A stretch of 45,137 nucleotides of DNA from Candidatus Dojkabacteria bacterium (GTDB lineage: Archaea; Nanobdellota; Nanobdellia; Pacearchaeales; GW2011-AR1), in the NCBI GenBank assembly GCA_017610445.1, contig JAFCCB010000002.1:1-45137 (forward strand). The letters run 5' to 3'. A program made the translations under genes and the position numbers. Under the pieces are notes generated by a model. It saw nothing but the letters and a program-made list of their open reading frames with translations, was not told the origin of the DNA and did no database searches. This document shows, piece by piece, positions 1-45,137 of this stretch; positions within the stretch are counted from its first letter, which is position 1; each line of letters starts with the position of its first letter.

Positions 1-2
1 AA

Positions 3-215
3 ATGCCAATAAAAGAAAAATTTTTAGGAGGGGTATTAATAATAATTGGGGCTATGCCTTTTTTATTAAAAATCCAAAAAATCGCAGATTTTTTTGCAAA
101 ATATAAATTCCTATCAACAATTGCCCCTGGAAATTGGATTTATCAGATAATAATAATTTTAATAGGGGTTTTATTAATCTGGAAAATAAAACCTAAATTT
201 GAGACAAACTATTAA
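3..215 (+). CDS. small membrane protein (2 TM), hypothetical
   Basis: Two hydrophobic stretches (GGVLIIIGAMPFLL; WIYQIIIILIGVLLIW). Confidence 0.6.
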   Translation: MPIKEKFLGGVLIIIGAMPFLLKIQKIADFFAKYKFLSTIAPGNWIYQIIIILIGVLLIWKIKPKFETNY

Positions 216-233
216 AAACGCTGTAATTTTACA

Positions 234-827
234 TTACACATAAACTTCCAAAATTCTTGCACTTACTTTGTATTTTTTTAACAACTCAACAATTTTTTCT
301 CTATGCACAATAGGAATCATAATACAGCTCTTCCCTAATTTTTTTCCTTCAAATTTTTCAATAAGCCCCTTGTATTTCTTGTCCTTTATTTTAAAACCAT
401 AGATTTTATTTAAAAAAGCTCCTCTATTTTTCCTGATTTTACTCCAGTAAATAATTGCGAATTTCTTTCCTATTTTGCCCTTGCTTTCAAATCTACCATA
501 AAGCATAATCCCTTCACTTTCAATACTTAATTTCAATTCTTTCCAATCATTTAATTTACCAATAATCAAATGAATTCTATTGCTTATTCCTTTTGCTTTA
601 AATAATAAACCTTCTCTGCTTTTGTAAAAATCCTCCAAAATACCCTCAATCTCTTTCTCAATCTTTTTAGTTTCTCTGTCCAATTCAATAAAAATATCAA
701 CATCACTTTTTTTAGTTGCCTGATTTTTCACAACAGAACCAAATAAAATAATCTTATTTATCTTACTAACATCCTTAATCCTGCTTAACAAATAAGAAAC
801 AAAATAACTTGCATAAGCCCTATACAT
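234..827 (-). CDS. minimal nucleotidyltransferase (MNT) domain protein with an extra C-terminal domain; putative antitoxin
   Basis: ILFGS...SDVDIFI Pol-beta-type motif; overlaps the 3' end of the upstream HEPN-like ORF. Confidence 0.8.
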   Translation of the reverse strand: MYRAYASYFVSYLLSRIKDVSKINKIILFGSVVKNQATKKSDVDIFIELDRETKKIEKEIEGILEDFYKSREGLLFKAKGISNRIHLIIGKLNDWKELKLSIESEGIMLYGRFESKGKIGKKFAIIYWSKIRKNRGAFLNKIYGFKIKDKKYKGLIEKFEGKKLGKSCIMIPIVHREKIVELLKKYKVSARILEVYV

Positions 828-1230
828 TTTCTACATCCTCCTTTAATTTCAAAAATAAATTTATTTTATCCCTTAAAATTTTTTCAGAAATATTTTTACC
901 ATAAGCTAATTTATTTCGCTCTTTCTCAATTGAATTTGCAATATCTAAAAACTTGTCTAAATCTTTAATGTCCTCTATTTGAGAAATTATCTGATTAGAA
1001 ATCAATTTTTTTGTATTTTCTTTTTTCTTTTTCAGCCACAAATGATTAATTTTTGCTCCTGATTTCAACACTCCTAATTTGTCTAAATACACTTCAATTA
1101 AAGTCATTACTCCCAAAGATAAAGAAAAAGACAATCTTCTTTGATGTTTAACAATACCTTCAGAACCATTTAACGCAGAATTTATTTCATCAAGCACTTC
1201 TGTTAAAATCTCTTTGTATTTTTGTTTCAT
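820..1230 (-). CDS. HEPN-like helical protein, putative partner (toxin) of the MNT
   Basis: All-helical 136 aa; ERNKLAYG resembles a degenerate HEPN Rx4-6H motif (H replaced by Y); coupled to the MNT gene. Confidence 0.55.
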   Translation of the reverse strand: MKQKYKEILTEVLDEINSALNGSEGIVKHQRRLSFSLSLGVMTLIEVYLDKLGVLKSGAKINHLWLKKKKENTKKLISNQIISQIEDIKDLDKFLDIANSIEKERNKLAYGKNISEKILRDKINLFLKLKEDVENV

Positions 1231-1234
1231 TTTT

Positions 1235-1332
1235 TAAGTCATTTGCCTTAGTTTTGTTAAGACATTTGTCTTTATAAATTTTTCTGTTTCTTTTAAGTCA
1301 TCTGTCTTAACCCTATTAAGACATTTGTCTTA
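1235..1332. promoter_or_regulatory. four 16-bp palindromic operators (TAAGACA-N2-TGTCTTA consensus) around a TATA box
   Basis: taagtcatttgcctta 1235-1250, taagacatttgtcttt 1258-1273, taagtcatctgtctta 1294-1309, taagacatttgtctta 1317-1332; tttataaa at 1271-1278. Confidence 0.75.
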
Positions 1333-1434
1333 CAAAATAATTCAAAACACTTTCCACCTAATATTAAAAAGTAAAAAGTATCTTCTGCTCAGTTTTCTCT
1401 TAACCCTAACAATCCAATCAACAAAATTCATTCA

Positions 1435-1623
1435 CTAATATTTCTCCAACAAATCTTCCCTTCTTTCTTTATCTCTTATTTTTGCTTTAATTTCTCTGTC
1501 ATAATAATCAGCTAACTCTTCACTTCCCCCTTCTTCTGCAATTTTCTTTTTTTCTTCATGAATCTTTATCTGCTTTTCTAAAGACTTAATTCCTTTTTGT
1601 AGTCTCTTTTTTCTTTTAACCAT
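1435..1623 (-). CDS. small charged coiled-coil protein, hypothetical
   Basis: 62 aa, K/E-rich, starts 2 bp after the stop of the AbrB-MNT gene. Confidence 0.6.
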   Translation of the reverse strand: MVKRKKRLQKGIKSLEKQIKIHEEKKKIAEEGGSEELADYYDREIKAKIRDKERREDLLEKY

Positions 1624-1625
1624 TT

Positions 1626-2405
1626 TTATTTTTTATCCAAATTCTCCTGTTGTTTTATTTTCTTCACAATAAAATCATAAAGTTTTTGAGCTTCTTTAAT
1701 AGGTAATTCATCTTTTGCTTTTTTACCAGCTTTAACTCTTAAATAACCTTTATAAGCATTTAGAGAACCTGAAATGTTTTTGATTAATCTTAAAAATTCA
1801 TTTTTTGTCCATTTCTTTTCTTTCCTTAAACAATCAACAAGATAAAACTCTCTTAATCTTAAAATTAAAGAATATGCAGAACCATCTCCTTCTTTAATTT
1901 TCATTTCTCTGGATAACTCCAGACTTTTTTCAATAACTTTCATAGCAGATTTTGTTGTTTCTATGTGAAATTTAAGATTTCTTTTAGTTAATTTTGTTTT
2001 TTTATAACTCTCAAGAAATTCAGCATTGATTAAAGGCTTAGCTTCTTTTAACATTGGAAGCAAGGGCAAAATATTATTTTTAAGCTGTTTCTCAACAGAA
2101 TTTTTAGAAAGTATAATTATTTCATATTTCCCTTTTTTAATTCTCTTTTCTAAATTATTAGTTATAACAACAACATCTATATCGCTTTCATTAGTCTGCT
2201 CTCCTCTTGCATAACTTCCAACAAGATAAATCCCAACAACATCTTTTAAATAAAGATTAAGAATTTCAAATAAATCTTCTTTAATATCTATTGGTTTTTC
2301 AATTAATTCTATTTTTGCTTTTCCATCTATCCATGCTTTAGGCAATAATACACATGCAGAATTACCCATTTTTACAATAGGCTTAATAATCTCTTGTTTT
2401 TTCAT
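1626..2405 (-). CDS. AbrB/DUF2080-like N-terminal domain + MNT nucleotidyltransferase + helical C-terminal domain
   Basis: KPIVKMGNSACVLLPKAW (swapped-hairpin GNS motif); YLVGSYARGEQTNESDIDVVV MNT motif. Start at 2405 (MKKQEII) is preferred because the track start at 2426 lies among the upstream palindromes. Confidence 0.75.
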   Translation of the reverse strand: MKKQEIIKPIVKMGNSACVLLPKAWIDGKAKIELIEKPIDIKEDLFEILNLYLKDVVGIYLVGSYARGEQTNESDIDVVVITNNLEKRIKKGKYEIIILSKNSVEKQLKNNILPLLPMLKEAKPLINAEFLESYKKTKLTKRNLKFHIETTKSAMKVIEKSLELSREMKIKEGDGSAYSLILRLREFYLVDCLRKEKKWTKNEFLRLIKNISGSLNAYKGYLRVKAGKKAKDELPIKEAQKLYDFIVKKIKQQENLDKK

Positions 2406-2409
2406 GTTT

Positions 2410-2474
2410 AAACAATGTTTTAACATTATTTAAATCTTTTGTTCTTAAAACAATGTCTTCAAAACACTTTCTAC
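2410..2474. promoter_or_regulatory. putative autoregulatory operator region of the AbrB-MNT gene
   Basis: Palindromes aaacaatgttt (2410-2420) and aatgtt-tt-aacatt (2415-2428), a repeat aaaacaatgtc at ~2447-2457, and TATA-like tatttaaa at 2427-2434. Confidence 0.45.
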
Positions 2475-2495
2475 TTTTAGTATTATAAACATAAG

Positions 2496-3521
2496 TTAGA
2501 AAGTGAAAAGTGTTTTCTGCGCTTTTTTCCTCTCTAATTCATCTAACTTCTGCAATTGCTTATCAATTCTATTCTCAGAAAATTCATATTTCATCAATAT
2601 TTTTTTAATTCTTTTTCTGTCAATCTTTGGAAATTCAACTTTAAATTTTTTATTGATTTTTGGCTTAGAGATTTCAGAATAAATCTCTTTCCACTCAAAA
2701 TTTAATTCTAATTTCTCATTTTTCTCAACAGCTTTAAAAATCTCTTCTTTTGTTTTAAACTCCTTTACAAATTTTAAAGATTTTTTAGGCCCCAACCCTT
2801 TTACCCCTCCCACATTATAATCTGTCCCGCACAAAATCCCCAGACAAATTAATTGCTCTTGATTAATCCCAAGCTCTTTTAAAACCTTTTTTAATTCAAT
2901 TATCTGAGGAAAAACTTCTGAATAACCAGAAAAAGTTTTTCTTTTCCGCGCCATACTTAAATTTTGAATTAATTTTGGCGCCTCAAACATTAAACAATCA
3001 TAATCCTGTGATGCAACTGCATAAATATCTTTTTTCTGAGCCAAATAACTAGCCTGCGCCTCTCCTTCTCCAGGCGCCTGCACAATCGCAACCCCCATCG
3101 CACTTAATAATTCTTTGCTCTCTTTAATTTTCTGCTCATCTAAATTAACATCACTTTTTGCATATTTCCCCATCCCCTTGATATCCTCTTTAGTTTTAGC
3201 TTCTTCATATTTTTCCTTATATTGCTCTTTAATTTTTTTTCTCTTTTCCCAAGTCCTGCTCTTTAATTCAGGCGCCTCGCCGTCAAAAACATAAATCAAT
3301 TTAATTCCTTCTAAAATCAACCTCATATTTCTATAAAACAAACCGCTCAAATGTGAACTAACATTTCCTTTAGAATCCCTTAAAGGAGTTCCATCTGGTT
3401 GTCTAATTGTAGTCAAAAACTGGTAAATCGCATTAAAAGCATCAACTGCAATTATTTTATCTTTCAAATCAGAAAAACTAATCTGCTTTTTTGAAATAAT
3501 TTCACTTATTTGAAGCCCCAT
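2496..3521 (-). CDS. fen: flap endonuclease 1
   Basis: AVDAFNAIYQFL, YVFDG, GEGEAQAS, SQDYD and GTDYN motifs; C-terminal PIP box QKTLFTF. Confidence 0.97.
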   Translation of the reverse strand: MGLQISEIISKKQISFSDLKDKIIAVDAFNAIYQFLTTIRQPDGTPLRDSKGNVSSHLSGLFYRNMRLILEGIKLIYVFDGEAPELKSRTWEKRKKIKEQYKEKYEEAKTKEDIKGMGKYAKSDVNLDEQKIKESKELLSAMGVAIVQAPGEGEAQASYLAQKKDIYAVASQDYDCLMFEAPKLIQNLSMARKRKTFSGYSEVFPQIIELKKVLKELGINQEQLICLGILCGTDYNVGGVKGLGPKKSLKFVKEFKTKEEIFKAVEKNEKLELNFEWKEIYSEISKPKINKKFKVEFPKIDRKRIKKILMKYEFSENRIDKQLQKLDELERKKAQKTLFTF

Positions 3522-3557
3522 TTAATATATAAAAAATACGCATTAATAAAATTTATG

Positions 3558-4001
3558 CTAAATGACCTTTCTTAACTTTAAGTAAGTAGTTCTAAGCTGA
3601 GGTTTTTTCATTCTACTAACTCCTCTTGGAAGCTTAATATTTTGATTATTACAAAAATCTCTTATCCCTTGTCTAAAACCAGCAGCACTAGTGGGTATCC
3701 ATATATCATTCCTAGAAGTTTTTTTAACAATATGCTCAGAAGCTATTTTAGGCCTATCAACAGGTTCAGGTTTTTGAAATTGAATTCTTGCATATTTTTT
3801 ATCTAGTTTATTAAATTCAATAGTATAATCTGGGTCCATTTGACCTATCTCATATGATTCTACATCTTCATCAGGAGGAATTCCAAAATAATTACATATA
3901 GCAGCAAATTTTGTAGGATTACTACTTAAGGCCTCCCTCCTCATTTTATCTATTTCTTCAACAAATAACTCTAACTTATTTCCATTTACCATAGTCTCCA
4001 T
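3558..4001 (-). CDS. hypothetical protein
   Basis: 147-aa ORF with a TATA-like element upstream; no recognised motif. Confidence 0.6.
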   Translation of the reverse strand: METMVNGNKLELFVEEIDKMRREALSSNPTKFAAICNYFGIPPDEDVESYEIGQMDPDYTIEFNKLDKKYARIQFQKPEPVDRPKIASEHIVKKTSRNDIWIPTSAAGFRQGIRDFCNNQNIKLPRGVSRMKKPQLRTTYLKLRKVI

Positions 4002-4077
4002 ACAATAAAACTCCCCTATTTAAGGTTTTTGCATAGCAAATGACTAACTTTAAATATGTTTTAAACCTCTAACTAAA

Positions 4078-6537
4078 ATGGAAATAAACTTCATCCCAAT
4101 AGATTATGATTATTTTGACTGGCAGGGAAAAAATTATGCAAAAATAATTGGAAGAACAGAGCAAGGCAAAAGTGTTTGTGTCATAGATTCTTGTCCAATT
4201 TATTTCTGGGCAATTTTAAAGCAAAAAATTTCTGAATTAAAAATTAGGCAAATTCAGCAAAAAATTGAAAAAATCAAAATAAAATCTCCTTCAAGAATCT
4301 CAAAAGTTCTAAAAACAGAAATTCACAGCAAAAAATTCTTGGGAAAATCTGTGAAAGCAATTAAAATTTTTGTAACAAACTACAAAGATGCTCATGCAAT
4401 TGCAGGCAAAATTGGCATGAAAGAAATTAATAAAAGAAGGGAATATGATTTAGGGTATATCACAAAATATATCATTGAAAGAAAATTAAAACCTCTCCAA
4501 TGGTGTAAAATCCAGGGCAAAATACTCAATAACTCACAAAAATTCGGATTTCTCGATGCTAATTTAAATGTTGATTTAGTATTAGAAGCAGAAAAAATAT
4601 CTGAAACAGCACAAAAAAACTTCTCGCCAAAAATCTTAGCTTACGATATTGAAACAGATGAATTAGAAATAGGAAAAGGAGAAATCTTAATGATTTCCCT
4701 AGTCGGAGAGAACTTTAAAAAAGTTTTAACATGGAAAAAATACCAGACAAAACTTAATTATGTAGAATGCTTTAAAGATGAGGCAGAGATGTTAGAATCT
4801 TTTGTTAAATATGTAAAAGAGTATTCTCCTGATATTTTAACAGGTTATTTCTCAGATGGTTTTGATTTGCCTTACTTAAGGGCAAGAGCTGAAAAAAATA
4901 AAATTAGATTAAATTTAGGAATTGACAATTCACAGCCAAAATTTTCAAGAGGGAGAATCCTAACTGGAAAAATAAACGGAATTGTCCATATTGATTTATT
5001 AAGATTTATTAGAAATGCATATTCTCAATATCTTAAGTCAGAAACTTTAAGTTTAAATGAAGTAGCAGGAGAACTTCTAGAAGAAAGAAAACTTAAATTT
5101 TCTCCATTAGAACAGGTAAAATTAAAAAAACCAAACTGGGAAAAGTTCTTTGAATATAATTTACAGGATTCTGTTTTAGTATATAAACTAATACAAAAAG
5201 CCTGGTCAGATTTATTAGAAATAACCAGAATTATCCAAGAGCCTTTGTTTAATATTTCAAGAAATACAATGGCAAATAATTTTGAAGAACTTATTATTCA
5301 TAATCTCCACAAATTTAATGAAATAGCAGAAAAACATCCAACTCACGAAGAAATTGGGGAAAGAAGAATGCGTCCGAAATATGAGGGGGCTTTTGTTTTT
5401 CAGCCAATACCAGGATTATATGAAAATATCTGCTTCTTTGATTTTACAAGTATGTACGCAAGTGTAATTGTTAGTTATAATTTGTCTCGTTCAACACTAA
5501 CCCAGAAGAAAAATAAAACAGATTTATATCAAGGAGAATTAGACAGAAAAAAAATTTATTTTACTAAAGAACAGGGATTTGTTCCAGAACTGTTAAAAGA
5601 AATAATAATCAAAAGAAAACAATATAAAAAAGAGTATAATAAAAATCCAAATCCTATTACAAAAGCAAGAAGCAATGCCTATAAACTTTTAGCAAATGCT
5701 GCATATGGATATCAGGGTTTTTTCGGAGCAAGGTATTATTGTGTAGAAGCAGCATCAAGCACTGCATATTTTGCAAGAAAAAACTTAAAACAGGTAATGG
5801 AACAATTAAAAAAACAGAATTTTGATTTAATTTATGGAGATACAGACTCTATTGCATTTAAATTAAACAAACATACAAAAAAACAAACCCTCCAATTATT
5901 AAATAAAATAAATAAAAAACTCCCGGGAATAATGGAGCTTGATTTAGAGGATTTTTATAAGCGGGGGATTTGGGTGACAAAAAGAACAGGCGAATTTGGA
6001 GCAAAAAAGAAATATGCATTAATCAATGAAAAAAATAAAATAAAAATCCGAGGCTTTGAAACAGTAAGAAGAGATTGGTGCAATCTTGCAAGACAAACCC
6101 AAAACAAAATCCTAAATTTAATCTTAACAACAGGAAATGAAAAAAAAGCATTGCAATATTTAAAACAAATAATTAAACAGATTAAAAAAAGAGAAATTCC
6201 ATTAAAACAATTAATTATTAGAACCCAATTAAAAAAACCAATAAATGAATATAAATCAATTCCTCCTCATGTAACAATAGCAAAAAGAATGCAGGAGCAG
6301 GAACTTCCAATTGACATAGGAATGCTTATTGAATATTATATCTCAGAAACAGAAAATAAAAAAGCATTAGTAAGAGAGCGTGCAAAAATGCCAAATGAGA
6401 AAGGAAAATATGACATCAAGTACTATTTAAACAATCAAATCCTGCCAGCAGTTGAAAATATTTTTGAAGTCTTTAAAATAAATATAAAAGAACTTGTTGA
6501 AGGAAAACAGCAGAAAAAGTTAGGCGACTTTAATTAA
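4078..6537 (+). CDS. polB: family B DNA polymerase
   Basis: ExoI YDIET, ExoII FDLPYL, motif A FDFTSMYAS, motif B KLLANAAYGY, motif C YGDTDS, KKKYA, RGFETVRRDW; C-terminal PIP-like QKKLGDF. Confidence 0.97.
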   Translation: MEINFIPIDYDYFDWQGKNYAKIIGRTEQGKSVCVIDSCPIYFWAILKQKISELKIRQIQQKIEKIKIKSPSRISKVLKTEIHSKKFLGKSVKAIKIFVTNYKDAHAIAGKIGMKEINKRREYDLGYITKYIIERKLKPLQWCKIQGKILNNSQKFGFLDANLNVDLVLEAEKISETAQKNFSPKILAYDIETDELEIGKGEILMISLVGENFKKVLTWKKYQTKLNYVECFKDEAEMLESFVKYVKEYSPDILTGYFSDGFDLPYLRARAEKNKIRLNLGIDNSQPKFSRGRILTGKINGIVHIDLLRFIRNAYSQYLKSETLSLNEVAGELLEERKLKFSPLEQVKLKKPNWEKFFEYNLQDSVLVYKLIQKAWSDLLEITRIIQEPLFNISRNTMANNFEELIIHNLHKFNEIAEKHPTHEEIGERRMRPKYEGAFVFQPIPGLYENICFFDFTSMYASVIVSYNLSRSTLTQKKNKTDLYQGELDRKKIYFTKEQGFVPELLKEIIIKRKQYKKEYNKNPNPITKARSNAYKLLANAAYGYQGFFGARYYCVEAASSTAYFARKNLKQVMEQLKKQNFDLIYGDTDSIAFKLNKHTKKQTLQLLNKINKKLPGIMELDLEDFYKRGIWVTKRTGEFGAKKKYALINEKNKIKIRGFETVRRDWCNLARQTQNKILNLILTTGNEKKALQYLKQIIKQIKKREIPLKQLIIRTQLKKPINEYKSIPPHVTIAKRMQEQELPIDIGMLIEYYISETENKKALVRERAKMPNEKGKYDIKYYLNNQILPAVENIFEVFKINIKELVEGKQQKKLGDFN

Positions 6538-6593
6538 TAAGAGTAAATTTATTAAATTAAATAACTTATTGATTAAAGGAGTTGATTTTTGAA

Positions 6594-7052
6594 ATGCAAA
6601 TAAGAAAAGCAAAACCAAAGGACTATAAAAAAATAGCAAATCTAAGAAAGAAAACTTTTGAAAAAATTAATAGTAAAGATTATTCTAAAAGACAAATTGA
6701 AATATTAAACAAGAAAAATCCTCTAAAATTAATTTTAGAAAAAATGAAAAAAAAGACATGTTTTGTATAACCGAAAATAATAAAATTTTAGGGATTATAG
6801 ATTTAGAAAAAAACAAAATTGGTGGATTATTTGTTAAATATAATTATATTAATAAGGGAATTGGTAAAAAAATTATTAACATTTATTGAAAATTTTGCAA
6901 AAAAGAAAGGAATAAAAAAAGTTCATCTTTACTCAACTAAAACCACTTATAACTTTTACATCAAACAAGAATATAAATTAATTAAAAAAAATAGATGGAG
7001 ATCTAATAAAATTAATTTTACAAGTTATAAAATGGAAAAAACTTTAAAGTGA
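6594..7052 (+). pseudogene. GNAT-family acetyltransferase interrupted by two compensating frameshifts in A-runs
   Basis: N-terminal MQIRKAK; the middle segment is in another frame (DMFCITENNKILGIIDLEKNKIGGLFVKYNYINKGIGKK, acetyl-CoA motif A); C-terminal LLTFIENFAKKKG...FYIKQEY. Shifts at A8 (~6747-6754) and A7 (~6866-6872). Confidence 0.8.
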
Positions 7053-7067
7053 ACAAGTTCTAATTTT

Positions 7068-7412
7068 CTAATCCCTCTTTATACACCTATTAATCGCCTC
7101 AACAACCTTATCATAAAAATCATTATTAATTGTGCAGAGCTTTTTCTTTATTATTTTTTCATGAATTGTAAATATCCTGTGCGGTTTTAACCAGCTTTTA
7201 AAAGGCAATCCTCCTTCTTGAAAAGAATTAATTGTTATTAATAAATCATCTTTATGAGGATTAGTAGTAATAAGACAGCAAATACGATCTTGCATTTTAT
7301 TTATTTTATTATTAGAAATAATCAAGGCAGGTCTTTGCTTTAAAGTTGTCAAATCTGAATAAGGAAAAGGAATAAGAACAATATCTTTTTGACAATAAAA
7401 TTTTGGTTCCAT
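7068..7412 (-). CDS. MazF/PemK-family endoribonuclease toxin
   Basis: DIVLIPFPYSD...KQRPALIIS...LITT signature. Confidence 0.9.
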   Translation of the reverse strand: MEPKFYCQKDIVLIPFPYSDLTTLKQRPALIISNNKINKMQDRICCLITTNPHKDDLLITINSFQEGGLPFKSWLKPHRIFTIHEKIIKKKLCTINNDFYDKVVEAINRCIKRD

Positions 7413-7451
7413 TTCAAATTTTATTGGACAGAAAATCTTTGATTTTCTATA

Positions 7452-7679
7452 CTAAACATTATTCCACCTCTCATCTAATTCATTATCCCAATCTTTTTTT
7501 AATACTTCTTCAGATGCAAGCATAGTAAATATGCTTTCTTCATCAATTTTGTTGATTTTTTCCAACTCTTCTAACCTCTTTTTTATAATTCTACGCACAA
7601 ACTCACTCCATTTTATTTCAGAACATTCTTTCATTCTTTTATACACAGAATCTTCAATAGATAAAGTTATATTTGTCAT
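7452..7679 (-). CDS. ribbon-helix-helix antitoxin
   Basis: MTNITLSI...EIKWSEFVR RHH pattern; acidic tail SEEVLKKDW; directly upstream of the MazF-like gene. Confidence 0.8.
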   Translation of the reverse strand: MTNITLSIEDSVYKRMKECSEIKWSEFVRRIIKKRLEELEKINKIDEESIFTMLASEEVLKKDWDNELDERWNNV

Positions 7680-7758
7680 AAAAAAATAAGTGATGCCACT
7701 TATTTAAATCTTTCTAATTATCTAAAACATTTTTATATTAATTTTTCTTAAATATATC

Positions 7759-8430
7759 ATGAATAAATCCCAACTCCTAAAATCTCTGCAACAACAAGGT
7801 TTTTCAAACAAAATCTTAAATGCCTTTAAAAAAATTAAAAGAGAAAATTTCATTCCAAAAGAATTAAAACAATATGCTTATGAAAACCAGCCCCTGCCAA
7901 TTGGACAAGGACAAACAATTTCTCAACCATACACAATTGCATTTATGTTAAATCTGCTTAGATTGCCTGAATTAGACAATAAAACTAATAACAACAAAAA
8001 GCTAATCTCAAAAAATAAAACTAATAATAAGATATTAGAATTAAAAAAATTCAAAATTCTCGAAATCGGTTCAGGAAGCGGTTATGTTCTTGCACTTATC
8101 AACCAAATCAGTAAAAACTCTAAAATTTATGGTGTTGAAAGAATTAAACAACTTGCTGAAAAATCAAAACAAGTTTTAAAAACCAAAAAAAACATAAAAA
8201 TAATTCATGCAAATGGAACAAAAGGACTAAAACAAAAAGCCCCTTTTGACAGAATTTTAATCTCTGCATCTGCTAATGAACTTCCTCAAAAAATCATCTC
8301 ACAATTAGATTTTGGAGGAATTATGGTTTGTGTTGTGAAAAACTCAATCTTTTATATAAAAAGAGAATCAAAACAAACAAAAATCAAAGAATATCCTGGT
8401 TTTGTTTTCGTGCCTTTGATTGAAAAATAA
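7759..8430 (+). CDS. pcm: protein-L-isoaspartate O-methyltransferase
   Basis: GQTISQP, ILEIGSGSGY, APFDRI and FVFVPL motifs; contains an N/K-rich insertion. Confidence 0.93.
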   Translation: MNKSQLLKSLQQQGFSNKILNAFKKIKRENFIPKELKQYAYENQPLPIGQGQTISQPYTIAFMLNLLRLPELDNKTNNNKKLISKNKTNNKILELKKFKILEIGSGSGYVLALINQISKNSKIYGVERIKQLAEKSKQVLKTKKNIKIIHANGTKGLKQKAPFDRILISASANELPQKIISQLDFGGIMVCVVKNSIFYIKRESKQTKIKEYPGFVFVPLIEK

Positions 8431-8431
8431 A

Positions 8432-9349
8432 TTATAAAATCCTGCTCTTCTTAAAAATAATTATTACAATTGCCCAGATTAACACAACAATTCCTATTAA
8501 CATCCAAAATATCCCTGACATTCCTTGAAAAGGCAAAACAATATTCATCCCATAAATCCCAGACAAAACAGCAGGAATTGTCATAAGAACTGTAAAAATT
8601 GTCAAAACTTTTAAAATTTTATTTAAATTATTTGACAAAGTTGTCTGATAATAATCCCTCATATTTGTAATTGTTTTAAGCGCTGCCTTGCAGGAAGCCA
8701 ATGTCTGATTTAAATCTACAATTAAATCTTCAATAAATTCTTTTTCATTTTCCTTAAACCTAATCGCCTTAAGTTTAATCATCATAGCATGCATATAAAT
8801 TAAAGGAGAAAAACTCGCAAGATAATCATTTAAAATATCCTCCCGCAAAACTAAATCTAAAATATCTTTCTCTTTCAAATTCCTAATATTCCTCCTATCT
8901 TTCTTAACTTCTCTTAAAATCTTCCTTATATCCTGATTATAATTATTAGACAAAAATAAAAGTATCTGCAAAAAACTCAATGTTTTTTTATTTGTCAAAA
9001 AATTCTTAATTCCTTTTAACTTATCAAAAATCTCTAATTCAAATTTGCTAATTGTAATAAAAACATTTTTAGAAATAATAATTAAAAAAGAACTTGTATA
9101 CTCATTTTGAATTTTTGATGTTGGAATTGTTAGATAAATATATGCTTTGCTATTTTCTTCTTCAATTCTTGGCATTTCATAAATGTCCAAACCATCTAAA
9201 ATTAAATCTTTTTCTAATTTAAATTTATCAACTAAAAATTCAATTTCTTCTTTAGAAGGGTTAATAACTTCAATCCAGCAATCTGCAGAGTAATCTCTTA
9301 ATTTTTGAATTTCTCCTTTACGAATCAGTTTTTCATAATAATCTATCAT
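8432..9349 (-). CDS. corA: CorA-family Mg2+/Co2+ transporter
   Basis: YGMN signature between two C-terminal TM helices; WIEVINP and PRIE motifs. Confidence 0.92.
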   Translation of the reverse strand: MIDYYEKLIRKGEIQKLRDYSADCWIEVINPSKEEIEFLVDKFKLEKDLILDGLDIYEMPRIEEENSKAYIYLTIPTSKIQNEYTSSFLIIISKNVFITISKFELEIFDKLKGIKNFLTNKKTLSFLQILLFLSNNYNQDIRKILREVKKDRRNIRNLKEKDILDLVLREDILNDYLASFSPLIYMHAMMIKLKAIRFKENEKEFIEDLIVDLNQTLASCKAALKTITNMRDYYQTTLSNNLNKILKVLTIFTVLMTIPAVLSGIYGMNIVLPFQGMSGIFWMLIGIVVLIWAIVIIIFKKSRIL

Positions 9350-9406
9350 AAAAAGGACAGAGATTAATAATTTATAAAGTATTTGATTAAGAATATCTAG
9401 TTCAGT

Positions 9407-9619
9407 TTATTCCAAACTTTTTGCTATCTGTAAAAAATAATTCTTCCTCTTTCTCGCTTCCTCTCTTATACCATCAATTTGTGAAAGAAACTTATATTCT
9501 TTAGCTCTTAATTTACACAAATCATATTTTATACCAATATCAGAAATCTTTTTTAATATCTCTTCAAATTTTTCATCAGATTCTTCAAAATTTAATGAAT
9601 TAAGATTTTCTAAACCCAT
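9407..9619 (-). CDS. hypothetical protein
   Basis: 70-aa ORF starting 1 bp after the MTAP-APRT stop. Confidence 0.55.
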   Translation of the reverse strand: MGLENLNSLNFEESDEKFEEILKKISDIGIKYDLCKLRAKEYKFLSQIDGIREEARKRKNYFLQIAKSLE

Positions 9620-9620
9620 C

Positions 9621-10892
9621 TTATTCTCCTTTAAACTCCACCAAACTAAAAACTTTCCATTTTTTTAATTTCTCGCGTCCACCTAAATCAGGCAAATCAA
9701 TAATAAAAGCAATTTCATAAATCTGCCCGCTCAATCTTTCAATCAAATTCGCAGAAGCACAGGCTGTCCCGCCAGTTGCAATCAAATCGTCAACAAGCAA
9801 AACTTTCTGCCCTTTTTGAATAGCATCTTTATGAATCTCAACTTTATCTGTTCCATATTCTAAAGAATATTCCTCACTTTCAGTTTCATAAGGCAACTTG
9901 CCAGGTTTTCTAATTGGAATAAAACCAACACCAAGCTTATTAGCCAAAACCCCTCCAATAATAAAACCTCTTGCTTCAATTCCTGCAACAACTTCAATTC
10001 CTTTATCCTTGTATCTATTATAAAAAATATTAATAACCTTATCAAAACTTTCTTTATCTCCTAAAAGAGTTGTAATGTCTCTAAACATAATTCCTTGTTT
10101 TGGAAAATCAGGGATTGTTCTTATTTTACTTTTAATAAATTCTGAATCTCTATTCGCAATTTTAGGCACAACCTTCAAAATTAATTGTTTAACTTTATCT
10201 GCATTCTCCTTCATTCTTTGTTTAATCATTTCCCATGTAACAGACTTCTCATCTTTTTTCCAGCAGTCATAATCAGTAACAATAGCAATTGTTTGATAAG
10301 GAATACCTGCTTCTTTTGCTAAACTACATTCAGGAACAGCAGTCATGCCAATAATATCTGCAAAATTTCTAAACATAAAACTTTCAGAACGGGTAGAAAA
10401 TCTCGGCCCTTCAATAACAAGAATTGTAGCCCAATCATGTTTTCTAAAACCAAATTCACCAACAGCATTAACTAAAATCCTCCTCAACTCTTTTGAAAAA
10501 GGATTAACCATTTCAGTATGCTTAATCTCTCCAATCTCATCATAAAAACTCAATTTTCGGGATTTAGTAAAATCAATAAATTGATTAGGAAAAACAAAAT
10601 CCCCTGGCTTGATTTTTTCTTTTAAAGAACCAACAGCGCTTGTTGCTAAAATATGTGTACATCCTAAAATTTTAAGAGCGGCAATATTTGCTCTATAATT
10701 TATCTGGCTTGGAGGAATTTTATGATTTTTGCCATGCCGTGCAAGAACACAAATATCAACACCAGAAATCTTACCAAGAATAATTTTAGAACTTGGTTTC
10801 CCATATTTTGTTTCAACCTCTTTCTCCTCATAATTAGAAATTAACTCAGGATTATCTAATCCGCTCCCACCTATTATTCCTATTTTTACCAT
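9621..10892 (-). CDS. mtnP-apt: fusion of 5'-methylthioadenosine phosphorylase (N-terminal ~245 aa) and adenine phosphoribosyltransferase (C-terminal ~170 aa)
   Basis: [22 protein letters not shown] and VTDYDCW (MTAP); [31 protein letters not shown] and [10 protein letters not shown] (APRT), all in one frame. Confidence 0.92.
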
Positions 10893-11046
10893 AAAAAAGA
10901 ACTATCAAATAAATTTAAAAGCATATGTGAGAATTAAAATAATCATTAATAATATCAATAATCTATAAAATATCAAGCTATAAAAAAACAGAGGCTCAAG
11001 TTTAAAAATCAATAAAATATTAAAACTAATAAATATTAATAATAAA

Positions 11047-11997
11047 ATGGACTACCAGCCAAAACCTCTTTTCATAAAAAGAATAACAGCCCTGCTCAAA
11101 GATAAAGCAGATACAAAACAATTCTTTGAAACAGCAAAAACCAAACCAAAAAAATCAATTAGAGTTAACACCCTTAAAATCCAACCAGAAAAATTAAAAC
11201 AAAAACTTGAAGCAAAAGGCTGGAAGCTCAAACAAATTCTGCCAAATGCTTTCCAAATACAATCACAGCTTAAACCAGGAGAATTAGGAAAAACAAAAGA
11301 ACATTTGTTAGGATATTATTATGTTCAGGAAATTACAAGCATGATGCCTATTCTAGCTTTAAATCCAAAACCAAACAACATAATCCTTGATCTTTGTGCA
11401 GCGCCAGGTTCAAAAACAACACAAACAGCAGAATTAATGCAAAATCAAGGAACAATAATCGCAAATGATTTAACAATTGGAAGAATTGCAATTTTATCTG
11501 CAAATTTAGAAAGATGCGGAATTACAAATACAATAATCACAAGACACGATGGACTGCAGTTAATAAAAATTCTCAAAAAATTAAACATGAAATTTGATAA
11601 AATTCTCATTGATGCTCCTTGCTCAGGTGAAGGAAACATCAGAACCTCTCCAAAAACATATTTAGAATGGAATGAAAATATTTTGAAGAAATTTTCAAAT
11701 AAACAAAAAAAATTAGCATCAGCTTCTATTCAACTACTTAAACCAAACAGCGAAATGATTTACTCAACATGCACTTATGCACCAGAGGAAAATGAAGAAG
11801 TAATCCAATATCTTTTAGATAACAATCCAAATATAGAAATCCAAGAAATCACATTACCAATAAAATCCCGCCCAGGAATAACAAAATGGAAAAACAAAAC
11901 CTTCTCAAATGAATTAAAAAAAGCACATAGAATCTACCATCATGACAATAATATGGAGGGATTTTTTGTTTGTAAAATAAAAAAATTATCTGATTAA
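11047..11997 (+). CDS. RsmB/NOP2-family RNA m5C methyltransferase
   Basis: LDLCAAPGSKT, DAPCSG, YSTCT, ENE and GFF motifs. Confidence 0.95.
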   Translation: MDYQPKPLFIKRITALLKDKADTKQFFETAKTKPKKSIRVNTLKIQPEKLKQKLEAKGWKLKQILPNAFQIQSQLKPGELGKTKEHLLGYYYVQEITSMMPILALNPKPNNIILDLCAAPGSKTTQTAELMQNQGTIIANDLTIGRIAILSANLERCGITNTIITRHDGLQLIKILKKLNMKFDKILIDAPCSGEGNIRTSPKTYLEWNENILKKFSNKQKKLASASIQLLKPNSEMIYSTCTYAPEENEEVIQYLLDNNPNIEIQEITLPIKSRPGITKWKNKTFSNELKKAHRIYHHDNNMEGFFVCKIKKLSD

Positions 11998-12016
11998 TAA
12001 ACTAATATCAATAACT

Positions 12017-12074
12017 AATAAAATGTTAAACTGCACAAATAAAATGTTAAACTGCACAAATAAAATGTTAAACT
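12017..12074. repeat. 21-bp tandem repeat, ~2.8 copies (aataaaatgttaaactgcaca)
   Basis: Directly visible perfect copies with no spacers. Confidence 0.9.
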
Positions 12075-12126
12075 ACTCATCAAATCAACTCAAATCTTTA
12101 AATAAATATTAATTAATAAAAATAAA

Positions 12127-12570
12127 ATGAAAATCATCCGCTCATCAGAAAAAAAGAAAATATTAAGACAATTAAAAGAACAGTTTGGAATAATCAAACT
12201 ACCTTATCTTTTGTTAAGATTTGGTAAAGAAAAATTAAGAGCATATTCTGGAAATTTATCAACAGAAGAACTAAATACATTAGATAAAAATCTTAGAATT
12301 GAAAATATAGGACTTTATTTTGCAAAACAGCAAACAGATGGAATAAGATTAACTTTAGATGGCACACAACTTTTCAAAAATCAAACAACAAAAAACATTC
12401 TAAACCTTAATAATAAACAAGCACAAGAATGGCTTAGAGGAAATGATTTAGATATTAAAACAAACAAGAGTTTTAAAATTTTCAAATACAATAATGAATT
12501 TTTAGGTTGCGGAAAATCAACAGGTGAAAAAATTACAAACTTCATTTCAAAAGAACGGAGAGTAAAATAA
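12127..12570 (+). CDS. NIP7/RsmF C-terminal PUA-like RNA-binding protein
   Basis: GLYFAK...IRLTLDG, EWLRGNDL, FLGCGK and NFISKERR; follows the m5C methyltransferase. Confidence 0.75.
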   Translation: MKIIRSSEKKKILRQLKEQFGIIKLPYLLLRFGKEKLRAYSGNLSTEELNTLDKNLRIENIGLYFAKQQTDGIRLTLDGTQLFKNQTTKNILNLNNKQAQEWLRGNDLDIKTNKSFKIFKYNNEFLGCGKSTGEKITNFISKERRVK

Positions 12571-13710
12571 TTATTTTTTATTTTTCTTTTCTTTATTTTT
12601 CTTTTCTTTATTTTCCTTTATCTTTCTTAATTCCTCTGCGCCACTTTCTCTAAATTTTTCTTCATCTCCATTAGAGTTATCCCAAAGCTTTATTATTTTT
12701 TTTGCTTCCATCCCCTGTTCTATTAATTTTTTTGAAATTTCACCCATTTCTTCATTCTTCAATAAAGTATCTTTAATACATTCTTGTTCAATAAATTCCT
12801 GCAATCTCCCAGGAACCTTATATGAATGATAAAATTTTTTTAAAACTCCCTCTTTAGTCCTTTTTAAAATCCCCACATCATGAACATCCACCCTTGTATA
12901 AAAAGTAGATTGTTCAGCTAATTTCCCAGAAATATCTGGTTGCAAAGTAATCATTGCCTCTGGTTTATATTTAACAAAATGAATAACCCGCTCTTTATTT
13001 TTTCCATCAACTATAATAGTTTCATAATCCACTTCTTCAGGCGTAACAAAAAATTTTTTCATGCCTTTAACAAATTTTGAATTAATTGAATCTTTTAAAA
13101 CTTTAAAATAACTCTTTCCCTTTATTTCATCATTATTAAAATAAAATTTGTTCTCAAATTCAGGGGTGGCTACTAAAATCTTATCTAATCCTTTTATAAC
13201 AACATAACTTAGTTTAGCATCACCTTCTTTAGCCCGCTCTATAATAAATTTTTCATGTTCAATAATGCAGTTTTCACAAACTTTTTTATAAGAGCGCTGC
13301 AATCTATGCATTACTCTATTCTGTTGCCCGCATAAATTCTCTAATTCAGAATTTCTTCTTTCTAATTTACCACATTTAGATTCTAATTCCTCACATTTTT
13401 TAATTTTGTTTTTTTGTTCTTTAACTTTATTAGCTAAATCATCTACTCTTTCATTTAAACATCCAATTTCAGAACGCAAATTATTATTTTCATTAAAATA
13501 AGCAGTATTAAATTTAGCTAAAGAATTATAATTTTTTGTTTTAAAAGAACTATCTAAAAAATGCCCAGCTAAATATCCAAAATCTTTGACAATATCCCAG
13601 GAACTGCTAAAAATCCCACTAATCTCACCAATAACTCTTTTACAAGTCTTGCTAAAATCCACCAAATATTTTTTATATGCATCTCCTTCTTTCATAACAA
13701 AAAATACCAC
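12571..13710 (-). CDS. coiled-coil protein with a putative PAS-like domain
   Basis: Heptad region at aa ~75-150; ILVATPEFENKFYFNNDEIKGKSYFKVL resembles the PAS core. Confidence 0.55.
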   Translation of the reverse strand: MVFFVMKEGDAYKKYLVDFSKTCKRVIGEISGIFSSSWDIVKDFGYLAGHFLDSSFKTKNYNSLAKFNTAYFNENNNLRSEIGCLNERVDDLANKVKEQKNKIKKCEELESKCGKLERRNSELENLCGQQNRVMHRLQRSYKKVCENCIIEHEKFIIERAKEGDAKLSYVVIKGLDKILVATPEFENKFYFNNDEIKGKSYFKVLKDSINSKFVKGMKKFFVTPEEVDYETIIVDGKNKERVIHFVKYKPEAMITLQPDISGKLAEQSTFYTRVDVHDVGILKRTKEGVLKKFYHSYKVPGRLQEFIEQECIKDTLLKNEEMGEISKKLIEQGMEAKKIIKLWDNSNGDEEKFRESGAEELRKIKENKEKKNKEKKNKK

Positions 13711-13860
13711 TCATCTATTTTTAAAACTTTATATACCCTAAAAAACTCAAAAATCATCAATAACTTTAAAAACCCCTTTCCAAATTTGTCCTGCTAAATC
13801 CCAATAGATAATCAAGCTAAAAACACAACATTTTTTAAATTACCAATTACAAATAAAAAT

Positions 13861-14757
13861 ATGAACCAACAAGAAATCTTAAACTACAAACAAGCAGGTA
13901 AAATATCAATAGAAATCAAAAAATATGCAAGACAATTAATAAAACCAGGGATGCCTTTATTAGAAATCGCGCAAAAAATTCATAAACAAATAGAAAAACA
14001 AGGAGCACTAGCTGCTTTTCCAGTTAATCTTTCTGTAGATGACATAGCAGCACATTACCACCCAACATTAGAAGATGAAACAAAAGCACAAGGCTTATTA
14101 AAAATTGATGTAGGAATTTCCATAAACGGATTTATTGCAGACACTGCATTCTCAATGGACTTAACACCAAATCAGGAACATAAAGAATTAATCAAAGCCA
14201 GTGAACAGGCATTAAATAATGTTTTAAACTCCTTAAAACAAAACCAGGATTTAACATTAAATGAAATTGGCGAAACAATACAAAACACAATTGAAAAAAA
14301 AGGATTTTCACCAGTTATAAATCTTTCAGGACATGGTTTAAATAAATATGAAATTCATACCTCCCCATCAATTCCAAATTATGCAAATGGAAATAATAAA
14401 AAATTAGAAGACGGAGCTTATGCTTGCGAACCTTTTGCAACAACCGGCATTGGCAAAATTTATGAAGGAGCACCCAGCAATATTTTTCAAATCATCGAAC
14501 CAAAAAACACCAGAAGCCCAACAGCAAGAAAAATTTTTGATTATATCTGGAAAAAATACAAACTTCTTCCTTTTTCACTAAGAGAAATTCAAGAAAAATT
14601 TGGTTCAGGAACAGCAAGGATAGCATTAAAAGAACTTGAGCAGGCAGGAATAACTAGAAACTTCGCGCAATTAATTGAAAAATCCCACAAACCAGTTTCA
14701 CAAACAGAACATACTTTTATAAAAAAAGATAATGAGATTATTGTTACAACAAGATAA
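13861..14757 (+). CDS. map: methionine aminopeptidase type II
   Basis: AFPVN, AAHYHP, KIDVG, IADTAF, LSGH, EPFAT and QTEHT motifs. Confidence 0.96.
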   Translation: MNQQEILNYKQAGKISIEIKKYARQLIKPGMPLLEIAQKIHKQIEKQGALAAFPVNLSVDDIAAHYHPTLEDETKAQGLLKIDVGISINGFIADTAFSMDLTPNQEHKELIKASEQALNNVLNSLKQNQDLTLNEIGETIQNTIEKKGFSPVINLSGHGLNKYEIHTSPSIPNYANGNNKKLEDGAYACEPFATTGIGKIYEGAPSNIFQIIEPKNTRSPTARKIFDYIWKKYKLLPFSLREIQEKFGSGTARIALKELEQAGITRNFAQLIEKSHKPVSQTEHTFIKKDNEIIVTTR

Positions 14758-14759
14758 TT

Positions 14760-14915
14760 ATGACATCCTCTCCACACTAAAGTGTGAAGTTTCCTTTTTA
14801 ATATCTGTTTACAATTTTTAGCTACACAAAACAGAGCTTAAGCTTCTCATCTACATATCTCAAAGTTTTGCACATTATTGATACCATATCATAAATGATA
14901 TGGATTTCTTCTGCA
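14760..14915 (-). mobile_element. non-autonomous IS200/IS605-type miniature element (PATE-like), copy 1
   Basis: Minus strand: left end TGCAGAAGAAATCCATATCA-TTTA-TGATATGG; right end GGAAACTTCACAC-TTTA-GTGTGGAGAGGATGTCAT. A second copy is at 40910-41061. Confidence 0.75.
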
Positions 14916-15093
14916 TTTAAAAAACAATTAATTCTATCACCAAAACCCTTAAATATTATAATACATTATAATAATATCCAAAAAAAACATTGACAGGTGA
15001 AGATACCACATAAAAAACAATTACAAAATTTGAAAAAGAGCTTAGAATTAAATAAATCTAATTTCCCAAAATAATAAACAATAAATATGCACA

Positions 15094-15213
15094 ATGAAAT
15101 TAACTTGGAATAAAATATTTGCAATACTTGTTTTAATCTTATTCTTTGGAACAGTTATTGCTGTTGCAGTTATTAATATTGCAAATAGATTTATCTTGGA
15201 AAAGACGCCTTAA
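15094..15213 (+). CDS. 39-aa single-TM peptide (not in the ORF track)
   Basis: MKLTWNKIFAILVLILFFGTVIAVAVINIANRFILEKTP*. Confidence 0.5.
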   Translation: MKLTWNKIFAILVLILFFGTVIAVAVINIANRFILEKTP

Positions 15214-15233
15214 ATAGATTAGTAATATATAAA

Positions 15234-17453
15234 TTATTTTTTCCCCTTACTTTTTTTAGAGCCAGATAAACTCTTAGGTAACCTCTTAGGTAACCCTTTA
15301 GGAAGGCTCTTAACCAAATCCTCAATCACTTTACCTTTATTTTCACTCACACTTTTAAATGCTTCATCAAAATCATCTTTTGAGATTTTTAAAATCACTT
15401 TTTTATTAGTAGATTTATAATATCTCTTAATTGCATTCATTCCAGCAGTTCTGCAAATCATTTCAATATCTGCACCAGTCCATCCATCTGACTTATTAAC
15501 ATAATTTAAAATCTTAATTGATTTATCCAAAGGCATATTTCTCACATGAACCTCAAAAATCTTTTTTCTTGTTTCTTTATCTGGGATTTTCAATTCAACA
15601 TGAGTATCAATCCTGCCTGCTCTTAATAATGACTCATCGATAAGATCTTTTCTATTTGTCGCTGCAATAACTATAACTTTTTCTAATTCCTCAACACCAT
15701 CTAACTCGCTTAACAGCTGATTAACAACTTTTTCAGTAGAATCATTTAAAGAACTTCCTCTTGCTTTTGAAATTGAATCAAACTCATCAAAAAAAATTAT
15801 TGCAGGAGCAACCTGTCTTGCTTTTTTAAATACCTCTCTAATATGTTTTTCAGACTCTCCAACCCATTTGCTGATTAATTCAGGTCCTTTAACAGAAATG
15901 AAATTTGCATTTGCTTCTGTCGCAACTGCTTTTGCCAATAATGTCTTGCCTGTTCCAGAAGGTCCGCTTAATAAAATTCCTTTTGAAGGTTTAATCCCTG
16001 CTTTCTTAAATAAATCAGGCCTTAGCAAAGGCAGCTCTACTAACTCTCTCAACTTTGATTTAACTTCTTCCAACCCGCCAACATCATTCCACCTGACATT
16101 TGGCTTGTCAATTAAAACCTCTCTCATTGCAGATGGTTCAACCATTCTTATTGCATCAACAAAATTTTCACGAGTAACTTTGATTTTATCTAAGATTTCA
16201 GTAGGAACTCTGTCCTGCAAATTTTTTAATTTAGAAAAATATGGTTTAATCGCCTTTAAAGCAGCCTCTTTACTCAAAACTTCAACATCTGCGCCAGTAT
16301 AGCCAATTGTTTTCCTGGCAATTTCATTAAAATCAACATCCTTTGCCAAAGGCATTCCTCTTGTATGAATTCTTAAAATCTCTTTTCTGCCTTCTTCATT
16401 TGGGGGATCTATTTTTAATTCTCTGTCAAATCTCCCAGGACGTCTTAATGCCCCGTCAACATCTTCAGGACGATTTGTAGCAGCCATAACAACAACCTGC
16501 CCTCTTGATTTTAACCCATCCATTAAAGTCAAAAGCTGAGCAACAACTCTTTTTTCTGTTTGGTCTATTCCCTCAGCCCTTTTAGGTGCAATAGAATCAA
16601 TCTCATCAATAAAAATAATCGAAGGTGCATTCTTGCCTGCTTTCTCAAAAATTTCCCTGATATGTTTTTCAGACTCACCATAATACTTTGACATAATTTC
16701 TGGTCCTGCAATTGAATAAAAATTAGAATCTGTTTCAGTCGCAACTGCTTTTGCCAATAATGTCTTTCCTGTTCCAGGAGGTCCTGTTAATAAAATACCT
16801 TTTGGAGCACCAACACCTAATTTCTCAAAAATCTCTGGATTTTTCATCGGCAATTCCACCATTTCTCTGATTAACTCAATTTCATTTTTCAATCCACCAA
16901 TATCCTCATAACTAATTCCAGTTGCATTCAATTCTCCAGAAACAACTTCATCAGAAATAATTAGTTTTGTAGAAGGTGTTACAATAACATAACCTTTAGG
17001 CGAAACCTTTGAAACAACATAATTTAACCTGTTTCCAAAAACATCAATTACTGTTTTCTGTCCTGCAAATAATGGTTTATCTAATAATTTATTATGAAAA
17101 TATTCAGTTGGGTCATCGCTAAATCTAATCCCTTCCTGAGTGGGAGCCAATGTAATATTTTTTGCTTTATCAATTTTAACAGAATTTAAGATAATTTTTT
17201 CTCCAATAGATACACCAATATTAGAACGAGTAGTTCCATCTAAACGAATTACCTCTCCATTATCCTTGCTAATAGCCCTCATAACTTTAATAACTCCTGC
17301 AGATTTCTTTTTTATTTCTACAATATTCCCTGAAACTAATCCCAGAGAATTCATAACTTTTGAAGGAATTCTTGCAATTCCTTTGTCTATATCTTCCTGC
17401 AAAGATTCTATAACTGCTAATTCAATTTTTTGTTTTGATTTTTCTTTTGCCAT
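15234..17453 (-). CDS. cdc48: CDC48/VAT AAA+ ATPase, paralog 2
   Basis: N-domain plus two AAA modules ([23 protein letters not shown]; GPSGTGKT, FFDEFD); basic C-terminal tail. Confidence 0.95.
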   Translation of the reverse strand: MAKEKSKQKIELAVIESLQEDIDKGIARIPSKVMNSLGLVSGNIVEIKKKSAGVIKVMRAISKDNGEVIRLDGTTRSNIGVSIGEKIILNSVKIDKAKNITLAPTQEGIRFSDDPTEYFHNKLLDKPLFAGQKTVIDVFGNRLNYVVSKVSPKGYVIVTPSTKLIISDEVVSGELNATGISYEDIGGLKNEIELIREMVELPMKNPEIFEKLGVGAPKGILLTGPPGTGKTLLAKAVATETDSNFYSIAGPEIMSKYYGESEKHIREIFEKAGKNAPSIIFIDEIDSIAPKRAEGIDQTEKRVVAQLLTLMDGLKSRGQVVVMAATNRPEDVDGALRRPGRFDRELKIDPPNEEGRKEILRIHTRGMPLAKDVDFNEIARKTIGYTGADVEVLSKEAALKAIKPYFSKLKNLQDRVPTEILDKIKVTRENFVDAIRMVEPSAMREVLIDKPNVRWNDVGGLEEVKSKLRELVELPLLRPDLFKKAGIKPSKGILLSGPSGTGKTLLAKAVATEANANFISVKGPELISKWVGESEKHIREVFKKARQVAPAIIFFDEFDSISKARGSSLNDSTEKVVNQLLSELDGVEELEKVIVIAATNRKDLIDESLLRAGRIDTHVELKIPDKETRKKIFEVHVRNMPLDKSIKILNYVNKSDGWTGADIEMICRTAGMNAIKRYYKSTNKKVILKISKDDFDEAFKSVSENKGKVIEDLVKSLPKGLPKRLPKSLSGSKKSKGKK

Positions 17454-17506
17454 TTTTCTACCTTAGTTTTTCTACTCATAAATTTCTTTTTTCTAATTTA
17501 GTTTCT

Positions 17507-17890
17507 TTATCTTTTATTAAATGTAATTTCTAAAACTCCATTTTTAATAGTATATTTAAATTTTTTAGGATTAATAAATCTCGGGAGTGTTTTTTGAACA
17601 CTAATTCCCTGATTTAATTTTTCAGAAAAATAAGATTGTATTTTTTCTAATGAATGTTTTTTAGCTTTAACCTGAAGTTCTCTGCCTTTAACACTAACAA
17701 AAATATCTCCCTCCTCATAACCAGGAAATTCAAAAATAAGATAAACATAATTTTCATCTTCAATAAAATCAATAACTCTTTCTTCTTTTTCACCGCTAAT
17801 AATAGTATTACTTCGTTTATTTGGAACACTATTTCCTCCAAAAAATTCTCTTACAATATCTTCAAATGGATCATCATCAAAAAATCCCAT
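17507..17890 (-). CDS. small heat-shock protein (Hsp20/alpha-crystallin-like)
   Basis: FFDDDPFEDI N-terminus, EFPG, and KNGVLEITF signature. Confidence 0.85.
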   Translation of the reverse strand: MGFFDDDPFEDIVREFFGGNSVPNKRSNTIISGEKEERVIDFIEDENYVYLIFEFPGYEEGDIFVSVKGRELQVKAKKHSLEKIQSYFSEKLNQGISVQKTLPRFINPKKFKYTIKNGVLEITFNKR

Positions 17891-17908
17891 TTTTTGCCAT
17901 ATTTAAAT

Positions 17909-20197
17909 TTAACCCAGATACCCAACTGGTTGCTCTAAAGATGCTTTAGCACTCCTTAAATATTCCTGCTCTATTCTTTTATATTTCTCATTATCTGATT
18001 TTGTAACTGAAGCAGACATTTTTTTCAAAGCATCATTAAAATTTTCCATTTTAACTTCCTTGCTGTCAATATCCTTTCTTAAAGCAAGCATTGCTGCTTC
18101 GCGGACAAGAGCTTCCATGTCAGCCCCTACAAAACCACTTGTTTTTTCAATAATTTGATTTACTCTAACATCTTTTGCCAAAGGCATATTCTTAGTGTGA
18201 ATTTTAAAAATTTGTTTTCTGCCTTCTTCTGTCGGAGCAGGAGTTAATAAAATCCTGTCAAATCTTCCAGGACGAAGCAAAGCACTATCTAACATATCAG
18301 GACGATTTGTCGCGCCAATTACGATAACACTGCTTAAATCTTCAATACCATCCATTTCAGCAAGCAACTGGTTTAAAACTCTCTCAGTAACTTTTGTTCC
18401 TGTTTCCAATCCTCTTTTGCCTGCTAAAGAATCAATTTCATCAAAGAAAATAATACAAGGAGAAACCTGCCTTGCCCTTTCAAATATTTTTCTCACACCT
18501 TCTTCTGATTTTCCAACCCACATGCTTAATAAAGAAGGCCCTTTAACCTGAATAAAATTTGCCTCACTTTCTTTAGCAACTGCTTTTGCCAACAATGTCT
18601 TGCCTGTTCCAGGCGGACCATAAAGTAAAATTCCTCTCGGAGCCCTAATCCCCAAACGAGTAAATGACTCAGGATATTTCAAAGGCCATTCAACAGCCTC
18701 TTTCAAATTTTGCTTGACTTCTTCCAATCCTCCAATATCCACCCAACTAATATTAGGTGTCTCAACCATAACTTCTCTCATCGCAGACGGACGAACAACT
18801 TTCAGAGCCTCTTGAAAATCTTTTTTCCTAACCCTAAGTTCTTTCAAAATTTCCTCTGGAATTGGCTCATCTTCTTTCAATTCTAATTTAGGAAGCAGTC
18901 TTCTTAAAACAATCATAGCAGATTCTTTTGCAAGAGCAGCAATATCAGCACCGACAAACCCATGAGTTATTCCAGCAAAATAATCTAAATTAACATCTTT
19001 TGTCAAGGGCATATTTCTTGTATGAATTTTCAAAATCTGCAATCTGCCATTTTTATCAGGAACTCTAAGCTCTACCTCTCTGTCAAATCTCCCAGGACGC
19101 CTTAACGCAGAATCAATAGCATTAGGACGATTAGTTGCACCAATAACAACAACCTTTCCCCTTGACTGCAAACCATCCATCATTGTTAATAATTGTGAAA
19201 CAACTCTCCTCTCAACCTCCCCCCCAACATCCTCTCTTTTAGGAGCAATAGCATCAATTTCATCAATAAAAATAATTGACGGAGAATTTTTCTCAGCCTC
19301 ATCAAAAATATCCCTAATTTTTTTCTCACTCTCTCCATAAAACTTGCTCATTACTTCTGGCCCATTTAACAAAATAAAATTTGCCTCTGATTCATTTGCA
19401 ACTGCCTTTGCCAGCAAAGTCTTTCCACACCCAGGAGGTCCATGCAATAAAACTCCTTTTGGTGGCTCAACACCTAATCTCTCAAAAATCTCAGGGTGCT
19501 TTAATGGAACTTCAACCATTTCCCTTACTTTTTTAACTTCTTCTTTCAATCCACCAATATCCTCATAAGTTACTTCAAGGATATTTTCTTTAGAAATCTC
19601 TACAGGTTTATTGCTAAAAACAACTTCTGTATTTTCAGTTATTATGCACGGAACAGAAGGATTTGTATTTACAATCAAAAATCTAATTTGTTGCAGTCCA
19701 CCTAAACCCATTCCTCCAAAAGCATCTCCAAAAACATCCCCAAAATTGCCAAATAAATTTTCTAAATCTTCTGACATTAAATCCCGTCTTCTTCTAACAC
19801 CCCCCAAAACAACAATATCTCCTTTTAAAACTGCTCTCCCTAATAAACCTGGCTTTAAATTTCCCTGAATCATAATTCCTCTTTGAGCAGGGGCAATAAT
19901 CACTTTTTTAGCTTCTTTAATATTTGCCTTTTTAACAATAACATTTTCAGAAACCCCTGTATGAGAATTTTTTCTGATAATTCCATCAATCCTAATTATT
20001 CCCTCGCCAACATCTGCAGGATAAGCCTTATCTGCAATTGCAACTGTCTCTTTTCCGCCTTTAATTAAAATAACATCTCCTCTTTTAATTCCCAATTCTT
20101 TCATAACTTCAAAATCAATTCTTGCAATGCCTTTGTATGCATCATCTTGAAGAGCTTCTGAGACTCTTAACTTAACTCCCTGATTTATGTTTATCAT
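17909..20197 (-). CDS. cdc48: CDC48/VAT AAA+ ATPase, paralog 1
   Basis: [13 protein letters not shown]-domain, [16 protein letters not shown] and two SRH motifs; C-terminal GYLG. Confidence 0.97.
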
Positions 20198-20541
20198 TTT
20201 TCCTCCTTGCCAAAAACAAGGCTCAATTTTTTAGAATTGCTAAAACATAATTTAACCATATTATCCATTACTTTCTCTTGCTCCTTAATAAATCTTACTA
20301 TCTCCCTGGGAATTGAAACAGCATAAGAATTCCCAACAAATCTCATCTTAACTCTAAAAGTTTTATTCTTTAATTGAATAAATTTATTATATTCACTTTC
20401 ATCAACAGGATGCAGTAAACGAGAACCGCATTTCTTGCATTCAAGAGCCCTTAAAATAAATCCATTTCTTTCTAATTTTATAGGGTTCATTTCTTCCCCG
20501 CATTTCCTGCATAAAATCACATTGTCAAAAATATCTGTCAT
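20194..20541 (-). CDS. Zn-ribbon + AbrB/SpoVT-like putative transcription regulator, first gene of the cdc48 operon
   Basis: CRKC...CKKC followed by KMRFVGNSYAVSIPREIV; ATGA overlap with cdc48. Confidence 0.75.
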   Translation of the reverse strand: MTDIFDNVILCRKCGEEMNPIKLERNGFILRALECKKCGSRLLHPVDESEYNKFIQLKNKTFRVKMRFVGNSYAVSIPREIVRFIKEQEKVMDNMVKLCFSNSKKLSLVFGKEEK

Positions 20542-20705
20542 TTTTTATTTTGATTTTATCAATATTATTTTTTACTTATATCTCTACAAAATATTAAGCT
20601 CTGCAGATTAATTGTTCTCGCTTAATCTTCTCATCTCACGAACTTAAGTTCTTGCAAGATTAGTAATATTTTGTAATTTAGTATATCCATTTTATTTTAA
20701 TAAAA

Positions 20706-20780
20706 CAGCCATACAAAGTATGGCTGGAAAGGAGATTGTGTATACTTTCAGTATACACAAGAGATATACACTATTTAAAA
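20706..20780 (-). promoter_or_regulatory. two perfect inverted repeats and a TATA-like box upstream of the cdc48 operon
   Basis: cagccatac-aaa-gtatggctg 20706-20726; ttgtgtatact-ttc-agtatacacaa 20736-20760; tatttaaaa 20772-20780. Confidence 0.6.
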
Positions 20781-20805
20781 CTTTATATTCTTGAGTATAT
20801 ATTTT

Positions 20806-21114
20806 TTATAAACTCTCTTCCAGATAAGCACCACTTAAACCAGGGATTTCTTTTTCCCAATTATAAAAAATTAATTTCTTATTCTCAATTTTAAGATTAT
20901 CAAAACAAAATTTTATATTTGCGCAGGCATATTTTTCAGGTTTTTCCATAATATCTCCATTAGCTTGTTTTTCTGCTTCCTTTTTTATTTTAGAAACATA
21001 TGTTTTATAAAAATCTTTTATTTTTTCTGGAGTTTGGCATTTCTTAATAGCTTCAAGTATTTCACTCATGCCCCCAAAATCTTTTTTTGATACTTTCTTT
21101 GGCAAATCTTCCAT
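20806..21114 (-). CDS. hypothetical protein
   Basis: 102-aa ORF with a GGTGAGG SD-like sequence and a TTTAAAA box upstream. Confidence 0.6.
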   Translation of the reverse strand: MEDLPKKVSKKDFGGMSEILEAIKKCQTPEKIKDFYKTYVSKIKKEAEKQANGDIMEKPEKYACANIKFCFDNLKIENKKLIFYNWEKEIPGLSGAYLEESL

Positions 21115-21153
21115 CCCTCACCCACATAAACCCTGCTTTTAAATTTTTTGAAA

Positions 21154-21188
21154 GGACATATGTCATCTCTATTCTTTGCCAAATGTCA
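21154..21188. promoter_or_regulatory. two TGACATATGTCA-like operator copies
   Basis: ggacatatgtca 21154-21165 and tgccaaatgtca 21177-21188; a perfect copy lies at 24265-24276. Confidence 0.6.
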
Positions 21189-21262
21189 TTAAAATTTGTT
21201 AATCCTAAGTTTTCTAATTTCTCTACTTACACTAAAATTATTGTAAGGAGGATTTAAAAAAA

Positions 21263-21529
21263 ATGAAAACAAATTATTTAGCAAAAATTGCAGCAGCTGG
21301 AATAATGACAGTTGCCCCTTTATTAAGTGGATGTATGTCAGACGGAGAACTCGCTATAAAAGTTCTTGAAATCAAACATGAAAGCAGAACAGCAATAGCT
21401 ACACCAAAAGAAAATATGGAAAATGTATCTAAAAGAATCTACGAAAAAGAAACTAATGTCTTAAATGACAATAAAGTTTCACAAAAGACAATGGATTCAT
21501 TCATGCAGGCTTATCATAACAGAAAATAA
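21263..21529 (+). CDS. secreted/lipoprotein-like hypothetical protein
   Basis: Signal peptide ending in LLSGC (lipobox-like); strong SD aggagg at ~21246. Confidence 0.65.
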   Translation: MKTNYLAKIAAAGIMTVAPLLSGCMSDGELAIKVLEIKHESRTAIATPKENMENVSKRIYEKETNVLNDNKVSQKTMDSFMQAYHNRK

Positions 21530-21532
21530 ATA

Positions 21533-22078
21533 ATGGCAAATGAAATAAAAAAATCTGTTTTAGCATTTGCTGGATTAAAAGCAGGACAGCAAGTTCTGCA
21601 TGACTTAGACAGTATAATAATGAACAACACTATACCAGATGTTGCAAGATACGGAGCAGAACAAATTTGCAGATTAGGTTCTGCAGGTTTAGCAGCTTAT
21701 ACAATAGACAAAGCAGTAAGTTATGCAGAAGAATATCTGCCAAAACCAGCAAAAGGAATCTTGCCTTTGGCAGCTGCAACTATTGGCATTGGAACAGCAA
21801 TTAATTATTTTGGAAATTATTTTAATGTCCAAGAAGGTTTAGGAATTTTAAAAACAACTGCAGAATTAATTAATAATTATCAGGAAAACCTTACTAAACT
21901 GATTACTTTTAATTCAGGGGCTCATGCAGGTTATTTAACAGGAGCATTCATCAGTTTAAAATCTGGTTGCAGATTCTTAAAAAATATTGGAGAAACAATC
22001 ACACACAAAGCTGAAAAGAAAAGAGCAGAAAATAAATTCAAAGAACAGCAGAAAGCTAATTTAGATATAGAAAAATAA
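21533..22078 (+). CDS. Gly/Ala-rich membrane-associated hypothetical protein
   Basis: Several small-residue hydrophobic helices; 3 bp after the preceding gene. Confidence 0.65.
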   Translation: MANEIKKSVLAFAGLKAGQQVLHDLDSIIMNNTIPDVARYGAEQICRLGSAGLAAYTIDKAVSYAEEYLPKPAKGILPLAAATIGIGTAINYFGNYFNVQEGLGILKTTAELINNYQENLTKLITFNSGAHAGYLTGAFISLKSGCRFLKNIGETITHKAEKKRAENKFKEQQKANLDIEK

Positions 22079-22088
22079 AAGGGTGATT

Positions 22089-23249
22089 TTATCTGCTTCC
22101 TCCAGTATTAACAACACAAACTCTGTCTCTTGGATTAATAACATAATCTTTTTTTGTAGAAACTCCATTAAAAGACTTCATTAAATCTTCTCTAAACCTG
22201 TAAGCAGGAATTACAATATTCCCTTTCTGAGATTTCACATCATTAAAAACACCAAAACACATACTCCCAGTAGAACTTGTTTTCATATTTAAACCCTGTT
22301 CCACCAAAGCATTTAATCTTCCATTAGCAATATTTATTTTCTCATCATCTAAACTGCAAAAATAAATCCCTCTATCATAAACCCCTTCTTTTCTTAACTT
22401 CCAGTGTGCTTTTCCTGGTTTAGGAGTATCCAGCATACAAGCATCACTTTTTGAATTTGATTTAAAAGCAAAAGGATTTGCCTTTCCTGTAACAAACAAT
22501 AATTTTGCAGGCTTATTAAATAATTTTCCTTTAATCAACCCTCTTAAATTTTCTCTTGCCTTTACTAATCCAAAAGCTAACTCTCCAATTCCAATCGGAG
22601 CAATAATGCAATCATAATACTTAACAGCATCTTTAATCTGAGAAATTAAATAAGGATACTTTTCATCTTTAGAAATATAATCATCAATATTAGTAACATC
22701 AACTGCACTTTCATAATCCCCTGCTTCATCAACAAAACTTGCTAATTCTTCAAAATCAGCAGATTTTCTATACTTTCTAATTATTCCAAAATTCCTCCCA
22801 GCAATTAATCTCTTCCAAAATTTCTCAAGTTCTTTTTTATCTGCGTTCATCCATTTATTAGGTAGCCTAATGCTAATATCAGCCCTTCCTGTTTCACCAA
22901 CATTAACATCAACCAACTTTCCTTTATTCATAAATTTAACAACCTGCAGATTAGGGTGATACTTGCCCTCAATATCAAATGCTTTTCCAGCATTTCCAGA
23001 AGTAATCAGCAAAGCATAATTCCTGCCTGAATAATCAACATAATCCAAAGCATGTTCTGCTTTAATTCCTTTATGAGTTCCAACAAAATAATTTCGTCTT
23101 CCTGTAATCCCAATTTCTTCAACTCGCGTATCTCCAAAATCCATAACATCTAAATTAATTTTTTTTCTTCCTACAAATTTCTTTTCCAAAGCTCCAGAAT
23201 GCACAATTCTTGGATTGTAAATTTTCCTAACTGTTTTTTCTAATTTCAT
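22089..23249 (-). CDS. divergent PLP-dependent enzyme, fold type II (threonine synthase/dehydratase/cysteine synthase superfamily)
   Basis: GTHKGIKA (candidate PLP lysine), TSGNAG, APIGIGELAFG phosphate loop, C-terminal VCVVNTGG. Confidence 0.7.
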   Translation of the reverse strand: MKLEKTVRKIYNPRIVHSGALEKKFVGRKKINLDVMDFGDTRVEEIGITGRRNYFVGTHKGIKAEHALDYVDYSGRNYALLITSGNAGKAFDIEGKYHPNLQVVKFMNKGKLVDVNVGETGRADISIRLPNKWMNADKKELEKFWKRLIAGRNFGIIRKYRKSADFEELASFVDEAGDYESAVDVTNIDDYISKDEKYPYLISQIKDAVKYYDCIIAPIGIGELAFGLVKARENLRGLIKGKLFNKPAKLLFVTGKANPFAFKSNSKSDACMLDTPKPGKAHWKLRKEGVYDRGIYFCSLDDEKINIANGRLNALVEQGLNMKTSSTGSMCFGVFNDVKSQKGNIVIPAYRFREDLMKSFNGVSTKKDYVINPRDRVCVVNTGGSR

Positions 23250-23926
23250 TTTACAACCACCCTTTCAAAAAAACCTTTAATCAAATCAGGAAGTAATTTT
23301 GCCTCTGCTTTCCTGAGATTTTCCTGAAAAGTTCTCCTTTTCATTCCAATCATTACAGAAATTTCATCTAAGCTGATTTTTCTTGGCCAATTATAAAAAT
23401 CATGAGCAACAGCCTGTTGAATAGCATTTGCCTGTTTTTCTGTTAATTTTAAAGGATAATCACTAATAATTCTCCCAACAGAAAATAATTTCGCTTCTCC
23501 AATTTCATCCAAACTTTCCATAATTTCAACAAGCTTATTCGGCTCTTCTGTAATAACCTCATAAATCTCATACCCTTCTTTTTGAATAACCGGCGAAGTA
23601 TAAAGACAATTATTTTTCAAAATAATAGCATAACTCGATTGCTTATTTGTCCAGACAGTTTTAACCAAAGCATGAGTTTCATACAACTCAATAATTTTAA
23701 TTTTTTTAATCATATCGTATGTTTCCAAATGCTTTAAAAAATCTTTAAATTGTTTTTTATTTGGAAAACTAACATCCCATGTTGCATTTAACCTCACACC
23801 ACTTTTAATTTTCTCAACATTAATCGGCCCTTTTTCTTTCATAATAATTTCTGGAAATTTAACAGTGCATAAACTCCCCCAGCATCCTTTGTGCCTTACT
23901 CCTATTGTAGCTTTTCTAAGTTTCAT
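23246..23926 (-). CDS. bacterio-opsin activator-type (HTH_10) transcription regulator
   Basis: C-terminal LTEKQ...FYNWPRKISLDEIS...TFQENLRKAEAKLL; N-terminal HKGCW motif. Confidence 0.88.
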   Translation of the reverse strand: MKLRKATIGVRHKGCWGSLCTVKFPEIIMKEKGPINVEKIKSGVRLNATWDVSFPNKKQFKDFLKHLETYDMIKKIKIIELYETHALVKTVWTNKQSSYAIILKNNCLYTSPVIQKEGYEIYEVITEEPNKLVEIMESLDEIGEAKLFSVGRIISDYPLKLTEKQANAIQQAVAHDFYNWPRKISLDEISVMIGMKRRTFQENLRKAEAKLLPDLIKGFFERVVVK

Positions 23927-24270
23927 TAATTACCAAAATAACCCATTGGATTATCCCTATATTTAATATTAATTAATCTTTTAATCTTAGTCATAACCAA
24001 CTCAGAATTTTTAATAAAATTTACATAATCCCCACTAAATTTTCCTTTTTCACTAACAATACGATATTCTGCACCAAATTCTTTAGAATCTTTTTTTATA
24101 TTTTGCAGATTAAACATTATCTTAGTTAAATCATTAATATCTAAATTTTCTGCACTTTCATTCAGCACTTCAGATAAACTAATTACCCCATTATTCATAT
24201 TAGCAAATCTTTCTTGTAATTGCCTTTCTCTGACTGCATTATTTATTTCCATAGTCATTATACCTGACAT
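23926..24270 (-). CDS. hypothetical protein, first gene of a 3-gene operon (true start may be ATG at 24252)
   Basis: TAATG overlap with the HTH_10 gene; TATA tttataaa at 24277-24284. Confidence 0.6.
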   Translation of the reverse strand: MSGIMTMEINNAVRERQLQERFANMNNGVISLSEVLNESAENLDINDLTKIMFNLQNIKKDSKEFGAEYRIVSEKGKFSGDYVNFIKNSELVMTKIKRLINIKYRDNPMGYFGN

Positions 24271-24284
24271 ATGTCATTTATAAA
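24265..24284 (-). promoter_or_regulatory. perfect palindrome TGACATATGTCA abutting a TATA box
   Basis: tgacatatgtca 24265-24276 followed by tttataaa 24277-24284. Confidence 0.65.
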
Positions 24285-24359
24285 CTTTTCTATATTGTAA
24301 CTACTTAAAAATGAAACCATAGTAGGATTTATAAAGGAATTTTCTGTGATATTTTTAAG

Positions 24360-24743
24360 ATGAAAAATACATCAAAATTAGTTTTGATTGCTTTATCAAC
24401 AGTTCTTGCTTTAGCTGGATGCAAAGAAGAACATATTAAAGCAAGCAAGGTTAATGGATATGTTGCAAAAGCTTGGACAGATTTGAATGGAAACCACCAT
24501 TTAAAAGTAGAAGACCCAAATAATATTCCAATTGCTCTGCATGCTTATGATATTGCCCAAGAAGGTGTTACAGATGAAGAATTTGACAAAATAGAAAGAG
24601 GGAGATTACTAAAAGGCCATCCTCTTGAAAAATATGCAAATCTTCAAATAGTAAAAAAAATATATGAAGATGTAAGTATTAACGGAAAGGACCTTCCTGC
24701 CAGCAGAACAGAGCTACCTAAAAGCAAAATAAAATTACCTTAA
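24360..24743 (+). CDS. secreted/lipoprotein-like hypothetical protein
   Basis: Signal MKNTSKLVLIALSTVLALAGC with an LAGC lipobox. Confidence 0.7.
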   Translation: MKNTSKLVLIALSTVLALAGCKEEHIKASKVNGYVAKAWTDLNGNHHLKVEDPNNIPIALHAYDIAQEGVTDEEFDKIERGRLLKGHPLEKYANLQIVKKIYEDVSINGKDLPASRTELPKSKIKLP

Positions 24744-24893
24744 TAATTTTTCTTTTTGATTAACCCCCATCCTTAAAAACCTCTTTTCTTAATATAATTT
24801 ATCAAATTAAAAGAGAATAAAAAATTAATATTTATAAAACAATTAAGCTACTAAAAGCATAGCGTTTATAAATTATAGATAATAAATAATAGA

Positions 24894-25580
24894 ATGGATT
24901 TTCAAAATATAAAATCAAATATAAAAAAATCATGGAACTGGATTTGGCATTCTGATTCAATCTGGAGCTGGATTGTTGCACTTGCTTTAATCTATATAAT
25001 TGTAAAATTCATTTTCTTCCCAAGCTTATCATTAATCTTTGGAACCTCTCTTCCTTTAGCAGGAGTTGAATCCTCATCAATGGACCATCAAATAATAAAT
25101 GATAATTATCACAGATTAACTTTGTGCGGAAATATTTATTCAAAACAAGAAAAAAAAGAAATAGGTTATATTAACTTTAATAAATACTGGAAAACCTGCG
25201 GAAACTGGTATGAAAACAAAAACATAAGTGAAGAACAATTTTCTGAATTCTCTTTAAAAAATGGATTTAAAAAAGGAGATGTGATTATTGTTTGGGGAAA
25301 ATTCAAACCAAAAATAGGAGACATTATTATTTTTAAATCAAATCCTGACTCAACAGCACCGCATCCAATAATTCACAGAATAATTAATATAAATGAACAG
25401 GGAATAATCCAGACAAAAGGAGACCACAATGCAGAACAGCTGACAAAATCAAACAACATCTACAAAACAGATGAAACCCACATTAACCAGAAGCAGATTA
25501 TCGGAAAAGCAGTAATTAAAATCCCTTTTCTTGGATGGCCAAAAATCTGGCTGACAAAAGTAATAAATGTTTTTAGATGA
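24894..25580 (+). CDS. signal peptidase I (S26, archaeal Sec11-type)
   Basis: TM helix followed by VESSSM (catalytic Ser), GDIIIF, PIIHRII, TKGDHN and KIPFLGW. Confidence 0.88.
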   Translation: MDFQNIKSNIKKSWNWIWHSDSIWSWIVALALIYIIVKFIFFPSLSLIFGTSLPLAGVESSSMDHQIINDNYHRLTLCGNIYSKQEKKEIGYINFNKYWKTCGNWYENKNISEEQFSEFSLKNGFKKGDVIIVWGKFKPKIGDIIIFKSNPDSTAPHPIIHRIININEQGIIQTKGDHNAEQLTKSNNIYKTDETHINQKQIIGKAVIKIPFLGWPKIWLTKVINVFR

Positions 25581-25838
25581 TTCTTTATACCTATTGTTTT
25601 ACCACTAACTTTCAAAAATATAACCTCACTAAAACGCGCTTAAATTATCCAGAACAAAACTTAAATACAATCAACCAAACTTAATCTCAGTTTACATGTT
25701 ATTATACTATAAATATTATTAATATGCTTGAAAAACTCCTGCTAACCTCTGTTTAAAAGCAGAAGATTCCTCATTGTTTAATTAAACCCTAAAAATGTTT
25801 TGCGAAACATTTTTAAATCATGAATAAATAAACAAGTA

Positions 25839-26147
25839 ATGGAATTTTGTCCAAAATGCGGTTGTGTATTAGTTGAAAAAAAGAAAAATTTTGGTTGTCC
25901 AAGGTGCGGTTACAAAGCAAAATCAAAAATCAAAATTGAAACTTCTGAAAAAATTGAAATCAAACCCAAAATAGGAATAATAAAAGATAAAGACACAGAT
26001 GTTTTTCCTGTAACAAATGCAATTTGCCCAAAATGCGGAAATGGAGAAGCTTATTTCTGGACTTCACAAACAAGAGCAGGAGATGAAGCAGAAACCAAAT
26101 TCTACAAATGCACAAAATGCAAACATATTTGGCGAGATTATCGATAA
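25839..26147 (+). CDS. tfs: transcription factor S (TFS/RpoM-like)
   Basis: Two Zn ribbons; QTRAGDEAET acidic hairpin. Confidence 0.93.
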   Translation: MEFCPKCGCVLVEKKKNFGCPRCGYKAKSKIKIETSEKIEIKPKIGIIKDKDTDVFPVTNAICPKCGNGEAYFWTSQTRAGDEAETKFYKCTKCKHIWRDYR

Positions 26148-26165
26148 TAGTAATTTAAGAAGATA

Positions 26166-26426
26166 ATGGAAACTAAAAATAAAAAAAAGATATCCTCTTT
26201 AATAAAAGCTATTTTAGCAGGAGGCATTGTAGGAACAATAACAAATGTTTCGCCTGGTAAAATTATTGCTTGCTCAGTTATATTCGGAACAATAGGCAAA
26301 CCATTAGGAGACAAATATTTATATAAAATTAATTGGAAGACTTCAAAAAAACTAATACCTTATTATACAATAGGAGCAGCATTTGGATTAACTACCGCAG
26401 AATTCATAAAATATAATTTCTTCTAA
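26166..26426 (+). CDS. small membrane protein, hypothetical
   Basis: Gly-rich hydrophobic segments. Confidence 0.55.
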   Translation: METKNKKKISSLIKAILAGGIVGTITNVSPGKIIACSVIFGTIGKPLGDKYLYKINWKTSKKLIPYYTIGAAFGLTTAEFIKYNFF

Positions 26427-26476
26427 TTTTATTCTCATCAACACTTTTTTAAACTAATCATTTCTTAATAAATTAA

Positions 26477-26516
26477 GCCTCTGTAGCTCAGTTTGGTTAG
26501 AGCACGTGACTCTTAA
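26477..26516 (+). other. orphan 5' tRNA half (acceptor strand, D-arm, anticodon loop CTT)
   Basis: GCCTCTG-TA-GCTC-AGTTTGGTTA-GAGC-A-CGTGA-CT-CTT-AA, with no 3' half after it; TATA-like ttttttaaa ~24 bp upstream. Confidence 0.75.
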
Positions 26517-26611
26517 AAAAGGTTTTAAAAGCGACACCTTTTTACAAAAAAATAATAAGAAATATTTAAATAACCTTTTGTATTCTCTAAAGAAGAAGTA
26601 ATATTCTCAAA

Positions 26612-26875
26612 ATGGAAAAAAATAAAGTCCCATTGCCTATAATAATAATGAAAGAAGATGGTTGGTTTGTATCACATTGTCCATTATTAGATTTAGCAAC
26701 ACAAGGTAAAACAGAAGAAGAAGTTAAGGAAAACATGACAGACTTAATTGAAGAATATTTTGAAGACCCAGACACACAAAAACCAGAAATAAAAACCATG
26801 ATGGCTGTCTCTATTTCATTTATCCCAATAGAAATGTCCCAAAAATATTCAAATGAAACTCCTCCCACAGCGTAA
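26612..26875 (+). CDS. hicB: HicB-family antitoxin
   Basis: EDGWFVSHCPLLDLATQGKTEEEVKENMTDLIEEY partial RNase H fold signature. Confidence 0.88.
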   Translation: MEKNKVPLPIIIMKEDGWFVSHCPLLDLATQGKTEEEVKENMTDLIEEYFEDPDTQKPEIKTMMAVSISFIPIEMSQKYSNETPPTA

Positions 26876-27062
26876 AATTATTAAAATTCTTGAAAATAAT
26901 GGATTTAAAAGAGCAAGGTCAAGAGCCCACATTACTTTTAAAAAAAGAATATCCAATAAAAAAGTATTAACTACTTGGGTGCTACATCATAAGATGATTA
27001 CACTTTTTGTTGTAAAATATATAATTAAACAAACAGGAAAACCAAAAGAAGAATTTTATTAA
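26853..27062 (+). CDS. hicA: HicA-family toxin
   Basis: KILENNGF...RAHITF...H...IIKQTG dsRBD-like pattern; overlaps hicB. Confidence 0.82.
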   Translation: MKLLPQRKIIKILENNGFKRARSRAHITFKKRISNKKVLTTWVLHHKMITLFVVKYIIKQTGKPKEEFY

Positions 27063-27112
27063 TTGAAATTAAAAAGTAAGAATTAAATACTCATTTTATC
27101 TGATAATTTTAC

Positions 27113-27187
27113 GGCTCTGTAGCTCAGTCTGGTTAGAGCACTCGACTCTTAATCGAGGTGTCAGGGGTTCAAATCCCTTCAGGGCCA
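27113..27187 (+). tRNA. tRNA-Lys(CTT)
   Basis: Full cloverleaf: GGCTCTG/CAGGGCC acceptor, CTCGA-CT-CTT-AA-TCGAG anticodon arm, GGTTCAAATCC T-arm. Confidence 0.95.
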
Positions 27188-27209
27188 TTTTAAAATAAAA
27201 AATACTAAA

Positions 27210-27485
27210 TTAAATAAATAAAGAAGAAGACAAACTCCCTTTCTCTCCCACATTAAATCCTTTTGGATTTAATATCCTGTAACCAAATTTATCTAAATCA
27301 ATTCCTTTTGAAACAATATAAGAATCAAGCCTATCACAAAAATTATCAAGAAAACCTATCTGAACATTAACCATCACATAATTATTTGGATGTTTATCAA
27401 CTAATCCTCCAAATTCCCCTTCTTCTTTAACAAATTTAACTATCCCCTCATTATTTGTTATTAAATCAATTATCATTTCAGACAC
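27210..27485 (-). CDS. hypothetical protein
   Basis: 91-aa ORF with a GTG start; no motif. Confidence 0.5.
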   Translation of the reverse strand: MSEMIIDLITNNEGIVKFVKEEGEFGGLVDKHPNNYVMVNVQIGFLDNFCDRLDSYIVSKGIDLDKFGYRILNPKGFNVGEKGSLSSSLFI

Positions 27486-27526
27486 CGCTAACTAACACTC
27501 AACCTCTTAAAAATCTAAAACAAGCC

Positions 27527-27793
27527 TTACATTAATTGTCTTCTTATTGCATCAATATTTTCTGCAACTTCTTGCCCTTTCTTTGTTAGTTTAATTAGTT
27601 TTATTCTTCCTTTCTTTTCAAAACTAACTAACCCAAGCACTTCAAGTGTCTGCAGAATTTTAACTGCATGAGAATATGTGCAGTCAACTTCTTTTGCCAA
27701 AATACTGCCATACCTTGCTTTAGATACTTTTCTTAAAGCAACCAGCATTAAAGCCGGTTTTCTTCTAAAAAATATATCAAAATTATCTTTCAT
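27527..27793 (-). CDS. winged-helix (MarR/ArsR-like) DNA-binding protein
   Basis: LAKEVDCTYSHAVKILQTLEVLGLVSFEKKGRIKLIKLTKKG wHTH. Confidence 0.85.
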   Translation of the reverse strand: MKDNFDIFFRRKPALMLVALRKVSKARYGSILAKEVDCTYSHAVKILQTLEVLGLVSFEKKGRIKLIKLTKKGQEVAENIDAIRRQLM

Positions 27794-27899
27794 TTTATTT
27801 ATTTACAAAATGAGTTTTTTATAGATTATATCCCTATATACTCATTTCAAACTATATATTTAGTTATATAACAATTTATAAAACTTTCTATAGAAAAAA

Positions 27900-28080
27900 T
27901 TAACCAATCAGTAACAAATCCCAGTAGCCTTGCCCAAGAAGTAACAGCGTGTCACTCGCTTGCCTATAAAGTTTTTTTAATTCCTATAAAATTCTTCTTC
28001 TTTCCCATCCTACATTAAGCCTTTTTTCTTTAAGTAGTTCCTTTAAAGTATTCTTGAACAATTTCTATTGGTTCTCCCAT
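27900..28080 (-). pseudogene. possible short decayed ORF with two in-frame stops
   Basis: MGEPIEIVQEYFKGTT*EKRLNVGWERRRIL*ELKKLYRQASDTLLLLGQGYWDLLLIG*; more GC-rich than typical intergenic DNA here. Confidence 0.3.
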
Positions 28081-28111
28081 TTTACTTCTAAAAATCAGCT
28101 AATTTTAAACC

Positions 28112-28187
28112 TTCCTTATTCAACCTCAATCTCTTCTCCAGTCAATTCCTTATTCAACCTCAATCTCTTCTCCAGTCAATTCCTTAT
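28112..28187. repeat. 34-bp perfect tandem duplication of a gene 3' end
   Basis: ttccttattcaacctcaatctcttctccagtcaa twice, plus ttccttat. Confidence 0.9.
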
Positions 28188-28758
28188 ACATTTCTAAATA
28201 TCCTTTGCTGAATAATTTTGTTTTACCAGCAATCATTTTAATTTGAGTATTCCCATTAGCAACAGAGTCTTTCATAAACTGCTCAATATTATTTGATAAT
28301 AATGAGTAAACAGCCTCCTCCTTGCTAATACTAACCTCTAAATCCTCATTTTCAACAACACCTTTTTTGCTGTTAGGCATTCCTTTAACTATCTCAGAAT
28401 TCCACACTTCATCACCCAAATTAAACTCAATCCAGGGATTTTCAAACAAAGGGGATTTGTGCAGATAACCAACACCCAAAGCAACTAAAATATAATTAAT
28501 ATAATCTTCATTAAATTCTAAAACTCCCTGCCCCACAACTGCTGATTCATTAACTTCGCCCATTTCATTTGTATTTGCAAAAACAATATCTTTTAGAGGA
28601 TTTTCCAAGACAATTTCCACTTTAGGTTTTTTAATTAAAAATCCTGCAGCAAAAACAACCAACAAAATAAACAAAACTCCAAATACAATTAATAAAACCT
28701 TAATAACTTTTTTCGTCTTCACAAATTTGTTCCTTATCTTAATTTTATCTGTCACCAT
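28150..28758 (-). CDS. membrane-anchored hypothetical protein
   Basis: N-terminal TM helix followed by a soluble acidic domain. Confidence 0.7.
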   Translation of the reverse strand: MVTDKIKIRNKFVKTKKVIKVLLIVFGVLFILLVVFAAGFLIKKPKVEIVLENPLKDIVFANTNEMGEVNESAVVGQGVLEFNEDYINYILVALGVGYLHKSPLFENPWIEFNLGDEVWNSEIVKGMPNSKKGVVENEDLEVSISKEEAVYSLLSNNIEQFMKDSVANGNTQIKMIAGKTKLFSKGYLEMYKELTGEEIEVE

Positions 28759-28956
28759 TTTTTAAATTAATTTTATTAAAGTATCTTATAAATTTTCAAG
28801 TTATGTTCTCAATAACTTAAGTCCTCATATGTATAACCCCTTTTTTAGAAGTTATAAATTAAATATTTATAATAATATAAAAAGCAATATTTAAATATTA
28901 CTTAAAACTATTTTAAAGGAAAACTAATGGAAGAAAACCATTGGTTGTCTTGCAAA

Positions 28957-30243
28957 ATGATAGATATAAAACTTATCAGGGAAAATCCAAAACAGGTGAA
29001 AGAAAACATAAAAAAGAAATTTCAAAATGAAAAACTTGTTTTAGTTGATAAAATAAAAAAATTAGATGAGAATTGGAGAAAACAAAAGTTCCAATCAGAT
29101 AGATTAAGAGCAGAAAGAAATAACATCTCTAAACAAATTAATCAGGCAAAAAAACAAAAGCAAAATTTAAAACCCTTAATAAAAAAAGCAAAAAAAATCC
29201 CAGAGAAAATAAAAAAAATAGAAGAAAAAACAGAGAAACTTCAAAAAGAAATTAAACAAATTATGCAACAGATTCCAAATATAATTTCAAAACAAACTCC
29301 CATTGGAAAAGATGAAACTAAAAACAGAGTAATAAAAAAATCAGGTAAAATTCAAAAATTTGCATTTAAAGTAAAAAATCATGTAGAACTTTTAGAAAAA
29401 TTAGATTTAATTGATTTTAATGCCTCTGCAAAAGTTTCTGGAAATGGATTTTATTATCTTAAAAAAGAATTAGCATTACTCAATCAAGCATTAATCAGAT
29501 TTGCAATTGATTTTATGAGAGAGAAAAATTACGAATACATTGAAACACCCTTAATGTTAAATGAGAAATCAATTTATGCTTCTATGGATAAAAAAGCAAT
29601 ACAAGAATCTGTTTATTCAATTAAAGATGAAAATTTAAGTTTAATCGGAACAGCAGAACAATCTCTCTTAGCTATGCACTTTAATGATACAATCCCAGAA
29701 TCAGAATTACCAAAAAAATATTTTTCATATTCAATGTGTTTTAGAAAAGAAATAGGTTCTCATGGAATAAATGAAAAAGGATTATGGAGAACCCACCAAT
29801 TTAATAAAGTTGAACAATTTATTTTTTGCACACCAGAACAATCTGAAAAACTCTATGATGAATTATTAAAAAATTCAGAAGGGATATTAAAACAGTTAGA
29901 ACTTCCTTACAGAATTTTAGAAATCTGTTCAGGAGATTTAGCAGACTGGAAATACAGAAGTGCTGACTTAGAAGTTTATCGCCCAACAACAAAAAAATAT
30001 GAAGAGATTATGTCTCTAAGTAATTGCACAGATTATCAAGCAAGGAAATTAAATATAAAATCAATAAATAAAAAAGGAAACAGAAGAATCCTTTATACAC
30101 TAAATAATACTGCTTTGGCAACTTCAAGAATAATGGTTGCAATTCTTGAAAACAACCAGCAAAAAGACGGTTCAATCAAAATCCCAAAAGTTCTTTGGAA
30201 ATACACTGGGTTTAAAGAGATAAAGCCAAAGAAAAAAATTTAA
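28957..30243 (+). CDS. serS: seryl-tRNA synthetase
   Basis: MIDIKLIRE start, N-terminal coiled coil, GTAE, CFRKEIG, GLWRTHQFNKVEQF and SNCTDYQAR motifs. Confidence 0.97.
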   Translation: MIDIKLIRENPKQVKENIKKKFQNEKLVLVDKIKKLDENWRKQKFQSDRLRAERNNISKQINQAKKQKQNLKPLIKKAKKIPEKIKKIEEKTEKLQKEIKQIMQQIPNIISKQTPIGKDETKNRVIKKSGKIQKFAFKVKNHVELLEKLDLIDFNASAKVSGNGFYYLKKELALLNQALIRFAIDFMREKNYEYIETPLMLNEKSIYASMDKKAIQESVYSIKDENLSLIGTAEQSLLAMHFNDTIPESELPKKYFSYSMCFRKEIGSHGINEKGLWRTHQFNKVEQFIFCTPEQSEKLYDELLKNSEGILKQLELPYRILEICSGDLADWKYRSADLEVYRPTTKKYEEIMSLSNCTDYQARKLNIKSINKKGNRRILYTLNNTALATSRIMVAILENNQQKDGSIKIPKVLWKYTGFKEIKPKKKI

Positions 30244-30267
30244 ATAAAATAAAAACATTCAATTAAT

Positions 30268-30411
30268 ATGGTAACTAAAAGAAAACCTAAGAAAACAAAA
30301 AGAAAACCTAAGAAAACAAAAAGAAAACCTAAGAAAACAAAAAGAAAATCTATCAAAAAAAAGAAGGCGACAAAAACAAAAAAAGGATGGGGTCGCCCTT
30401 ATGGATATTAA
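30268..30411 (+). CDS. 47-aa extremely basic peptide with (KRKPKKT)x3 (not in the ORF track)
   Basis: MVTKRKPKKTKRKPKKTKRKPKKTKRKSIKKKKATKTKKGWGRPYGY*; overlaps the start of the next gene. Confidence 0.6.
   Translation: MVTKRKPKKTKRKPKKTKRKPKKTKRKSIKKKKATKTKKGWGRPYGY
30277..30348. repeat. 21-bp tandem repeat, ~3.4 copies (aaaagaaaacctaagaaaaca)
   Basis: Perfect in-frame copies inside the basic peptide ORF. Confidence 0.9.
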
Positions 30412-30844
30412 CATAATTCTAGTAATAATTCAAAGTATAATGGTAATAACCACAATTATTTATGTAATCTTAATTTCAAAAACAATCACATCTAATAAAA
30501 GATTAAATCAACAAAATATTTTCAATGAAATTGTAAGACAAGAAAGAGAACTAAAAATAAAACTATGGGAATACAGAGAGATTATAAATAATGAAAAAAC
30601 AAACAAAAAGAAAAGAGAGGAAACAAAACTTAATTATGATACAATTTTATTCAACTATTATGAATTTTTAGCTATTTGTTTATATAATAAATTAATTAAT
30701 GAAAAAGAAACAAAATTGTTTTTTAAAACACCCTTAGTGAGTGTAAGAGAATTATTTGAAAAGAGTTTACTTTTTAAGAAAAACTACGCTAAAAAAGAAC
30801 AATATAAAGTCGTCCAATGGCTTTTTAAAAGATGGAATATTTAA
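30401..30844 (+). CDS. N-terminally membrane-anchored helical hypothetical protein
   Basis: TM helix; FNYYEFLA motif reminiscent of DUF4760-like proteins. Confidence 0.65.
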   Translation: MDINIILVIIQSIMVITTIIYVILISKTITSNKRLNQQNIFNEIVRQERELKIKLWEYREIINNEKTNKKKREETKLNYDTILFNYYEFLAICLYNKLINEKETKLFFKTPLVSVRELFEKSLLFKKNYAKKEQYKVVQWLFKRWNI

Positions 30845-30890
30845 AAAATAGAACAACAATTCTTATAAAGTAAAATAAGTACCAATAAAT

Positions 30891-31121
30891 ATGACTCTGC
30901 AAGAAATATTAAATAAAATTAAAGAAAACCCAAAAAATCAAATACAAAAACAAGAAATTATAAAAATTTCTAATGGAAATAACCTAATTGTAACAATTTA
31001 TCCAATAGATAATAAAGCATTATTTCATGGAGAATATATACAAACTGCTAATTTTATAGATGAGTTAAAACCTCTCATTAATTTCTTAGATACTAAAAAA
31101 TATAGAATTAATTTACAATAA
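30891..31121 (+). CDS. hypothetical protein
   Basis: 76-aa ORF with TATA-like ttataaag upstream. Confidence 0.5.
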   Translation: MTLQEILNKIKENPKNQIQKQEIIKISNGNNLIVTIYPIDNKALFHGEYIQTANFIDELKPLINFLDTKKYRINLQ

Positions 31122-31173
31122 AACAAACTACTAATTTCAATAAATATAAAAACATATTTCTATTAGTATAATT

Positions 31174-31803
31174 ATGAAAAAACAAACAAAACAAAAATCT
31201 CCTAAAAAGAAATTCAAAATCCTCGCAGCAGGCGACTTCCACGGAGATTCTTCCACAGCAAAAAAATTAGCAAAAAAAGCAAAAAAACAAAATGTTGATT
31301 TGGTTATTTTAACCGGTGATATTACCGGAACAATAGAAACTGAAAATTTATTAAAGCCATTCATAGAACAAGGAAAAAAAGTCATCTTTGTTCCGGGAAA
31401 CTGGGAAACTAAAGAAACAGCAGATTTCCTGTCAAAACTTTATGGAGTAAAAAATATTGGAAAACATTATGTAAAATATAAAGACATTGGGATTTTTGGA
31501 GTAGGAAGCGAAGATTGGCAGTTAAATCTAAATGAGAAAAAAACATTTAACAAACTAAAAAAAAATTTTGAAAAAATAAAAAATTTGGAAAAACACATTT
31601 TAGTAAGTCATATTCATGCAGCAAAAACAAAAGCAGAATTTTCAGGAATCCCTGGAAGTACAGCATTAAGAAAAGCAATTAAAGAATTTCAGCCAGATTT
31701 ATTTATCTCAGGGCATATTCATGAAGCAGAAGGATTAAGTGAAAAAATTGGAAAAACAAAACTAATCAGTGTCGGAAGAAAAGGGAAAATTATTGAGATT
31801 TAA
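31174..31803 (+). CDS. calcineurin-like metallophosphoesterase
   Basis: GDFHG, TGD, PGNWE and SGHIHE motifs. Confidence 0.92.
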   Translation: MKKQTKQKSPKKKFKILAAGDFHGDSSTAKKLAKKAKKQNVDLVILTGDITGTIETENLLKPFIEQGKKVIFVPGNWETKETADFLSKLYGVKNIGKHYVKYKDIGIFGVGSEDWQLNLNEKKTFNKLKKNFEKIKNLEKHILVSHIHAAKTKAEFSGIPGSTALRKAIKEFQPDLFISGHIHEAEGLSEKIGKTKLISVGRKGKIIEI

Positions 31804-32108
31804 GCTTTATTTCTTTTTTTCATTTTCTTTATAAAAGATTCTCCTGTTATCTCTTTATATTTATTAACTAATTTTCTAAACTGATAATCAGAAATATAAT
31901 CTTCATTCTTACAAACTTTTAAGAATGTTTCAACTTGTACAAGATCTTCTTTATAAACTACTTGCTCCTAACAATGCCGAATCGGTTGGTTTCTTGAACT
32001 CTTTAATTTAGAAAAAGATTTTTCTAAATTTTCTAATAAATCTAATGTAACTAGTTCTAATCCTTTCTTTTTTAAATAAATCTCATCCATATCAGGCCTT
32101 TTTACCAT
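31800..32108 (-). pseudogene. ~102-codon hypothetical gene with one in-frame TAG
   Basis: MVKRPDMDEIYLKKKG...PIRHC*EQVVYKEDLVQVETFLKVC...KRIKL*; TAG at 31968-31970; TATA-like box upstream. Confidence 0.6.
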
Positions 32109-32188
32109 AAATTTACTAAGAATAATAGATTTATAAGAATTATTGCATTATAACAAAACTTTTTAAAACAAATAATTTTAACAAATTC

Positions 32189-32512
32189 ATGATAACATCA
32201 GTACCAACAGAAATAATCAGTTTAGGATTAAACCATGAAGATTATGCAAAAATAGCAAGAAATGTAAAAAGAGTCCTAAATATATCAGAAACCAAATGGC
32301 AAAAAATCTTAGACAGAGCAAATAATGAACTTTCTGCAAAACTAAGAACAATTGCTCATCCTTTAATAAAACACATGACTTATGATAGAGAATTTTTTGC
32401 TGAAGCAAATCTAAAATATTCTAAAGGTCCTCCAATACAAGGTTGCTTTGTAACTGCATTAGCAGATTATTTATTAAGAAAAAAAGATGTTATTGAAAAA
32501 CATCTTTCTTAA
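32189..32512 (+). CDS. hypothetical protein
   Basis: 107-aa ORF with a TATA-like box upstream. Confidence 0.55.
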   Translation: MITSVPTEIISLGLNHEDYAKIARNVKRVLNISETKWQKILDRANNELSAKLRTIAHPLIKHMTYDREFFAEANLKYSKGPPIQGCFVTALADYLLRKKDVIEKHLS

Positions 32513-32551
32513 AAAAGTTTTTATATGACTTACCTTTAATATTTATATAAT

Positions 32552-34879
32552 ATGCCAAGAAAAAAACCATCACCACAAAAAATCGAGCAAAAACAATTTC
32601 ATGTTTTTGCCCCAGAAGATATAAAACAATCAGTAGAAATTCCAGAAAAACCAAAACCTAAACTAAAAGATTTAGAAACAATAGAAAAAATAGGAAAAAA
32701 ACAAGCAGTTAAAAAAACAAAAAAACAAGCAGTTAAATCAGACAAATACATATTAATAATCACAGAAAAACCACAGGCTGCAGGAAAAATCGCAGCAGCA
32801 CTTTCTAATGGAACAGATAAAAAAATAAACAAACCAGGAGGGGTTTATTATTACAAACTTGAAAGAAACAATAAAAAAATAATAATCGCCTGTGCAGTCG
32901 GGCATTTATTCTCAGTCGCGCAGACAAAAAAAGGAAACACTTACCCTGTTTTTGACATTGAATGGAAGCCAAATTTTGAAGTCAGAAAAAAAGATTTCAC
33001 AAAAAAATATTATTCAACAATAAAAAAATTAGTTGGAAATGCCTCTGAGATTATTGTTGCAACAGATTTTGACATAGAAGGAGAGGTTATTGGCTACAAT
33101 ATCGTAAGATTTATTGCAGAAAAAAAAGATGCTAAAAGAATGAAATTCTCTTCTTTAACAGCAAAAGAACTGCAAGACTCTTATGACAATGCACTCCCAA
33201 CAATCGAATGGGGGCAGGCAATTGCAGGAGAAACAAGACATTTCCTTGACTGGCTTTACGGAATTAATCTTTCAAGAGCACTAATGCATGCAATTTCATC
33301 AACAGGAAAATTCAGAATAATGTCAATAGGTAGAGTTCAAGGCCCAACACTGCACCTAATAGTAAATAGAGAAAAAGAAATCAAAAAATTCAAATCAACA
33401 CCCTACTGGCAGGTATTTATAACAATAAATAATCAAACAAACATCTTAGAACTCAAACACAATAAAGATATAACAAAAAAACAAAATTTAGATAAATTCA
33501 AAAAATTAAAAAATAAAAAAATAGAAGTTACAACCAAAAAAACAAAACAGACAATTAACCCCCCCGCCCCTTTTGACCTTACCACTTTGCAGACAGAAGC
33601 ATACAAATTTTATTCAATAACTCCTTCAAGAACATTGCAGATTGCTCAAAAATTATATTTAGCAGGACTTATCTCTTATCCAAGAACATCCTCTCAAAAA
33701 ATTCCAGAAGGAATGAAACCAAAAGAAATCCTGAAAAAATTATCAAAATTCTTCCCAAAATTAACTGAAAACACAATAAGACAAAAACCAATCGAGGGGC
33801 ATAAATCAGACCCAGCCCATCCGGCAATCATCCCAACAGGACAGTATCAAAAACTGCAGGAACAAGACAAGAAAATTTACAATTTAATAGTAAAACGTTT
33901 CATTTCATGCTTCTGTGATAATGCAGAATTAGAAAATAAAAAAATAGAAACAGAGATTATATATGAATCTAAATCAAAACATGGAGATTCTGAATTAGGG
34001 CATGATGTTTTTATTAAAGAAAAACTTAAATTTTCTACAAGAGGTTTGGAAATAATAAATTCCGGCTGGATGGATGTTTACCCTGCTAAACTGCAGGAAA
34101 AAGAAATCCCTGATTTAAACGGAGAATTTAATATTGATAAAATCAGAACAGAAGAAAAACAAACAAAACCGCCAAAAAGATACTCACCTGCCTCTATTTT
34201 AAAAGAATTAGAAAAAAAATCCCTTGGAACAAAAGCCACAAGAGCAAATATACTAGAAACCCTTTACAACAGAAATTACATTAAAGAAAAATCAATTCAG
34301 GCAACAAAATTAGGAATTAGATTAATAGAAAGTTTAGAAAAACACTCTCCAATTATTATTAACGAAAAATTGACAAGAGAAATTGAAGAAGATATGGAAA
34401 ATATAAGAGCGAGCAGGCATAATTTAAAGAAAAAACAGGAAAATACAATAAAAAAAGCAGAAACATCTCTGACAAAAATCTCAAAAGATTTCAAAAAGCA
34501 GGAAAAAGAAATAGGAAAAGAACTTGTTAAAGCAAACGAAGCATTATGGGAACAGCAAAAACAAGACAACAAACTTGGAATAAAATGCCCTTCATGCAAC
34601 AAAGGAGAACTTACAATAAAATACACCCCTAGATTTAAGTCATATTTTATTGCCTGCACAAACTATCCAGATTGCAGGCAAACATTCCCCCTCCCATCTC
34701 ATTCATTAATTAAAAAAACAGATAAAATCTGCCCTTATTGCAAATGGCCGATGCTCCTCAGAATAAAAAAAGGAAAACGCCCGTGGATTTTCTGTCCAAA
34801 TCCAAAATGTGAATCAAGAAAAGATTTAGACTTAAATGGTAATACAAAAAAAAGAAAACCTAGATACTTTGGGAAATGA
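32552..34879 (+). CDS. topA: DNA topoisomerase I (type IA) with C-terminal Zn ribbons
   Basis: ITEKP, GH, ATDFDIEGE TOPRIM motif, SIGRVQ, ISYPRT catalytic Tyr, LGTKATR and two C4 ribbons. Confidence 0.96.
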   Translation: MPRKKPSPQKIEQKQFHVFAPEDIKQSVEIPEKPKPKLKDLETIEKIGKKQAVKKTKKQAVKSDKYILIITEKPQAAGKIAAALSNGTDKKINKPGGVYYYKLERNNKKIIIACAVGHLFSVAQTKKGNTYPVFDIEWKPNFEVRKKDFTKKYYSTIKKLVGNASEIIVATDFDIEGEVIGYNIVRFIAEKKDAKRMKFSSLTAKELQDSYDNALPTIEWGQAIAGETRHFLDWLYGINLSRALMHAISSTGKFRIMSIGRVQGPTLHLIVNREKEIKKFKSTPYWQVFITINNQTNILELKHNKDITKKQNLDKFKKLKNKKIEVTTKKTKQTINPPAPFDLTTLQTEAYKFYSITPSRTLQIAQKLYLAGLISYPRTSSQKIPEGMKPKEILKKLSKFFPKLTENTIRQKPIEGHKSDPAHPAIIPTGQYQKLQEQDKKIYNLIVKRFISCFCDNAELENKKIETEIIYESKSKHGDSELGHDVFIKEKLKFSTRGLEIINSGWMDVYPAKLQEKEIPDLNGEFNIDKIRTEEKQTKPPKRYSPASILKELEKKSLGTKATRANILETLYNRNYIKEKSIQATKLGIRLIESLEKHSPIIINEKLTREIEEDMENIRASRHNLKKKQENTIKKAETSLTKISKDFKKQEKEIGKELVKANEALWEQQKQDNKLGIKCPSCNKGELTIKYTPRFKSYFIACTNYPDCRQTFPLPSHSLIKKTDKICPYCKWPMLLRIKKGKRPWIFCPNPKCESRKDLDLNGNTKKRKPRYFGK

Positions 34880-35106
34880 AACTTACAAAATTAATAATCC
34901 CAATAACAATTAGTTTATTAGCAACAGCTACAAGTGCAGATTCTATTCAACAAGTTCCTAAAATCCATAAAAAACCTTTAATCCCTTATTCTCAATCTAA
35001 ACCTTATAATCCAAAAAAAGAAAATAATACTAATTCAAATATGAAAGCTATTTTAGAAGATGATAAAGAATATTTATTTGATCAAAAACATATAATAAAA
35101 CAATAG
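34876..35106 (+). CDS. small secreted hypothetical protein
   Basis: Signal-like N-terminus ending ATSA; ATGA overlap with topA. Confidence 0.5.
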   Translation: MKLTKLIIPITISLLATATSADSIQQVPKIHKKPLIPYSQSKPYNPKKENNTNSNMKAILEDDKEYLFDQKHIIKQ

Positions 35107-35157
35107 TATATTTCTAAATACAGATTTATTTAAAAACAAAATTTTCATTATGATTAA

Positions 35158-35841
35158 ATGAACCGAGATGAAGTAATTGCTAGAAATGGATTGGACATAA
35201 AAGCTATTAAATTAAGACCTGATAATCCTTTTACATGGGCTTCTGGATATAGAATGCCAATTTATAATGATAATAGGATGTTTCTTGGGGGATATACAAA
35301 CAGAAAACTAATTGCACTTGCCTTTTCAGATATCCTCTTTGAAAATAATATTTATTATGACATAATTGCAGGAACTTCAACAGCTGGTATTTCCCCTGCA
35401 ACAACCTTAGGAGACAAGGAAAAAACCCCTATAATTTATGTAAGAGATAAACCAAAAGATCATGGATTAAAAAATCAAATTGAAGGAATTGATGCTGAAT
35501 CAGATTTGCAAGGAAAAAAAGTTGTTTTAATAGAAGATTTAATTTCTACAGGAGGCAGTTCTGCAAGGGCTGTTCAAGCTATAAGAGATGCTAAAGGAGA
35601 ATGCAATTATTGTCTATCAATATTTAATTATGGATTAGATAAAGCAGTTAAAGCCTTTGATGCTTTAAATCCAAAATGTGATGTTCATTCTATTTTAACT
35701 TATGATAATCTATTAAAAATAGCAAAAGAAATAGGATATATAAATGAAGAACAAGTAGAAATGCTTACAGAATGGAAAACAGATCCTTTTAATTGGGGAG
35801 AAAAACATGGCTTTCCAAAAGTAGATAGAAGAGATAATTAA
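35158..35841 (+). CDS. pyrE: orotate phosphoribosyltransferase
   Basis: PFTWASG, PIYNDNR, YVRDKPKDHG and LIEDLISTGGS (PRPP-binding) motifs. Confidence 0.95.
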   Translation: MNRDEVIARNGLDIKAIKLRPDNPFTWASGYRMPIYNDNRMFLGGYTNRKLIALAFSDILFENNIYYDIIAGTSTAGISPATTLGDKEKTPIIYVRDKPKDHGLKNQIEGIDAESDLQGKKVVLIEDLISTGGSSARAVQAIRDAKGECNYCLSIFNYGLDKAVKAFDALNPKCDVHSILTYDNLLKIAKEIGYINEEQVEMLTEWKTDPFNWGEKHGFPKVDRRDN

Positions 35842-35844
35842 AAA

Positions 35845-35883
35845 TGCCAAAGTCAGGAGGGAGTTCAATTCTCCTATCCTGCA
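35845..35883 (+). other. orphan 3' tRNA fragment, probably tRNA-Gly(GCC)
   Basis: T-GCC-AA-AGTCA-GGA-GGGAG-TTCAATT-CTCCT-ATCCTGC-A: anticodon, T-arm, acceptor 3' strand and discriminator; no 5' half upstream. Confidence 0.6.
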
Positions 35884-35929
35884 TAACATTTATATAATGA
35901 TTTTTCTTAATAATTAAAAGAAAGAAAAA

Positions 35930-36205
35930 ATGAAAAAGAAAACTGTCTATGTGAAAGAAGTGAAGAAAGAAGTAAAACAAGCAAAAAAGGCAGTTAAAAA
36001 AGCAAAAAAAGAAATAAGAGGAGCAGAGGAAACAACAGAAAAGGCACAAGAAGAAGTTGTTGAAGTAGCAGAAGTGATAAAAGGAAAACAAAAGAAGAAA
36101 TTTACAGGTGCTGCAAGAGATTTAGAAAAAGCAGTTCATTCTGCAGCAGAATCTTGTGAATCTACAGAAGAAGCAGAATTCAAAATAAAATCTTCAAAAA
36201 AATAA
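35930..36205 (+). CDS. K/E/A-rich coiled-coil hypothetical protein
   Basis: Low-complexity helical 91 aa; tttatata box upstream. Confidence 0.6.
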   Translation: MKKKTVYVKEVKKEVKQAKKAVKKAKKEIRGAEETTEKAQEEVVEVAEVIKGKQKKKFTGAARDLEKAVHSAAESCESTEEAEFKIKSSKK

Positions 36206-36308
36206 TTTTTTCAAAAAATCAGTGCCCCATTACCTAGTTCTTCAAAAAATTATTTATCAACTCTTCCTTTAAAGATACCAAGCTCTTATCTAAAGTATTC
36301 TCGCTTGG

Positions 36309-37445
36309 CTAATAGACATTGAATAACTCAGAAATAATCCCAAAAGCAAAAATTAGTGAAAGGATTATTATTAAAGTTTTACTTATGGGGAGCATAAACT
36401 CTGGCTTTCTATCTCCTAGTTTTTCAGCTCTCTTATGAATTATTAGGACCAATATAGCAATAATCCCTCCTGAAACAACCCCCCCAAGAGATATAACTCT
36501 TATAAAAGAAAAAAATTCTTTAAACATTTGAGTTAAAAGAAAAGCAATAATTGGGAGAATTGTAGCCTTAACCCATGCTCTTTTCTTTGAATTTTTAAAA
36601 TCAAAAATATAATTCTGCTGCAAAGCATTTCCTAAAGAAAGATAAGAAGTAAACATAGCTATTATCCCCATAAACACAAAAATTCCTCCTAAGGCAAATG
36701 TTGCTATTTCTGGGGTTTCACTCCCTTTAAATCCCACAACAACAAAAGTAAAAATAAGATAAAAAAGTGCAGGAAGAAGTGTACCAATAATGATTGCCTT
36801 TTTCATTAGTTTCCTGTTTCTATTTAAAACTATTTTAGCTTCTGGTATTGCAAAAAAAGACATCATAGAAAATAAAATTACCCCAAAAGGAAGTAAAACA
36901 TTTTTCAAATTAATATATCCTAGATTTGATAAATTTATTTTATTAAAAAACATTATACAAATAGAAAGGAGTAATGCCAAAGAGATTATTACTCCTGTTT
37001 TTTCAAATATTTTTAATGAAGACATCCCTTTCCAAATAAGCATTGACATGAGCAACCCAAAAAACACCCCTATTGGAATAAAATATCTAATATCCCCAAA
37101 AATTAGAAGACTTATACTTTCCCCAACACCGATAGTATAGGCGATTATAGCAGCAAAAATTACAAATTTTGTTGCATAAAGCATAATGTATTTTCCCTTT
37201 TTTCCAAGATATTTTTCAGCATAGCCTGTTAATTGATGGTTTTTCTTTGTTCTTAATACTATTTCTCCTAAATAAAGATTTATAAAAAGAAGTATAATTG
37301 AAAAAATAATAATGTAAATTAAAGTTATAAGAAATCCTGCTTTTGCAGTAACATAGGGAATACCTAAAAAACCAGCACCAATGCATGTTCCAGTTATTAT
37401 AGAAATAGCAGTAAATAATTGTTTACTCTCTTTTGTAAGTTTCAT
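36309..37445 (-). CDS. aromatic amino-acid permease (HAAAP; TyrP/Mtr-like)
   Basis: GTCIGAGFLGIP TM1 motif; about 11 TM segments. Confidence 0.85.
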   Translation of the reverse strand: MKLTKESKQLFTAISIITGTCIGAGFLGIPYVTAKAGFLITLIYIIIFSIILLFINLYLGEIVLRTKKNHQLTGYAEKYLGKKGKYIMLYATKFVIFAAIIAYTIGVGESISLLIFGDIRYFIPIGVFFGLLMSMLIWKGMSSLKIFEKTGVIISLALLLSICIMFFNKINLSNLGYINLKNVLLPFGVILFSMMSFFAIPEAKIVLNRNRKLMKKAIIIGTLLPALFYLIFTFVVVGFKGSETPEIATFALGGIFVFMGIIAMFTSYLSLGNALQQNYIFDFKNSKKRAWVKATILPIIAFLLTQMFKEFFSFIRVISLGGVVSGGIIAILVLIIHKRAEKLGDRKPEFMLPISKTLIIILSLIFAFGIISELFNVY

Positions 37446-37513
37446 GAACTAATTAGTAAAAAATCATATATAAAAGTAATCCCTCAACTTAATAGATAAT
37501 ATTCATAGAATAA

Positions 37514-38128
37514 TTATTCTTCTTCTGGCTCACTTGCTAAAAAAGCCCACCAAGGTTTCTTAATTTTAATCACTTCTCCGTTTTCTGCATCAACTTGTGC
37601 CTGAACCTGCATTCTTGCTTTGAATAAACCAAAAACCCTTGATTGCCTTTGAGTTTTTAACTCATAAGCTAATTTTGTCTGTTCTCCAGAACCTACTTCT
37701 TTTAGTTCTATTTGGCATTGATTTTCCTCAGAACAAACTTTTAACCTTAATCTTTCTAATGCCCTCTCAGAAGCAGTGTTGGGCATAATTTTAATTTCTG
37801 CATTTTTTCCATTTGAAAGTCTTGCATATAGTTTTGTTTTATTTTGAACTTTTTCTTGTTTCATCTCACAATCACATTCTACAGAAACTCCTCCAACTTC
37901 AAGATTTATTCTGTTGTTTGCTTGGGTTTGTATTTTAAGCATTTGCCCTCCTTCACCCTCATGTATTCCCTCTTGAACCTGAACTCTATCTTGGTCTTGT
38001 GTTTGCTGGCTTATTGCACCTGAATTTTGAGTTCCAGTTTCATCACCTGTGCCAGTTCCTTGCCCTTGTGCAAATACAAAGCTAATAAGAAAAATTCCAA
38101 TAAATAATGTTAATATCCCCTTTTTCAT
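37514..38128 (-). CDS. secreted hypothetical protein with a PepSY-like C-terminus
   Basis: Signal peptide, G/Q/T-rich linker, VDAENGEVI followed by KKPWWAFLA. Confidence 0.7.
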   Translation of the reverse strand: MKKGILTLFIGIFLISFVFAQGQGTGTGDETGTQNSGAISQQTQDQDRVQVQEGIHEGEGGQMLKIQTQANNRINLEVGGVSVECDCEMKQEKVQNKTKLYARLSNGKNAEIKIMPNTASERALERLRLKVCSEENQCQIELKEVGSGEQTKLAYELKTQRQSRVFGLFKARMQVQAQVDAENGEVIKIKKPWWAFLASEPEEE

Positions 38129-38206
38129 AATACCATTAAACTTTTAAGTTATTTAAAGTTTTCTGAACCTGAGGTTAAGTGCCCTTGCCGAACTTTTAGA
38201 AAATAT

Positions 38207-38656
38207 TTAATTGCCCTTTCTTTTAAACAAAACTATGCTACCTATTACTCCAATTAAAAACAGTATTGGGCAAATAGGAATAGCAATGAGAAAAAATACT
38301 ACATGGAAGATTTCCATCAGATATTTTAAAATAGTAATATGTTCAAAAATTATACCTAAAGCATAAAAAGTGTTATGTAAAATCACACCAATTAAAAATC
38401 CTACTGAAGAAACTCCTGTTAAAAGTAAAAATACTTTTAACTTTCCTTTTACTTTTGATTTTAAAACTAAAAAAATTAATATAATTCCTAATAAAAAGAA
38501 AAGACCCCACAAAGCGAAATTAGTAAATATTATAATCATTCTCATAATCCCCTGAATATCCCCTCCCATTAAAAACATATAAACCATTATCAGAATAAAA
38601 ATTACTATTAATGCATAAAACACCTTTTTCAATCTTCTTAGATTTTTTTCATTCAT
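38207..38656 (-). CDS. 4-TM membrane protein
   Basis: Four hydrophobic helices; LHN motif. Confidence 0.7.
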   Translation of the reverse strand: MNEKNLRRLKKVFYALIVIFILIMVYMFLMGGDIQGIMRMIIIFTNFALWGLFFLLGIILIFLVLKSKVKGKLKVFLLLTGVSSVGFLIGVILHNTFYALGIIFEHITILKYLMEIFHVVFFLIAIPICPILFLIGVIGSIVLFKRKGN

Positions 38657-39011
38657 TTTTCCTCTTTTCTCTTACAAGATACTAATACTATTTAAATATA
38701 TGGAGAAATTATACAAATCATAAGTGCCCCCACCACCAACCATCCACTTTTGGTATTGTAAGGGGACAACTTTTGTTTTAATTGATATTTATTTTATCGT
38801 TGCTGTTAATGGATGCTTAGAATTTATAAATATTGTTGAGATTAATTATATCGATTTTGTTTATTTTGGATAGAACACTTTTTCGCAATATCCTTCTTTT
38901 TGAAGAGATGCTAGGAACTTTAAAAAATTAGAACCATTTATATTTTTTATTGTGCTAGTTTAGCAATCAATTATATTCCTTAATTGCCTAAGATTATCTT
39001 GATATTCTTTC

Positions 39012-39758
39012 TTACCTAACAGCTTCAAATTCAGAATTTTCAGACACAACGCTTTCGGCGTTAAAAACCACCACCCGACCATAGTCGCCGGAATAAGCAA
39101 GGCCATCATAGTTGGAACCCCAGCAGCCACCCCTGTCCAGATAAACCCCCGACAACCCTTTATCTTTAGTCCATAATGTTTTTGCTTTATTTCCAACCTG
39201 AATTTTATCTTTTCCGTAAGCAAATCTTGGGTCATTTACTGCAACAGTGTTGTCTCCTATTTGCACTAATATTCCATAATAATTATCTCCATTATAATCC
39301 CTAGTTAATTCAAGCCCTGAAAGAACTAAAGGGTTATCTGAAGAAAACTCTAATCCTCTTTCTCTTGCCTGCCCGACTAAATTTTCCAAAATCTGAGTAT
39401 TATTTTTCCACGAAGGAGTATCTGTTCTTAAAATTAATTCAGGAGTATCTGTGTAAATTCCATTAAAAAAAGAATTGTCTGCATCATAAATTTTTCCAAG
39501 ATCAGCTAATCTTGCAACTCTTTGACCTTTAGGAAGATATAATTCTGCTTCAGTATTAAAGAAAAATTGTGAACCAGTTCCTTCTTTAGTATTAACTCCA
39601 TTCATTACTGTTTGATAAGCCCTAGAATCTTTACCAAATTTTTCTGCTGTGCCTTCAGCTACTGCCTGATATAACTTAGCATCTGCATAAAAGGCTTCAA
39701 AACCTCGAATCACTTGAGGTTCAACTTTTACTCTATTTATCATAATAAAAATACACAA
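39012..39758 (-). CDS. putative DGR variable (target) protein with a C-terminal CLec-type variable region; start probably ATG at 39743
   Basis: C-terminal GLSGVYLDRGGCWGSNYDGLAYSGDYGRVVV encoded by a GC-rich block of NNY codons and followed by a GAA-loop hairpin. Confidence 0.65.
   Translation of the reverse strand: MCIFIMINRVKVEPQVIRGFEAFYADAKLYQAVAEGTAEKFGKDSRAYQTVMNGVNTKEGTGSQFFFNTEAELYLPKGQRVARLADLGKIYDADNSFFNGIYTDTPELILRTDTPSWKNNTQILENLVGQARERGLEFSSDNPLVLSGLELTRDYNGDNYYGILVQIGDNTVAVNDPRFAYGKDKIQVGNKAKTLWTKDKGLSGVYLDRGGCWGSNYDGLAYSGDYGRVVVFNAESVVSENSEFEAVR
39048..39158 (-). other. putative DGR variable region with downstream stem-loop
   Basis: VR-like block at ~39063-39158; AACGCC-GAA-AGCGTT hairpin at 39048-39062. 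Confidence 0.6.
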
Positions 39759-39884
39759 AAATAGTTTATAAATCTTTTTATCTTGTTACTATTTAATAAT
39801 TAATATTATTTTATTTAACCTTCCCTATACAAAAACATCAACATAGGCATAACTTCATCTTTTTTAGATAGCTCTCTTAAAGCC

Positions 39885-39910
39885 CCCACCAAAATCCTCA
39901 AAATGGTGGG
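39885..39910. terminator. GC-rich inverted repeat downstream of radB (terminator or small repeat element)
   Basis: cccacca...tggtggg. Confidence 0.35.
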
Positions 39911-39927
39911 ATGCCCTCACCTAACAT

Positions 39928-40665
39928 CTACAACCACCCCCTCTTCCTCACCCCTTCATTAACAATCTCAAAATTCAATTCTTTCTCAGGCAGGCTCCTA
40001 TGCTTTCTTATTACAGCTTTTTTCTTCTCGCCAATATTTTGTAATTCAATAATACATTTAGAATAATATTTTAATAAATCTCCTCCAACAACATTAACTC
40101 CTGCTTTTTTTCCAGCAAGCCAGTCTTCTTCAGACAAAAATTCACTATAAACCTGACTTGTAATTAAAACAGGAATCTCCCTTTTCCGAGCAATCTCATA
40201 AAGACACCTCATCTGTTTAGCTAAATCATTATTAACCTGTCTTACTGCATCTTTGCCTTTCTCCCTTGCCTCAGCCAACTCCAGTCTATACAACATAGTC
40301 ATAGAATCTACAATAACCAATCCAACATTTTTGCTCGCTTTCAATTCTTTCAATAATTTAAAAAAAGCATTTTTCTGTTCCTGAAAATTTGTCGGCTTTA
40401 AAATTAAAATATTTTTCAAAACAAATTCAGGAAGCCCTCCTGTAATCTGTTTAACCCTGTCAACAGAAAACCCGGCCTCTGTATCAATGTAAATAACCTT
40501 CTTATCTTTCTTAGCCTGATGACAAGCTGTCAGCATAACAAAATTACTCTTTCCACTTGCATAAGGCCCATAAAATAAAGTTATAATGTCTTTTTCATAA
40601 CCCCCCCCAAGCCACTTGTTCAAATCATAACTTCCAGTCATAATTTTAGTTGCTTCTTCTTTCAT
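39928..40665 (-). CDS. radB: DNA repair and recombination protein RadB
   Basis: LGGGYE, Walker A GPYASGKS, YIDTE, IVDS, TSQV, GG and the RadB-typical KHR basic patch. Confidence 0.92.
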   Translation of the reverse strand: MKEEATKIMTGSYDLNKWLGGGYEKDIITLFYGPYASGKSNFVMLTACHQAKKDKKVIYIDTEAGFSVDRVKQITGGLPEFVLKNILILKPTNFQEQKNAFFKLLKELKASKNVGLVIVDSMTMLYRLELAEAREKGKDAVRQVNNDLAKQMRCLYEIARKREIPVLITSQVYSEFLSEEDWLAGKKAGVNVVGGDLLKYYSKCIIELQNIGEKKKAVIRKHRSLPEKELNFEIVNEGVRKRGWL

Positions 40666-40909
40666 GTTTTTATTATTCCTTATCAATATCTTATTAAAAA
40701 TTGCTTTGTTATAAGTAGCTTAAACTTTTATGTTGTATATTTCTATTCTTGAAAAGTTATTGATACCTTGATAAGAGATTAATTAATTAATAAGGATTGT
40801 TATACTATAAAACATGAATATTTTGTGAACATTGTAAAATTTAAAGAAGAATAGCAATTATCAAATTAACATACTTATCTTCAAAACTAATTAAATTACA
40901 TTTTATAAG

Positions 40910-41061
40910 ATGATATCCTCTCCACACTAAAGTGTGAAGTTTCCTTAATATCTCTTTGCAATTTTAATTTACACACAATAGAACTTAAGATTCTCATCTA
41001 CATATCTCAAAGTTTTGCACATTATTAATACATATCATAAATGATATGGATTTCTTCTGCA
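40910..41061 (-). mobile_element. non-autonomous IS200/IS605-type miniature element, copy 2
   Basis: Same terminal hairpins and a closely similar core to 14760-14915, with unrelated flanks. Confidence 0.75.
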
Positions 41062-41133
41062 ATTAATCAAAAAATTTTAAATTAAATTTATCTTCTTAAA
41101 ATTCAAAAGAATAATCACTTAGATTTTCTAAAA

Positions 41134-41397
41134 TCATTTCGCTTTCTTAAACTCATCACCATATTTTTTCAAATCTTTCTGAGCTTTAGCAATTGCATCA
41201 TGCAGAGCTTTTTTAGCTGTCTTACCTTCTGTTTCTATTCTCATAACAACCGGTTTTGAATAATGCTCTCTTTTCCAAACTCCAAGTTTAACATTTGAAT
41301 CCTGATTTAAATAAACTCTGACTAATTCTGCGATTGTCTGATTGTCTAACTGAACTTCCAGCAAATTTTTCTCATCTTTTAAAATTTTTATTTCCAT
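41134..41397 (-). CDS. rpoL: RNA polymerase subunit L (Rpo11)
   Basis: MEIKIL...NQTIAELVRVYL...EHYSKPVVMRIET pattern; 87 aa. Confidence 0.8.
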   Translation of the reverse strand: MEIKILKDEKNLLEVQLDNQTIAELVRVYLNQDSNVKLGVWKREHYSKPVVMRIETEGKTAKKALHDAIAKAQKDLKKYGDEFKKAK

Positions 41398-41563
41398 TTT
41401 ATATTTTATTTATTATTTTTTAACTAATATCTTTCAAAAATATAAGCTTGTTATGAAAAATTTAAGCTCCTCATCCATATAGCTATTATTCTGATAAGTT
41501 ATAGGTTTATAATAAAATAACTGAGAAAAGTTAGTTTTTAAAGGTTTTCTAAAAACCAACACA

Positions 41564-41605
41564 GTCCGAAAAGTAAATTTTATCCGAATACTGTCCGAAA
41601 AGTAA
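41564..41605. repeat. direct repeat gtccgaaaagtaa x2 with a partial middle copy
   Basis: 41564-41576 and 41593-41605, with atccgaata between them. Confidence 0.7.
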
Positions 41606-41673
41606 TGAGTAAATAATAAAATAATTGTTTAGTTAATGCTAAGTTTTATTAAGGTTTTATTTTTAATAAGAAT

Positions 41674-42378
41674 ATGACACAAAAAGAATGGGAAAAAATT
41701 GGAAGCAAGTGGAGGACAACAAGCAGTAAGATTGCTACAGTATATCCTGCTTTGGAAGAAGTAATGGGAAATATTAAAGGAAAGAGAATTTTAGATGTTG
41801 GATGTGGTGATGGTCATGGTGTTATTTGGTGTAGAGAAAGAGGTGCAGATTGTATTGGAGTTGATTTATCTTTGGATATGATCAAGGCTTGTAAAAAACG
41901 CGATCCAGAAGGAAAATATTTTGTTGAAGATGTGAAAAATCTTAAGACTAAGAAAAAGTTTGATTATATAATTTCAATTATGGTTTTTCTTAGCTTTGAT
42001 AAAAAAGAAGAAATTACAAAAGCCATTAGAAACATGGCTTCTAAACTGGATAAAAATGGAAAACTCATAATGGTTTGTCCTCATCCAGCGTTTGATTGTA
42101 TTAACGAAAATATGGATGCTATGGTTAGCAAGTCAGAAGGAGAATATTCTTATTCTAAAAAAGGATTACCCATAATTTATAAGCATAAAACCGAAGGATA
42201 TACATTAAGAGATTTTCATTGGATGATTGAGGACTATGTAGGATGTATCAAAGAAGCTGGATTAGTCATTGAGGATATATTAGAACCTTTGCCTCTCCCT
42301 GAATCTGAAAAAGAGAATCCCAAATTATATAGGGCAAGAATCAATTTTCCACAGTATATTTTCTTTGTTTGTAAGTAA
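41674..42378 (+). CDS. class I SAM-dependent methyltransferase
   Basis: ILDVGCGDG, GVDLS, FDYII and HP motifs. Confidence 0.9.
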   Translation: MTQKEWEKIGSKWRTTSSKIATVYPALEEVMGNIKGKRILDVGCGDGHGVIWCRERGADCIGVDLSLDMIKACKKRDPEGKYFVEDVKNLKTKKKFDYIISIMVFLSFDKKEEITKAIRNMASKLDKNGKLIMVCPHPAFDCINENMDAMVSKSEGEYSYSKKGLPIIYKHKTEGYTLRDFHWMIEDYVGCIKEAGLVIEDILEPLPLPESEKENPKLYRARINFPQYIFFVCK

Positions 42379-42739
42379 TTATGAATACCTCCTAATAATC
42401 GTCAAATTATAAACCAATGCTTTTAGTAAAACTTCAACATTCATTGCAGTTTCTTTTCTTGACCTTAAATAATTTAAATTCTTTTTCTTAATAGCACTAA
42501 AAACTCCTTCAACTATTACTCTAAATCTATAAGTTTGATTCCAAATCTCTTTATTGTCTTTATATAATCTTAATTTTTCTCTCCATATATCACTTTTTAC
42601 TCTTCTTAATGTAGCATTATTTTGAAAATTACCTAATTCTTGAAAAAATTGTTTTTTGTAAGCTTCCTTTTGGTTTTCAAGAAAAGTATTAAAAGCATAA
42701 TCAACTAAAACTGCAAGATTTTTTCCATAATCTCCCCAT
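42379..42739 (-). pseudogene. truncated DDE transposase remnant (IS4/IS5-superfamily C-terminus)
   Basis: Reading without an in-frame start: ...EIWNQTYRFRVIVEGVFSAIKKKNLNYLRSRKETAMNVEVLLKALVYNL..., containing a Y-R-E-K type motif. The ATG at 42739 is out of frame. Confidence 0.75.
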
Positions 42740-42747
42740 TATTCCCC

Positions 42748-43703
42748 TCATATCAATTCCTCATCAAACTCATCTCTTTTTTCAGGATTTTCATCCTTTT
42801 CTTCTTTCTCCAATAACTCAGCACCACCTAAATAACTTTCCAGCTCTTTTGATTCTTTTTCTTTCATCATTCTCAACTCCTCTTTTCTCGCCTCAATCAA
42901 TTTCTGCCTTTCTTCTATCTTTTTCTTTTCCTCTTCCTGCTCCTGTTTAGTAACCTCAATCTTCCTTCTATTTAATTCCTTTAAATCAGCAATAGTAACA
43001 TCCTCAAAATTAGCTTTCTCAATATCAAACTCTCCTTTTTCCATATTAATTCCACTAAAATCTTTTTCAGGTTCTTCATTTTCTTGCTCTTTTTTTGTTT
43101 CTTCAATTTCTTTAGATTCAAATTCTGGTTCTGCTTCCGCTCCCTCTTTTATCTCGTTAATTTCCAATTCAGGAATTTTCTCTAATTCCTGCCCTTCTTC
43201 ATTTAAAAGAACTGGTTCTTGCTCTTCTTTTTTAACTTGCATAATCCTTTCCATTTCACTAACTTTCCTTAATCTAATCTGAAAAAATTGTTCCAGTTTT
43301 CTAATCAAAATCTCTGCATTTTCAGGAAGTTTTGCTTTCTCAATCATCTGAATAACTATCTCAGACTCACCCAAATTTTCTGCTAATTGTTTCTGAGAAA
43401 GCCCCTTTCTCCTCCGATTTTTCATAATCTCCCAATGAAAATGTTCAATAAGATTCAGTTTTTTCTTTTCAGGAATTTCAAGTTCAGGTTCATTATCTAA
43501 TTTATTCAATTTATCTTCAACAAAAAAACTTTCCTTTTTTTCTTCTTCTGGAATTCCCTTTAGTCTCTTCATTCTCTGATAAACCCCCACCCCTTTTTCC
43601 GACTCTCTTAACTGCCCCAGATTTTCTCCATTCTCCCCTTATATATTGCATCAAAAAGTCTTATCTTATCTCCTGCAACACCGCATCTTACACAATTTTC
43701 CAT
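42748..43703 (-). pseudogene. MBF1-like protein (Zn ribbon + XRE HTH + long acidic tail) with a frameshift near 43615
   Basis: Upstream frame MENCVRCGVAGDKIRLFDAIYKGRMEKI; main frame QLRESEKGVGVYQRM...RRRKGLSQKQLAENLGESEIVIQMIEKAKLP...KLEQFFQIRL. Confidence 0.65.
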
Positions 43704-43762
43704 AAAAAATACACGCAAGTTTAGTTTTTATTATTATTTGCATTAAAAAATATACATTAAAA

Positions 43763-44434
43763 TTACTTTAAATACTGTTCAATATCTTTTATATCGTTTA
43801 AATCAATTATCTTTATTTTTTCATTAATAATTATTGTTAAAGGCTCTTCAATATTATATTTCTTCATTAAACCATCAACTAACTCACTATCCAAATCAAC
43901 ATCAAAAGAATATATCACTAAATCATTATTTCTCTGATAAACAGAAGATAACAAATTTCCTAAATCTTCACCCTCATCAGAATATTCTGGTTTATTTGAA
44001 TAAAAAAATAAAATAGTAGGAATTCCCAGGTTACATTCTTTATTTATTTTTTTTACAAATTCAAAATGTTCTAACTCTATTAAAGAATAAAATTTCTTTT
44101 CAAACAAAACTTTCTGGTTATTTTTGCCCAACTTTCTTTCTAAATCATCAATAATCCTTCCCTGAAATCTTAAATCCTCAGAAACTTTTCTCAATGAATT
44201 ATTAGAACAAATATCCTTGTCAAAAAAAGAATAATCTAGTTTATCTTGAAATATCTGATAAGAAATTTGCCCCTGAGCATTTGAAATTCTTTGAAACTCA
44301 AAATAAGAAATAGAATAAGCTAAAAGAAAACCATTCACAAAAATAAATGTTCCAATTAAAAATGCTAAAATATATCTTTTCCAGCTTTGTATCTTTCTTT
44401 TTTCCATTTTCAAATATAGTTTTTCTTTGTTCAA
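43763..44434 (-). CDS. membrane-anchored protein with a thioredoxin-like C-terminus (no CxxC); start probably 44407
   Basis: TM helix; ILFFYS...YSFD...KYNIEEPLTIIINE pattern. Confidence 0.6.
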   Translation of the reverse strand: MNKEKLYLKMEKRKIQSWKRYILAFLIGTFIFVNGFLLAYSISYFEFQRISNAQGQISYQIFQDKLDYSFFDKDICSNNSLRKVSEDLRFQGRIIDDLERKLGKNNQKVLFEKKFYSLIELEHFEFVKKINKECNLGIPTILFFYSNKPEYSDEGEDLGNLLSSVYQRNNDLVIYSFDVDLDSELVDGLMKKYNIEEPLTIIINEKIKIIDLNDIKDIEQYLK

Positions 44435-44480
44435 ACTTGTCTTTTTTCTAAAAAGAAAGTTTGGTTTATATAAATTTATC

Positions 44481-45137
44481 TTATCTCCAGGAAATTTTTT
44501 TATTTAAACAAACATAAACAATCGAAACTATCCACCAAAATCCAAAGAGAACTGCAAAAAAGAGAAAAAACAAAGGCAGATTAATCACCCATCCAGAAGA
44601 TTTCCCTAATTTTTTTGAAGCGTAAAAAAGATAACCTCCAAGTATAACAAAGAAAAACAATATAAACACAAAAACTGGATTTGAAATTAACAAAAAAATA
44701 AATCTCTCTATAACATATTTATTAATCCCCCATATACTATTAAAATCAAAATTAACATTACTCAAAAGAATTAATTCATCTTTCACATTAAAAAGAGTTT
44801 TAAAAAATAAATAAATAGTAACAATAACAGCAAGAATAATACTAATTACTGCTATAGGTATAACAAACATCCCCATATCTCCATATTTAGGATTTATAAT
44901 CTTTTTATAATCCCACAAATTTTTCATCAAACCAGCATACCATCTTCTCCTTTGTTTAAGTAAATGAAAAAAAGTTCGTGGGGGATTTGTATAAGCCGGA
45001 GCATCAGGATCATTCTCAATTTCATAACCATGACACTGAATTCTAAGAGTTAATTCTAAATCTTCTGTTATATTATTTTCCTTATATCCCCCATATTTAT
45101 TAACAAAACTTTTCCTATAAGCTGAAAAAGCACCAGG
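44481..45137 (-). CDS. processive glycosyltransferase family 2 (PgaC/IcaA/cellulose synthase-like), 5'-truncated by the window edge
   Basis: The frame extends to the window end: PGAFSAYRK...ITEDLE...KQRRRWYAG, followed by TM helices. Confidence 0.9.
   Translation of the reverse strand, partial: PGAFSAYRKSFVNKYGGYKENNITEDLELTLRIQCHGYEIENDPDAPAYTNPPRTFFHLLKQRRRWYAGLMKNLWDYKKIINPKYGDMGMFVIPIAVISIILAVIVTIYLFFKTLFNVKDELILLSNVNFDFNSIWGINKYVIERFIFLLISNPVFVFILFFFVILGGYLFYASKKLGKSSGWVINLPLFFLFFAVLFGFWWIVSIVYVCLNKKISWR

What the first reader, a model, noticed from the sequence alone, without database searches (positions are those of the whole stretch)
39012..39758. Orphan (remote) DGR target gene with variable region and GRA-loop hairpin
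Seen: in an otherwise very AT-rich gene, the last ~100 bp become GC-rich. They read GGG TTG TCG GGG GTT TAT CTG GAC AGG GGT GGC TGC TGG GGT TCC AAC TAT GAT GGC CTT GCT TAT TCC GGC GAC TAT GGT CGG GTG GTG. The candidate variable codons end in C/T (NNY), the pattern expected from adenine-specific mutagenesis of AAY template codons. The block is followed by AACGCC-GAA-AGCGTT. Known: nanoarchaeal DGRs diversify the C-terminal region of CLec-fold proteins and use a GRA-triloop hairpin next to the VR. Inference: no reverse transcriptase, Avd or template repeat is in this 45 kb, so the gene would be diversified in trans or is a relic.
Basis: partly seen in the sequence, partly recalled or inferred. 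Interest (0 to 1): 0.75.

Follow-up and report, generated by a model that had tools for sequence, protein, structure and literature searches.

The report
Orphaned DGR target gene, retroelement deleted
This archaeal gene once had its tip rewritten by a mutagenic retroelement, but the template and enzyme that did the rewriting have been cut out beside it, leaving a frozen relic of a kind already reported.

Summary
The minus-strand gene 39012-39743 ends in a 59% GC block with NNY codons, followed by a short hairpin. It belongs to a family of diversity-generating retroelement (DGR) variable proteins common in this DPANN (Pacearchaeota-type) genus. It models confidently as a C-type-lectin-like fold.

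It is best read as a relic, not an active remote target. In 9 of 11 related contigs the 73-84% identical ortholog is followed directly by a template repeat (TR) and a reverse transcriptase (RT). The other two contigs are too short to tell. In the window the homology runs past the stop codon and breaks at about 38889|38888. It resumes with the last 19 RT codons and the cassette's 3' hairpin. About 1.2 kb holding the TR and RT codons 1-325 is therefore gone.

The 833 kb bin has no cognate TR. A second, complete DGR on contig C19 has a non-cognate TR, and its RT is frameshifted in an (AG)8 tract. The window copy also has a broken hairpin closing pair and a truncated tail. An unassembled twin cassette cannot be excluded.

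"Partial DGRs" of this kind were described in Nanoarchaeota in 2015. The deletion scar and the cross-genus spread of the cassette are new details.

The parts
39012..39743 (-). Orphaned DGR variable-protein gene, 243 aa. It has an intact ORF, but the C-terminal tail is cut about 20 aa short of orthologs by a 4-nt insertion that creates the stop.
   Evidence: There are 39 homologs, the closest 84% identical. The AlphaFold model has pLDDT 92.4. VIA-align top hits are DGR variable proteins and C-type lectins.
39744..39810 (-). Upstream region conserved with the ortholog cassettes, including a TTTATAAA box about 30 nt before the ATG. This is the 5' end of the homologous module.
   Evidence: Homology to the ortholog loci starts at about 39805-39816.
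39071..39152 (-). Variable region core, 82 nt, in the same register as the family's TR/VR pairs.
   Evidence: All 10 positions homologous to TR AAY codons are NNY. There are 16-30 non-adenine mismatches to every one of the 18 TRs on hand.
39063..39080 (-). GC-rich 3' end of the VR (GGT CGG GTG GTG GTT TTT), the IMH-like element. Family TRs read ..GA ATG GC.. at this place.
   Evidence: The VR-type GGGTGG against TR-type GAATGG or TAATGG difference is seen in all pairs. Paul 2015 reports TGGGGT against TGGAAT.
39048..39062 (-). In-gene hairpin AACGC-CGAAA-GCGTT, encoding N-A-E-S-V. A G-to-A difference breaks the loop-closing pair that is present in all 11 ortholog loci.
38890..39011 (-). Spacer of the former cassette. 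It still holds the orthologs' tail codons, out of frame behind the premature stop, and has one further 1-nt indel.
   Evidence: It is 78-79% identical to L040 10664-10833 and its equivalents.
38888..38889 (.). Deletion junction, placed to within 1-2 nt. About 1.2 kb of the ancestral cassette is missing here (L040 about 10848-12046). That stretch holds the whole TR and RT codons 1 to about 325.
   Evidence: pairwise local alignments to L040, L038 and L044..
38832..38888 (-). Remnant of the last 19 codons of the DGR reverse transcriptase gene.
   Evidence: By tblastn, residues 327-345 of the L040 RT match at 79% identity. By blastn, window 38889-38725 matches the RT 3' end plus flank of 7 loci at 77-83% identity, E about 1e-27 to 1e-37.
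38726..38770 (-). Conserved GC-rich imperfect hairpin that ends the module. Homology to every ortholog locus stops right after its last base (GGGGGC in the window, GGGAGC or GCGAGC in orthologs).
   Evidence: Six different downstream contexts diverge at the same nucleotide.

Best explanation
The gene is the surviving variable-protein gene of a three-part DGR cassette: target gene, template repeat (TR), reverse transcriptase (RT). In the intact cassette the RT copies the TR RNA into cDNA and misreads adenines. The cDNA then replaces the VR at the 3' end of the target gene, guided by the GC-rich IMH-like end and the hairpin just behind it. This rewrites about 10 AAY-derived codons on the binding face of a C-type-lectin-like protein.

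In this genome a deletion of about 1.2 kb removed the TR and all but the last 19 codons of the RT. The VR is therefore frozen in the last state written by a TR that differed from every TR on hand. The cassette lineage is not the genus's own and was most likely acquired horizontally as a discrete module.

Shown: homology, the scar, the absence of a cognate TR in the bin, the fold, and the state of the cis elements. Inferred: that the VR was written by a now-lost TR, that it is no longer diversified, and that the cassette arrived by transfer.
For: (1) Family membership. tblastn finds one paralog in the genome, on C19, next to a TR and RT. Its TR/VR pair has 16 mismatches in 85 nt, all at TR adenines.

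(2) Orthologs. In 9 of 11 ortholog loci (about 5 distinct sequence versions, 73-84% aa identity) an RT starts about 350 nt behind the gene. The other two loci end 134 and 276 nt after the gene. A TR with adenine-specific mismatches lies in between in 8 of the 9.

(3) Scar. Window 39080-38906 aligns to the cassette up to about 120 nt past the stop. Window 38889-38725 aligns to the RT's 3' end plus flank. tblastn recovers RT residues 327-345.

(4) No cognate TR. blastn and an adenine-tolerant ungapped scan of all 72 contigs find none. The best non-self placements have 10-12 non-A mismatches in 80 nt, all in A-rich low-complexity DNA. The window VR has 16-30 non-A mismatches to 18 TRs, whereas cognate pairs have 0-4.

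(5) No second RT. The only matches are C19 and the 19-codon remnant.

(6) Signs of decay. The hairpin closing pair is lost, uniquely among the window and 11 ortholog loci, and AESV replaces AEGV. There is a premature stop and an indel in the tail.

(7) The only RT in the bin is split by a frameshift in an (AG)8 tract.

(8) Transfer. Pre-VR codons have dS 0.20-0.26 to orthologs from genomes whose SecY is only 64-66% identical. Same-genus SecY is 78-79% identical, yet same-genus family members are at most 40% identical to this gene.

Against: - The bin is 88.8% complete and keeps only contigs of 2 kb or more. A second intact copy, or an intact allele in part of the population, could have assembled as a discarded short contig. 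One related contig does carry the module twice.
- No sequencing run holding this strain was served, so neither the junction nor VR polymorphism could be checked with reads.
- The body of the gene shows no clear relaxation. dN/dS is 0.26-0.47 for window pairs against 0.16-0.34 for most ortholog pairs. dN to the outgroup L044 is 0.153, against 0.128-0.152 for the others.
- The hairpin still folds at -4.6 kcal/mol, close to the orthologs' -4.7 to -6.5.
- Tail truncation is also seen in a homolog: P0002 is 247 aa.
Confidence: 0.7

Rival explanations
1. Active remote target. A second, intact copy of the same cassette (cognate TR plus RT) sits in the unassembled part of the genome or in other cells of the population, and still rewrites this VR in trans.
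For: - The bin is 88.8% complete, with 72 contigs, all 2 kb or longer.
- The module is duplicated within one 218.8 kb related contig: 5.6 kb at 99.2% identity, about 52 kb apart.
- One candidate non-adjacent target exists in the genus. The G032 C150 copy has 13 adenine and 4 other mismatches to the TR on C140.
- The ORF, the upstream region and a foldable hairpin are kept.
- Non-adjacent targets are documented for 45 of 372 DGRs (PMC5758913, passages read).
Against: - No second RT and no cognate TR were found in 833 kb.
- The hairpin closing pair, conserved in 11 of 11 ortholog loci, is broken here.
- The tail is frameshifted.
- The VR differs from all known TRs at 16 or more non-adenine positions.
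Confidence: 0.2
2. Trans target of the DGR on contig C19. The genome's one assembled RT and TR rewrite this paralogous VR as well.
For: - Same protein family, 30-34% identity over the full length.
- Same VR register and same hairpin position.
- The 3' ends are similar: GGT CGG GTG G in the window against TR GGC AGA ATG G.
Against: - The window VR against the C19 TR gives 40 matches, 18 adenine mismatches and 24 other mismatches in 82 nt. The cognate C19 VR gives 66, 16 and 0.
- A homing event would have overwritten the window's CTG, TGG and CTT GCT codons.
- The C19 RT is frameshifted as assembled.
Confidence: 0.03
3. Assembly artefact. The cassette is intact in the cell, and the 1.2 kb gap is a mis-join in the metagenome assembly.
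For: The contig is from a metagenome-assembled bin. VR and TR are imperfect repeats, which can confuse assemblers. No reads were available to check.
Against: - The junction (about 38889|38888) lies about 120 nt downstream of the stop and joins to the RT 3' end. It is not within the VR/TR repeat, and no repeat is seen at the two break points.
- Independent decay marks, the hairpin change and the tail indels, lie outside the junction.
Confidence: 0.05

Closest known systems
Partial DGRs ('fragments') of DUSEL4 Nanoarchaeota (Paul et al. 2015, Nat Commun, PMC4372165; section 6 and discussion passages read)
   Same: - A target gene with a VR and cis elements but no RT nearby.
- The hairpin lies inside the target gene and has a GRA-type loop.
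- The IMH is GGG-type against a GAA-type IMH* in the TR.
- The authors posed the same question: fossil, or remotely diversified.
   Different: - Here a deletion scar (RT 3' remnant plus cassette end) shows that TR and RT were once directly downstream, which favours the fossil reading.
- The host is a different DPANN lineage (Pacearchaeota-type).
- There is no sequence match to the solved nanoarchaeal protein.
CLec-fold DGR variable proteins: TaqVP (5vf4), nanoarchaeal AvpA (5ioo), TvpA (2y3c), Mtd (1yu0)
Non-adjacent or remote DGR targets, such as the Treponema denticola DGR (Wu et al. 2018, NAR, PMC5758913; passages read)
   Same: A VR-bearing gene located away from any RT in a genome that does hold a DGR.
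   Different: Remote targets are defined by adenine-only differences to a TR elsewhere in the genome. That criterion was tested here and is not met.
Integron gene cassettes with attC hairpins, including archaeal integrons (Ghaly et al. 2022; only the search listing was seen).
   Same: - A discrete module ends in an imperfect hairpin.
- Six different downstream contexts diverge at the same nucleotide.
- The module is shared across genera at low synonymous divergence.
   Different: - No R'/R'' core sites were recognised by eye.
- No integron integrase was found. The bin has one tyrosine recombinase hit.
- The hairpin has weak fold statistics: z = -0.7, 13 pairs, 1 compensatory change in 4 sequences.
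- No attC model was run.

Membership tests
DGR variable (target) protein gene | Homology to genes that lie next to a DGR-type RT and a TR | tested here: met
   In 9 of 11 ortholog loci the RT lies directly downstream, and the 2 without are too short to tell. In 10 of 19 other genomes with a family hit, the RT lies within the 1.5 kb fetched. The genome's own paralog on C19 has one too.
DGR variable (target) protein gene | VR at the 3' end of the ORF whose variable codons correspond to AAY codons of the TR | tested here: met
   The register is the same as in 21 family VR/TR pairs. All 10 positions homologous to AAY are NNY.
DGR variable (target) protein gene | C-type-lectin-like fold carrying the VR | tested here: met
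DGR variable (target) protein gene | IMH-like GC-rich end and a hairpin with a GRA/GRNA loop just downstream of the VR | tested here: inconclusive
   The element is at the family's position, with GAA at the loop centre. The closing C-G pair is replaced by C.A, giving a 5-bp stem and a 5-nt loop.
Active DGR target (adjacent or remote) | A TR in the same genome that differs from the VR only at adenines | tested here: not met
   None was found in 72 contigs (833 kb) by blastn or by an adenine-tolerant scan. The C19 TR has 24 non-A mismatches in 82 nt. The bin is 88.8% complete.
Active DGR target (adjacent or remote) | Population-level hypervariability restricted to the VR | not testable with these tools
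   No served run holds this strain; word shares were 0.07 or less. Only relatives' unitigs could be laid.
Partial DGR / DGR fossil | Target gene, VR and cis elements present, with RT and TR absent from the locus | tested here: met
   No RT or TR lies in the 45 kb. A 19-codon RT remnant and the cassette's 3' end flank a deletion junction at about 38889|38888.
Integron-type gene cassette | attC recombination site with R''/L''-L'/R' arms, and an integron integrase | tested here: inconclusive
   A precise shared 3' boundary at a conserved imperfect hairpin is seen in 6 contexts. No core sites were recognised, no attC model was run, and the bin has only one tyrosine recombinase hit.

The most novel reading that the evidence does not exclude
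The window may catch a step in how DGRs gain non-adjacent targets. A discrete target-TR-RT module ends in a conserved hairpin and moves between DPANN genera. If it is duplicated and one copy then loses TR and RT by deletion, the remaining gene is a ready-made remote target, still serviced by the twin's TR. On this reading the orphan here is not dead. It would be rewritten from an unassembled twin, and only when a phase-variable RT is switched on. RT genes of this genus carry poly-G, poly-C or (GA)n tracts at one fixed site, and 14 of 18 tract-bearing genes are out of frame.
Probability: 0.15. Interest if true: 0.6.

Novelty: new member of a known kind. Interest (0 to 1): 0.35.

Why it matters
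DGRs are the only known natural system of targeted protein hypermutation in prokaryotes, and they are unusually common in DPANN archaea.

- The case shows with sequence evidence, not just the absence of an RT, how a variable-protein gene is orphaned: a single 1.2 kb deletion takes out the template and the enzyme.
- The same cassette lineage is shared between genera at low synonymous divergence.
- It offers a frozen VR for comparison with diversifying orthologs.
- It warns that surveys which call targets only next to an RT will miss such genes, and that VR-like ends alone do not show activity.

The side observation that DGR RT genes of this genus carry hypermutable tracts at one site could matter more than the relic itself, if reads confirm it.

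Tried and rejected
- TR search: blastn of the VR against the genome gave self only. An adenine-tolerant ungapped scan gave nothing better than A-rich noise.
- Pfam: 0 families for the window protein and for the L040 ortholog.
- PDB by sequence, using a 39-sequence profile: 0 hits at E <= 10.
- Foldseek against PDB: no hit at E <= 0.001.
- Sequencing runs: 4 runs held 0.05-0.07 of the words. When laid at 80% likeness they gave only short unitigs of relatives. The thin cover over 39023-39163 is not evidence of anything.
- Viral contigs: no relative found.
- Empty-site reconstruction: in 11 same-genus loci around the RadB-like neighbour, the downstream side is not conserved and none holds a family gene. 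No clean insertion site could be defined.
- Avd: two strong 23S_rRNA_IVP hits on contig C71 sit inside a sugar-nucleotide operon, not beside an RT or TR. They were rejected as DGR parts. No Avd-sized ORF lies in the roughly 290-350 nt between target and RT.
- The G016 'remote' copy (L030) was rejected as remote. The end of its contig overlaps the start of the DGR contig by 83 identical bases, so it is a tandem neighbour.
- Selection: pairwise dN/dS and outgroup distances gave no clear sign of relaxed selection on the gene body.
- attC idea: the hairpin fold is weak, and no integrase was found beyond one tyrosine recombinase.
- Literature: a search for phase-variable DGR RTs listed no paper describing one (listing only).

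Full report
OBSERVATION. The finding lies on the minus strand. The ORF is 39012..39758 (TTG start). The ATG that aligns with all orthologs is at 39743, giving 243 aa. The quoted 30 codons are at 39069-39158. The 82-nt core that corresponds to the family's template/variable repeat (39071-39152) is 58.5% GC and 12% A, in a genome of 28.5% GC. The hairpin is at 39048-39062. Its innermost pair is a C.A mismatch, so it folds as a 5-bp stem with a CGAAA loop (-4.6 kcal/mol, z = -1.8), not as a 6-bp stem with a GAA triloop. The protein has no Pfam match.

THE GENOME HAS A DGR, ON ANOTHER CONTIG. The window is contig C45 of a bin of 833 kb, 72 contigs, 88.8% complete. A search for the RT family finds one gene, on contig C19. 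That locus is a complete cassette next to SecY and L15:
- a 266-aa gene at C19:4961-5761, which is the only paralog of the window gene in the genome (30-34% identity over the full length);
- a hairpin AGTGGC-GAA-GCCACT;
- a TR 408 nt downstream of the VR;
- an RT.
Its TR and VR differ at 16 of 85 positions, all at TR adenines. The RT is in two overlapping ORFs, with the frame broken in an (AG)8 tract. This TR is not cognate to the window VR. In the common 82-nt register there are 40 matches, 18 adenine mismatches and 24 other mismatches. Neither blastn nor an adenine-tolerant ungapped scan of both strands of all contigs finds any other candidate TR.

THE FAMILY. In 61 genomes of the genus and order (G000 included), 20 have a family member, as do 16 of 36 same-genus genomes. 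None exceeds 40% identity to the window gene. In 10 of the 19 other genomes with a hit, a DGR RT lies within the 1.5 kb fetched. All VR/TR pairs share one register, running from TCN-AGG to GGY-MGR-RTG-G. Counting these together with the ortholog pairs described next gives 21 pairs (17 distinct), with 3-19 adenine mismatches and 0-4 other mismatches in 82 nt. The hairpin sits four codons after the G-R of GRVV and encodes (S/N)(G/A)E(A/G)(T/V). One copy in G032, on another contig, matches that genome's TR with 13 adenine and 4 other mismatches, so it is a candidate non-adjacent target. A second apparent case in G016 is a tandem neighbour split by a contig break, shown by an 83-nt identical overlap.

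ORTHOLOGS AND THE SCAR. The large protein collection holds 39 homologs, the closest 84% identical. In the alignment the first 200 or so residues are well conserved, and the differences pile up at fixed positions of the last 35 residues. Eleven loci with 73-84% identical orthologs were fetched, amounting to about five distinct sequence versions. Eight come from metagenome contigs and three from MAGs labelled Woesearchaeota or Nanoarchaeota. In 9 of the 11 an RT (55-65% identical to the C19 RT) starts about 350 nt behind the gene. The other two loci end 134 and 276 nt after the gene. Eight of the nine have a TR in between with adenine-specific mismatches. In L042 the ungapped scan missed it.

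Translated comparison finds no synteny outside about 39009-39858. A small-word blastn shows two blocks downstream of the VR. Window 39080-38906 matches the cassette from the VR end to about 120 nt past the stop. Window 38889-38725 matches the last codons of the RT and the 140 nt or so behind it. tblastn recovers RT residues 327-345 at 38888-38832 (79% identity). Pairwise alignments place the junction at 38889|38888, to within 1-2 nt. The missing stretch corresponds to L040 about 10848-12046. It holds the whole TR (10954-11044) and RT codons 1 to about 325 of 346. The gene's own TR and RT were therefore once directly behind it and have been deleted.

STATE OF THE ORPHAN.
- The upstream region with its TTTATAAA box and the ORF body are intact.
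- The tail is not. A 4-nt insertion creates the stop at 39012-39014. The orthologs' last 20 or so codons follow out of frame, with one more 1-nt indel.
- The hairpin's closing G is A here and in none of the 11 ortholog loci. At protein level AESV replaces AEGV, which is unique among the close homologs.
- The VR's constant codons differ from every ortholog TR (CTG for TTC, TGG for GTC, CTT GCT for TTG CAG, and several AAY wobble bases). That gives 17-23 non-adenine mismatches, against 3-18 between non-cognate ortholog pairs and 0-4 for cognate pairs.
- The 27 nt before the VR and the 45 nt after it are nearly identical to the orthologs.
- Triple changes within single codons next to near-identical flanks point to a distinct, now lost, TR and not to point-mutation drift. 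This step is inferred.
- Pairwise dN/dS of the pre-VR codons is 0.26-0.47 for window pairs and 0.16-0.34 for most ortholog pairs. dN to the outgroup L044 is about the same for all. There is no clear relaxation.

ORIGIN. Pre-VR codons have dS 0.20-0.26 to four ortholog versions. Yet the genomes that hold these orthologs have SecY only 64-66% identical to this genome's, while same-genus genomes have 78-79%. The cassette lineage is thus far more similar than the host genomes, and transfer between lineages is the simplest reading (inferred). The module has a precise 3' end. Six different downstream contexts (L040; L041=L042=L046; L038; L039; L044=L047; the window) diverge at the same nucleotide, right after a conserved GC-rich imperfect hairpin. 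One 218.8 kb contig carries a 5.6 kb segment including the module twice. I could confirm only the sharp boundary. I found no attC core sites by eye and no integron integrase, and the bin has one tyrosine recombinase hit.

FOLD. With a 39-sequence alignment, AlphaFold gives pLDDT 92.4 and pTM 0.89. Foldseek against the PDB has no hit at E <= 0.001. Its weak top rows are C-type lectins, and the nanoarchaeal AvpA (5ioo) is at rank 39. VIA-align against 48,161 representative chains gives these DGR variable proteins:

COMPARISON WITH WHAT IS KNOWN.
- Paul et al. 2015 (PMC4372165; section 6 and discussion passages read) describe, in DUSEL4 Nanoarchaeota, in-gene hairpins with GRA loops and TGGGGT/TGGAAT IMH/IMH* pairs. 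[quoted passage not shown]
- Wu et al. 2018 (PMC5758913, passages) define non-adjacent targets by adenine-only differences to a TR elsewhere. That criterion fails here.
- Roux et al. 2021 (PMC8144416, passages) state that their survey could not detect remote targets.
- Dombrowski et al. 2019 (PMC6349945, passage) note that DGRs are prevalent in Pacearchaeota and Woesearchaeota, citing Paul et al. 2017, which the library does not hold.
The window is therefore a new member of a known kind. What it adds is the scar that decides for 'fossil' at this locus, together with the evidence of cassette transfer.

WHAT REMAINS OPEN. No served sequencing run holds this strain, so the junction and VR polymorphism are unchecked. 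A twin cassette in the missing 11% of the genome, or on a discarded short contig, is not excluded. I put the relic at 0.70, an unassembled cognate TR at 0.20, an assembly artefact at 0.05 and the C19 TR at 0.03.

SIDE OBSERVATION. I examined 42 distinct DGR RT genes of the genus between the DIKHYF and MPLGNLTSQ motifs.
- All 22 without a long simple-sequence tract are in frame.
- Of 18 with a tract of 8 nt or more at that one site (poly-G 8-12, one poly-C 11, (GA)n of 8-11 units), 14 are out of frame and 4 are in frame.
- One further gene with an interrupted G tract is also out of frame, and one was set aside for masked bases.
In a 28% GC genome such tracts at a fixed site suggest an on/off switch of the RT by slippage. 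Homopolymer assembly error is the alternative, and it needs reads to exclude. One literature search listed no paper describing this.

Noticed in passing
G000 contig C19:4961-7133 (locus L007), outside the window: A complete DGR lies next to SecY and L15. It has a 266-aa target gene, a VR at 5536-5620, a hairpin AGTGGC-GAA-GCCACT, a TR at 5944-6028 (16 adenine-only mismatches in 85 nt) and an RT split into ORFs 6053-6667 and 6633-7133 by a frameshift in an (AG)8 tract. No Avd-sized ORF is present.
   Followed up: yes
Loci L064-L109 (DGR RT genes of 33 of 49 genomes of the genus); own copy at C19 about 6636-6655: RT genes carry poly-G (8-12), poly-C (11) or (GA)n (8-11 units) tracts at one fixed site, 15-25 codons before the LGNLTSQ motif. 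Of 18 tract-bearing genes, 14 are out of frame there. All 22 genes without a tract are in frame. This points to phase-variable control of DGR activity, or to systematic assembly error.
   Followed up: partly
L044:3621-3710 and L047:3639-3728 (ortholog cassettes): The TR of this cassette version is almost a copy of its VR. It has 3 adenine mismatches and only 16 adenines, against 25-29 in other TRs, and carries GAC/TGG/GGC-type codons where other TRs have AAY. The template seems to have been overwritten or 'de-adenylated', which would cripple diversification even though the RT is intact.
   Followed up: no
window 38726-38770; L040:12170-12213 and the equivalent places in L038, L039, L041, L042, L044, L046, L047: The DGR module ends at a conserved GC-rich imperfect hairpin, and six different downstream contexts diverge at the same nucleotide after it. 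L040 and L041 are two copies of a 5.6 kb segment on one 218.8 kb contig. This suggests a site-specific recombination or mobile-module boundary.
   Followed up: partly
window 38727 and 39883; contig C9 at 20196, 22175 and 23934: GC-rich hairpins of the form CCCCCACC-N(12-33)-GGTGGG or AAGGGG recur. The 10-mer GCCCCCACCA occurs 5 times in a 28% GC genome, where about 0.01 is expected. Two copies in direct orientation bracket the orphan module, and three copies sit about 2 kb apart on C9.
   Followed up: partly
G000 contig C71:1085-1447 and 2701-3066: Two strong Avd-like (23S_rRNA_IVP four-helix-bundle) genes are interleaved with a UDP-GlcNAc 2-epimerase and an epimerase/cupin gene on a 3.1 kb contig. 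They are not linked to any RT or TR.
   Followed up: partly
window 14798-14927 and 40945-41073: A direct repeat of about 130 nt at 89-91% identity lies 26 kb apart. The second copy is between the RadB-like gene and the RNA polymerase subunit L-like gene.
   Followed up: no
window 15527-19535: Four diverged copies (60-77% identity) of an 820-nt unit form two pairs. They look like tandem paralogous genes.
   Followed up: no
G013 contig C1:26840-27325 (L033): A family member lies just downstream of that genome's DGR RT, but its VR does not match the TR (19 or more non-adenine mismatches in 90 nt). This may be another orphan or fossil inside an otherwise intact cassette.
   Followed up: no
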